Shown piece by piece: positions 1-64,000 of a stretch of 64,000 nucleotides of DNA. The stretch comes from Lama guanicoe (lineage: Eukaryota), in assembly GCA_013239625.1 (NCBI GenBank), contig MU053810.1, positions 5,426,071-5,490,070 of the forward strand, read 5' to 3'. The notes beneath the pieces are model-generated. The model saw only the letters and a list, made by a program, of their open reading frames with translations. It was not told the origin of the DNA and searched no databases. Numbering within the stretch: the first letter of the stretch is position 1; each line of letters begins with the position of its first letter. The position numbers were made by a program, and so were the translations under genes.

Positions 1-219
1 TAGAAAGTGGCTGCTAGGGAAGTAGTAAAGCAAAGCCTGACTTACTGACATCTGAACGACCATTTCTGAGCTGGAAGTATGTGTTTTAGTAGGTGAACAA
101 AAGAAAGTTCTGTATGAGCCCTGAGGATGTGACGTTTTATTCTGAATAGTAATGGGAGAGAGCGTTTGAGCATTTATCCCCCAAAGAGTTTTTAATTGAA
201 AAGTCCAATTTTTACAAAC

Positions 220-390
220 TAATGGGTGTAAGGTAGGCTCGAGGATATATTGTACAACACAGTGAATGGAGCCAGTAGTTTGTCATACCTGTTAAATGGG
301 AAGTAACCTTTAAAAATCATATAAACTAAAAAAGTTTTTTAATAAAATAAATTTTAATTTTAACAATTTAAATTCAAATTTTAAACTAAA
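220..390 (+). mobile_element. L1 3' terminal fragment with AT-rich tail
   Basis: ggtgtaaggtaggctcgaggatatattgtacaacacagtgaatggagccagtagtttgt...aaatgggaagtaacctttaaaaat resembles an artiodactyl L1 3' end. An opposite-strand copy of the same type lies at 39070-39215. Confidence 0.65.
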
Positions 391-669
391 TTAATAATCA
401 TTTAAAATCTAAACTCCTAAGTGTACAGTGTCCTTCTGGGATGGTAAGCACCCACATGTGTAGAACCCAGGCGTGTGGAGAGATGGATGGGGGAATACAG
501 TGGAGGCGGAGGAGGGGGTGTCCCAGATCCCAGAGGCTTCTGTGCCACTGTGGGTTATGCTGCAGCATCACTGGATGGGGAAGGGTTTGGAAGAATGCAC
601 TGATGGGCTGGCTAATTGGAAAATTGATCAGCGTCAAAGAGAATATTTGAATAAAAATGATGGTCATTG

Positions 670-860
670 CTGACATTTACTGAATGCTGGTAATGTGCCA
701 GCCACTCTGCAGAGCACTTCTTCCATCATTAGCACAGCTCACCGAGGTGGGAGCCATTCATATCCCCATTTAACAGATGATGAGTTGAGGCCTGGATAGA
801 TGAATAATTTACTCCAATTAATAGACCTTCAAAGTGCATAGTATTTATTATGTCAAATTA
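670..860 (-). mobile_element. MIR SINE relic
   Basis: acatttactgaatgct...tgtgccag...atccccatttaacagatgatgagttgaggc is the reverse complement of the MIR core. Confidence 0.65.
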
Positions 861-1939
861 GTGTCCTTCTGGGAATGTTTAGGTGTTTGTTGGGCAATGG
901 GAAACTGGAGACGACAGTGGTGATGCTGATCTGGGAGAACATGGCATGGTGGTCCTGGGTCCTTAGAACAAAGCCAGCAACTGTGACTGGGGGTGTGAGG
1001 CACAGGGTCCAGCCACCCAAGCCAGGACTCTGCCAAGAGCTGGACAAAGTGTTGGGTCCCAAAGGCTGCGGTGGTCTCAGGGTCAGCGCCGTCAGAGACT
1101 CAGGAGGGTCACCTGTTTGGTGCTGAGCAGATATGAAGGTAGACAGATGTTCACAGTTAGGAAATCTGAGTGGAGATTATACAGATGTTAATTGTACCTG
1201 TCTTTTCATTTTTCTACAGGTTTGGGAAATTTCAAAATAGCTCCCAGCAAGGAGAGGCAGTAGGTTGGGTGGGAGGGCGCCTGTCCCACAGGGCACGCAG
1301 GGAAAGTCATTTCACACTCAGAGGTTCCTGAGCCCTGTCCTGCCTGCCTGCCCCTGCAGAAATGCTTCTGGGCTGCACAGAGCAGAGTTGGGAAGCAGAG
1401 GCTGAGTTTTCTACTGGCGACATTTTTAGAGTTTTGCCTTTTTAAAAAAATCCTTTAAGACTTCAATAAAACCTTGTACAAACACAATATAAATAGATTT
1501 TCTCACCGTTGTTGAGTTGAAGAAGGTTAGAGGGTTTATAGCCCCAAACAGCTGCTTATCTTAATGTCATATTGTGGCTTTTTCAGTGATTTTGGGCAAA
1601 CCCCTTTAAACTAGGGCTGAGAATAACAGCCATTTCCCCTCAAGCAGAAGTAGTCATTAGTGGTTGTATAAGTCGAAAATCAACCATTCTTTCTCTGCCT
1701 TGGGCCATTTGTTTGTCGGAGAGCAGTTGTTTGAGCAAATTAGGTGATTCAGTTACCACGAGACACTGCCCTTTGCCCCATTGCCCCATCTAATTACCCT
1801 CTTTTGGAAGAAGAATTGCTTAGTGTTTGTCAGGCCAGTCTGCTTGCTAATGGTCTTTTGGGAGCTGTTAACAATATTCCCATAAAACAGGTTAAAATAG
1901 TTTCACTAGCATTTTCCACAGTTGTTCTCGGTTTCAGTT

Positions 1940-1983
1940 AATAGTCGAAGCGTCAATTAAAAAAAAAATAGTGGAAGCGTCAA
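1940..1983 (+). mobile_element. Ultra-short retrotransposition scar: 10-nt insert ttaaaaaaaa between 17-bp direct repeats
   Basis: aatagtcgaagcgtcaa (1940-1956) and aatagtggaagcgtcaa (1967-1983), 1 mismatch, flank an A-run. Confidence 0.65.
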
Positions 1984-2409
1984 CATCCTGAAATGTGACA
2001 TAGAATATGAACATAATAAACTGTGTTTTACTGATTTAAAAAAAAAATTTGCAGGTAGCCTGATTTTCCAACTCATTTGTTTCAGGACCACACATCAGTG
2101 TTTCATCTTTTTTATTCAAAGCAAAAAAAGTAACTCTGGATTCAGGATTTGAAGGTATCTACGATTTCTTATGAAATGATTTCTCTGACCATTTTTGTTG
2201 TTGTTGTTTATAAAAACTACATTGCAGGCAGGCCAGGCAGGCCCATACTTCTTGACTCTCCTAGATTTTATTTGCACTAAGTTCTCTTTCCTGGACCTCA
2301 TTTACTCAGATCTGCTTATTCATTCATGTATTCATTTATTCACCAACATGTGGCATGTCTGCCAGGCGCTGGGCCAGATAGAGAACAAAATCACAAGGTT
2401 CTTTGCAGG

Positions 2410-2678
2410 AATAAGATAAATACTAATAAGCCCTAGGGATGTAATGTACAGCACGGTGACTGTAGTTAACAATCCTATAGCGTGTATTTGAAAGTTGCCA
2501 AGAGAGTAGGTCTTAAATGTTCTCATCAGGAGGAAAACAATATTGTAACTTTTATGTGGTGGTGGATGTTAACTAGACTTTTTATGGTGATCACTTCACA
2601 ATATATACATGTATCAACTCACCATGCTGTACACCTGAAACTGAGACAATGTTAGGTGCCAATTAGATCTCAATAAAA
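2410..2678 (+). mobile_element. L1MA9-like 3' end
   Basis: gggatgtaatgtacagcacggtgactgtagttaacaat...gaaagttgccaagagagtaggtcttaaatgttctca...ctgtacacctgaaact...ctcaataaaa. Confidence 0.8.
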
Positions 2679-5554
2679 TACCAGAGTTCCTAAATTAAAA
2701 TATTCACATATTAAATGTCTTAGTGCTTTAGAGTCCATTGTTAGTTCTGTAACAGAGGTTAGTGGACAGCGTGTTGGGTACACAGGGAAAGGACTGATGA
2801 ATTCTACCACGGGAAATGGAGAAAATGTTACAAAGGAGGTCATATGTAAGCTGGATATTGAAAGGTGGGAAGAAATGTTCTAGAAGGAGGAATTGGAAAG
2901 GGATGTACCAGGCCGGGAACGCTCATTCTGTCTCAAGGCAGAAAGGAAGGTAGAAAATGATATGCTCTGTCTGCTGTGGCTGGTGGCCAGTGGGTGGGAG
3001 CTGAGGCCAAGCAAGGGGTCTGGAAGGTGGAGGAACAGCATCCCTGCACGTGTGCCCCCTGTGGGTACACCTGTGACATCACCTGGCTTTTCTCGCCAGG
3101 ACCACTTCTGTATCAGAGGAAGTGTTTACACATGTTTCCAACACCTTACTCACAACACGTTGGTTCTGAATGGACTGTTCAAAACCTACTCTCAACAAAC
3201 ACCAAATAAGGGTTTTCTTTCATAGCTCTTTAAGTGTGGGGCATTTTAAAGGGCAGGATTTATATTAACAAAAGGCCTTATATATGCCTCCTTACTTCCC
3301 GTCAAACTGATGTTAGATTGGCTGTGGATGTTTCTATTTCTGTGGTTCGGAGAGTTGTAGGTTTCTGGGTCAAAAATGTGTTTTATTTTAGGCTTCACAT
3401 CAAAAGTGATCCATTGAGAAAGTTATGTAACTTAAAAAGCAGGCTCTAATAGGAATTGATCCTATATCCATAATATTCATGACTATATGTGTACATATAT
3501 ATGTATAAATGTGTGTACACATTTCCTTCGAGGTATGACTTTAAGGATAATCTTTGTAATCTAACATTGTTATTAAGGTCATAAGTAGTTCTGTTATGAG
3601 TTAGCAGTGATAAATTTTAAAAATCAAGGCAGTTCAAATCTGAATTAATAATTACAAATATTTATGAGTTCCTTTATTTTAATCTCAAACCATAAATCTT
3701 CCTGGATATGTGTCTAAGAGATTATATACACTTCATTATTTTGAGGACAGTTACTAGGGCACCAGTTCTTTTGCCTTATGAGGTCTAGTCCAGGGTGGGA
3801 AAGAGGAGGGGTAAAGTGTTAAGGGTCCCTGGACCTCTCCAGAGTCGGTGGGAGAAGAAAAGAAATGAACAGGTCTGGGAAGTGCTTTTAGGTCTCTAAA
3901 ACTTCTGGATCCCAATTTCTTCCTATTTTTCCTTCCCAGTTATTGAGATTAAAACTGGTAAGTTTCTAGAGCCCTGAAGCCATCCATCCCCTACCCCCTG
4001 CTACCCCACCCCTACCCTGTTCTTAAAGGGAATGTTGCCTAGAATACTTCTTAGCTTCTTAGGATTGGGGATGGGGCCGATGCCAGGGGCTGGGAGGGCA
4101 CACCCACTGGTTTCTCTCTCACTGGGTTGCTCAACCCTGCAACTCATCTCAGAAATGCTTGGGTTGACTGCGGGAAATTGTATTTATTCTCTCTGACACT
4201 CTGCTACTTAGTGCCTGTGTGACCGGGTAAAGTTATAGGAGCTCTCATGTCCTCTGGAAGGAAGAGTAATAACACAGAATGGAGACGCGTTAGCTGGTGG
4301 GGGAAGTGGTTAGCTTGCTCACAGTCTCCACCTTCACTAATAACGTCGATCATCTAAGGGAAGACAAACATTCCCTAGATGAATGCAGCTTTAAGCCAAG
4401 TGTCATATCAAAACACTTGAGTGAAAACTGCTTGCTTACCAAGCAAATGAGGCTTTCAACAAGTCCTGCCAGCACTGCACCACCCAACCCAGCTCCAACC
4501 TGATCCAAGCAGTTTTTGCCTCCAAGCCTCTTTGCTGTGGAAATTCTGGGGGAATCATTTGTGATACCTGCATGTCTAAGAAACACTCACAGAGACATTC
4601 CATATTCCCCATAGCTGGATTTTTTTTTTTTAATTGTTACTGTTAGTTGTTACAGGAGGCCAGGGACTAGGCTGGAGGCACTGCTGGCGAATAAATCAGC
4701 TACAAAGAGAATCTTTAGTCCATAGATAATGTGATTTTTTTTCCCCCTGAAATTGATTTTGAGCAGAGTTTTTTACATAAAAGGGCCTTTCTTCAGCCAA
4801 AATGTGATTTCTTGATGATATCTTCATCTAGATTTGAATCCCTCCCCTCCAACCATTTTTCCCCCCTGGAGCTATATTTAGGAAGACATCAATCACTTTG
4901 CTATTTTTCTTTTTCCATTCTCTGACCTCAGGAGCTAAAAGACCCATTTTGTCCATTCAGTCTTCCACATTTCACTCAAACACTGAACACCAGCTCCGGG
5001 TTCCTTTTATTCACATGCTTTCCTCTTTGGGTGCTGTGTTATCACGGAAGACTGGCCTAGGTGACTTAGTGGAAAAGTTAGCTGGACTAGAGAAATCCAC
5101 TTTGAAAAACCACTGAATTATTTTCCCCAAATACAAGCACCTGGAGAATGACTTTTACATAGGCCCCTGGTGATACTTTGTGTATCAGGGCTTGTGTTTT
5201 CCCGCAAAGACCCTATAAAGTCTGCTTAACCTGGAGACTGGTTTCTTTTCTACAGTCTACTCACAGCCAAGAGAGTTTTAAAAGTCACTGTTCTGTTCGG
5301 TTCTTTCAAGATCCCCATCTTAAGTGTAATAATAGACAGGGAACAGGCACCCAGATGAGCCACAGTAATGTTGTTATACCAATAATAAATGTGGTAGCAT
5401 GGAATTTGGAAGAGATTCAAGAGCGATCACACAGTGTCATTGGTGGTAATTTAAAAAAAAACTGGTTGCTTTTGTTTGATAAATCTGACATGTCTGAGAA
5501 AAAGTAAGTTCTCTTGTACAAGGAGACATCGACTTACTTAGCAGATGGTTCCAC

Positions 5555-6580
5555 TTAAAATATCTGGAGTTATCATTCTTGTTTTCTATTTCAAATAAAT
5601 AATAAAATGTAAATATAGTATTCATAAACTTATAGATAATTATGTTATGCTTATAATTATATTACATTAACAAGTAACACTATAAGATATATTGTAACAT
5701 AAATTATATTTATGTATCGTATATTATAAATTATAAAATATAAATTATGATATATATTACATAAAATATAAGTATGATAAAATATAAAATATTTTTAAAA
5801 TCTCAAAATATGTATTATTCTTGTTTTATGTTTTAAATAAATAATAAACTATAAATATAATATTTATCAATTTATAAAATTGTAATTTATAAATGCAATT
5901 TAAATATTTATAAATTATAATGATATATATTACATAAAATATAAGTATGATAAAATATAAAATATTTTTAAAATCTCAAAATATGTATTATTCTTGTTTT
6001 ATGTTTTAAATAAATAATAAACTATAAATATAATATTTATCAATTTATAAAATTGTAATTTATAAATGCAATTTAAATATTTATAAATTATAATGATATA
6101 TATTACATAAAATATAAGTATGATAAAATATAAAATATTTTTAAAATCTCAAAATATGTATTATTCTTGTTTTATGTTTTAAATAAATAATAAACTATAA
6201 ATATAGTATTTATCAATTTATAAAATTATAATTTATAAATGCACTTTAAATATTTATAAATTATAATGATATATATTACATAAATAATACATAAGTATGA
6301 TAAAATAGAAACTATTTTAAAAATCTTAAAATATCTAGTCTCATTTATGTTTTATGTTTCAAATAGATAATAAAATATAAATGTAGTATTTATCAATTTA
6401 TAATACTACAATTTATAAATATAACTTATAAAATTTATTAATATCTTATAAATTATATTTCTATATTATATTTAAATTATATTTATAACTTATATTAATA
6501 TATTAAATAATGTCTGATAAAATATTTTTAAAATTTGCTTAAAATATCTAGTATTCTTGGTTTATATTTAAAAATAGGTG
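5555..6580. repeat. AT-rich tandem array, 173-bp period (about 4 conserved units plus degenerate flanking units)
   Basis: The anchor tacataaa recurs at 5758, 5931, 6104 and 6277 (exact 173 spacing). Degenerate copies lie at ~5555-5640 and ~6510-6580. Confidence 0.9.
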
Positions 6581-7004
6581 TTTTTTAATTATAAAATTAA
6601 TCTATGTTCACTTAAAAATAATTCAGAAAAGAAAGATTGCCTATGATTCCATTACCCAGATCTGTTTACATTTTAAAAAAACATGTGGAGAATTGGTGAT
6701 AAAAGGCATCATTATATGGTGAAAATATTGCCCTCTGAATAAAGTCCTCTGATTGAGTTCAACTTCAATTTGGAGTACTTTGCTCAATCAATTTTAGACT
6801 TTTGATCAAATGTTTGTATTTTATATGGTGGATGTTTCATGCAAGGTCATGTAGAGTAACTTCTTTATTGGAGAATATTACTACTTGGGTCACAGTGTTT
6901 CTTTCCTTTCTCATCATTTATATTTATGGACCCACTCTTCCCACTTGTTCACACCTTCCCTCCAATTTCCCCGCGGTGATCTTCTGAAAGAAAGAAAGGT
7001 TCAT

Positions 7005-7490
7005 CAGTTCAAATCCTCTGTTGCAGGAGACCGCAAAAATGACTCAGGCCGGCTTAAGCCAGGAGATTTGGGGGCTGTTGTAACTTTCAAGCCCAGGTGT
7101 CATTGACTGGAATGGCTCACCTGACCTTGGGCACCTGGTTTCTCTTCACCTCTTGCCTCTAATCTCTCCCCTGTTTGCTTCATTCTCAGCTCTAGGTGGT
7201 GGCAAGATGATTCCCAACAGCATTAGGCCCTAGTGCGTCCACATTCACGTTTCCTTGCACCTCATTGACTCTGATGGGATCACCATGCAGCTATGGACTG
7301 ATAGCTCAAGCTGTGGTCTCTGATCCACTGATGGACCAGACACAAGCCATGGAGAAAAGTCAGCTCCATGTAAAGCACATGGACTATGAGTGAGAAAAGT
7401 GGTGACTTCCCAGGGGAGACACCCCAGGGCTGTTACCAGGGGAAGGGTGAATGGATGGAGGATGGTGGCAAAAAGAGCTGAGGTCCATGT
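7005..7490. mobile_element. Ancient ERVL/MaLR-type LTR relic (LTR33/MLT1-like)
   Basis: gttgcaggagaccgcaaaaatgactcaggccggcttaagc resembles the gttgcaagtgacagaaacccaactcaaactggcttaagc end of old ERVL-class LTRs. Confidence 0.45.
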
Positions 7491-8319
7491 TAGAAAATAA
7501 ATGAGGCCTTTTCATCTGTGAACTCTCAGATTCCTAGGAGGCACTTCAAGGGGAAAAAAAAACACACACACACACACACCCCAAGTACAGGGGAAAGAAT
7601 AAATCATTGGAACCCCTTAAGCCTTCTTCAGACTTTACTATGCTTTTTTTTCTATCTAGAAGCAAGTGGATTCCTAGTGGGAATGTGTGAATCTGTGAAA
7701 GTGTATCTTCCTGGGAAGATATCTGTAAATATATCCGTATAGGAATATGTGTTCATGGCCATGTGTGCAGCCCCTATCATTTTTCAAGTATCCAATCTTA
7801 GTCTTTGTTTATAAAACCACTCCAGGTTACCAGTATAAAATTAGAACATTTCAGTATTGTATGTGTGTGTTATAGGTGTTTTGAGCAATCCCTTGTTGGG
7901 ACAAGAGTAGCTAAATCTAATTATTATGATCTTAGTAACACTTGGGTAGCACTAATGTGCTACAGACTGACCAGAGAATTAACACTGGTTTTAGAAATCA
8001 CCAAGTTGTGCTCTCGACAATGGTTTCTTTTTAGCTCGAATGTAGTATTGTCAGGTTTTATCACAATACTAGACATCTTAGGGGAATTTAATGAGATGCT
8101 TGAGAATCTTACTCATGGGGGAAATTAACATATTAAGATGGAGATTGTATTTTTTAAAGGAGTGATAACTTTTGGTTGGAATCTTAATTCATTAGAGAGG
8201 AAGATTAATTTGCCAATGTGTAAGATGTTCAGCACTGTGTGTGTTGTATTCAGTACCATTGGAAGCACACTTAGCACACAGCTGGAGAAAATTGTCATCC
8301 TTGTTTTCAGGCCTTTGTA

Positions 8320-8830
8320 GTAAGGATTTTTTTGGGTAGTGAATGTCAGAGTCCCGTCTCAGACTCACATAAGCAAAAGGGGATTTGTTGCCACTCATAA
8401 CTGTCAAAGGCATGGATATTATTAGAGATGGTAAGGTTCTGGTAGGATGGTGTCTCCCTGCATCGGTATTGGAATCTCTCTTACCACAGATAAGATTTCA
8501 CCGTGTAGGCAGCGACATAACAGTTGGAAGCTCCATCCTCCCTTCTTGCAGCTTCGATACCAGAGAATAAAAGGCTATTTCTTCCTGTTCACTCTTTCCA
8601 ATTCCCGTTCAGACAACCGCCGAGAAGGACTCTTAATTGATCTGCTTAGTTCATGCACCACCTTTTGGACCAATCTCTGTGGACAAGGATGAAGTTGTCT
8701 GGTCCGCCAGTTGGATCAAAATTGGGTGCGTGCAAAGGTGAGCAGATGACGTGATGGATCAACCAAGGAAGGAGGGTGGAGGTTGTTATCAGAAGTCAGA
8801 AAGAAATACAGGACAGGACAGTTATCAGTG
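8320..8830. mobile_element. Ancient ERVL/MaLR-type LTR relic
   Basis: taaggattttttt...ctcagactcacataagcaaaaggggatttgttgccactcataactg, same class as 7005 and 30390. Confidence 0.45.
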
Positions 8831-9449
8831 GGGAGAGATGACTTCCATTACACGTGATGCTTCTATGAGTGTCTCTTTGCCCCTGCCCCCTGCGCATGTA
8901 GAGGAAAGCAGACATCGCAGACATGTGTCCTTTATCATACTCACCATCTTCCCATGAAATAATGGATCCTGGCCTTAGGCATAGATCCAGTGAAGATGAG
9001 AGCAAGGGGGAAGGATGAAAGATCTAGTATCTTGGGGAATTACATGACCAACGTCTCTCAAGCCAGCACTTCCATCTGAGTAGCTGATGGAAAATGCTTT
9101 TCATCTACATTAATGAATCTTCACTATTCTCCAGAGATTCGGTTCACATTAAACTTTTTTTTCCCGTGCATGTTTTCATACATCATTTCTTTCCAACTAT
9201 ATGATATCTTCTGAGGATATGGACATAAATGTTCAAAGAAATGAGGTCCGAGTTCAAGGAGCTGGGAGATATAGCAGCAGGATTTATAGTAACTGCACTG
9301 CAACCCCACCAGGCTGGCTTTGTTGTCAAGGTTCGGTTTTAATGTTAGTGTCACCAGCATCCACTGCTAAAAGCCTACCCCTATTTTGCTTGCTTGTGTG
9401 TCTTAATTGACAAGTGTTAAGACTGGCGTGTCCAGGTTAGTCATTGATC

Positions 9450-10070
9450 TCCTGGTCATGATGAGCAGAGACTTGGAATCAGACAGCCTGTATTCCAGTC
9501 CAGACTCTCTAGGTCTCTGACTCGGGGCAAGTTACTTAACCCTTGTGAGCTGCAGCTGAGCATCAAATCAGAATCTTAATAATAAGAAAAAAAAAAAGGA
9601 CAGTATGAAGTCATTGACAAAACAGAAACAGATTCGCAGACTTAATAAACAATCTTATGGTTACCGGGGAAAGGGGGTGGAAGGGGTTAAATTTGGGAGT
9701 TTGAGATTTACAAATGTTAGCCACTCTATATAAAAACAGATTTTAAATAGTTTCTTTTGTATAGCACAGGGAACTGTGTTCAGTATCTTGTAATAACCTT
9801 TAATGGAAAAAATATGAAAACGCATATATGTATGTATGTGCATGACTGGGACCTTGTACTGTACACCAGAGATAGACACGTTGTAATTGACTGTATTTCA
9901 ATTTAAAAAAAAGAAAAGAAAAGAAAAGAAGATGGAGAAGAAGAAACCTATCTTAGAAAGCTGTTGTGAGAAATGAACAAGCTGATGTAGATGAAGGAAA
10001 GATATCTCATCAAATACTGTGGTTTACACAAGCAGCCAGCCTGGCACAGAGTAAACTCTATAAATATTGG
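9450..10070 (+). mobile_element. MIR split by a younger L1 insertion
   Basis: ggaatcagacagcctg...gggcaagttacttaacc (5' part) and ctgttgtgagaaatgaa...cctggcacagagtaaactctataaatattggc (3' part) flank the L1 at 9587-9930. Confidence 0.7.
9587..9930 (+). mobile_element. Young L1 3'UTR fragment with A-rich tail
   Basis: aacagaaacagattcgcagac...cttatggttacc...tatagcacagggaactgtgttcagtatcttgtaataacc...gactgtatttcaatttaaaaaaaa(gaaaa)n; close match to 54140-54439. Confidence 0.9.
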
Positions 10071-12620
10071 CTTGAAAGGTGCTAATAACAGGGTCAGATC
10101 AGCAGCTTATTTTAGGACAGTGTGTATATCCTTACAGGATGCTCAACAGGTGAGAGATGGATTTGGAATTGAAAGATTCAGAAACATGTTAAGAAAGAGG
10201 TTCCTAAGAGCTGTTGGCCCTCCTAACTTGAGATTTGATTATTGAGTTTGCCGGAGGCGGAGGGGATGAGTTTAGGATTCTTTATAAAATCATGCTTGTG
10301 GTTTAATATCTTCTGCCTGTGCAGTTAGAGGTGGAGGATGAATCACTGAGGTTTCTGACTATGGGAACACGAGCTCCCAACTGTTGAATATAAATAACAT
10401 GTTTTTTGAACATAAGAGCAAGAACTTTGTATGTTTTGTTGATATTAGGAAGTGTGTATCCAGTGGTTGGGCTGTGTCTCATTACATTTTTGTAGGATTT
10501 TAAAATGCTTGGCAATTCACTGAGACTTTCAAATGTTTAGATTTTACATTTCCAGAAAGTACCACAAACATCCTTGCAAATTAGTGAGCTCAGAGGGAGC
10601 TGGTGGTAGCAGAGGAGTTTGCCAGCAGAAAACTGAAGCTAGCGAGTCTGGAATGGCCTGTATTAATTGAGTACTTTATTGGTGCAAATGTAGTGATAGA
10701 CACTTACGTGAAGTGAGAAGGAGACTCTTTATAATAGCTAGTGAAGACAGACTCGGTTCTATAATAACTACCTTCTAAATACTTTGAAAAATCGCCTTGC
10801 CTTTGTTTAATTTGGCCATTATTTAAGAGAATAAAAATTTAGCACCTTTTATTTCTGACCAGATTGGCTTTCCTATTCTCCTGATTCAGGCCCTCCAGTG
10901 GGGTAGGCAAGCCAGAGAGCTGTTCTTTCTCACATTCATCCACATTTAAGTACAATTAAGATGTGTTGAGCATGGCCTTTAGAGTTTTCCTTTGCGTAAT
11001 ACAAATGTTTCCCAAAAAATTCATTTCAAAGAGTTAAAACTTAACCTTTCACTTTGGTTTCAAGACTTAAAAAACAACTTTAGGAACACAAAATCAAAAT
11101 GAAACAGATTTAGGAACACAAATCAAGAGTGTTATAGCATCTGTGACATAGAATTATTTATAAATACAATATTAATATGTGATATATAAATAAAACAACT
11201 TCTATCTTGTTCTGTTAACCACCTTCAGCCAGAGATTGATAAAACCATTTCCTCTGGCTGATGAGGATTTACCTTCCAATGCGGTCTTGTTTTTAAGTCC
11301 TTTTAAATAAATCTGTAGGATCTTTGGGTTTTCCACCATTCTTAATATTGAACACAATGTAATTATGTTGATACCAGTGTCAGCATTTGAGCCGTGTCAC
11401 TGGGAACACATATTTGGGGACTCAGTTGCTGCTGTCATTTTCTGCATTGGTGCTCGTTTGGTGCTGAGGGGTCTCCTTTGACTGAAGGTTTCAGAGAGGT
11501 AGCAGAAACTTGAAGTATCTGTCCCCGCAAACACATACTTGGTCACCTTACCCTCCACTGGTTTACTTTGTTATTTATTAACTGAACAAGAGGATACAAG
11601 TCAAAGGATTGGGTCAGATTAAAGCTATTACATATGAAGACAAGGTGAGAATGAATGAAATATTAAACCAACATTAAATACAAAATGTTTTAATGGAAGC
11701 ATTCTTTTCCTTAAAATTAAAGTTCTCATTTGCTAAGCATTCAGAAATTTCTCTGTCCCCCCCCCCCCCACACACACGTACACATGCAGAGCCACTGCCA
11801 GGGGGCTGGGGGCTCCAGTCTTCTTGCTTTTTAACATCAAGGCGTCTCCCCAGATTATTGTGGTGTCCAGGAGCAAGCAAGTACATCACGTGCTTTTTCC
11901 GGTAGAAACCTAGGGCGGGGAGCGAGTTCCTGCTGTTGGATTCACTGCAGATCCTTTTGGAGTGTTAGGACTGGATTGAATTCTGAAATCAGCATATTAT
12001 AGATGAGGACATATTTTATGTCTTCATCAGAGTCCTTTCTGCTTTGCCAGGGAAAATTATGCCCTTTAATTCATGACCACGTAGTGTTGACTCGTATTAT
12101 TATGTGAGTGTATGTGTATTTGGCTTTGGATGAGCAGGGTAAGGAAGGGGTAAATCATCAGTGTTCATGGTGGGAGGATTGGACAGTAACCCACCAGCCC
12201 GTACACAAGAGAAGACACTGCCTGATTTGGTCTCTGATCCCAGGGAGCTTACAGTTTTTCAGAGCAGCTAACATAAGCATGCATATTTGAATGGAAGGGT
12301 GGTTGTGTCTTAAATAGGGCAATAGAAAAAGTGCTTTAGGAGTTTAGTGTTGGAAGATTGTGTTCTTACCAGGGAATCACAAAAGGATTGCAGGAGAAAT
12401 TAAACGTGATCCTCCAACTGTGGGGGAAGGGCATTGTAGGATAGTGACGAGGTCACACAGGTGTGGCAGGAAGAGTGTGATTTCTATAAAATAAGAGTGA
12501 GTAATATTTTTCCTGGCATTCAGGGAATACTAAGAATTAGTGGCAGGCAGATGTAAAAAGGTGGGTTGAAGGAATTGGTGGAGAGAGAGAACACCCAATG
12601 AAGGCACTAGAATTCAGAGA

Positions 12621-12803
12621 GGGGGAGGGTATATAGCTCAGTGGTAGAGTGTGTGCTTAGCATGCATGAGGTCCAGGGTTCAAACCCCAGTACATCCATT
12701 AAAAATAAGCAAATGGGGGAAGGTATAGCTCAGTGGTAGAATGCATGCTTAGCATGCACAAGGTCCGGGGTTCAATCCCCAGTACCTTCATTTTTAAAAA
12801 AAG
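12621..12803 (+). mobile_element. Head-to-tail dimer of camelid tRNA-derived SINE (Vic-1-like)
   Basis: Two units (12621-12714 and 12715-12803), each with A-box TAGCTCAGTGG, B-box GGTTCAA(A/T)CCC and an A-rich tail. Confidence 0.85.
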
Positions 12804-14306
12804 AACTCATGGTGGAGACAGATGCTCTGGAAGTACAGTCCCCGTTGGGGACGGCTGCAGTCCAGGGGTCCCCTCTGAGCAGCCATAACTCAGAGAAGAC
12901 AGGGCACATTTCAGCTTAACAGGTGGAGAATGTGGGGAAATTTGTTCACTGCAGCTCAGAGTTTCAGAGTACATAAAGTCAGGAAATAAGAGACGAGGGA
13001 GGGGATGAGTGGGAATTTTGGTGAGGAGTAAAGAATTCCAGAGTGGAATTCCATTTTTGACAGTGATGACAGTGAGAAAGGGGATAGAGGTGGGGGAAGG
13101 AGATACCCTCCGTTTTAGGCAGTGACTAGGGAAAACTGCTTCACTCACATTGCAGCCTCCCTCTCCCTGGGATTCAGGTAGTAAAGACAGTGAGGACAAA
13201 ATACAGCAGCAGGAGTACCCTTTGGAGTCCTACAGATCACCTGTGAAAGACGGAACATATATGCACTATTGAATTCATCTGGCATACAGAAAGTAGCTGG
13301 CTTGTATTCCAGTGGCATACTGTGTGTATTTTGAAGTTAAACTCTCATCTAACAGGGCAGGATGACCATCCTGTGAGGACCAAAGCCGTGAGAGTGATGA
13401 TAGGATGTAGTGCCTCAGCCCCCATCTCAGATTCCCTCCCAGTGGGACACATACTCACCTGCATTCTCCTTCTCCTTTATTTAGTGGTTGCTGTTGAGGA
13501 TGGAGAGTTGACTTTGGATAGCGTAGAGATGATGTGACCTGGCTATATTTGGAGTAAGGCTGTAAGGACCGAGGGCTTGGTCTCTGTAATATTGCCACCA
13601 CACCTGATCCTTGTGTGGACGTGCAATATTTGCTGTCAGTGATCTTCAGAGTGAATTTTAAATCATTTTAAATAGTCCTCTAAGCATTAAGCATATCTTA
13701 TTAGTCTTCATTAGAGCTTAAGTAGTAAAGCAACTTCTCGGATTCATTCTAATTCAGGAAACGTTTCTTAAATATCTTTTTGGGACCTGCCTGTCATCAT
13801 TTAAATGCATGCCTGAAAGACACTGAAAGTCATGGAGATTAATCAGAAGGGGTCACGTCCTCAAAGATCTGATTAAGCAACAGAAGCTCTTCTTTTTTGA
13901 TTCATTGTATTCTCATTTATTTCATAAGGTCTCACACACACACACAAAATAGTGATGGGAGCTGTGCTCTTTCCCTCTTTCTCTTGTTTTTTTTTGTTTT
14001 TTTTCCGTATGGGTGATAAAAACACCTTTGGCTGAAGATGAGACTATTGGGTGTGAGGATGCATAGATCCTTTAGATGTAAGGGCTAGCAGAAATTCCCA
14101 TCAGAAATCTGAATCAGTGTTTCTGCATTTACAGTGTTCTGTTCTTAACTTGGTAAGCCCTGGCCTTGGTGTTGCCATGGGGATGGACACTTAGAAGGAG
14201 GCACCATTAGCAAGTCTATTTGAAACTCTGAGGGCCTTTGGGCCACAGGCTAGTGGTGCTGGACAGGGCTGGCAATAGATCCCTGGGGGACTCCTTGGGC
14301 TTTTCA

Positions 14307-14936
14307 ACTCAACAAGAGTGAAGAGGTGTGTTATAGACCAAACAGAAAGGAGGTGGTATTGAAGGTGGGGGTGGGCAGGGAAGTGGGTGAGGGAATCACC
14401 AAAATATAGGGCAGCATCAAGTTCTTCACTCTGCCTTTTTAAAGAGAGAGAAACAGAGACCTTCTGGCGTCTATGTGTTCCAATAGAGTCATGCATCTAA
14501 ACAAATTGTCATTTTCTAGGCTTTGCTTTAGAATGAGCTTCTACCAGTTGAGCAACTGTGAACATTTCATTGCAACGTAAAGGAAGTACCGTGACATAAA
14601 TGTCAGTGACTTTAATGTTCCCAGTCCCTTTTAAGCAGAATATCAGAAAACATGATAATCCTATTGTGAGGTCTGGCGTGAGAAAGAGCTTGTAAATAGC
14701 CAGGACAGTAGCCCCTTGCTATCTTGTAAATTGTAGGAAAGTGATATTTACCTGACGACTATTAAGAAGGGTCATCTGTGCCTCCAGGTAAAAGGGAAGG
14801 TGATTGAATTAGGTCACCCACAGTGAACTGGTTGTCACCCATCCTTCCCATGGCCCTTTCTCCCTGCCCACCCCAACCCTTCAATACCACCTCCTTTCTG
14901 TTTGGTCTATAACACACCTCCTCACTTTTGTTGAGT
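14307..14936. repeat. Long inverted repeat: arms 14307-14381 and 14861-14936, ~480-bp spacer
   Basis: Direct alignment gives a 43-bp perfect core (14323-14365 with 14878-14920), two substitutions in the outer part and one small indel/mismatch in the inner part. Confidence 0.95.
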
Positions 14937-15149
14937 AAAACTTTGATGTTTGGTGTCAGATATGATTTTTTGAAATCTAGTCATTCTGAATGTGCTGTCA
15001 CAAGCCATGAATACTTACTTCTTTTCCTTCAAGTTTTTGAGATCTTGGGGTAAAGATAAGCTCTAATCAGTAGGTGTTTCAAGATAGAACTCAAGAATTT
15101 CTTTTTTAAAGTATATTTTTATTGAAATATAGTTTACAACAATTTAAAA

Positions 15150-15288
15150 AATTTTTAGTTTTTTTATGGGAGGAGGTAATTTAGGTTTATTTATTATTCA
15201 TTTTTTTAAGCAGAGGTGCTGAGAATTGACCACAGGACCTTGTGCATGCTAAACATGCACTCTAACCACTGAGCTGTACCCTCCCCCC
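15150..15288 (-). mobile_element. Vic-1-like SINE
   Basis: Reverse complement reads ggggggagggtacagctcagtggttagagtgcatgtttagcatgcacaaggtcctgtgg...aataaacctaaattacctcctccc followed by an A tail. Confidence 0.85.
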
Positions 15289-16189
15289 TGAGAATCTCCT
15301 CCAAGGACCTGAGTTTAGCAGTTGATGCTTTACTGTGGGGTTTACATTTTTGTATGATGCCTTCTTGGATACTGGTTATTTTCTTTTGCTTATTAATCAA
15401 CATATGCACACATATATTTAAAATGTACTTTAACAGGAACGAATGACTTTAAAACTTGGTTAATTCAGACAAGTCATCCTCAGTCCCTTTTTCCTCCAAG
15501 AGCCTCACTTGTAAATTCTACCTTTCTCTGACTTGCATTAATTTCATTAAAAAAAAAAAACAACTTCTAGCTCATCATTGGCAAAGGTGGTTCTCTTCAT
15601 GATCTATTCCTTAGGTAAAGATGAGGCTTTAAGAAGAGATGTGCTCTGAAGATTCCATCCTTATGCTTATATGTACAAGTTGGCATGACTACGGGTCCGC
15701 TTCCTCTGCTGGCTGGAACCAGGGCTATTTATAGTTTCTTTTCTTGGCTTCTGAGTGAGCGTATCAGCGTGTATTTATACAAGGGAGAGCTCCGAGGCCA
15801 TATAAGACTGTAGTTTAGAAACCTAGTAGCCTCATTTGCCTTCTGCATTCTGGAGGGAAAAGAGTGATACTATACTTTGCCAACATAGAAATGTAACGGG
15901 ATGGAGTGACAAGAAACATTACTCCAGCTTCTCTGAAACCGTAGGTGGTGTGAGCAAGGCTGGAGGCAGCATCTACACAGGAAGAAGTGTCATCCAAGGA
16001 TAAGTGACAGGAGCGTCTCCCCAGATAACAGGGCTGCTATCAGTGGCACTGGATTGTGTTTAATTCCTTTTGCAGGTGGACGATACCTCACATTTCCTCT
16101 GATTACCAGAGGCATTGATGTTTTCATTGAGTGATTTCCCATAATGATGCCAGGCCAGGCACGGTGATGTCATGGAAAGAACATGGGCC

Positions 16190-16380
16190 AGATAAGACTG
16201 GCCTTTCCTCTTGGGTCCTGCAGTCACGAGTCTGGTGATTCTGTAAAGGTCATCCTCCCCAATCTCCCATTTCCTCATCTGCAAAATGGGGAAATGACAT
16301 CCTCCCTCCACAGGGCACTTATGAGGAGCAGGGATCACGGAAACGATCAGTAAAGACTGGCACGGAGCAGATGCAAATCA
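16190..16380 (+). mobile_element. MIR relic
   Basis: tttcctcatctgcaaaatggggaaatgaca, MIR core. Confidence 0.6.
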
Positions 16381-16955
16381 GATCCTGAAAACTCAGCAAG
16401 AGAAATAATAGTAAATGGAGCAGAGATGGTCTTTTTCCTCAAGGATCCACATTAAGGTTTTTAGCTAAGCTGGAAGAAAGAAGAGATCGAACATATATTT
16501 GGGGTCCCTTTCCCTTTTCTCCTTTCTCTGACCATGGCATCCATTGACCAAGAGTCATCATCTCTTCTGAATTTTCCTTCCAAGGCAACACCTGGATTGA
16601 AATGACCTCACCAAAATCTCCTCCCTTCGCGCCTAGAGTTTCCCTCCTGGTAAAAGCAAACCCGAGACTTCACGGATTCTCATCATCTCATTAATAGTGA
16701 GCAGATGTAAGCCCACAGCTTTGGCTACACGTCTTTCCCTTTGTGGCACTTGGTACCTTTGCAGCTCAGCTTTAGCATTTCGAGAAAGAAACCTATTTGG
16801 AGGCTCTTTTGCCCTTCTTTTATATGGCCCCTAGTCAGAGTTTTAAATTTTGGGGTTAACTTAACCAGTAGCTAAATATATTCTAAGAACACCCAGTGAT
16901 CCCTGTAAGCATTCTTATAGCACACGGCTTGCCTTTGTTGGACAGACTGACTTTA

Positions 16956-17592
16956 TTTTATTTTTTTTAATTGAAATATAGTTGATCTACAGTGTTGTGT
17001 TAGTTTCAGGTGTATAGCAAAGTGATTCAGGTGTATTCTTTTTTAGATTCTTTTCCATTATAGTTTATTACAAAATATTGAATACAGTTTCCTGTGCTAT
17101 ATAGTAAGTCCTTGCTCTTTATCTATTTTATATATAGTAGTGTGTATCTGTTAATCCCAAATTCCCAATTTATCCCTTCCCATCCCTTTCCCCTTTGGTA
17201 ACTGTAAATTTTCTATGTCTGTGAGTCTGTTGCAGTCTCGTAAATAAGTTCATTTGTGCCTTTTTTTAGATTCCACATATAAGTGATACCATATATTTGC
17301 CTGTCTCTGACTTACTTCACTTAGTATTATAATATCTAAGTCTAAACATGTTGCTACAAATGGCATTATTTCATTCTTTATCTAATTATCTGTTGATGGA
17401 CATTTAGGTTGCTTCCAAGTCTTGGCTATTGTAAATAGTGCCGCTATGCACATTGGGGTGCCATGTATATTTTTGAATTAGAGTTTTCTCTGGATATGAG
17501 CCCAGGAGTGGGATTGGTGGATCACATGGTAACTCTCTCTTTAGTTTTTTAAGGAACCTCCATACTGTTCTCCATAGTGGCTGCACCAATTC
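16956..17592 (-). mobile_element. 5'-truncated L1 (ORF2 C-terminus plus 3'UTR) with degenerate 14-bp TSD
   Basis: ORF 17404..17613 contains [33 protein letters not shown] (L1 ORF2 C-terminal domain). TSD acagactgacttta (16942-16955) / acaggctgatttta (17593-17606). Confidence 0.92.
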
Positions 17593-18529
17593 ACAGGCTG
17601 ATTTTAGTATCAAAGAGAAGGTCTACTGGGGAATGACAGATGGCAGAAAGCTGATAGAGGTCCACTAGGTGTCTGGAGGGGCAGCCTCCCCTGTGTAGAC
17701 CATTGGCTGCTGCCTTCACTTTGATTCACTTGTGTCTGGAGTGCTTGTTCACCATTTTTGTAAGTTAGATAGAAAAGGTAAAAATGTTAAGAAGGGAAGA
17801 ATCAGAAAACATTTTATAGTAACGTAAACTTTCAACGAGTTGAGTCATAATTTGCTGCATTGCTTTTTTTCTTATGCATAAATGTAACACAGGCTCATAA
17901 TAGAAAATGTGAGAAGAGTAGAAAAAAAGCTTCAAGAGGGAAATAAAAGGCATTCATAATTCCCTCCACCATTACTAAAATCTTGGGATCTTCTTGCTGA
18001 AATTCTTTCATCTTAGTTTCTCACTCATATATGTTCACGGATGTGTAATTGTTATATAGCAGTTGAGGAAACAAATAGAATTGTAGCATCCTTTTTATTT
18101 TTTTCATTAATAAGAGACAGAGGAGGAATATGGTTGATCGTCTGTGCATCTGGACAGCCCTGTGTTGGAATCCAACAAAGTATTGTTTGATGGTGGAAGT
18201 ACCTTTTGACATTCTCTTTTCTCCTCTGTGAATTGCAGAAGCCAGAATCTACCCACACACCATGGAGTTGGGAGGATTTGGTGAGAAGTTCTCTGGAAAG
18301 TGCTCAGATGTTATCTGTGTTCTCTAAACTGTAGCCCAGCCAGCTGCAGCAGCTGGCTTTCCTGCCCTGGTGGCATTGTCTACTCTGTCCCTTCTCTCTA
18401 CCCTGTCCTTCTAACCATTAAAAAAAAATCTTAATGACCACTTAAAGTCCACCTGACACATTGCCCCATCAGTGGAAACTTTCCAAGTGTGGGGATTCTC
18501 CTAGACATGACCATCTAGGTGCTTCCAGA

Positions 18530-18770
18530 AGGCTGTGTGGTCCAGTGGTTGAGTCCAGGTGCCTCCCTAAACTCCCCAGGTTCGATGTCCACTGTGTCAT
18601 TCACCGGGTCTGCATCGTTGGAAGAGTTACATAATCCCGGGTACCAAGTGCTCCTCTGTGGAGACGGTAGAATTATAGGACCTACTTAATATGGCTGGTG
18701 AGGAGCTAAAAGAGTTAATCCACAAAAAATGCTTAAAATCGCCCTCAGCCCATGTTAGCTATTACTACTC
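18530..18770 (+). mobile_element. MIR relic
   Basis: gtgtggtccagtggttgag...ccccaggttcgatgtcc...tgttagctattact layout of MIR. Confidence 0.5.
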
Positions 18771-18944
18771 AGAACCCGCTGTATTGGGGTTAGTTATTTG
18801 GATGTTCCACTCATCTTTTAGAAATACATGGATTTTATCTCAGTCATCTTAGTCATCACTGTCAACCTATTCCCAGTGCCCACCCTGTGCTAGGTGTTCC
18901 AGTTACCCTTGTTGAACTGAATTGCATGGCGTTGAAAACCACAC

Positions 18945-19065
18945 AAGAATATGTGTACATATATATATATGTACATGCATGACTGGGACATTATACTGTA
19001 TGCCAGAAATTGACACATTGTAACTGACTGTACTTCAACTTAAAATTGTTTTTAATAAAAAAAAG
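18945..19065 (+). mobile_element. L1 3' tip (~120 bp) with A tail
   Basis: gtacatgcatgactgggacattatactgtatgccagaaattgacacattgtaactgactgtacttcaa matches 54357-54425. Confidence 0.85.
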
Positions 19066-19199
19066 AAATTTGCACGAGAAAGATGCTTCTTGAGATGATG
19101 GCAAACCTGAGATTTCATTGCTGAAGCCTCAGGGCTGTTGAAAGTATTAAGCACCTAAGTTTACAAAACTAAAGGAAACTAAAACCTTTGTGTTATCTT

Positions 19200-19575
19200 T
19201 TTGTTTTAAGATAGTTTTAGATTTACAGCATGACTATGAATACAGTACAGAGAATTCCCATGTGACCAACACCATGTTACCTGTTTGTGAACATCTTAAG
19301 TCAGAGTGGTGTATTTGTTACAATGAATGAACTGGAACTGATACATCATTACCAACTAGAGTTCATACTTTATTCAGATTTTCTCAGTTTTTCCTTATTG
19401 GTCTTCTCTTTCAGAATCTCATCTAGAATATCACATTGTAGTCAGTCGTTATATTGCCTTAGGCTCATCTTGCTGGTGACAGTTTCTCTAACGTACCTTG
19501 ACTTTGATGCCTTTGACAGTTTTGAGGAGTACTACTCATGTATTTTGTAGAATGTGACTCGAGTGGGATTTTTTT
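19200..19575 (-). mobile_element. Old L1MC-type 3' region
   Basis: catactttattcagattttctcagtttt...gtgacagtttctc...ttgacagttttgaggagtact...tattttgtagaatgt. Confidence 0.7.
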
Positions 19576-20149
19576 TTTAAATTGGGATTTCATTCACACG
19601 CTGTAAGATTCTCCCTTTTAAAGTGTACAACCAACTAAATTTAAGATAGTCCTTTGGCAGCTTGATTTTTGTTCAACTTAAAATTTGTTAACCAAATCAG
19701 ATTACTCAAGTTGTATGCAAAGTAATTCCAGATTGGAAATGTGTGATTTAAATTCCATTTATATGGTGAGCACCACTGCTGCTGGTGAGCATTTATTTGA
19801 GCAGGGTTATAATGCATTTTGGCAAAAGGGAACCAAGAAGGTCATCTTGGGTTTGCTGTTGCCCTGGAAATGTTGAAAGGAATGAATTTGTTCTGGCATC
19901 TTGGACTGTTTTGGACACAGTTTCTAGCAGGGTACTTGTTTTTATATACTAACTGAAATAGTACTGATGTCAGGGTAGCTTGCATTTGGAAAACAGAAAG
20001 GAAAATGGAAATACATCTTTTACCTTGACAAAAGGCTAGCCACAGATGGGCAGAGATGATCAGAAAGTAGAAATCAAGGTGTGTGTGTGTGTGTGGTGGG
20101 GGCTTCCCCTTTGTGCATCTTTCCCTGCATCCCCAGAATGTTCCTCCCC

Positions 20150-20900
20150 TCATTCAGCAAATCTTTATTCAGCACCTAACACAGACACTGTTCTTGGTGC
20201 TCGTGATACAGCAAAGAACAAAGCAGACCAGATCAGGTTCTCATGGACCTTACATACTGGTGATGCAGACAGACAGTCCACAGATCAATGTGTGTCAGGG
20301 ATGATAAATGGTTTGAAAAAGGATAGGATGGGGTCAGGTGATACGGAATGGTACATGTGAGATGTTTCAGAAAGACCTCTCTGAGTTGACATCTCAACAG
20401 AGACACCAATTTATATTTGACTGAAAGTCTGTCTACAACATGGAAGCTCTCTTTGGAATGAAGTTCATTCAATTGAAATCGGTCAAAAATAAAAATAATG
20501 GAGTAGCTTTAATACAACTGTCCCTGTGCTCTGTTCTGGGGACTTAATGGTCAGTAAATTACACAGTCCCTGTTTCCAAGGAACTTCCTGCCTTGAGTGG
20601 GAATAGGAGGTTAATCAATTAAACTTAAGTCCTTTGGTGACAGACTGTGAGGGGTGCTGGGAAAAAAAGTTGCTGTGAGGTTGCATAAGAGAGAACGAGA
20701 GGAAGCCAATCTAATGGGGTGGTCAGGGGAGGCTTCCTTAAAGAAGGGACACTTAAACTGAGAGGCGACAGATGAGGTAGAATGAACAGAAGTGAATAGG
20801 GCTTGGGAGGGAAGACCCGTGATCCTGGGTACCAGATGCCAGGGAATTGTGAGAAAAACCTGCAGTGTCGACAGTAGCTAGAACATCAGTTACTTAAGGG
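20150..20900 (-). mobile_element. L2 3'-end relics (probably two pieces)
   Basis: cattcagcaaatctttattcagcacctaa...cactgttcttggtgct and ggtcaggggaggcttccttaaagaagggacacttaaactgaga are L2 motifs. Confidence 0.6.
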
Positions 20901-23900
20901 TGAGAAGGTCTAAATCACTTGATGCCATCACATTCTGGGAGCTAGGTGTTCTTTTCTATTTTCTTTTCTTTTATTATTTTATTTTATTATATTTATTTTT
21001 TATTTTAATTCAATGAAAGATTGTTTAAATTCCATAGTACTTTACAATGGATACTCTTATTATCATTATAAATATCCAGTAAATGGTAGTCAATGAAAAT
21101 AAGCTAATCTGAAAAAGGCCAGCTAATTGAATTTCTTGGACATTTTTGGAATTTAGAGTGTATGTTGGATTTTGCAAACTTTAATAGAATGTGTTATTAT
21201 GTATCAAAGTTCTGATTCTTTATTTGAATAGCCAAACATTAGAAGAACTAGATCGCATGATAATATAGTTTAAAATGATTGTTAATAAGAAAAAAATAGA
21301 TTGTTTTTAGGAAGACAGTTTTTAACTCAAGGCAGAAATGTTTCTTTTTTTTTTTCTTCTTTTTAAAAAAATACTGTTAAGAAAAATTTCAGAAGAGATA
21401 ATTATATTATATAATATGGTTCTTAGAGGCAAAATCTCCCTCAGGGAATGTTTTTAATCTAATAAAATGAATTATCTTTGTTTAAAGCATTTCCTCTAGT
21501 ACATTCAGTTACTCAATGTTGTGCATCATCTTTTAAGACTGTTTTGAGATGACACGCTCAAAGTCTGATGACTTTATAAAGGCTGAACAATGCTTCTGCT
21601 AAGGATGCAAAAATGCCTAATCTCTGGCTTTTAAAATGTTTCTGCCTTTTTAGGAAAATCAAGATGTGATTGTGGAGTCGTATTCAATGAAGGGTTTACC
21701 ACAGTGGTGGTGGTTAAAGATTCTGGGGGGTGGGGGTGATGAGTTTCTTGGACTGTTCAAATTATGTTTGGATTGTGACCCTTCCATGCAGGTAGACAGG
21801 GGACCCTGTTGATTGATATCTGCATACTGGGTTTCACATTTCCAATAGTTGAAACAGCAACAAAAGAAACACACCACCCAAAATTCTAATTACCATTTAC
21901 ATTCGTCTTTCCAAAGTGTCACAATTTTTTTGATCAACTTTGAAACATAGGACCATTTTGTTTGTATATTTCTAATCAATTTTTTTTATTATGAAAGTAA
22001 TATATGTTTATTTTGGAACTTTTGGGAAATAGAGGAAAGTAGATAGAGGCAAATATTTGATTACATCCCTAATATATCCTTGTAACATATGAAAAGGATA
22101 TTTTAAATGAAAACAGTTTTATTACTTTGTCTGATTTTAAAAATAATATATACTTAGTATAAAAAAGAAAGATAATCTGTAGTGAGATAACCACTTTTAA
22201 TATTTGGGGTTATTTTTGCTATATGTGTGGCTTTCATTTTATAAAACTTGAACTCAGATCGTATCAGGATAGACTCTGGAAAGGGTTAAGGAATACACTT
22301 TAGAGGATTATCCAGTTAAAAAAAAACTTCTTCAAAGTAGCTGCATGTTGAAAAATCTTGGGCTTTCCCAGTTTGATAATATCCTGATATTTCCCCAGCT
22401 GTCTTATTTCATAGCCTTAGGGATGGCATTAAGGGCCTTATTTTGAAAGAGAACTTAATGCTTATAAATAGTCCATTAAAGATAGTTACTAAATTATTTA
22501 AACAATAATTATTATTAACTGAAGAGGAATTTGAAAATAGATAGAATAAAAAGGAGGTAAACACACATTACACAACTCCTCGGGTATTTTATTTTTTTAT
22601 CTTTCCTTCCTTTTCGGATGCACATATTTGAGTGTGTTTTTACACAAAATTATTTCATATTATTTGCATAATCTTGTAGCTTACTTGCCTCATTAAATTG
22701 AATGTTGTGTCCCTTTTTCCATTTCACTCAACAAAAATTCCTATTAGGATTATAGTATTTGATTTTGTAATAGTATTGTAGTTTAAGCAATTTTTATTGT
22801 AAAGGCATTTGGCTGTCTTTTATTTTTTTTCTGTTATTACAAAGATGGTGAACACTGGAATCAGATTATTGCCTGGATTGAATGCAAATTTCTAGATGCT
22901 GAATTGTTCGACATTAAGAGTATGAATATTTTGAAAGCTTTTGCTACATATTATCCTCCTGGAACAGTGGAACACCACCCCCACATTTTCCTTCACATCT
23001 TCCTCAACACTGGATATTACCATTCTTTAAAATTGTTACCTACCTACTAGGCAAAGAAAATGTCTATTGGCTTTAGTTTCCCTATACCCTGATCACCTTG
23101 CTACCATATTTTTTATGCAATTCATTTCATAAGTGTTCATGGGAAACCTGTTGCAATATTCTGTTAAACCTCAGCCTTTGGATGTTGACCCAAGTGCATG
23201 TAGCCAACAAGATGGCAGTGACTTCAGATTCTAATCATAGAGAATGGGAGAGGCAGCTTTGGAAATTCAGGGTTTGTTCATTTTCCCTCCTACATCATGA
23301 TTGGTGTACATGCCACTCAATTGGAAACTTATTCTTTGTGAGGGTGTGTTCCCATCATCAGACTCTCCAATTTCTGGATCTATATCCCATACACATCTGG
23401 TAGTCATTATTTGAATTTGGGAAGATGATGTGATTTGCCATAAAAATACTTAAGTTATATTTTATGAAAAATGTTTTCAATATCCAACAGTTAATGTTTA
23501 CTAATATTTAAGGAATATAGAATTCTGTAATTTGGGGAGCTTTAGAACATATTTACCAGTATTCACATACTTGGAATCGAAGACATGGAAAAGTAAACTG
23601 GCTTGCTTGAATTCAGAGGTGACCACGCACTCCAAGAAGCGTGTGGTTGGTCTGGCACCTGTCCTTGCCTCTTACAGCTGAACATGTCAGCCTGCAAGAA
23701 GCAGTACCAGTGTCTCCCCTTCTGCCATACGACTGCTTCCAAGACGTGGACAGTCTTGATCAGAACAATTGAACAAGCTAAAAACTCCCCTTCGATGAAG
23801 TTGGTGTTGAGGCTGGGGAATAGGGTATGAAGGAGACCCTTGTGGAAATATTTTTTAATTGATACCATCACCCTTTAAATATTTTTCTCATCCTAGGGTT

Positions 23901-25061
23901 TTTTATTCCCTCCCATTTAGTTTTTCTAAGAATTACATTTTTATGTGTGTATACTTCTTAGAAGTCATAAATTACATTTATTGGCCCTATCTTTCCTGAC
24001 ACTTTTTGTGGCCCTCCCTGCCTCTGTGCTTTTCTGTTCCTGTGAAGATGACAGTTCTGACTCTGCTTACAAAAGTTATGGGTCTCCCTGCAGAAGGAGA
24101 TGGTTTGAGGGGAGCCATTCTTCTGAGGAAGGAGTTTTGACTTGTGTTCCTTGAATAGGGCTTTCTTTTGATGTGAAATTAATCATCCACATAGATTTTG
24201 AACCTATGACCTTATTCTACTGAACAGTGCTCTTCTCCCAAACAAGCTGATGAATTGATGCAGTGGGCCATAGTCAGTGTCACAGATTGGCAGATTTTGA
24301 GGGAATTTAGTAGGCTTTATTAGGTTTAGTATATTTTTTATGGAGTCCATTTGGGTTCAACACTGTTGGAAGGGTGTGATGATGGGAAAGGAAGCAGGCT
24401 ATGTGGAGATGCAGTCAGCATCACTGATCTTGGGACAAGTTTTCTTGTGATGTATACAAACAGAGAAAGGACAGTTGGCCCAGAGCATGGAGATAGTGAT
24501 TTTAACTCATTGTTTAACTCCAAGAATTGACATTTATTCAACAGAGATAGAACACATCCTTAATGTGTATAAATTCAAAACAAAAAGAGGTAGAGTGAGT
24601 TGTGGTTTAATACAGAGCCCAAGTCACCATCATTAATAAGTCTACAAGGAGAGGTTGTTTCTCGTAGGAGTTTATAACAGTTGAGTGGAAGACTGACTCC
24701 AGGTCCCTCCTTCCAACCGTGGGTTGAAAACCTTGAGCACCAGGCGTATCCCTCTTCCTGTGGGATTGTGGGTCAGTGGGCACAGATGAAAAAGGATGAG
24801 GATCAGCCAGATCCAGAGAGGCATGTCCAGTTCACTGCACATGGTTGCGCTGGTCATGTCAGGAGGTTTCTACACAAGGACATGCTAGTATGACTTGATT
24901 TTACGTGTCCCTCTGGCTGGAGTCTAGAGGAATGGTCTCCGTGGAGGGGGTCAACTTTGCTAACTGAAACAAAGATACTGTACATCATGGTCATAGTCCT
25001 GTTCAGAGACCCTTGCTGAAGACCATTTTAAGTGTGTGTGTGTACCAAGGGTGCTTATATT

Positions 25062-25088
25062 TGTGTGTGTGTGTGTGTGTGTGTGTGT
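25062..25088. repeat. (TG)13 microsatellite
   Basis: Read directly. Confidence 0.95.
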
Positions 25089-26149
25089 AAGGCTCCCAGA
25101 AAGCTCAGGTGAGCAGTGGGAATGTGGTAACTTACACAGAAGCACTGGGCTGACTTTCTTGCCCCTGATTCTCTTCATCGTTGAAGTTCCATGAGGCCCC
25201 AGCCTGTTTCACTCATGTCCGTATCCTCTGCACTTTTGAGAATAACAAACTGTCAACAAATACTAATCAGAAAGGGACTGTCACACTAGCCTTGTACCCA
25301 TGACCCAAGGGCAAGAAGATCCATGTAATAATATAGATATATTCACATGGGTTTTCCCAAATACATAGCGCCTAAGAATGTAATGGTATAAGGGTATCTT
25401 CCAATCCCTCAAGATTATTCCCTCCAGCTGTGCTTTCAGTGGGAGAAGACCTAGTCACCCACCCACTATCTTTTCTCCATCTGCTCCTGAGATCTGAGTG
25501 ACCTCGCTGGATTAAGTGAGGGAGAGAGGTCAGGGATGTTTAAGAGTTTGGGTTGGAGTCACTGGAAGGATGGAGCTGCTGTCAATTGAGATGGAGAAGA
25601 CTGTGGATGGAACAGATTTGGGGTGAATGCATGGTGCTCGTATTTGATTATGTTGAGTTTAAGTTGATTATTAACCCTCTAGAAGATGATGTCTGGTAGG
25701 GAAAAAATGCATACATTGTCCAGACAATGACACGGAGCTGGTAAAGCAACGAGAATTTGAGACCAGCTGCCTTGTTGTGTTGCTTCTTTCACTATCCTGT
25801 GCTTCCTGTTTCCGTGATTGAAGTTGGGGGGAAATTAAACACCTCCAAATCTAGTTTTCTTGATCTTCACTTGTTAAAAGGATTAAAATGTTCTCTAATA
25901 TAAATATAAGATGCACTTGAGATAAGGAGGCTTGAGGCAGGGATCTAGGATGTTCAAAACTGAGTCTTAGGCAACAACTTTATCCATCCACAGATGGCTT
26001 CCACTGATGCCCGGAGGGGACAGAGGCACAGAGAATGAGGCCAAAGGCACACTGTGCTCTCAGCTAGGTTTTGAACCCAAATCCCGGTAGATCTGATGAC
26101 TGGAATTTAAAGGATTCTTTGTCTATACCAAATGGCTTCATTTTAAAAT

Positions 26150-26885
26150 TTTTGTTAGAAAATTCATTGAGGTATAATTCATATAACCTAGAATTAACCA
26201 TTTCAAAGTGAACAGTTCAATAGTGTGTAATACATTCAGAGTGTTGTGTAACTACTGTCTTTACCTGTTTCAACACATTTTCATCCCTCTAAAATAAAAT
26301 TCCTTCCCCACTAAGCAGTTTTTGCCCACCTAATTGCTTTCAAGTACCAATCTGCCTTCTGTCTCCATGGATTTATCTATTCTGGAGTCTTCTGAGAAAT
26401 GGAATCGTACATATGTAACCTTTTGTGTCTGGCTTCTTTCACTTAGCATACTGCTTTGGAGAGTCATCCACACTATAGTGTGAATGAATATTCCTTTTTA
26501 TGGTTGAATGATATTACATTGTATGGATATACCACAGTTTGTTTTATCCATTCATCTGTTGATAGACATTTGGGCTGTTTCCACCTTTTGGCCATTGTGA
26601 TCAGTGCTTCTATGAACGTGCATGTATGTATACTTGTTTAAGTACCTACTTGCAGTTCTTTTGGGTCCATACCTAGGAATAGAATTTTGAGATCATATGG
26701 TAACTCTATGTGTAACTTCTGAGGAACCACCATATTGTTTTTATAGCAGATGCACATTGTACAGCAGTGTACAAGTGTTCCATTTTTTTCCCCCATGCTT
26801 GCCAACATTTGTTATTTTCTGGTTTTTTTTAACGTCATTTTAAATGTCATTTTTTAAAAAGTCATTATAGTGGGTGTGATGTATA
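26150..26885 (-). mobile_element. L1MB-type 3' region
   Basis: attgaggtataattcatataacc...tgtctccatggatttatctattctgga...tggcttctttcacttagcata...gatagacatttgggctgtttccacc...atcatatggtaactctatg. Confidence 0.85.
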
Positions 26886-27239
26886 AGTGGCTTCTTTTTA
26901 TTAGGCCTTTCCTGGTTTCTGCTTGAGGAAAGAGCCCCCTTAAAGTAGAAGGGAAGCGAGGCCCACTTTATTTTGCCAGCTGTTATGTGAAGAAAGAAAT
27001 CTTCAAGGAGATAGATTCTAGAAAGACCCTAAAAAGAGAGCATCCTTCTGGAACTCAGGACTTCAATCCCTTGGTCTGACCTCATGATCTCCCCACTCTA
27101 GCATGGATGATAGATGTTTTATCTCTGATGGACTCAATCCTGCCCTCTCTTCTTGAATGTGGGATGAGCTGTCAGACTAGCGAGGAGGGTTTGTAGGAAG
27201 GAAGCCAAAGCTTTCTGGACATGGAACAGATCAAGTCTT

Positions 27240-27580
27240 AGATTTATTTATGTATCCAATAAATATTTGTGAAGCATCTATTATGTGCCAGGCATTCCTC
27301 TAGGTGCTCTTGCTACATCAGTGACTTAGCTAGATACATTTCCTTGCTTGCATGAGCTTTCATTCTGGTAGGGGGAGATAGACACTGAACAATTAAATGT
27401 AGTAAGTAAATAACAAAACGTGATAAGTACTATGGAAAAAATGGGGCATGGGAAGAAGGCTCTGGAGAGCTGAGATGGGGGCACTTTGAAGTAATCAATA
27501 GTATAATGGGTAGATCTTTGAGGGAAACTGGCAATTGAGCATAGACTGGAAAGAGCTGGGCACAGGGGGAATCTCTGAAT
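27240..27580 (-). mobile_element. L2 3' relic
   Basis: caataaatatttgtgaagcatctattatgtgccaggcattcctctaggtgct...gagctttcattctggtagggggagatagaca. Confidence 0.7.
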
Positions 27581-28269
27581 CAAAAGAAGATCCTCCGTGC
27601 CACTCCAGTGTCACAGCTGTGGTTCCCTTGGGAAATGCCATCTTAGTCCCCACTTGCTCAGCTTTTGCATTTTCTTGGTCATCTTTTGATGTTCATCTGT
27701 CTGCTCCACTTTGCTCCATACACACACAGGTCTCTCTAGTTATGACTCAGCTGCTGATAAACCATGGGGAAGGCCAGGCAGCTCAGGACCTTGAGCAACT
27801 CTGGGCTCCTGGGACTTGGAAGCCAGGTGTGAGGGAATGAAAGCCTCCCCATTTAACTGAGATGGAGATTCAACCTTGTGAAGACCTGAAGGCCATCACT
27901 GGATGGGCTAGGGTTTGTTTTTTTTTTAACTCTGTCCTCTGGAAGGGATATCTAGAAGATGTTGGACATATTTGCAGCTCAGAGTTCAGATCACGTGTAA
28001 TTTTCAGACACCCCCTGTGCTTCTGGTATGGCGCCAAGGCCCCCGACACAGGCTTGAAGCCCGCCAGGCTCCTCTGTGCTATTTCCTCTTTAGAGGGAAC
28101 TGTTCATTTTGAGACAGGAGACAACAGGCATGTGGGGATACGGCGAGATGTGTTTGTTTCACATCATCAAGAGATTTACACTTGCAAGAGGAGACTCAGA
28201 ATTATTTTGACTCTGAGACCATATCCAGATTGGACCTTACCTCTTCAGGCCTTTGACTATTCTATACTG

Positions 28270-29330
28270 AAGTCTGTGTTTTACGAGATGAACGTACCTA
28301 TAATTAGGCTTGTAGCAGCCCCAGCCATGCACGGTCGGGAAATACAGCGTCAATATCTTGATGTCTGTTCTTTACAGCAATGGCTGACCTCGAGTTTGTC
28401 AGAGGATGGTTTGTTTCCGAAACAAAATCTGCTTCCCATTTTAAACTTGTAGCTTCACGTTCAGCATTTAGAGAACGGCATGTGGGCGGATGATCGGTAT
28501 GTGTATCGTCTCTAAATTTTACTTTTTTCCCCCTAAACTAAAAAATATATAGCGAAGTATAATTAAAACAAGATGTTGCTTTAAATATTGTTTCTTTAAA
28601 TATCCCACGATTGCAAAGAACAGCGCAAGATCGTCTGCAGAATACTTTTCCAAAATGTAATGGGGTTTGCTCTTTCTCATTTCAGTTATTTTAGGCAGTC
28701 ATTAAACAATTGTTAGCCAGTTTAGTCAGTTTATATAAAACCGCATATTTTGCAGCTTTAAATGCCACAGGAGAAGTTCCAGTGTAAACAGAGGAGAGCA
28801 GAATCAGTGCTTCAAACGGAAGCGCCCGGCACTGGACCTCACTCCGGCTGGAGAAATGCTTACAGGCCCACGACCACAAAGTTGACTCACCCCAGCAGTT
28901 GAAGAGGGTCCGGGCCTTGCAACAGTTCAGGTTAGTGGGCGGAGCCGAGAGGCCAGGTCCCAGCTCAAGGTCCCTGTGGGTCAGTTTCCTTTGTTCTGCG
29001 GTCGCAGATTGTGTCCCAGACCCTGGCAAACTTCTCACAAATGCATTCCACTCATCAAGGGAGTGTGGATTAGGAACTGCTGGCTCACAGCCGGAGGGAT
29101 GCTCAGCCACCCTTGGGCAGGAGTGCCAAGAGCGTTCTTGGTTCAGACTGTCGTTGCCTGAGGTGGCGGGGATGGCTCTGGCTCTGAGGGACACCTGCCT
29201 TGGGTGATGAGCTCTGGAGCTCACGCTTGGATATGATGACTGGCTCTACCCACGGTCAGTTTCTTCCAGAGCTGCTGCCAAAAAAAGGAACAGAGGAGTA
29301 AAAGCTGCTGATGCTTCCTGTGTAACATCC
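28270..29330. promoter_or_regulatory. Candidate enhancer or alternative promoter (CpG-enriched, motif cluster)
   Basis: CpG is visibly enriched over the flanks. Motifs: TATAAAA 28734-28740, TGTAAACA 28783-28790, CGGAAG 28817-28822, ACCACA 28873-28878, TGACTCA 28883-28889, GGGCGG 28937-28942, CATTCCA 29044-29050. Confidence 0.45.
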
Positions 29331-29499
29331 GTGACTTTGAATTTACCTGGAGAGTCTCTCCTTTGGGACAGAGCATCCTATTCCTTGTTCATTAATTAAA
29401 AGGCATTGAAAACAAGCTTTCACCTGTGATGTCTGCGATGCCTTTTTAAGATTGCTGGTTTCTCACGCCTCCTCTTCACAGTACAGAGAGCAGCAGTAG

Positions 29500-29690
29500 T
29501 AACACTAGGAACAGCTGACACTTACTGAGCACTTCTTATGTTCCAGGCTTCGTTTTGCAGGTTTTATATATATTAACTCATTTAATCCTCAGAGTAACCC
29601 TATCCAAAGGGATCTTCATTAGTACGACCATCTTTATGTTACAGATGTGACACAGAGAGATTACATTGCTTAAAATCCCACAATTCGATG
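29500..29690 (-). mobile_element. MIR relic
   Basis: cagctgacacttactgagcacttcttatgttccagg...attaactcatttaatcctcagagtaaccctat...ttacagatg. Confidence 0.75.
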
Positions 29691-30389
29691 GCAGGTTTCA
29701 TCCACTGTATGAAGCTGTTTAGCCGCACAGCCCGGTGGCAGTGGCAGCAGCACATCTTTGCATCCTTTGTGTCGGTCTCTTATTAAAGCAGGACTTGACT
29801 TTTCTGGTGCCATCTACTCTCAGGGATGCCTAAAACAAACTCATCTTCCTAACAGAGGGGTACCCTTGTCTTCTTTTCCAGTCCCACCACTGTGAATGAA
29901 ATAACTTTGTCTGCGTGGCCACTTTGTTCTAAAATTAATTTGGGAAGGCTTGAGAACAACTGTCTTCCAGGCAACAAAGATTAAAAGGTTAATTTCCCTA
30001 TATTGCTGATTTCCAGGACAGAGGCTTTGATTCCATCCTACCATGCGTGTTTCTGGCTATTCGTGAATGTAGGAGGTTCTCTTATCATTCCACCACCCTC
30101 TCCCCTTTTCTCTTTTTCAGTCCTTGTGGGGCACCGCGTTCTGCCTCTGAGCTGCCCAGGCATTACTCTCTTATAATGATCAAGACACGGGTCAGTAATT
30201 TTCAGTACTCTTAGGTGACAGGAACCATGTCTCATTCATCTTCTCTGCTCATCCAGCACTCAGGAATTCAGGCTGGTACACTGGGAACACTCAGTAAATG
30301 TTTACTGAATGAGCAAAATCCCTTCCTCTATCTTGTATTCCTCTGCCAGTAACCTCCTCCAGACACTCATTATTTCCTGCCGAAGGTGT

Positions 30390-31060
30390 ATCGGTTAGAA
30401 TGGCCTGCAAGTAACATCAAAGACAACTCAATCTGGTTTTGGCAATAAGGAATCTTATTGGCAGACAGAACTGGAAGTCCAGAGACAATGCAAGCCCCAA
30501 GATGGACTTAATCCAAGCACTCTAGTGTTTCTCTCTGATTCCCTGGACCCTGTCCTCCTTCAGCCAACAGCACTGTGGTTATAGGAGTTCAGATCCTCAG
30601 ATCCAGCCCCAGTGACATCCAGCCAGCATCTTGGCATCTTGAATAGCTCTTTTTTTTTTTTTTCAGATTTTGTTCTGGAGGACGGGAGGGAGATAATTAG
30701 GTTTATTTATTAATTTACTTACTTTTTTTTTTAAGAGGAGGTACTGGGGATTGAACCCAGAACCTCGTGGCATGCTAAGCATGCGCTCTACCACTTTGAG
30801 CTATATGCTCCCACCCAGCCAGCGTCTTGAAGAGTGCGCTTTTCCTGGAAGCATCTAGGAGGTACCACTTTGTGTTTCGTTAGTTTGGATGGGGTCCCGT
30901 ATCTGTCCCTGAACCAGTTCTTGTGGCCAGAGGATTGCCAGTTTCTGATTGGTTTACAGCTGGATTGGTGAACCAGGCAATGGCATGGGAGAAGGGATGC
31001 CTTTGAATAAAAATACAGTTGGGCCAACTTCTCCTGGAGCTGGCCTCTTAATGGAGGATA
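30390..31060. mobile_element. Old ERVL/MaLR-type LTR relic interrupted by a SINE
   Basis: ctgcaagtaacatcaaagacaactcaatctggttttggcaataaggaatcttattggc...aactggaagtccagag; continues after the SINE (tccctgaaccagttcttgtggccagaggat). Confidence 0.5.
30649..30814 (-). mobile_element. Vic-1-like SINE with TSD-like repeats
   Basis: Poly-T, then gaggtactggggattgaacccagaacctcgtggcatgctaagcatgcgctctaccactttgagctata. Flanked by ccagccagcatcttg (30619-30633) and ccagccagcgtcttg (30815-30829). Confidence 0.88.
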
Positions 31061-31395
31061 GACAGGAGGCTGAGTAACACTGGGGGTATAGTTGGGAAGA
31101 GAGGTTGGCTCTGGGGAGTCATAGCCATTAATGTCCAGTACAGGAGGCTCTGTAAAACTTCCCAGTTGGTGTCCCTCCCTTTGGATCCTCCCTCCTTCAG
31201 TCCTTTCCATATAAAGCCACAAGGTTAATCTCTCTGAACCATGACATTTGTGACACAACACTGATGAAGACATGTTAAATAACTCACCAGGGCCTCCTGG
31301 AAAATATGCCAACATTTAAGCCTCCGTTTAAGACAATCTCATTTTATTCTTGCAGATTCATCTTCCAGTTCCTTTGCAGCTTTAGTAAAAGCTGG

Positions 31396-31758
31396 TGTTG
31401 TGAACTGAATGCTTGCGTGTCCCTCGAATTCAGAGGCTGAAATCCTAACACCCAAAATGATGGTCTTAGGAGATGGGCGTTTGGATGGGAATTAGGTCAT
31501 GAGGGTGGCGCTCTTACGAAAGGGATTAGTGCCCTTTTAAAAGAGGCCCCAGAGAGCAATCTGGTCTTTTCTGCCGTGCGAGGGGCACCAGGAGGAAAAG
31601 GCCTCCTGTAGTGTGGAACGGGGTCCTCACCAGATCTCAACCCTGCTGGCACCCAGTCTTAGGCTTCGAGAGGCCAGAACCCTGAGAAATACATCCCTGT
31701 TGTTAATAGGTCGCCTGGTCTGTGACAGTGTGTAATAGCAGGCTGAGTGGATAAGACA
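31396..31758 (+). mobile_element. MLT1A-like MaLR solo LTR with intact 5-bp TSD
   Basis: TG...CA ends; gaaatcctaacaccc...attaggtcatgagggtgg...gggattagtgccctt. TSD GCTGG at 31391-31395 and 31759-31763. Confidence 0.88.
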
Positions 31759-33510
31759 GCTGGGCTTTGGCCAAAAGGGCTTACTCGTCATTCACCAGTA
31801 GAACAGCTTCATGCCTTTGCTTCTGCTCTTTCCATTTTCTCCACCTGAAATCATTTCTGTCCTCCTCTGTGCACATCGAAATCCTAACCTTGCTTCCAGG
31901 ATCCACCACAAATTGTTCTCTCTGAAACATCTGAGGACCACTCTACTTTGAATCAATCCACCTTTATTCTAAAATCTGTAGCATTTATGAGGATAGTGTG
32001 GCATGTGACATAAGCTAAGTTGTAATGTAAATTTTGTTGGGTTGAAGATCTTCATTGCAGGAGTCACGAATAAATTGAGAGTATTTTGATTTATGCAATC
32101 CATACTCTGTACCGACTTTTAAAATGTATCCTGTTTGATGTAATCTTTGTTTTATCACATGGCTTACCTGATATTTGAATATACCTTTTTTCCACTGATA
32201 AAAGGAAGGGGAAATTTGCTTGAATTTGTGCATAATAATGAGCATAAATCCTTTAAAATAATAAAATCTAAAACTCATAAAAATGATCCTTTGTTTTTAT
32301 AACTATTAGGCATGTTTTCTGTAGTATTTGATTGTTCATCATTTTACCTATTTAAATGAATTTGTCCATTTTTCCCGCTAATGAAGTACTGCTTATCAAT
32401 TGAGACTTTTAGTAGTCTTATACTAGATTTTTCTAAGAAACTCAGAACTTTATCTAATTCATTAATTTTTACAATAATTTTTTAATTGTCAAGCAGCAAT
32501 CATTTGTTATCCCTATTTTTTAAGTAGGGGCAGTTTAAGAGACGAGATAATGAGTTATTACCATTCAGAAATTGTTTTCTAATGCCTCCATGCCCAAGGT
32601 AACCTCCATCTAGAACGTCTTGCTTCTAGAAACAGCAAATTTTTGCACTCCATACACTTTTTGCACTGAAATTCACTCCTGTGACATTTATACCGACTCT
32701 TAAGATGGGGTAAGACTTTGGTTTCAATAGGATAATAGGGTCCACTTCATAAGCTTCAGTTTTATGGCCAAAACTAAATCTATTGGAGTTATTATTTGTT
32801 TGCTTATTCCTTATAACTTACTACTTGGAGCCATTTATCTATGCGTTACTATTGAATTCATCAAATATTGAGGACTTTTTTCTAGTGACTGTGGTTGCTT
32901 GTTCACTACAACTTCCAAAACAGCAGGCCTGCTAGATTTCTTACCTATTGCCGTCTAACAGGCTCCGGTATCATTTGTACACCTCGTATACAATCAGATG
33001 ACCAAGGAGAACAGATCGGGTGGAATTTCAAGCCTCCCTGCTCTGTGTCTGTTCATCTGCTTTGATTCTCAGATTTTCTTTAACAAAGTGTCAAAAATCT
33101 TCCACTGGGGTTAAAGGGCTCTTTCTTGAAAATTGTATTAGATTCATAGGTGGCTCCCTAGTGTGGTGGTAGTCGGGTTAGAGAAGGGAGAGTCCGTGCT
33201 TGGGTCTCCTGACATAGAAGGTAGAAATAATTTTGCTGTGTGAAGGAAGTCGATGAAAAAGTTAACGGGCAAGACAAAAAAAAAGCTGATTGTGGATGGC
33301 TTGACGATATTGTCAGGATAAACTAATTGATTCCTCTGTGTGGGATTCAACAGAACTGTGAAAAGGTCATCTTGCATGGTTTGATGGTTGGAAGACAGGT
33401 GTTCTCAGGGGAAACATGTAGTTTCCTAGTTTCTTCTCCAGTGAAGATTAAGTGCATACAACTATCTTCTCTGTGCCTCCGTTTCTCCAGCTCTCAAATG
33501 GGGCATCAGC

Positions 33511-33827
33511 TGTGGTGTGAACGTGCCCCCTCAAAATTCACATGTTGAAATCCTAACTCCCAAAGGCAACAGTATTAGTAGATGGTGATTTGGGATGTGA
33601 TTAGGTCATGAGGGTGGAGCCCTCATGAGTGGGATTTGTGCCCTTATAAAGGAGATCCCACAGAGCACCCTGGCCCTTTCCACATGTTAGGACACAGTGA
33701 AAAGACTGTGAGCCAGAAAGAGAGCTTTCACAGGACTGTGCTGGCACTCTGATCCTGGACGTCCCAACCTGCAGAATTGGGAGAAGTAAGCTACCCTGTC
33801 TCTGTTTTGTTATAGCATCCCAAATAG
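33511..33827 (+). mobile_element. MLT1A-like MaLR solo LTR following a MIR core
   Basis: caaaattcacatgttgaaatcctaactcccaa...gattaggtcatgagggtggagccctcatgagtgggatttgtgcccttataaaggaga; preceded by tctctgtgcctccgtttctcc (MIR). Confidence 0.85.
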
Positions 33828-34309
33828 TTGGTTTGGGTTTACCTAAATGCAGTCCACAATCTGATTGTCTCTTGGAAGAGAGAGGTGTCTTGCAAAAAAA
33901 AACAAAAACAAAAACAAAAAAACTTTCATACTAAGAATGTGCCTGAGGCTGCTTTACTCTGGAGTAAGTCTCAGATCTAAAATTTCCTCTACATAAAATG
34001 GCATATGTAAGTTTTGCTTCACTGGAACATTAGAATGCTATGTATAATGTTGCCATTCTGTCAGATTGCTGATTATGCACCCACCTCTGATTTGACTTGT
34101 CCTGAAGTGATAGGATCAGTTGCTCCAAAGTTGATAAACTTGAAAGAACCAGAATCCGTGTTTTATTTGAATACCCAGATGGAGTGAAAGATAATAGAAA
34201 GGTTTATTGCAATGACTAAAAGGTAAAATGCTGTTAAGTTTCAAGAATAAATACTTTCAACTCAAAAAAACAAAAAGCACCAAATGTTATAAATGTTGAC
34301 AGTCTCTTT

Positions 34310-34510
34310 AGAGGCAGAGAAGCAGGGTCTAAAAATCATCCATTTACTGCAAGTTATTTCTTAACTCCTCCAAACCTTTGTTTCCTCATTTGTAAAGTGA
34401 AAATAATACTACACAATCTCTAAAGATTTATTTTTAAAAAAGGTAATATGGATTGAGGATTTAGCATAATGCCTGGGACGGAGAAGAGAACTGCTCCATA
34501 AATGGCGGCC
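34310..34510 (+). mobile_element. MIR relic
   Basis: tttcctcatttgtaaagtgaaaataatact...ttagcataatgcctgg. Confidence 0.55.
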
Positions 34511-35229
34511 AGATAGAATGAATTGAGAAGGTTGTACCAGAATCCACAGCTCCTGAATCACGTTCAGGTGCTATTTTGGGATGTTTATACATTCTGGGTT
34601 ATGTCTGCACAGTGTAACCTCCATCTGAAATAGTGTAGCTCCTAGAAACAGCAGATTCTTTGCCCTGGCTCTTTGTCTCAAGAGACATTCCTTCTGTAAT
34701 CCGTGATGTTTTTCCATTGAAACTCACTTTCTTGACGTATATACTGACATTGTGTGATTAGGTCAGGTTGCTTTCATATTATCTCTGTTATTAAGTGAGA
34801 GTAGATTTCTCTTGATAAGAAAACTCCGTTAACAAGGTCCTCATTAACTGAGCCATCCCTGAACGTTGCCCCCACGGATGCTTTAAAAGCTTCTGTCACT
34901 CACCCTTTGAAAACATCAGATCATACAGCCCTGGAGCAGGTTTTGGTAATATTGTGCAGGCTCTCATGGGTACACAAGGAGGAAATAAACATGTGCTCCC
35001 TAGCCACAGCATCCGGATCCAATACTTAGTGAAAACTTGGCTCCTTCTCCTGTATTCCACTCAACTGTGGGGAAGTAGACATCTTCAGGCTGACCCTAGG
35101 GAGGGAGAATTGTAATAGAGTGGGATCACAGAGAAGTTGAACAGTGGGCAAGCATCTTTACAAACCAGGCAGACTAGAGTGGGTGATCCCAAGCCTGAAC
35201 CCCTGACCAAAAAAAGGGTTTGCACCATG

Positions 35230-35720
35230 GCTGGGAATTAGCCTTCATTTTCTTTTCTTTTCTTTTTTTTTATTGTGATGTAATTGACATGGAACTTACA
35301 ATAAGTTTAAGGCATACAACATGTTGATTTGATACATTCTCACTGCAGTATGATTGCCATTGTGCTGTTATCTGACACCTCTATCGAGTTACATAATTAT
35401 AATTTCTTCTAGTGGTGGGAACAATTAAGATTTAGTTGCTTAGCAAGTTTAATGTTTATAATACAGTTTTGTTGTCCATAAACCCTGCACTGTGTATTAG
35501 ATCTCCAGGACTTATTTATCTACTGGTTGCACATCTGTGCCCTTAAAAAAAGTCTCTCCCATCCCCCTGCCCCTTGGTCCCTGGTAGTTACCATTCCATT
35601 CTGTTTTTTCAAGTTTGTTTTTTGAGATGCAACATATAAAAGATATCATACAGTGTGCTTGTCTTTGTCTGGCTTATCTCACTTAGCATAATGTCCTCAA
35701 GGTTCATCCATGGTGTCCAA
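35230..35720 (-). mobile_element. L1MA9-like 3' end with T-rich tail on the plus strand
   Basis: taagtttaaggcatacaacatgttgatttgataca...gaacaattaagatttagttgcttagcaagttt...tgtattagatctccaggacttatt...ggcttatctcacttagcataatgtcctcaaggttcatccatg. Confidence 0.85.
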
Positions 35721-36548
35721 ATAGTTATTTTTCTTTGTTTGATGGCTTTCTCCTTTCCTGCATGTATCCTTGGAAACACACCATGAATGAGTGCAGGAAA
35801 GCTTTCATTACGAAGGTAGTCATTTTATTCAAGATTGAAATGCTTTATTATTTTCCATATTACTTTAACTAGCTCCTTCCCCCCCAAAAAAGATGACTTA
35901 ATGAGAAAGTATAAATAAGAAAACAAACACCCATATACAGCATTCAGATATACATGTGTGTGTGTATCTATAGGGGAGAAATTTAAAAGTTACACGTGAA
36001 TGATCATTGATTTATTTTAGCAGAGGCTGGAGAGTGAGCAGCACAATTGCATATATGGAAATGAAGAAGGAACAGTAATTGTGTTATAATTTCCCTACTC
36101 TGCCTTTTTTTTTTCCGCTAGTGACAGCGATCATGAAAAGCAGGTTGATGGAATACAAAACATTGAATAAAGAACTGTCATTTGATAATAGCATTTTATA
36201 GAATCTGTCTTTTGAAATATAATAAAAAAAAATTTCACAACCCATGTTTCTCTACTTCTGCCAATTGTCCAGGGTGTTTGTGCTTATTCATTTGTGCATG
36301 GAAGTTTCAGGAAGAAAATACAGTCATTTCTGTAAAGGTTAGGTTTATAAGGCTCAATAAAAACAGGCTCATTCAAACAAAAAAGCAGTCAGAGTGCAAA
36401 ATGGCAAATAAAGGGGGATCTGATCCTTATAGGAGAAAAAATATTAAATTTTAACCTTGTGTTGAAATAGACAAAGGGACCTGCAGACTTTACAAGTGCC
36501 GTTTTGCCTCCACCACTCTGTTTCGGCTTACAGATGGTCCAGGCGATA

Positions 36549-36562
36549 GTTGCTATAGAAAC
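36549..36562. promoter_or_regulatory. RFX X-box-like motif GTTGCTATAGAAAC
   Basis: Fits GTTGCY-AT-RGNAAC. A second partial site GTTGCTATGG lies at 36586-36595. Confidence 0.45.
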
Positions 36563-37499
36563 CAAACCTTCATCAGTCTCTCTCTGTTGCTATGGTGTGT
36601 TTGGGGTTTCTGCACGTAAACTTTTGTATTAAGTGTCGTTTATGTTTTTCATGACTGACCTTCTAGTGAAACCTACCAATTAACGCATTCAACAACAAAA
36701 TGAATCTTGAAAATGATGCTTTACCACTAATTGTCAGTTTCTAAGTAGAATAGGTAGACCTAAAATCATTGGTAGATATCACTGTGCTTTTTTTTCACCA
36801 GGCTATTCGAAACGTTAATGTGACAAAGAAAACGTGCTTGAATTCACAGAGGTGGACTCTCTTTTTTTTTTCTTAAACGTGATAGATTTTCTTGTAAGAT
36901 TCAAGATCTCCTGAAAGTTAAATCTGTAATAGCATTCGGAATTCCCGCATTGTAATTTTTGCTCTGACATTTGACGTGTGGCCTTAAGCAACTCATTAGC
37001 CTCTGGATTTAATGAGATAATGGAACTGTGGCATAACAGATGGATATACGGTTAGCTCCATGAGGGCAGGTGTACTGCCTGTCTTGATTATCCTTGTACA
37101 TTCAGAGACCAGTACAATATGTTGAAAAAGACGCTGGAACAAGGGAAAAATTCAAAAGTAGCTGTTGAGTGAATGAATACACATGTAGTGGCTTCTGATC
37201 ACATAGGCATCTCATACTCTAGATTCTATGTTAATTTCAAGAGGTATTTTCAAGACTAGGCTTCATTTCATTTTGATTCAATAAATATTTATTGAATTCC
37301 TACAGTGGCAAAATGCTTCCCTTCTTGCTGGATTCCATACACCTTACAAAGATTCTGTAGTCCAAATTTTCTGATTTTTACTAATCTGTAGCTCTTAAGT
37401 GATTTTTGTTTTGTTTCATTTTTGGTTCACACATTGAGGTTTTCATATTTGAATAATAACTTCCTGATCTTTCCTTTGAAGGTGCATTATTAACAAGAC

Positions 37500-37735
37500 A
37501 CTTGTCTATCAGGGCTTAGAAGCACGAGACTTTGAATCAGACTCAGGTGTAAACATGGTACCTCTGCACCATTGAGAAGGCTACTTCCCATCGCTAGCCT
37601 CAGTTTTCTCATCTGTGTAGTGGGGATAACAATTACCTACCTCATGTAATTACTGTGAGAATTAAATGAGAGTCATAAAGTACTAAGCATAGCAGTTAGC
37701 CGAGTGAGAGCTCCAAATGTGGTAGCTGTCATTCA
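37500..37735 (+). mobile_element. MIR SINE
   Basis: gactttgaatcagactcagg...gcctcagttttctcatctgtgtagtggggataacaattacctacctca...tgtgagaattaaatgag. Confidence 0.8.
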
Positions 37736-37921
37736 GTACATATGCAGAGACGATGTGCTTGCATCTCATTTGTTGAAGTCAAAAATCTGTGGATTTTATC
37801 ATTTCGTATTTCTATTCAGTGCCTCTAACTGTGCTGTGCCAGCTCTTAACTTTTCCACTAGGTGAGGATCTCTTAATAACATTTGACATGTTCTGTAACT
37901 TACCAGTCATTTGGGGCTATT

Positions 37922-37923
<2 letters not shown>

Positions 37924-37977
<54 letters not shown>
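37924..37977. repeat. (TAA)18 microsatellite
   Basis: Read directly; 54 nt uninterrupted. Confidence 0.95.
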
Positions 37978-37979
<2 letters not shown>

Positions 37980-39069
37980 GTCCTGTGCACTTTAAAATCC
38001 CAGTCACAGATGTGCTTTATTTAATCTGGTCTCCATGACCTCCAGATCAGACTCCTGAATCTTGGAACTGGATAAGGTTTCATCTGTTTGTCAGTTCTTC
38101 CACTCTGGCTCCTTGGAGTTGAGGGGAGGGGGTGGCATTGAACTCTTCCCTGTTTCTCATCAAAGCCTGACTCCTGTGGTTTAGATGAGAACTCAGGGCA
38201 GTGAAGATTTCACATAATCTTTGCAACACAGGATGACGTCCTTGGTCTTGCTCTGGTCTGGTCCGTTTCCATCTGCGGAGTCTGAGGTCTGTGGGTGGGT
38301 CCCAGGGAGAGGCTATCATGGTTTCCAGTTTCCTCAGGTCCCTTCCATGGATGAAGAGTCTGAGAGGACAGCTCTCTTCTTTTAACTCCTTAAGCAGTCT
38401 TCTCCCCCAGCCCTCTCCCCGAGTGGAACATCCACTTCCTTGGGCTACTGCCAGGGCATCCCTCCAGCAGCTGCCCAATATGGAACCACGGAAATGGCCC
38501 CACCCTGCCATCCTGTTCTTCCTCTCCCCAGGCCCCCATTCTGTGCTCTGTTGCTTTTTCCTCCTCTTGGCAACAGCTGCTCCAGCACGCCTTCCTCCTC
38601 CTTGCAGACATTTTCAAGGCAATATACAAGCAAGACACAGGACTGTGTCCATGCACTTCCCCCAAACTCCAGGGGCACATCCAGACTCTCCCATGAACTC
38701 CCGAACATGCCCCACCCCCTCCAAAGGTGGGGCTTGGTGGGGTGATGTGCTTCCCGCTGGCACTTCCCAACGGGCAGGCAGAAACTGAGGAGGGAGATGC
38801 CAGTTTCCTTTTCTTGTTGGCAGGTGAGGTAAGACTTGCTCCCGTATACATCTAAGTAAAATTTTAAAATCCATTTTGCACAGGGACTGGGACATGTCAG
38901 TTAATAAACATTATATCCTAGAGCGTTACAACACATAAAGTTATCATTTACCAAAAATTAAAGTTTGTAACATATGGAAGCCATATGGCACTTAAGTCTC
39001 TAATGCAAGGACTTGCTTGCAGCACCATAAGGCTTAGAACATCATTTGTATACATTCGTTTTTCTTTTA

Positions 39070-39215
39070 TTATTAAATTTTTTAAATTTTTATACAATTT
39101 TTAAAAGTTATTTTCTGTTTATAGTTACCACAAAATATTGGCTATATTCCCCATGTTATATAATACATCTTTGAGTCTGTTTTACACCCAATAATGTGTA
39201 CGTCCCCACTCTCCC
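39070..39215 (-). mobile_element. L1 3' terminal fragment
   Basis: tttatagttaccacaaaatattggctatattccccatgttatataatacatct...ttttacacccaat; reverse-complement relative of 220-390. Confidence 0.7.
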
Positions 39216-40040
39216 TATCTATATATGTCTTTTCAAATATATTTAATATGTACATTCTAATCAACATGATGTATTATTTTGCATGTCCTCTAGAAGGAAT
39301 TTTGGCTTCATTTGTTACTTAAGAATAATTACTGTGAAACAAAGTTGTCATTGTACCGAAAGGGATGGAAAAAAGCAAATCATTCATTGTTTTGATGTCA
39401 GATTCTGCGCAGTGAGTTGATGTATGCCTATTTTGTGTGTGCTGCTTTAAAAAAAAAAATCTCAAGGTTCTTTTTAAAGCACTGAATTTTAAAAAGATGC
39501 AAATATTAGGTGCATCTTTCTAATCAGAAGGACAGTAAAAGAACAGTTTAACACAAAGACCCAGACATATAAAGGTGTAAATAAGCTTTTTTCTTAGCCA
39601 TATGGGAGGAGTTCCAAAAAAGCTATTTTATGGGCAATTCTTTTAAATGGATCTGTTGCTAACACTCATTCTTTATTTTTTTGATCACGTAACTCATTAA
39701 ATTTTAGCATATGGACTGGAGCCCAGCCTGTAGGAGTTCTGAAGTCCTTTCCCACAGTCATCTCAGCTATTGGAAAGGCAGATCTAAAGCTTAATTTAAC
39801 TATTTTAGAGAAGGTCTAAGCTACAGAAGGTACCATGTTTAGACAAAGGCACCGAATCAGGCAAGTTCTCAAGAATTGTACAACCTTGGCAAGTGGACAT
39901 TTGCATACTAACCCAGGGTGCTTCTCCTCTGTGGGTTTCCGTGGTGCGTGCCGTTGTTTTATTTGCTGATGAGGAAGTCAAGTGATCTCTGCTGGAGAAT
40001 GCCCATATTTAAATAAGAGCTAAGATATGCAATGCAAAAC

Positions 40041-40559
40041 TGATCCAGGGAAAAACAGGGTGAGAGGGGAGGCCAGGTCCCAGGTCTTGGATGCGTTTCT
40101 GGGGTGCACCCCACCAAGTGAGGGTCCTTGGCTTCATGCAGGAAAGAATTTAAGAGTGAGCCATAGTTGAGTAAAAGTAGATTTATTAAGAGATGCACAC
40201 TCCATAGACAGAGGGCCGGCCAGCTCAGAAGGCCAGAGAAAGTCTGTGAGGTGTAGGGGTTGTTAGTTTTTTATAGGCTTGGAAACTTCATTCGCTAACC
40301 AGTGGGAGGGTTAGTCCAACTGCTTTGGGGAAGGGGCGGGGATTCCCAGGAATTGGGCCACCACTTACTGTTTGACCTTTTATGGCAGCCTCAGAGCTGT
40401 CACAGTACGTGTGGGTGTGTCATTTACCAGGCTCGTATATTACAATGACTGTATAATGAAGCTCAAGGTCTACTGGGAGTTGACTCTTCCACCATCTTGG
40501 TGCTAATTGTCCTGTCGTTGTTTTAATGGCTTTGCCCTGTTCCCTCCCCTCCCGTCTCA
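40041..40559 (-). mobile_element. ERV1-class solo LTR (MER41-like architecture)
   Basis: The minus strand starts TGAGAC and ends ...GATCA, and contains CCAAGATGG, TATAAA (40270-40275) and AATAAA (40172-40177) in U3-R-U5 order. The 4-bp flanks are aaac/aagc. Confidence 0.8.
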
Positions 40560-42024
40560 AAGCCAATACAATCTTTTCCAGCTTAACTGCCATCCCACAT
40601 TGGCTGCACAACCACTTTTTTTTACTTTGTAGGTCGTGGGCTTGACCACATGTGAAAAACAATGTAAATGTTATGCCTTATTCATGGTTCCAGGAAGATC
40701 TGCCTTAACAATTACTTTTCATCACATGCCCAAAAACGTGGCTTAATATATATTTTTTTTAATTACATGCCTTAGGCAAGAAATGATTTACTGGTAAGAT
40801 CAGCTTCATGGAGCCCTAATAAACATTTTCTTTGGTTGATGGATGTGTTTCTCGAGGGACTTTCTGCTTTAACTGACAAGTGGTTATTAAATTTTCAAGG
40901 CAGGTCTTTTCACTCTCAAGTTTACCGATTTTTGACTCTTACAGCAGGAGACTGAAGTAAGGATGTGCTTTTCCAGATGTTTCCATCTTGCTTTTCATTA
41001 ACTGAGTGATTTTATAAGTGTGTACCTAATTTTGAGCTGTACTACACTAGCAATGAGAGGATCTATTCGCAAACTTGTAGAAATACTGTGGTCTTTTCAC
41101 TTACCTATGTTTTATCCAGTTGGGGAAAATTGATATATATCAGCTATTGATCATAGTCATATATAGTGTATTCAAACTTGATTTTTTTTTGAACTTTATA
41201 TTGTTTTCATTAGTCCCAACAAATTTGTCTTCAGGGCAACATGATAAGGGTTTGTTTTTTTTTTAATCTTAGGAATCATTATATCCAAAATTATTCATTT
41301 TCTTGAGCAGTTTATGTGCTGAATAGTACTCTGGACACATTTAACAGGAAAAATCAAACATAGTCTGAAAAGAAACTTTTTCAAGATCTATTTTTTGTGA
41401 AGATAAAAATATTTAATTAGTTTGGATATGTGGAAGAGAAGATAGTATTTTGTCATTGACTAACTATCCAAAGCTATTTATAAGTGTCTGGGTTTTGAAA
41501 TAGAGGAGAAAAAAAGAAGATGTCTTTTTTTAATACTAGCAGGCACTTCAGCTCTGCTAAAGTGGATTTAAAAAAACGCCTTCTAGGTTTACAGGAGAAG
41601 AGGATGTTCTATTCCTCAGTTTGAAAGTGAACTGTTCTTCCTAGTGGGGACACATTTCTGGGGGTTCCATTTGGGAGCATGGCATGCCAGTACACAGACA
41701 TTTAGACCGTATTGAAATACAGGTTGGTGACTGTAGTCAGTTTTAAGCCCACGTAATCGTGTTGAGGGCATAACACAGCTCTCTATATTTCTATAGAGAG
41801 AAATATACTTATGTGTACTTATGACAATTTTATAATAGCTATCAATAGCATGCTAATTGGTTAAGATTAGTCACTACTCTTGATCTTCTTTGAACGAAAG
41901 GGAAGAGTTTTGTTTTGTTTTGTTTTTCCATAGGCCTTAAGTTAGTGGCAGTCGGGGTGGAATGTGAATCTGTAGAGGCAGTAAGTGGAGTGTCATTTTG
42001 TAGTTAAGATCCTGGGCTTTTGGA

Positions 42025-42394
42025 GAAAGAAAAATCCCATATGATATCACTCATATGTGGAATCTAAAAAAACAAAGACAAATGAACTCATATATAAAAC
42101 AGAAACAGACTCACAGACATAGAATATAGACTTGTGGCTGCTGGGGGGAGGGGAGTGGGAAGGGATTAACTAGGAGTTTGAGATTTGCAGATACTGAGTG
42201 GTGTATATGAAATAGATAAACAAGTTTATACTGTATAACACAGGGAAATATATTCAATATTTTGTAGTAGCTCACGGTGAAAAAGAATATGAAAATGAAT
42301 ATATGTGTATTCATGTATGACTGAAGAATTGGGCTGTACACCAGAAGTTGACACAACAGTATAAACTGACTATACCTCAATTAGAAAAAAAAAA
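42025..42394 (+). mobile_element. L1 3'UTR fragment with 19-bp TSD, inserted in a MIR
   Basis: TSD aagatcctgggcttttgga (42006-42024) / aaggtcctgggcttttgga (42395-42413); catatgatatcactcatatgtggaatctaaaa...poly-A. Confidence 0.93.
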
Positions 42395-42599
42395 AAGGTC
42401 CTGGGCTTTTGGATCACGGAAATCTGGATTTGAGCATTTTCTCTGCTACTCATCAGCTGTCTAACTCTAGGTTATACTGACTTATCTTATCTTTTCTAAC
42501 CCTTGGTTTCCTTGTCTAAAAATCACTTATAATAAAAGACTCTATCTCCTAGATTTATTGTTGCAATATGAATATATTATTGTTAGGAAACCAAAATTT

Positions 42600-42708
42600 A
42601 TACTAACTACTATATATAAAATAGATTAACAGCAAGGTCCCACTGTATAGCCCAGGGAACTAGATTCAATACCTTGTCATAGCCTATAATGAAAAAGAAT
42701 AGGAAAAG

Positions 42709-42765
<57 letters not shown>

Positions 42766-42835
42766 TATATGTATAACTGAATCACTGTGCTGTACACTAG
42801 AAATGAACATAACATTATAAACTGACCATACTTCA
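42600..42835 (+). mobile_element. L1 3' fragment containing a (AT)17(AC)10 compound microsatellite
   Basis: actactatatataaaatagattaacagcaaggtcccactgtatagcccagggaact...gtataactgaatcactgtgctgtacact; microsatellite at 42711-42764. Confidence 0.88.
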
Positions 42836-43078
42836 AACTTGTGGTTGCCAAGGGGGCGGAGGGTGGGAAAGGATAGACAGGATTTCAAAATTGTAGAATA
42901 GATAAACAAGATTATACTGTATAGCACAGGGAAATATTCACAAGATCTTATGGTAGCTTACAGAGAAAAAAATGTGACAATGAATATATGTATGTTCATG
43001 TATAACTAAAAAATGGTGCTCTACCCTGGAATTTGACACAACATTGTAAAATGATTACAAATCAATAAAAAATGTTAA

Positions 43079-43109
<31 letters not shown>

Positions 43110-43110
43110 A
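42836..43110 (+). mobile_element. Second L1 3' fragment abutting the tail of the previous one, with (AAAT)n tail
   Basis: acttgtggttgccaagggggcggagggtgggaaagg...tttgacacaacattgtaaaatgattacaaatcaataaaaaatgtt; same subfamily as 61990-62248. Confidence 0.9.
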
Positions 43111-43249
43111 AGTAACTTAATTAAGTTTTCTCCTCAACCTATCTCATGTTCATTGAGATCAAGGAACTTAAATCTTTTTAAGTAAATATAAAATATTTAT
43201 AACACTTTGCATGCAGATTATAGGAAATGGAATAACAGGTGATAATGAG

Positions 43250-43470
43250 GATGGCTTTAAGACTCAGTGCGTGGGTTGGGATCAGGAGTCCTCCCTTTCC
43301 TATCTGTGTGCTTTTGTAAGTTCCTCTTTCTTCATCTCTCAATGGGCATCGTTGTAACGACCTTGTAGAATTGATGTGAAGAGTAAATGAGACAGGACCT
43401 GAAGCACCGAGCATGGGGCCTGGCTCAAGGTTAAGACCTCCATCAATATCAGCCATTGTAATTGTTGTTG
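43250..43470 (+). mobile_element. MIR relic
   Basis: ttcttcatctctcaatggg...tgtgaagagtaaatgaga...agcatggggcctggctcaagg...ccatcaatatcagccatt. Confidence 0.55.
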
Positions 43471-43663
43471 ATGTTATAAGGATACTGGGAGAAGATTCCG
43501 CTAATTGGTTTTTGGATGAGAGAAACAGAGGAGTGGAGGAAGAGGGAGATGGAGAAGAAGGTTGCAGACAAAATGGTAAACAGAAGACAGGGGGCTCAGC
43601 TGGTTTTGGGGTGTGGTTAATAGATGAACATGTAACTTTCTGCTTAGGCATTGGAATCATCTC

Positions 43664-44124
43664 TAGAACACTCCCGTACACCATACACAAAAATAAACTC
43701 AAAATGGATCAAAAACTTAAACATAAGACAAGATACCATAAACCTTCCAGAAGAAAATACAGGCAAAACATTATCTGACATACATCTCAAAAATGTTCTC
43801 CTAGGGCAGTCTACCCAAGTAATAGAAATAAAAGCAAGAGTAAACAAATGGGACCTAATTAAACTTACAAGCTTCTGCACAGCAAAAGAAACCAACATAA
43901 ATAAAAAGACAACCTACGGAATGGGAGAAAATTTTTGCAAATGAAACCAACAAAGGCTTGATCTCCAGAATATATAAGCAGCTCATACAACTTAATAAGA
44001 AAAAGACAAACAACCCAATCCAAAAATGGGCAGAAGACCTAAACAAGCAATTCTCCAAGGAAGAAATACAAATGATCGACATGCACATGAAAAAATGCTC
44101 CATATCACTAATTATCAGAGAAAT
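43664..44124 (+). mobile_element. Internal L1 ORF2 fragment lacking 3'UTR and poly(A)
   Basis: Translations TPYTKINSKWIKNLNIR...[17 protein letters not shown] and [38 protein letters not shown]...[11 protein letters not shown] are L1 ORF2. The fragment is frameshifted. Confidence 0.93.
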
Positions 44125-44227
44125 AGAACTTTCTCTTTGAAATGTATAATTCTCCATTTCTTACATAAACATTTATTGGGAAATAACTTGACTGATGCTA
44201 TTTTTAAAATTTTATCATGCAATTTTA

Positions 44228-44283
44228 TTTTATTTTTTTAAACATTTTTTATTGATTCATAATCATTTTACAATGTCGTGTCA
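44228..44283 (-). mobile_element. 56-bp L1 3' tip with perfect 14-bp TSD
   Basis: TSD atcatgcaatttta at 44214-44227 and 44284-44297. The insert reverse complement tgacacgacattgtaaaatgattatgaatcaataaaaaatgtttaaaa matches 62200-62248. Confidence 0.9.
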
Positions 44284-44299
44284 ATCATGCAATTTTAAA

Positions 44300-45960
44300 G
44301 ACACAATGAAAAGGTATAAAAAATAATAAAGTATTCCATACACATCACCCAGCTTCATAAACTAGGTTCACTTTTTCTTGCCAACACATTTGATTCTTTT
44401 TATGTAGTGCTCCCACCGGCAGAAGTCACAAAACACAACCTTAAAATTTTTAAATCAGTTCCATAAATTTTTCATATTTTATTACGTGTGTCTCTATCTT
44501 TAAGCAATGTATGCCTCTGAGTATTCTTACATGGTTTCCTGTAGCATATATTTGCATGTTTCAGTTTCATATAAAGTGTAGAATACTACAGTGTGCTTCT
44601 AACACTTTTTTTTCTGCTAAACATTATGGCTGTGATTCACCCATAATGTTACATATAGGGATGCTTCACTCATTTTCATGCAGTAGAGTATTCTGTTGTG
44701 TAAATTTAGCCCGATTCATTTACTCCTTCTTCTGCAGATGAGCATTTAGGTGGTTTTCCTTTTCTTTTTTTTTTTTCTTTTGGCTATGACCACTGATGAT
44801 GCTATGAATACTCAGGTGCATGAGTCCTGGTACAAATGTACAGGAGTTTTTCTAGGGCAATGCTTTCCCAACCTTCTCTGAGTTATGGCATATGTAGAAA
44901 TAATATTTTGCATACTGTCCACCACTACAGGAACTGGCCCAAGCTTCCAGACCTCAGCTGCCCCTAAGGCTGAGTGTATTGATGTCTTAGTCACTCTTGG
45001 AACTCGTTTGCCTCAGTACACTGAGAATCTCTACTCAAGGTATACGTTGGAATGGAATGGCTCAGCTGGAATGGTGTGCATATTTTTAACTTTATGAGAT
45101 GTTGTCAAATTGTCCTCCAAAATAGCTGTGCCATTTTTATGCCCCAACCAGCAGTATATAAGGGATCTCATTTCCCCACATCCTTATCAATACTTGGAAA
45201 TGTTGGACTTTGCACATTTTTGTCCATCCACCCACTTTTGCTTTTATACCTTGACTTTATATCTTCTGTCATATATCTGTTATGTTGTTTGCATTTTGTA
45301 TTGAGTTGTATTGAGTTTTTAAAATTAAAATATAGTTGATTTACAATATTGTGTTGGTTTCAGGTGTACAGCATAGTGATTCAGTCTTTTTTCAGGCTAT
45401 ATTCCATTGTAGGTTATCACAAGGTATTGGATATAATTCCTTGTGCTATACAGTAAATCCTTGTTGCTTATCTCTTTTATGACAGCAGTTTTTATCTGTT
45501 AATGCCACATTCCTAATTTGTCCCTCCTTCCCTTTCCCCTTTGGTAACCGTAAGTTTGTTTTCTATGTCTGAGCCTGCTTCTGTTTTATATGTAGGAGTT
45601 TTGTCAGCTGTTAAGTGTTGCAATATCTGCTCTCAGTCTATAGGTTTTTGTTTTTTCGTTTTTGTTTTTGCTTTTTTCTGATACATATACATTTTAAAGT
45701 GTGACGTTATCAACTTTAACAACTTTTCCTTTACATTTCCCATTTCTCATCTTGCAAGAAATCCTTCCCTAGTAATGGAAGGGCATAAAAATATTCCTCT
45801 ATATTTACTTATAAATTTTAAAATTTTGCTTATTTGTGTTTATGATATGAGGTAGAAATCAAATTTTATGTTTTCTGTTTGAATATTGAATTGTTCCAGG
45901 GCCATTTATTAAATGGTCATCTCTCCCTGCAGATCGGCAAAGGACAGCTCTGTCAAAGTA
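44300..45960 (-). mobile_element. Old L1M fragments, with a possible hAT-like remnant at ~44860-45040
   Basis: gatgagcatttaggtggttttcc...gctatgaatact...gagtttttctagg; ttttaactttatgagatgttgtcaaattgtcctccaaaatagctg; aagaaatccttccct...ataaaaatattcctctatatt. ctagggcaatgctttcccaacctt resembles a hAT-Charlie end. Confidence 0.6.
45315..45590 (-). mobile_element. Cetartiodactyl L1 3' end nested in the old L1
   Basis: tatagttgatttacaatattgtgttggtttcaggtgtacagcatagtgattcag...ccctttggtaaccgtaagtttgttttctatgtctg. Confidence 0.88.
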
Positions 45961-47490
45961 GCAAGCACTGACTCTGATTTTATTTTTAAGTTTGCTAAGT
46001 TTTGATTTTGAAAATAGGACTTCAGGGGGGAAAAATGTAATTCTCTCTTTTGAAATGAAAATCACTGGGTTGGAAGTAAGAAGACTTGAGTTCTGAACCA
46101 GATTGAGAGTGAGAGCTCCAGTCCTGGCCAGTAGTATAATATGGTATATATGATCTGAGTCAAAAGTGTTAGACTTTTTGGCTTTTAGCCCAAGTTCAGA
46201 TTCCTCTACTTTGGGTGTTTGTGATAAAACGCATGAGGAAGAAAAGGAATAGAAGAAAAGGAATAAATGCTCACCTCATGCAACTAGAGGGTCACTTGTA
46301 GGAGCAATGTGATCAGAACTCATTTCTGGTTTGTTCATCTGTGGCTCATGGTAGCAGGTCACATGACTCAAAGCCTGGACCCACAGGGAACCCCTAGAGC
46401 TGATTTCCTTACAAAGGAAGGCGTGGTAGACCCCCTTGGGGTGGCATGGACTCAGGTCAGTAAAGTGAGTCCTTAACCTTGGTTTCCCCATCTATTAAAC
46501 AACACTAAACAGGCAATTACCATGCCTTTCATTTTTGAGAGTGTGTTGTGTGCAGTTGTGTACACCTGTACATCAGTCACTGTAGAACCAAAGAGCCAGC
46601 CCCTGGCTTTCAGAACCTGTCAGATTGCCTTGTTTTTGCTCTTTCAAAAATTGGTGCTATTTCATTTCATAGTGCCTGAAAGTCATGCTTGGAATAAATG
46701 TTCATTTTAGAAGCCTCAAAAGTACTATTTTTTGATGATTTCCTCACTTCATTCCATAATGGAAATTATCCTACAAACAAAAGGATTTGGGTAAAATGCT
46801 CTGCTGGTAGAAATGTGTTCAGCTTCATTGATGCATTTGTCAGTGATGCACATCAAATTTTCTGAGTTTGTGAGTGAAACGGCTATAGAGAATGGAGTAG
46901 GAAATTATTCTTTGGTCTGTAGCACTGTCGTCATACACACCCCAAAACGTCTTTTTTAGGCTACTTGTGAAGAAATATAATCTAACGGCCAAGAGAACCA
47001 TCCAGACTCAGATCAGAGTTTTGATGGTCGAAAACCAGGAGGATGACTCTCTGGATTTAAATTAATTTCTCCTTTAAGCCTTAGTTTATTCTTTTTTCTA
47101 TGAACTGGAAATAATAAGAATAATTCATCCACATGGCCCTAATTTTTTTAATACGATAACACATGTAAAGATACTATGGTCACAGGCTAGCTACTTATAT
47201 TATTCTTGATGTATTTCCATGATTCTTGACTGATTTTTATTTATTAAATTAAAAATCACTGTGCAGATCCAACTCATACTGAACTCTTGACCCCTTGACT
47301 ATAGACTTTTCCCATTTGATTTCCCAGCATTCTAATTTTCTGTATACAGTGTTAATATTATTGGCTTATAGTGCTTGATCTGGTTGAAATTTTATCTTTA
47401 AAAAGAGAGTCTTCTTATCATCATTTATACTGATAACTGACTGTAAAAATGGAAAAATTTATTAAAACATTTTAATAATATTCACCTACA

Positions 47491-47639
47491 TTTTTGGGGG
47501 GAGGTAATTAGGATTATCTTATTTATATATATATACATATATGTATATATATATATATTTTTTAATGCAGGTACTGGGGATTGAACCTAGGGCCTCGTGC
47601 ATGCTAAGCATGTGCTCTGCCATGAGCTATACCCTCCCC
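47491..47639 (-). mobile_element. Vic-1-like SINE with (TA)n expansion in the linker
   Basis: gggggggaggtaattagg...aggtactggggattgaacctagggcctcgtgcatgctaagcatgtgctctgccatgagctataccctcccc. Confidence 0.88.
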
Positions 47640-48001
47640 TGCCAAAATTTGCCTAGTTTTATATGCAATATAATCTCCCAATTTTTTGGACATTCAATGC
47701 CCAAAAGATGAATTTTAATGTTTTTATGATGAAGACGGTTCCATCTCTGATAGATTAAAAGTGTTACAGAATTCTTTATTATTGTTTTTCACAGCCCTAA
47801 CTCCTCTTCCCCAGGTAACAGGGTAAACAGGTAAGAATCTCCACAGGTGCATGTAGATGAGGATGCTGAACCAAGTCAGGGCACATCCCTGTGACTACGT
47901 AGGGGGGAAAAAAAAAGAGTTGTTACTCAGTTTATTCAGCCTTAAATAGAACAAAACAAAAAGCCGAAAGTTCTGAAAGGAAAAAATATTTCATGAGACT
48001 T

Positions 48002-48558
<557 letters not shown>

Positions 48559-51160
48559 TCATGAATTGCATGATATTTTCCGTGCCATCATTCTGGTCCT
48601 AAGGTCTTTTTTTAATATTACATTTTTATAAGGATTTTTTTCCTAGTAGTATTTACTAAAATCCTTAAAAGACTGCCTATGAAATATGTTTAAATGAAAG
48701 ATTAACTCCTGCTAATTTCCTCAGATTACCCTAAATGTTCCTTTTTGAACAAAAAATACTCTTTTAAATTTTATTAATAAAACTTTACCTCCTACAAATG
48801 GAATAGAAACCCATGCTCATCCATTATTCACATCCTGTCATTCTCTGATTAGAGGCTGGCAACCTAGGAACAGAGAAAAATTAGTTAATGATAAGGCAGG
48901 TTATTTTCCAAACTCCACCTTGAACATTAAAGTATATACGTCTTTCATGAAATAGTCCTAGTATTTTGTATTTTTCCTGTTGCGTATTTGCACGTATACT
49001 GAAATTCAATATAGTATGTAGTTTTTTTCCCAAGTACGTAGGGATAGACTGAAACAAATTATTCATTTTGTTTTCTGATAAACAAAGTAAAACTGTGTGT
49101 ATCTATAAATGTCCTTAAAACTACCTGGCAGCCTAGGTTTCTTAATTTAAAGAACTTTAAAATGGGTGAATGAAAGAAATAAATTACAGCAAGATTGAGG
49201 AATTATTTATGTCTGTCATTTTTACACACAAACAAACAGGAAATCATGTAAGTGTATTTCCAAAATTTCTGTTTCTGTAGTTTGTATCTGGCATCATTGC
49301 TCTCATTTATACTGTTATTTCTATACTTACATTTTCTTTTTTCACACTTACCTTTTGATTGGTTATTTCAGTGGAAGCACTCAACCTTCTGAAATGTACC
49401 CACATTTCATTTTCCGTGACTTTATTTCCAGTTCACTTTTTTAAAAAAAACTTGCAGAGGATCCTGGAAGTGACTTGGAAACAAGTGTTTCTGCCTGGAT
49501 TGGATTACAAACAGAGAAACTGAACTTTTGCATCCATTTTTGTTTTATACAGAGATGCTATCAAAAACAGTTCACAACTGACCTGGGAGGGCCTCCGACT
49601 ATAGCCTTGCTGAGACAGCTTGTCACCCAGTTGTTGGGTCCTGGGGAAATATCCAGACAGTAGATATTGTGGGAAACTTGGGGAATGGAGGCTTGGAGTG
49701 GTAATGGTTTATAAACCAAGGAATTGTTTCAGTATCGCAAAAGCTAGTATGGCTGGGTCTGTGGATCTTGGCTCAGTGGACCCGTGACACATCTGCTCCA
49801 GGATAATTTGTCCAGATTGTGCCAGGAGGAAGGTGGCATTTAATACTAATGATCACAGGAAAAGTAATCCTTATTACTTGCATGGCTTGAGTTTTTAAGA
49901 AAAAAAAAAATTGGTGAAAAATCCTTGGGCCTTCTCAGCCATGTGCAGGGCTAACCCTGCAGTACCTACATCATGACAATTGGAGGAAAAGGCACAGTGA
50001 ACTTCTCTTGTTACTTTCAGGTCCCCAATGTGGCATTTCATGGGAGCAGTGACATCTAGTGTTCCCTCCTAAGAGAGCAGTGACACTCAACTTAAGCGTG
50101 TCTGTTTCAGAAGTGGCCACACACTTGGCTACTTCTTCCAGGGTCCGACTTCCACCATTTTTGAAGGCCATCACGTTAATCCAAGTCAGGGGCCTGGTCT
50201 CTTCCAGATTTTCATAACCATTGGGGCAGATTTGACTGGGAGGCCAGACATTTTCTGCTATGCTGGCCCCATTCCACACAGTCTTCAGCTCAGAGGCCCC
50301 CTGGGAATAAGGCCTTTCTGGGACCAATCTGAGGATTTGCAAAGAATTTTAAGTGAGCTCAAAACTGCTTTTGATAAAAACAGGGTAGAGGCTGAAGCCC
50401 AACCTTTTTCTCCTAATGCATTTTGACAAAATCGGTTGTTTTGAATTAGATGTGATAGGATTGGAAAGCTCTTAAGAAATAAAAATGAAAATGCACCAGA
50501 ATTTTTTATGGTTCTACGCGGGCTGAAGTTTGCTGTTCGTTACCAGAGTTTTTTTTTATGCTTGGGATTTCATGAATATGTGTTTTATTTGTATTTCTTG
50601 GTAAGCACAGCTTGGATGAACTGAATTGGAGAGAGATGGATCTTTAAAAAGGTGCCACAAATTGTTGCCACCCCTCATTCCTGAACACCCCCGCATCACT
50701 GACCTCTGAGGGCACGCTGGTATTTAAGAATAGCCTGTAAACCACTGTTTCTGTTTTTGTTTTTAGTCCAATGCTGGAGGCAGGGAGGTGTTTCTGTTGT
50801 TTCTTATTTACAGAGATCAAGTCTTGCTGGGCTGGACATAGTTGGGCTTGGGGTGATGTGTACCTTTGAAATTCCTAGTTGCTCTCTTTCCCTCATTCTC
50901 TTTTTATTTCAGTGTAAAGGAAGTCTTGCAGATGACACTCTCTCTTGCAAAGTCTGCTAGAAAGATATTTTTCATAGATCCCTTCAGTCCCTTGAGTTAT
51001 AAGCAAAAATGAAAAATACGTGGTTATTTCGTCACCAGTGGGCAGGTCTTAGGGTTGCTACTCTGGGCACCATTGCTGGCACCTGGCTTGGCTAGGGATG
51101 TCAGAAATTGAGTGCTAAAACACCTCTTTCTCAGTGATTCTAAAACATTTCATTGTTGTA

Positions 51161-51161
<1 letters not shown>

Positions 51162-51193
<32 letters not shown>
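51162..51193. repeat. (AC)16 microsatellite
   Basis: Read directly. Confidence 0.95.
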
Positions 51194-51195
<2 letters not shown>

Positions 51196-51280
51196 TATTT
51201 TTATTTTTTATTTTTTGGAAGTTTGTACAGAATGGCATGAATGGTATTCTGTGAGTTGGGGCTGGGGGAAGGAGCCTGAA

Positions 51281-51294
51281 GCGCCATCTGCTGG
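51281..51294 (-). promoter_or_regulatory. CTCF core motif CCAGCAGATGGCGC
   Basis: The reverse complement of gcgccatctgctgg fits CCASYAGRKGGCRS at every position, and the CpG is retained. Confidence 0.6.
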
Positions 51295-51589
51295 TTCCTT
51301 CCCTTTTCTTGCAAAACCCTTCTTGTGGTTAAAAAAGATAAATATCCATCATTTGAAATTCAGCCGTTCTTCTCCAGATTCCAAAACAAGTCTCATGAAA
51401 AGCTTCTTAAAAGCTGGCATCAATGCAAATATTTGTGTGTAGATTTCCACCGGGGTGAGGGGGCCAGTGACAAGGAAACTCAGTCAGGATGGAAGTGCAT
51501 TTCATTAACCAGTCTACTCATTTGGATCAAGTTAGCCAATTCCTAGAGCAGTAACCCAGAGATCCTTCCTGAGCCATAAATAGATCCTT

Positions 51590-52130
51590 TCTGTTCATTC
51601 ATTTCTTCATCCATTTACTAAACAAATGTTTACCTAGCATGTGCTGTGAGCCAGGCACATGGGACAATGCATCAGTGAACAAACATTTCTTGTTAACCTG
51701 TATCCACCCTGGGAAATTCCTTGCCCTCTTGGGTTTACATTTTACTGGGAGATACACTAAACAGTACACCTAATGAGTCTATTGTTTTGTAAGGCAGAAG
51801 CTCAGAACTGTTGCAGAAAACTGGAGATCAGGATAAGGGAGCCTGGGAGTGTGCATTTCAGTCTTCCGTGGGGAGGTCCAGATAGTCCGTGTTGAGAGAG
51901 TGTCTTTTGAACAAAGCTAGAAGTGAGAAAGAAGTTGTGCAGATATGCGAAAGGAAGATGCTCCAGGCAGAAGGAAGAGCCACGACAGAGGTCTAAGGAG
52001 GAAGTTTGCCTAGTGTGTTCTGAAACACCTAGAAGACCGCGTGGCTGGGGTGGAGAGGGAGGGAGGCGGCAGGCATGTGGGAGATGAGGTGAGAAGCGAA
52101 CCAGGCCAGCACATATGCTAAAACATTTCT
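51590..52130 (-). mobile_element. L2 3' relic
   Basis: ttcattcatttcttcatccatttactaaacaaatgtttacctagcatgtgctgtgagccaggcac...ccaggcagaaggaagagc. Confidence 0.75.
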
Positions 52131-53113
52131 TGTTGCCCTGCCTCCACCCCAGGAGATGCTCTGCCCCTTAATCACCTTTAATGGTCTTTCCTTGCTTGAG
52201 ATGGTTGTTCGTATTCCAGCTTTCAGTTGGAATTTCCCACAAGTACGAAGAGCGTCTTGTATCTTGGGCATCATTCTGTGTCAGGGTTGATGTGCTTTTT
52301 AACCCTTGATTACATTTTGTGGGACATTCTAAAGGTTTTGGGGAACACTGAATTCTAAGTGTTTGCTCGGGGGCTGGGATGGCCACAGCCTCAGCAAATG
52401 ACTTTGGTTGAACCTGTCATCAGCAATTTCAGAGAAATATTTCTTCTTGGACTAATTGGTAACAAATGTAAATTCTTTGCTAGAATGTGCCTTAACTCCA
52501 AAGCTGTTTTTGCCATTAGTGGGATGGCAATGTATCATTTTGACTAATCAATTCAGTGAAATTACCTATCGATTAAGTCAAATTGACAAGTGATTTGTTT
52601 TCCTGCTCTATTGATCCTCATTGATTTTACTTCAGTTCAGTACCGCTGAAATGGTAAAAGTATAGATTCTTCCAATTTTAGCTCCCAAGGGGCATTAAAT
52701 ATTCTCTGTCGTAACTTTTTTATTCCATAGATGAGAAAATGGAGGCTCTGAGAGGTTTTTTTTTCTGATTTTTTTTATTCAATCAGCTGTGTGTGTGTGT
52801 GTGTGTGAAATTTATCTCTTATGGTAAATACTTCTACCTGCAGAATTCAGAATGGTATTTTTCCACTCTTGTTCTTACAGGAAGACAGGCAAATTTCAGA
52901 GGTTTGTTGTTTATAACTTGTTCCTTTTTTGCCTCAAATATAAAGTGACTCAGCAGTCACTGTTCTCTGAGGGTGGGGAAAGAAGTGATTTGAGCTGGTG
53001 GTGAAAAACAGAGAGAATCAGATGACCTGATGATTCAGTTTCCAGGTGCAGTTGGCAAAGACATTTGACCTTCTCAGAAAGGTCAGGCTCTGAGGACAAG
53101 ATGTTGTCAACTT

Positions 53114-53277
53114 TTTTTTTTTAAGTTTATTTATTTAATTAATTTATTTTTTGGTGGGGGGAGGTAATTAGGATTATTTCATATTTATTTACTCTTAGGA
53201 GAGGTAGTAGGGATTGAAGCCAGGACCTCATGCATCCTAAGCATTTGCTCTACCACTTGAGCTGTACCCTCTCCCCC
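53114..53277 (-). mobile_element. Vic-1-like SINE with 7-bp TSD
   Basis: tcaactt at 53107-53113 and 53278-53284; gaggtagtagggattgaagccaggacctcatgcatcctaagcatttgctctaccacttgagctgtaccct. Confidence 0.88.
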
Positions 53278-53682
53278 TCAACTTGTAAATATCTCATCGG
53301 AAAATGCACCTCCTGATCCTTCTCCCATGTCCCCTCTTGATGCACACAGCCCTGGGTCACATTGTCAAAGGCAAAAGTGAGCCAGCACAGAAGACATATT
53401 AGAAATTCTGTAAGGCTCTGCATTTCACCTATAGATGAAGTAGCCCTGCTGGGGCATCCTTTGCAGTATAAAAACTTGGGGAAGTCCGAGTATTCTATTC
53501 TGATCAGTTTTAATGTTTGCATTTCCCGCAAGTTCAAGAGCTTCCATGAGTCACCTAATCGCTGACACATTTTACTTTCCATCTTAGCTTCTCTTCCTAA
53601 CTACTTATGGGATATTATTATCTATGTTTTATTCTATACTCTAGAGGATCCTAAAGGATGAAGTTAGAATTCTTCCCTTTTA

Positions 53683-54439
53683 GGAACCCCTCCCCCACTG
53701 CACTGCTGATGGAAATGTAATTTGGTTCAGCCATTATGGAAAACAGTATGGAGATTCCTCCGAAGACTGAAAATAGACTTACCATACGATCCAGCAATCC
53801 CATTTCTGGGCATATATCCAGAGGGAACTCTAATTCAAAAAGATGCATGCACCCCAATGTTCATAGCAGCACTATTTACAGTAGCCAAGACATGGAAGCA
53901 ACCTAAATGTCCATCGACAGATGCCTAGACAAAGCAGTTGTGGTATATTTTTACCATGTAATACTGCTCAGCCATAAAAAAGAATTAAAAAATGCCATTT
54001 GCAGCAACATGGGTGGACCTAGAGATCGTCATACTAAGTGAAGTAAGCCAGAAAGAGGAAGGAAAATACCACATGATATCACTCATATGTGGAATCTAAA
54101 CAAAAAAAGAGAGAGAAAGGACACCATGAACTCATCCAGAAAACAGAAACAGACTCACAGGCATAGTAAACAATCTTATAGTTACTGGAGAAAGGGGTGG
54201 GAAGGGATAAATTTGGGAGTTCAAGATTTGCAAATGTTAGCCCCTATATGTAAAAATAGATTTTAAGAAAGTTTCTTCTGTAAACTGAACAGGGAACTAT
54301 GTTCAATATATTGTAATAACCTTCACTGAAAATGAATATGAAAACGAATACATGTATGTACATGCATGAGTGGGACATTATACTGTACACCAGAAATTTA
54401 CACATTGTAACTGACTGTACTTCAATTAAACAAAAAAAA
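53683..54439 (+). mobile_element. 5'-truncated young L1 (ORF2 C-terminus, 3'UTR, poly-A) with perfect 17-bp TSD
   Basis: ORF VQPLWKTVWRFLRRLKIDLPYDPAIPFLGIYP...CTPMFIAALFTVAKTWKQPKCPSTD. TSD agaattcttccctttta at 53666-53682 and 54440-54456. Confidence 0.96.
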
Positions 54440-54929
54440 AGAATTCTTCCCTTTTATAGGAAAATACAGTCTCATTTGTGATATAGAGAAATTAGCCTGG
54501 ATGGGGCACGGGGCAGTTCTGCCTGCTCGGGTTAGAGAGGTGCTCAGCTGAGACAGAGAAGAAAGACTAAATACCAGGCAACTTGATGATCCCTTGTAGA
54601 GGCTCCCAGAGTTCTCCATCCTTTTCCTTAAGTTGTTAGGATTTTCAGAACTCAATACCTCTTCCTATTCCAGTGCAAGTATGAAACTCATTCCAAGGAC
54701 ACGGAGCAATAATATTGATTGTGTCCCAGAGCAACATGGAAATGAAGGATTTACTGGTACTCACGTCACACTCCCATCTGCCAATTCCCACAACTGTTGT
54801 TTGCTTCTATTAGAATTCATTAGTTATTTCACAAGGTTCTATTGAAGAAACTTGTTGCCCGTGAGCACTTAAAAGCACTTTAAAAGACCTTGGTAAATCT
54901 GTTAAAAAGAAGTAAAATGTTTGAAAAAG

Positions 54930-55600
54930 ATATCTCTTTCTCCCCTAATACAGTTTTTATCTTCTTCACTGAAGCCAATCCAGAATCTTGGACTGCGTTT
55001 TGGGTCGTATCTTTATCAAAAATGGCACTGTTTACTTTCCAAAAGTAGCATCGACTAAATCATCATTGAGGTGGAGTTGCTTTTTATAGATGTCTTCCAG
55101 CTAATAAATGAAGACAGAATCTAAGATTTTCAATTTCACCATTCTTCAGTCCTGATGACTGACTGGCTGTAGGCAGTGATATCAGTAGTTGCTATACCTT
55201 CTTTACAAAGAAAGGGAGAAGCTGGCATCACATTCCTCCTGGTGGGAGTACACAGTACGACTAACTGTAGAGTCCTTGCCAAAGTCAAATAGGAATCTGG
55301 TCAAGTCCACATGGGAGATTTCATGTAAAATGAAAATACAGGGATGCAAAATCCAGGAATGCAGAAAATTCTGCAGGGCAAATGGCTACTTTTCTTCCAT
55401 AACCAAATTGCAAGGGGGACATGGGAAAAGATGGTGGGGAACCTGCAAATGAAAGAAATTTAAGGCCCAGCAACCAGTTGCACTGTGTAAGCCTTATTTA
55501 GATCCTGACTTAAACAAAAGGTTGAAAAGCAAATGCTCTGAGACAATAGGGGAAATGTGAACACAGACTGGATATTTGCTTATATTAAAAAATCACTGTT
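54930..55600 (+). mobile_element. Old L1MC4/5-like 3' region, continuing at ~56240-56330
   Basis: tagatgtcttccagctaataaatgaaga...gggatgcaaaatccaggaatgcagaaaattctgcagg...gagacaataggggaaatgtgaacacagactggatattt. Confidence 0.6.
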
Positions 55601-55602
55601 AA

Positions 55603-56237
55603 CTTTTTTCCCAATATTTTGATATATATGTATCTTCAGATTCTTCTCCATTATACATTATTGTAAGATATTGAATATAGTTCCCTGTGCTATATAGTAG
55701 GATCTTGTTGTTTATCTTATACATAGTAGTATGTACCTGTTAATCCCAAATTCCTAATTTATCCTCCACTCTCCCCTTTGGTAACCATAAGATTATTTCC
55801 TATGTCTGTGAATTTGTTTCTGTTTTGTAAATAAGTTCATTTTTGTAATTTTTTTATATTCCACCCATAAGTGATATGATATTTGTCTTTGTCTGACTTA
55901 GTGTGATAATCTTTAGGTCCATCCATTTTGCTACAAATGTCATTATATCATTCTTTTTATGGCTAAGTAATAGTCCATTGTATAAATATACCACAACTTC
56001 TTTATCCCATCATATGTCCATAGACATTTAGGCTGCCTCTATGTCTTGCCTATTATAAATAGTGCTGCTATGAACATTTGGGTACAGTACTTTTTCAAAT
56101 TAGAGTTTTTACCTTTTCTGGATATACACCCAGGAGTGGGATTGCTGGATCATGTGGTAGTTCTGTGTTTAGTTTTTTAAGGAGCCTCCATTGCTGTTCT
56201 CCATAGTGGCTGCACGAGTTTACATTCCCACCACCAG
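55603..56237 (-). mobile_element. L1 ORF2-end/3'UTR fragment nested in the old L1
   Basis: aagatattgaatatagttccctgtgctatatagtagg...cccaggagtgggattgctggatcatgtggtagttct...ctccatagtggctgcac. aatcactgt is repeated on both sides. Confidence 0.9.
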
Positions 56238-59200
56238 AAGAATCACTGTGTGTGATAATGGCTCTTGTTATTAGATTCTTTTTTAAATAGTTCCAGTCTT
56301 TCAGAGATCTAGGTTAAAAGATTCATGAATGAATTGGAAAAAAGTAGTGTGAAAGTCAAAAAGTACATGGAATACAAATAACATGAAACTTGTCTCAAAA
56401 ATCATGCTTTCCACTGTTAACTATTTATATGACTGATGAATCCCATCTGACCCAACTTGAGAAGGCTCCATCTTTCACTGTCAATCACCTGCATATGTTA
56501 CAGGCATCACATCCAGCCAGGAGAAACCATTCAAATAGGATTCTGAGAATTACTAATCTTGCTTCAAAAAAAATTCTATTGTTTTGATACATTTTACTTA
56601 ATCTTCACATATCTGGCCTTCATATATGAATGATGATTTAATCATATTTTTTCAACACTTCTACTTATGTTATACTGATTTTTGATAATTGAGGTAAATA
56701 ATCACAACTTCACAGCTCTGTAGATATTATATCCTTAAAGAGGCTAGCCAGCAATGAATGTGCAGCCAATATTTGTTAAATGAATAAATGAAATTTTAGT
56801 ACTATTTTAAATTTTGTGTGAAAGCAAAAGATTATACTCTTAATACATTCTTCTTGTTCAGTAATTACTGATTTAAGTATTTTACAAGATTATTAAGAGT
56901 AACTGTAATTAAAAAGTAGTTTTAATACTTATGCAGAAAAAGATAGAGAATGTTCCACATTTTTTACATTAAGAAACTTTCTTTAATAAAAATATTACAT
57001 ACTCACTACTGAAAAATTCAAAAGTACCAAAGAACTCTTTACTCTATCACCAGCCACAACCACTATTAACATTTTTATTTCCTTTTAGTCTTTTTAAAAA
57101 CAGAGTTGCACTTGTGTTAAGAAACATTCCTGTCTTCAATTTTAGAGACAGAATCCCATTGCATGAATGCTTTTCTTTTAAATTTCCTTGTGGTATTGTT
57201 TTTTCTTTAATGAAACAGAAACTTTTAAGCCTTTTAGAAAATGGGAACTCTTGTATCCAGTGAAATGTGTACCAAAAAAACAGACAGTACTCACTATCAA
57301 CACTTTCTGGTAGCATGTAACTACACTGTAAGTGAAGAGGGCTATTTTGAAATTTTTAAAATTTATTTATATTCATTTTTTTGCTCTGAGAAAATTGGGC
57401 CTATTATAATTTTTCATAATAGGTTTAGCTCATTGAGTACTACTTTTAGATAAACCTAGAGATTAGTAATAGGAACAAATTATACTAAGATATAAAATAA
57501 AGAAATAAAATATTACTCCTTTGCAATGCTCTGATTTCCTAAACCAAGCTCAGTTAATACTACTGTTGCATTTTGTCCCCTTTGCATGCAGTGGCTACCA
57601 AAATATGGAGCAAGTAATCCTACATCTTTTATTTGAACTCAACCCTATTGAACTTGAATCACTGTGAAGACCCACCCTCTCTTTCTTCCTCTGTCTCCCA
57701 ATTTCAAATTGCTTTCTAGCCTGTAAGCTCAGCATGTATATAGGAAACAGGCTTACATAACTAGAGAAGTGAATTTTGAGAAGTGAGTTTTGCACAAAAC
57801 TAAAGGAATTCCATTCCATTGAATAAGATTGCTTGACTCCTCGCCCTTCACTAGGTAGCTGCTTTACACTTCCCCAAGGATTTCTTTGTCTAACCCCCAA
57901 GGGGTTGGAACAGATGTTCATTTTCTCATGTAGGGAGACTTAGGCAGCTGTGCAGTTTGGATCAGGTTAAAGTGTGTCCCTGATGGAGCCTGGGTGAGAA
58001 CAGGACCCCATGACCCTCAGTCTCTTGCATTATGGAGTCGGAGGTTATGCTTGGGGACAGGGGACCTGGGTTCCAGAACCACGACCAATCCACTGTTGGA
58101 GTTCAGTCTCCCCAGGTCATGACTTTATTAAGGCTTCCATGGTCTGCAGAGAAGCCAAGTTCTGGAGTCTTAGGGGCAGAAAGGGGTTAAATGGTTTAAC
58201 CCTCCCAGTCCACCTTGTCCCACCTACATCCTGACTCCACCACATCTCACCCCAGCCCATCACCTTTCCTGACCTCTCTCCGGATTAGCTTAGCATGGGT
58301 ACCAAAAATGTCTGTGTGTTTCGCTCATCTCCTCTCAAATCTTGGTCCATTTCTGGCATCAGCAGAGCTTCTCTGCCTTCCAGGCCAAGGCGTGCATATG
58401 CCATTTCCTCATTATGCATGTCCCGCTAGTGCTCAGGTCTGGCTTTGGAGAATAAATTATTTTTTCTTAGATGTGATCCATTGTATTCTCGTATATTGGG
58501 AGGAGTCCCAACACAATCCCTGGCAGGGTGAGATGAGGGGGAAGAAAGCAGAAATATGGCTATGTAGCTTCAAAGCCACTTCCGTTTTATTAAATCCATA
58601 TGCAGCATAAGGACTTTATATGTCATCTCAACATATTACAATAGTCTTTCACAATAAATAGTCTGTCCCCCATTTTACAGGACAGGATATCATGGTTCTG
58701 GGAAGTGTGACCTGGGTAGGGACTGACCCAGGATTTGTGACACCACACGCAGGCTCTACCTTGATCCGTCTTCAAATAATATTCAAATATTTAACACATG
58801 TTTCTAGTGGGGAGCAGGCTGGCAATGATGAGGGATGCTTTTCTATCTCCCTTCATTGGTGTGGACCATTTCAGCAGGAGTTGAACTCATTTTGTCAGCT
58901 TTCTAAGAGGGACTGAGAGATCTGAGATCTTTCCCCAAATTATTTCAGCCCTGTTTTAATGCCCCTTATAGACCTGTCCTCTGCTTCCCATTCCTTCAAT
59001 TGCTCTGACCCTTAATAGCTAGTAAGGGACAGAGATGGGGTTTAAAATGTCATCTTCTTCTATTCTGTGCTTGTATCACCTCCAGCATTTAAGATTCTTA
59101 AGTGTGTGGTGAATTGAATGATCATTAAAGAATTAAAACCCTGATTGGCTGCTCTCTTATATTCGTGTATCATTTTATGGTTTACAAAGAGCTTTCATGG

Positions 59201-61254
59201 CGCTAATGTCATTTAAATTTCACCCAGAAACTCAGGGGACATCACAACCAACCCTCCTTCACGTGCAGAACAGGCTCCTCAGTAAGGCCAGGACATTCGG
59301 TCTTCTGCTTCCAAGTTTTACGATACCATGCGGCTCCTGTGTTCCTGGGTTTCTTTCGGATGATGCTACTGTCCAGCCTGGAAATAAGAAAAAAAAAAGG
59401 GAGACTGGAGGGAGGGTTACTTAGTAGCTGCAATTTCGAAACCAAGAGAATGGCCACTTTAAAATGGTTTCCTCACCCAGAGCCCTAAGACTGGTATTAA
59501 TCACCACGTTAGAGGCAGAAAAAGGAAGCCTTTCTTTGGAAGACTATAATGATAACACATTTCTTGAACTTTTAGTAAGAGGTTTCTGTTTCATTATATA
59601 ATGGGCTCAGTAAGGCTTCACGTAAGATGGGATGCCCTTGGCTCTGGGTCTTAGCGAGTGAGTCAGGGTTTATCCAAAGCGAAAGGAGGGATAAGAGGCA
59701 AGACTTCCCTGCCTAAGAGAGGGGTAGGAGACGCACTCAGAGGGGTGATGGAGACTGAAGGTTCGGGAGGGCTGGCCAGGAGGGAAGGCGTAGGTGGGAG
59801 CGGCTGATACCCCTGGAAGCTTCTGTACCAGAGGTCATATGATCAAAGAGATGGATGAAAATAATGGCCCAGTTGGGAGGGTGAACTCAAAGGAGAAAAG
59901 CCCAGAAAGGGGATCCTCCATGTTTTCTCATTTCCATCCTTACTTAATTCCATCTTAATAAACCTGTTTGTCCAAAGAGCGAGGGAATGGTATCTTCAAA
60001 GTACCTTCTGAAAAGAGGAAGAGCTGGCAGACAACAGTTTTACATTCCATCAGAAGAGAAGACAAGCCTCCCACCGAGTCAAGTTCCGGATACAGATGGA
60101 AGCCTTCCAGTCAAAAAGGGTGGGTTATCTGATGACTCGTTGAGATGGAAAGTCTCTTGTTCACTGTTCAAGGCAGCGTAGATTACAGTGAAGGATGTGG
60201 CCTCGAGGGACAAACTTTCTATATTGGAATCCCAGCTCTGCTCTCTCCTCACAGTGTGACCTTGTACGTTACACAGTGGTCACAATACTTAGAAGTGCAC
60301 ATGGGGACAAAGATTAGTCTATGACTTGCCGTTAAATCTCACACCGTTTATGCTTTAAGTACAGTGCCTAATTTTCACTTGTTTTCTTTTTTATTTAATT
60401 GATTTCCTGGCAGTTTTAAAAAGCATATTTACAGTGGGAAATATGTATATATACGTAGGAAGAAAGATCCCAATTGTGTCCCTCTTATAGAGCCATGTGG
60501 ATCATCTTGGCATAATTAGTATGAAAAATTAGTTATTACTCGTTTGTACGGGTAATATTGATACATTAATGAAGAAAAGAAGATCAGAATGTTGCCAATC
60601 TGAAGCCTGAATCCAGAATTTCAGTTACACAATTTTATTTATTTATTCTTAGAAAACAAGAATGATTATTCCCATATTCAGGGGTTGAGACAGAAGTTCA
60701 AAACTTTAGTTGTATTTCTGCTTGGGAAAATAGCAGAGATCTAAAATTAGTCTTATAAGACCACAGATATGTCCCCGGCCAAATTTAATGTGGGATTTTA
60801 AAGTTCATGGAGTTAAATAGTTTAAAGCAGCACTGTACAAAGCAAATAGAAAGTGCACTTTTCAACTTTTTTTTGGTTTTATTTGGTAAGGTATCAAAAT
60901 TGAGGAATGTATTTACATTTTTATGATAATGATACTTAAAATATTTGGCATCGCAAAAATATTAGCAAAATGAGAGGCTTTTTTTTGTCATTAAAGGGAG
61001 TTCTTTAGTGGGTATCATATTGGCTACATCAAAAGAAAACGCTTCTCTTTGTGGTAAAAGTTCCTCATTCTTAGCTACAGATTTCTACACTTGGAATTTA
61101 GTTTGTAGTTCCGTGTGGCACTGACCAGTGCTGAGCCATTATGTCAGAGCATTTTTGAAAGGATGTTTATGATTGAGTTATTTCTTTTTCTGCAGTTGCA
61201 TAAATTTGAGTTAAGGTTTAATAAAATAAAATTAGGTATAACTTTAGTCCTACC

Positions 61255-61302
61255 ACTTGGAAACACTGGATGATGACTGTAGCTCCTTCAGTGTTTCCAA
61301 GT
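61255..61302. repeat. Short hairpin/palindrome with a 14-bp perfect stem
   Basis: acttggaaacactg (61255-61268) pairs with cagtgtttccaagt (61289-61302). Confidence 0.9.
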
Positions 61303-61989
61303 AAGCACCCACTTTCAAATCAAAAAACAAAAGAAAAAGAAAATCAACACAAAGAAGACTTGTGATTTAGCCCTCCATTAGTCAGCCTCAAATCTTCCTA
61401 GAGTATGTGAAGTCAAGTGACAGCAGTTACTTTAACCTGAATCACTCAGTAACCAATTCTTAGTTTATAGGTCATGTTCCAAGATTAGCCACTATAATAC
61501 CTGATAGAGGAAATTACTGACATCATGTGTTACCACAGTAGGTTCAAAAGGACTAACATTATTCGGCGGAAGTTAGGAGGGGGACCCGGCATCCTGGACT
61601 TGCTCATTCCCCACCACAGGCAGTGCCATCCAAAATGGAACAGTGAGGGGGAGAAGAGGTAGAACTTTCAAGAACATCTGAAATTAACAGTGTACGTTAC
61701 TGCAATAGTGTACAATTTCCTTGAAGCTGGAAAAAAAAGCAAAAAGAATGAGCTCCACCCTGTGGAGAGACCATCCTGTCACTCTCATCTGCCACCTCCA
61801 TCTTTTTTATGTGATTATTGATTAGACAAATGAATATAACATGGGGACGTTTTATCAGCTGTGGTACAATTAGAACTATTGCCAGTAAATAAAGACATCC
61901 CATAGCATTAGTGTATGTGCTTGTCTCTTGAGATTTAAAAACGTTTTTCAAAATATATGGTACTAACTAGTAATAAGAGACGAAGAATA

Positions 61990-62248
61990 CAGAGAGTACA
62001 GACTTGTGGTTGCCAGGGGGGTAGAGGGTGGGAAGGGATAGACTGGGATTTCAAAACTGTAGAATGGATAAACAAGATTACACTGTATAGCACAGGGAAA
62101 TATACACAAAATGTTAGGATAAATCACAGAGAAAAAAATGTGACAATGAGTGTGTATATGTCCATGAATGACTGAAAAATTGTGCTGAACACTGGAATTT
62201 GACACAACATTGTAAAATGATTATAAATCAATAAAAAATGTTAAAAAA
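61990..62248 (+). mobile_element. Young L1 3'UTR fragment with perfect 15-bp TSD
   Basis: TSD aagagacgaagaata at 61975-61989 and 62249-62263; AATAAA and an A tail. Confidence 0.95.
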
Positions 62249-63049
62249 AAGAGACGAAGAATAAAATCAGGAGAAAAATTTAGTTTTTCCTTGGGGAAAA
62301 AAAATCTATGAACGCTGACTGAAGCAAAACATGGGATTCTTAAAGAATCATAGACATTTAAATCTGGAAGGAATCTTGAACATCATTTAGTCAAACCTCT
62401 TTATTGATGTCCTTTATTTCCTTAATTTAAATGATAAATGAACATTTCAAGTCCCATGGGAACCAGAAATAAACCAAGGGAGGAGGTCCAGTGTGAGGGC
62501 GAGTTGCATTACATTTTTGAAGCTTCTACTCAACATTTCTGTACATGAAGGGATTAAAATGACAAACAAAGAAGAAAAACAAAATAGGAAAGTGCCCAAT
62601 ATCCATCATAGGCAGCCCAGGTCAGTTAAGGAAAAAGGTTAGTTGGCTGGAGTGAAAGGATACTGCTGAGAACTTCAGTTTTTGTTGTTGTTGTTTTAAT
62701 TCTAACAGCATATATGGAAGTGGCTCTGGCTAGGAATAGTCTAAATGCAAACTGAAAAATACTGCCCCAAATCCTAGGTGTTTGGTGGCCATAATGCACG
62801 GTTCACGGTGTTGCAATCAGGTATTTTATCTTGTGTATCCCTTGTGTGTATTTGAATCCTCTCTTAACTAGACTGCCATCTCTTCGAAGGCCCCTACTGT
62901 TTCTTATCCATTGCCCCTTCACTGGCACCTTAAGTAGCACTTCATAAAAACTAGATGATGTGTTAGTTGGTGATTGATAGCTGTATCTTTAAAATAGAAA
63001 CTTTATGTGCTTTAGCTGTATGATTCAAAGGTAAAGAATGAGGAAGGTA

Positions 63050-63138
63050 GAGGGTGGGGGTGGGTGTAGCTCAAGTGGTAAAGTATGTGCTTAGCACACA
63101 CAAGGTCCTGGGTTCAGTCCCCAGTAAAAAAAAAAAAA
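63050..63138 (+). mobile_element. Short Vic-1-like SINE (tRNA-like head plus poly-A only)
   Basis: gggtgtagctcaagtggtaaagtatgtgcttagcacacacaaggtcctgggttcagtccccagt followed by an A-run; flanked by aaagaatgaggaag / aaagaatgatgaag. Confidence 0.85.
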
Positions 63139-63589
63139 AAGAATGATGAAGACATACCTTTCTGTTTTTCCCCGATTCTCTCCAGGAGTTCTGATTGCTT
63201 TCTGTGTCATTTATTCAAGACTTAAACTGGGAGTTATAGCTCTCAACACTTCTAGCATAAACCCCTTTATAAGCAACAAGAAACATTTCTTTTATAAAAG
63301 TCTTAGCCTCAATGGTGATAATATCTGCAAAACTACGTACAAACCCCCATGTGAAACATACTAATGCCTTATTTTGGAAGTTCTTCTCTACTGGTTTTAT
63401 TTTACTTTCCTTCCCTAGGCACATAAAAACAACCACAAAGGTACTTACACAAAACATTTCAAGCTCTCTTTAGAAGATAATGATGATACATATTTTATGA
63501 TTTTTTTTCTTGGGGGGGGTGGTTAATAATTGAAGGACCTTTTTAGAAGCTTAGTAAGAAGAATTAGCCTACAGGGAAGATGATAGACT

Positions 63590-63820
63590 GCTATCACTAA
63601 TATACTAACACTGCCCAGGGACCTTTATATGTAGTCACCTACTTAATTCTTATGACCGACCTATGCAGAATTTTTTTTTTTTTTTGGTTTTTACCATTCT
63701 CATTTTACAGGAGAGAGAATTTAGAAACAGAAGGCGTTAAGTAACTTGTCCAACAGTTACACAGCCAAGATCTGGAGTACAACTCTGGCTCTATAAGCCA
63801 CGTGCTTAACCAGTGGTACA
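63590..63820 (-). mobile_element. MIR relic
   Basis: cattctcattttacaggagag...gttaagtaacttgtccaacagttacacagc...gtgcttaaccagt. Confidence 0.7.
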
Positions 63821-64000
63821 ACCTCTTGAATGTACACAAAGTATGGAGAAATGAATCATTTCATTCATTTCATCATTTCAGTCAATTCATGGTTTGCAAT
63901 GTTTGCTTTAGTGAGCTTAAGAAGTTTATTGACTTATCTGTGAATCTGTAAAAATATTCTTCTACAGGGTCAGCATTCTGCTAATCTCATACTTTAATGG

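Follow-up and report, generated by a model that had tools for sequence, protein, structure and literature searches.

Introduction

Template switches of type 1-4-3-2, together with their mirror, yield one inverted repeat, and they accounted for 31% of the 794 high-confidence human-chimp events reported in PMC5453318, where switching between strands was argued for in general. In the four-point model to which these events belong, the copied tracts reported for apes have a median length of 12 and a maximum of 128 (PMC7954356), and tracts of up to 318 bp have been described in humans (bioRxiv 2021.11.26.470150). MMB-TIs are likewise nearby inverted copies flanked by microhomology, and they also occur as germline variants (PMC8421209). 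The two scans looked for templates within plus or minus 100 nt (PMC7954356) and within 100 bp (PMC8421209). Templated insertions made by polymerase theta in C. elegans have been linked to replication blocks, among them G-quadruplex motifs, which can block forks and call on this polymerase (PMC4032859). At the RNA level, the spacing of edited inverted repeats peaks at a few hundred nt and A-C mismatches arising from ordinary mutation are frequent in them (PMC526178); conserved editing sites are described as few (PMC4053846), and the template switches that are reported to seed functional hairpins do so for some hairpins, of miRNA shape (bioRxiv 2023.04.19.537475).

The locus in this study, an inverted repeat in a South American camelid window (the whole stretch of DNA analyzed, 64,000 nucleotides), is a new example of this already known mutation class, and it stands out in two respects only, the length of the jump and the presence of a G-quadruplex motif where the donor ends. 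It resembles the four-point events described in PMC5453318, PMC7954356 and bioRxiv 2021.11.26.470150 in that 12 nt appear to have been replaced by a nearby 68-nt reverse complement, leaving one inverted repeat, a spacer in its original orientation and a longer sequence overall, although the 68 nt copied fall in the upper tail of the lengths given above. With MMB-TIs as described by Osia et al. (2021; PMC8421209) it has in common a nearby inverted template, microhomology at both ends, the replacement of few bases, and a germline variant that came without a larger rearrangement, but it would be an old event between species and not a human polymorphism, and its template lies past the 100-bp limit of that study. 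The small loss, the insert templated nearby and the minimal homology are also found in the polymerase theta events of PMC4032859, which, however, involve deletions of 50–200 bp and templates near the break, whereas the loss at this locus is 12 nt, with a template ∼500 nt away.

Like the inverted Alu pairs that serve as ADAR substrates (PMC526178), the repeat would form a long duplex with an A-C mismatch from arms a few hundred bases apart. Unlike these pairs and the conserved editing sites of PMC4053846, its arms are non-repetitive (within the window), and one of them is missing from a close relative. The miRNA hairpins born from template switches (bioRxiv 2023.04.19.537475) are similar in being lineage-specific stems formed in one step and likely intronic, but those described have stems of 30–55 bases and the shape of a pri-miRNA, compared with a 76-column stem and a 480-nt loop at this locus.

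Genomic Setting and Structure of the Repeat

The window consists of mammalian non-coding DNA and contains tRNA-like SINEs (four Rfam tRNA matches), which we take to be of camelid type, and what are presumably LINE-1 3' ends, recognized by eye. Two tandem tRNA-derived SINEs (12594–12800) and an inverted copy 2.4 kb away (15201–15288) bracket the repeat, and the predicted duplexes of these inverted pairs range from -109 to -116 kcal/mol. Elsewhere in the window there are four copies of a very AT-rich 173-bp unit (5747–6442, 94% match), an inverted LINE-1 tail fragment (44205–44284) with an apparent flanking duplication of ∼15 bases seen by eye, and a retrocopy of RPL36 on the minus strand (48052–48400; Pfam Ribosomal_L36e, E 1.7e-36) with an A-rich tail and an altered frame start. 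Unique sequence at 1500–1900 resembles, by eye, a conserved non-coding element and is a candidate for one, and a MEF2-like A/T-rich motif with a near-CArG motif ∼70 nt from it (15722–15810) may mark a muscle enhancer.

The repeat was recovered when the 64 kb window was searched against itself with blastn (E 3e-26), with 72 of 76 arm columns complementary, and the arms of 75 and 76 nt, their spacing of 479–480 nt and the perfect core of 43 bp are as the initial annotation had described them (Table 1). That annotation also correctly placed two outer differences between the arms, G at 14316 against T at 14927 (a G:U pair in plus-strand RNA) and A at 14322 against C at 14921 (an A-C mismatch), to which two inner differences that it did not name are to be added, namely a gap of 1 nt close to 14879 and, at 14367/14875, a mismatch of G with A. 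Judged by eye, this pair is the only long, high-identity inverted match among the 25 of the self-search that does not connect dispersed or simple repeats. A 24-mer from the arm, searched through the 64 kb window with up to three mismatches, matched twice, at the two arms themselves; a 24-mer from the right arm had no exact match in metagenome contigs, which is little informative.

Table 1. Positions in the window of the features at and around the inverted repeat.
Feature	Position	Strand	Remarks
Left arm	14307..14381	+	Likely derived copy plus two 4-nt microhomologies; only its ends present in X17 and X19
Outer switch-point microhomology, 4 nt	14307..14310	+	Pairs with 14933-14936; present in relative
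67-nt tract in place of the relative's 12 bases	14311..14377	+	Matches 14865-14932 in reverse complement except for 3 substitutions and 1 gap
Uninterrupted core, 43 bp	14323..14365	+	Partner 14878-14920; 43-nt contig in X6 at about twice flank depth
G-quadruplex motif, 5 tracts	14367..14393	+	Regex scan
Inner switch-point microhomology, 4 nt	14378..14381	+	Pairs with 14861-14864; present in relative
Spacer	14382..14860		Colinear with relative, uninverted; own fold unremarkable; X19 contig 13989-14908
Speculative exon, unsupported	14520..14787	+	268 nt; stops in all 3 frames
Canonical G-quadruplex motif, 7 G-tracts	14838..14879	-	Overlaps inner end of donor; regex scan
Right arm, likely donor	14861..14936	+	In relative at least to 14908

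Four of the 24 listed sequencing runs were compared with the window (X6, X15, X17, and X19), all as contigs rather than raw reads. Run X6, an independent DNA run, yielded contigs at 13230–14352, 14336–14907, 14878–14920 and 14891–15110, which together contain all four arm junctions without a single difference within the arms, and the 43-nt core had a depth of 22.8 compared with 12–16 in the flanks. This contig graph is that expected of a true inverted repeat. No single X6 contig spans the whole stretch, and because the contigs break at the core, X6 is silent on the orientation of the spacer. Among the runs compared, X6 is the sole one of the window's own type with cover. Word shares were 0.94–0.98 in 14 DNA-type runs (six studies; three marked as a possible source), but these cannot prove carriage of the arm, because the maximum for the state without the insert is 0.92 and P(≥0.94) = 0.34. 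Runs X21 to X24 contained almost no window words.

Comparison With a Diverged Relative

Runs X17 and X19, which come from two studies, have most of their differences from the window in common, and X19 differs from it at 48 of 1333 bases (3.6%). The relative sampled in these runs is likely an Old World camel, which would fit this level of divergence from a South American camelid; exchanging the two labels would leave the argument as it is. In both runs, 14310 is joined to 14378 through 12 different letters, identical in the two, and the left arm is therefore absent from 2/2 compared runs of the diverged type, with 14311–14377 replaced by 12 bases and only the first four and last four bases of the arm retained. 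The right arm is present in the relative and could be seen to 14908, the end of a single X19 contig that runs from 13989 through the joint and the spacer in the order of the window. The tract that the relative lacks matches the donor segment, read in reverse, in 64 of 68 columns.

Other differences from the window were also seen in these runs. X19 has 13 extra bases at 13550, and a T>C change at 14653, found in X17 only, may be an allele. In the vicinity of 14874, X17 has two alleles, one of them 2 nt shorter and the other with a single difference, which hints that 14875 was earlier a C that matched the left arm, and that a G-C pair was broken later.

The colinearity of spacer and flank in the one X19 contig is the ground on which an inversion is rejected. 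A small-inversion scar, which the initial annotation had considered, or alternatively an artefact of assembly, might have been entertained from the X6 contigs, which break at the core and leave the orientation of the spacer in that run unfixed; the spacer is unflipped in the relative, however, and all four junctions were found in an independent DNA run with arms free of differences, so that either reading is now extremely improbable.

The relative also bears on whether the arms could be the terminal inverted repeats that bound a DNA transposon or MITE. A length of 630 bp with terminal inverted repeats does give the outline of a MITE as described in PMC8605555, but the arms have no further copy in the window and lack a target site duplication: none of at least five bases was found with the arm ends shifted by up to 6 nt, in agreement with the initial annotation, and two 4-mer candidates appeared for shifted ends only. 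An element inserted as a unit would be present or absent as a whole, and the transposon reading is rejected because both an empty site and the whole element are lacking in the relative; it keeps the spacer and the right arm, and only the left arm is missing. We regard a transposon origin as having hardly any probability.

Origin of the Left Arm

The left arm probably represents a one-time inverted copy of 14865–14932, made by a polymerase template switch in an ancestor of the window's lineage, with the stem as a by-product that has no selected function. A replication template switch had been named as one of two alternatives in the initial annotation, and it is the 12-base state of the relative, together with the microhomologies at the junctions, that now speaks for it. 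One reverse-complement fragment (67 nt in place of 12 nt) explains the difference from the relative, as the four-point model would have it, and the single inverted repeat with an uninverted spacer, colinear in the X19 contig, is the product of type 1-4-3-2. The inverted orientation and the 4-nt microhomology at each junction are features of an MMB-TI. If joins were blind to homology, microhomology of at least 4 nt at both would be expected with a chance of ∼3.5e-4. The jumps of ∼490–570 nt, on the other hand, place the event outside the short-range class of Walker et al. (2021; PMC7954356), in which the template lies within about plus or minus 100 nt of the cluster region.

Under this model, a nascent 3' end would, in the course of replication or of break repair, have come off its template at one of the junctions and annealed through a 4-base microhomology to a donor in reverse orientation ∼490–570 nt away, where 68 nt would have been copied in reverse before a return through the second 4-base microhomology, with 12 nt skipped. 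The order in which these switch points lie on the plus strand would be 1-4-3-2 (point 1 at 14310, 4 at 14378, 3 at 14865, and 2 at 14932), and its minus-strand mirror, 3-2-1-4, would be feasible as a fold-back on the nascent strand itself. As switching between strands was favored generally in PMC5453318, the strand route may have been either fold-back or inter-strand switching. Fork restart, an MMBIR-like process or polymerase theta end joining are candidate routes for the polymerase, among which the scar does not discriminate, and the arms would afterwards have diverged through ordinary mutation. A pre-existing weak stem that guided the switch finds no support, as the pre-event segment folds like shuffled sequence, and the thought that several switches had pieced the left arm together was given up because the relative already has the inner matches that start at 14378.

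The inner switch point falls within a minus-strand G-quadruplex motif of seven tracts, the longest of nine such motifs in the 64 kb, which together cover 0.4% of bases. That this motif was causal for the switch is a post hoc guess. The plus-strand motif at the inner end of the left arm was likely completed by the copy, because only three of its tracts lie in the part common to the relative.

We infer that the direction of change was a gain of the left arm, the arm-less state being ancestral, a polarity that, unlike that of the published four-point events, comes from parsimony between the window and this relative. The converse is unlikely, namely a repeat that predates the split and a left arm that disappeared from the lineage of the relative through a deletion and a small insertion. 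Six of the relative's 12 letters match the arm interior at 14338–14343 and could be what is left of an arm since lost, a match expected by chance at 1.5% when letters are shuffled and at 10% for random 12-mers from the window; the divergence of the arms, 4 in 68 columns, is also compatible with an age above that of the split, and the estimated arm age of 0.4–3.8 times the split allows an origin before it. Such a loss must nevertheless have reached to within 4 nt of both ends of the arm, which holds for 9 of the 141 placements of a 67-nt deletion touching a 75-nt arm, and it would require two deletions and 12 new letters against one event for a gain. The split has been dated to 11–25 million years (PMC13751797), which would put a gain at several million years ago or more.

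Folding, Selection, and Transcription

The plus-strand RNA of 14250–15000, the region that the initial annotation had singled out for folding, has a predicted energy of -293.9 kcal/mol (z -13.5), and 0 of 20 shuffles were as stable. The entire fold signal stems from one 67-nt tract, because 14378–14940, from which the left arm is excluded, is no more stable than its shuffles (z -0.5 for the DNA minus strand and -0.6 for the RNA plus strand). Weaker pairings had been described inward of the arms, and while their letters are present, their significance is marginal (p 0.015–0.064 in post hoc shuffles, and 0.036 when this geometry is applied to other places in the window).

A selected long-range RNA stem, the other alternative of the initial annotation, does not agree with the lack of one arm in both diverged-type runs, an outcome that the annotation itself had listed among those that would refute it. 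A stem conserved across camelids was rejected, as the left arm is absent in a relative ∼3.6% diverged, and the mammal-wide conservation of the duplex that marks conserved ADAR substrates is likewise not found. A miRNA or other known RNA is not suggested either, as there is no Rfam match at the gathering score here and the loop measures 480 nt. The G:U pair and A-C mismatch had been put forward in favor of an RNA function, but the duplex has almost the same stability on either strand (-139.4 and -140.2 kcal/mol), and these differences are no argument for function because any transition in an inverted repeat appears as G:U on one strand and as A-C on the opposite one; they carry no weight here. 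Four differences between the arms were seen, where 2.7 would be expected if the copy were neutral and of the same age as the split (P(≥4) = 0.29), and there is thus no deficit of pair-breaking changes and no sign that pairing has been kept up, although the counts are low and some differences could have come from error-prone synthesis at birth. A selected function of the stem is not indicated.

Between the window and X19, 10 of 531 positions have diverged in 14378–14908 compared with 38 of 802 in the left flank (p 0.006, post hoc), or 14 events compared with 40 when indels are included (p 0.03, post hoc), and CpG counts are similar in the two stretches. This possibly reflects a constrained element that predates the repeat; any such constraint concerns sequence common to the relative, which has no stem.

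Over the 64 kb, the plus strand has an excess of T over A (p 5e-17) and of G over C (p 2e-13), and this strand skew suggests that the region is a plus-strand intron. A rough splice-site scan of the window gave seven candidate exons, none of them convincing, and no Pfam match was found for any of 299 plus-strand open stretches, taken from the 366 with at least 40 codons, in a scan where the minus strand was represented only by the RPL36 retrocopy, a control that did match. The exon tentatively placed in the loop by the initial annotation fares poorly. In addition to its stop codons, its acceptor is weak (710 of 4325 AGs score as high), and its donor after 14787, fair in itself (34 of 3579 GTs score as high; both from rough matrices), is weakened by an A>G change at 14786 in the relative, which also has a 1-nt insertion within the exon.

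The three runs listed as RNA records have word shares of 0.36, 0.28, and 0.06, and the first of them, X15, has no contigs over the region, which proves nothing. X17, which is guessed to be RNA, covers 14160–14899, with one contig at 14160–14716 that has a depth of about 298 and abrupt ends, and a second set of contigs at 14721–14899 that starts with an end that we take to resemble a cDNA adapter. These pieces may be amplified transcript fragments or a discrete RNA in the relative. From this coverage and the adapter-like end, transcription of the region may occur in the relative that lacks the arm, although the contigs give neither strand nor level. No A>G differences specific to an RNA run were seen in the compared contigs.

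If the region is transcribed, for which the strand skew and the matches from RNA libraries speak, an RNA duplex of ∼70 bp would form and could plausibly be edited incidentally by ADAR, as inverted SINE pairs are. A further step would be that this lineage later put the stem left by the template switch to use, whether as an ADAR substrate or as a control of splicing or expression. Its predicted duplex of -139 kcal/mol exceeds those of the nearest inverted SINE pairs (-116 and -109), the run of 43 bp suits the preference of ADAR for more than 30 contiguous pairs reported in bioRxiv 2025.01.24.634786, the plus-strand skew suggests a transcribed intron, and divergence is lower in the spacer than in the flank. 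Against this stand the missing deficit of pair-breaking differences, a loop without a credible exon, the lack of a Pfam match among the 299 plus-strand open stretches and of an Rfam family at the repeat, and the figures given for human non-repetitive dsRNAs, of which about half a million were predicted and 4,597 edited (bioRxiv 2025.01.24.634786). Recruitment is accordingly judged to be highly unlikely. The same low standing is given to a bolder version, in which the G-quadruplex at the donor end triggered the long jump, which in turn created a 70-bp RNA duplex together with a competing G-quadruplex on the opposite strand, since used as an editing or splicing switch in a host gene; were it true, a regulatory RNA element would have been born from a single replication error.

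Implications

With a likely pre-event allele available from the relative, the locus offers a clean case of one copying error making a long near-perfect inverted repeat in unique DNA. Such a repeat can mimic a selected RNA stem, and the G:U and A-C differences found in repeats of this kind are no signs of function. As a jump of ∼500 nt exceeds the search range of the two published scans (PMC7954356; PMC8421209), events such as this one have probably been undercounted.
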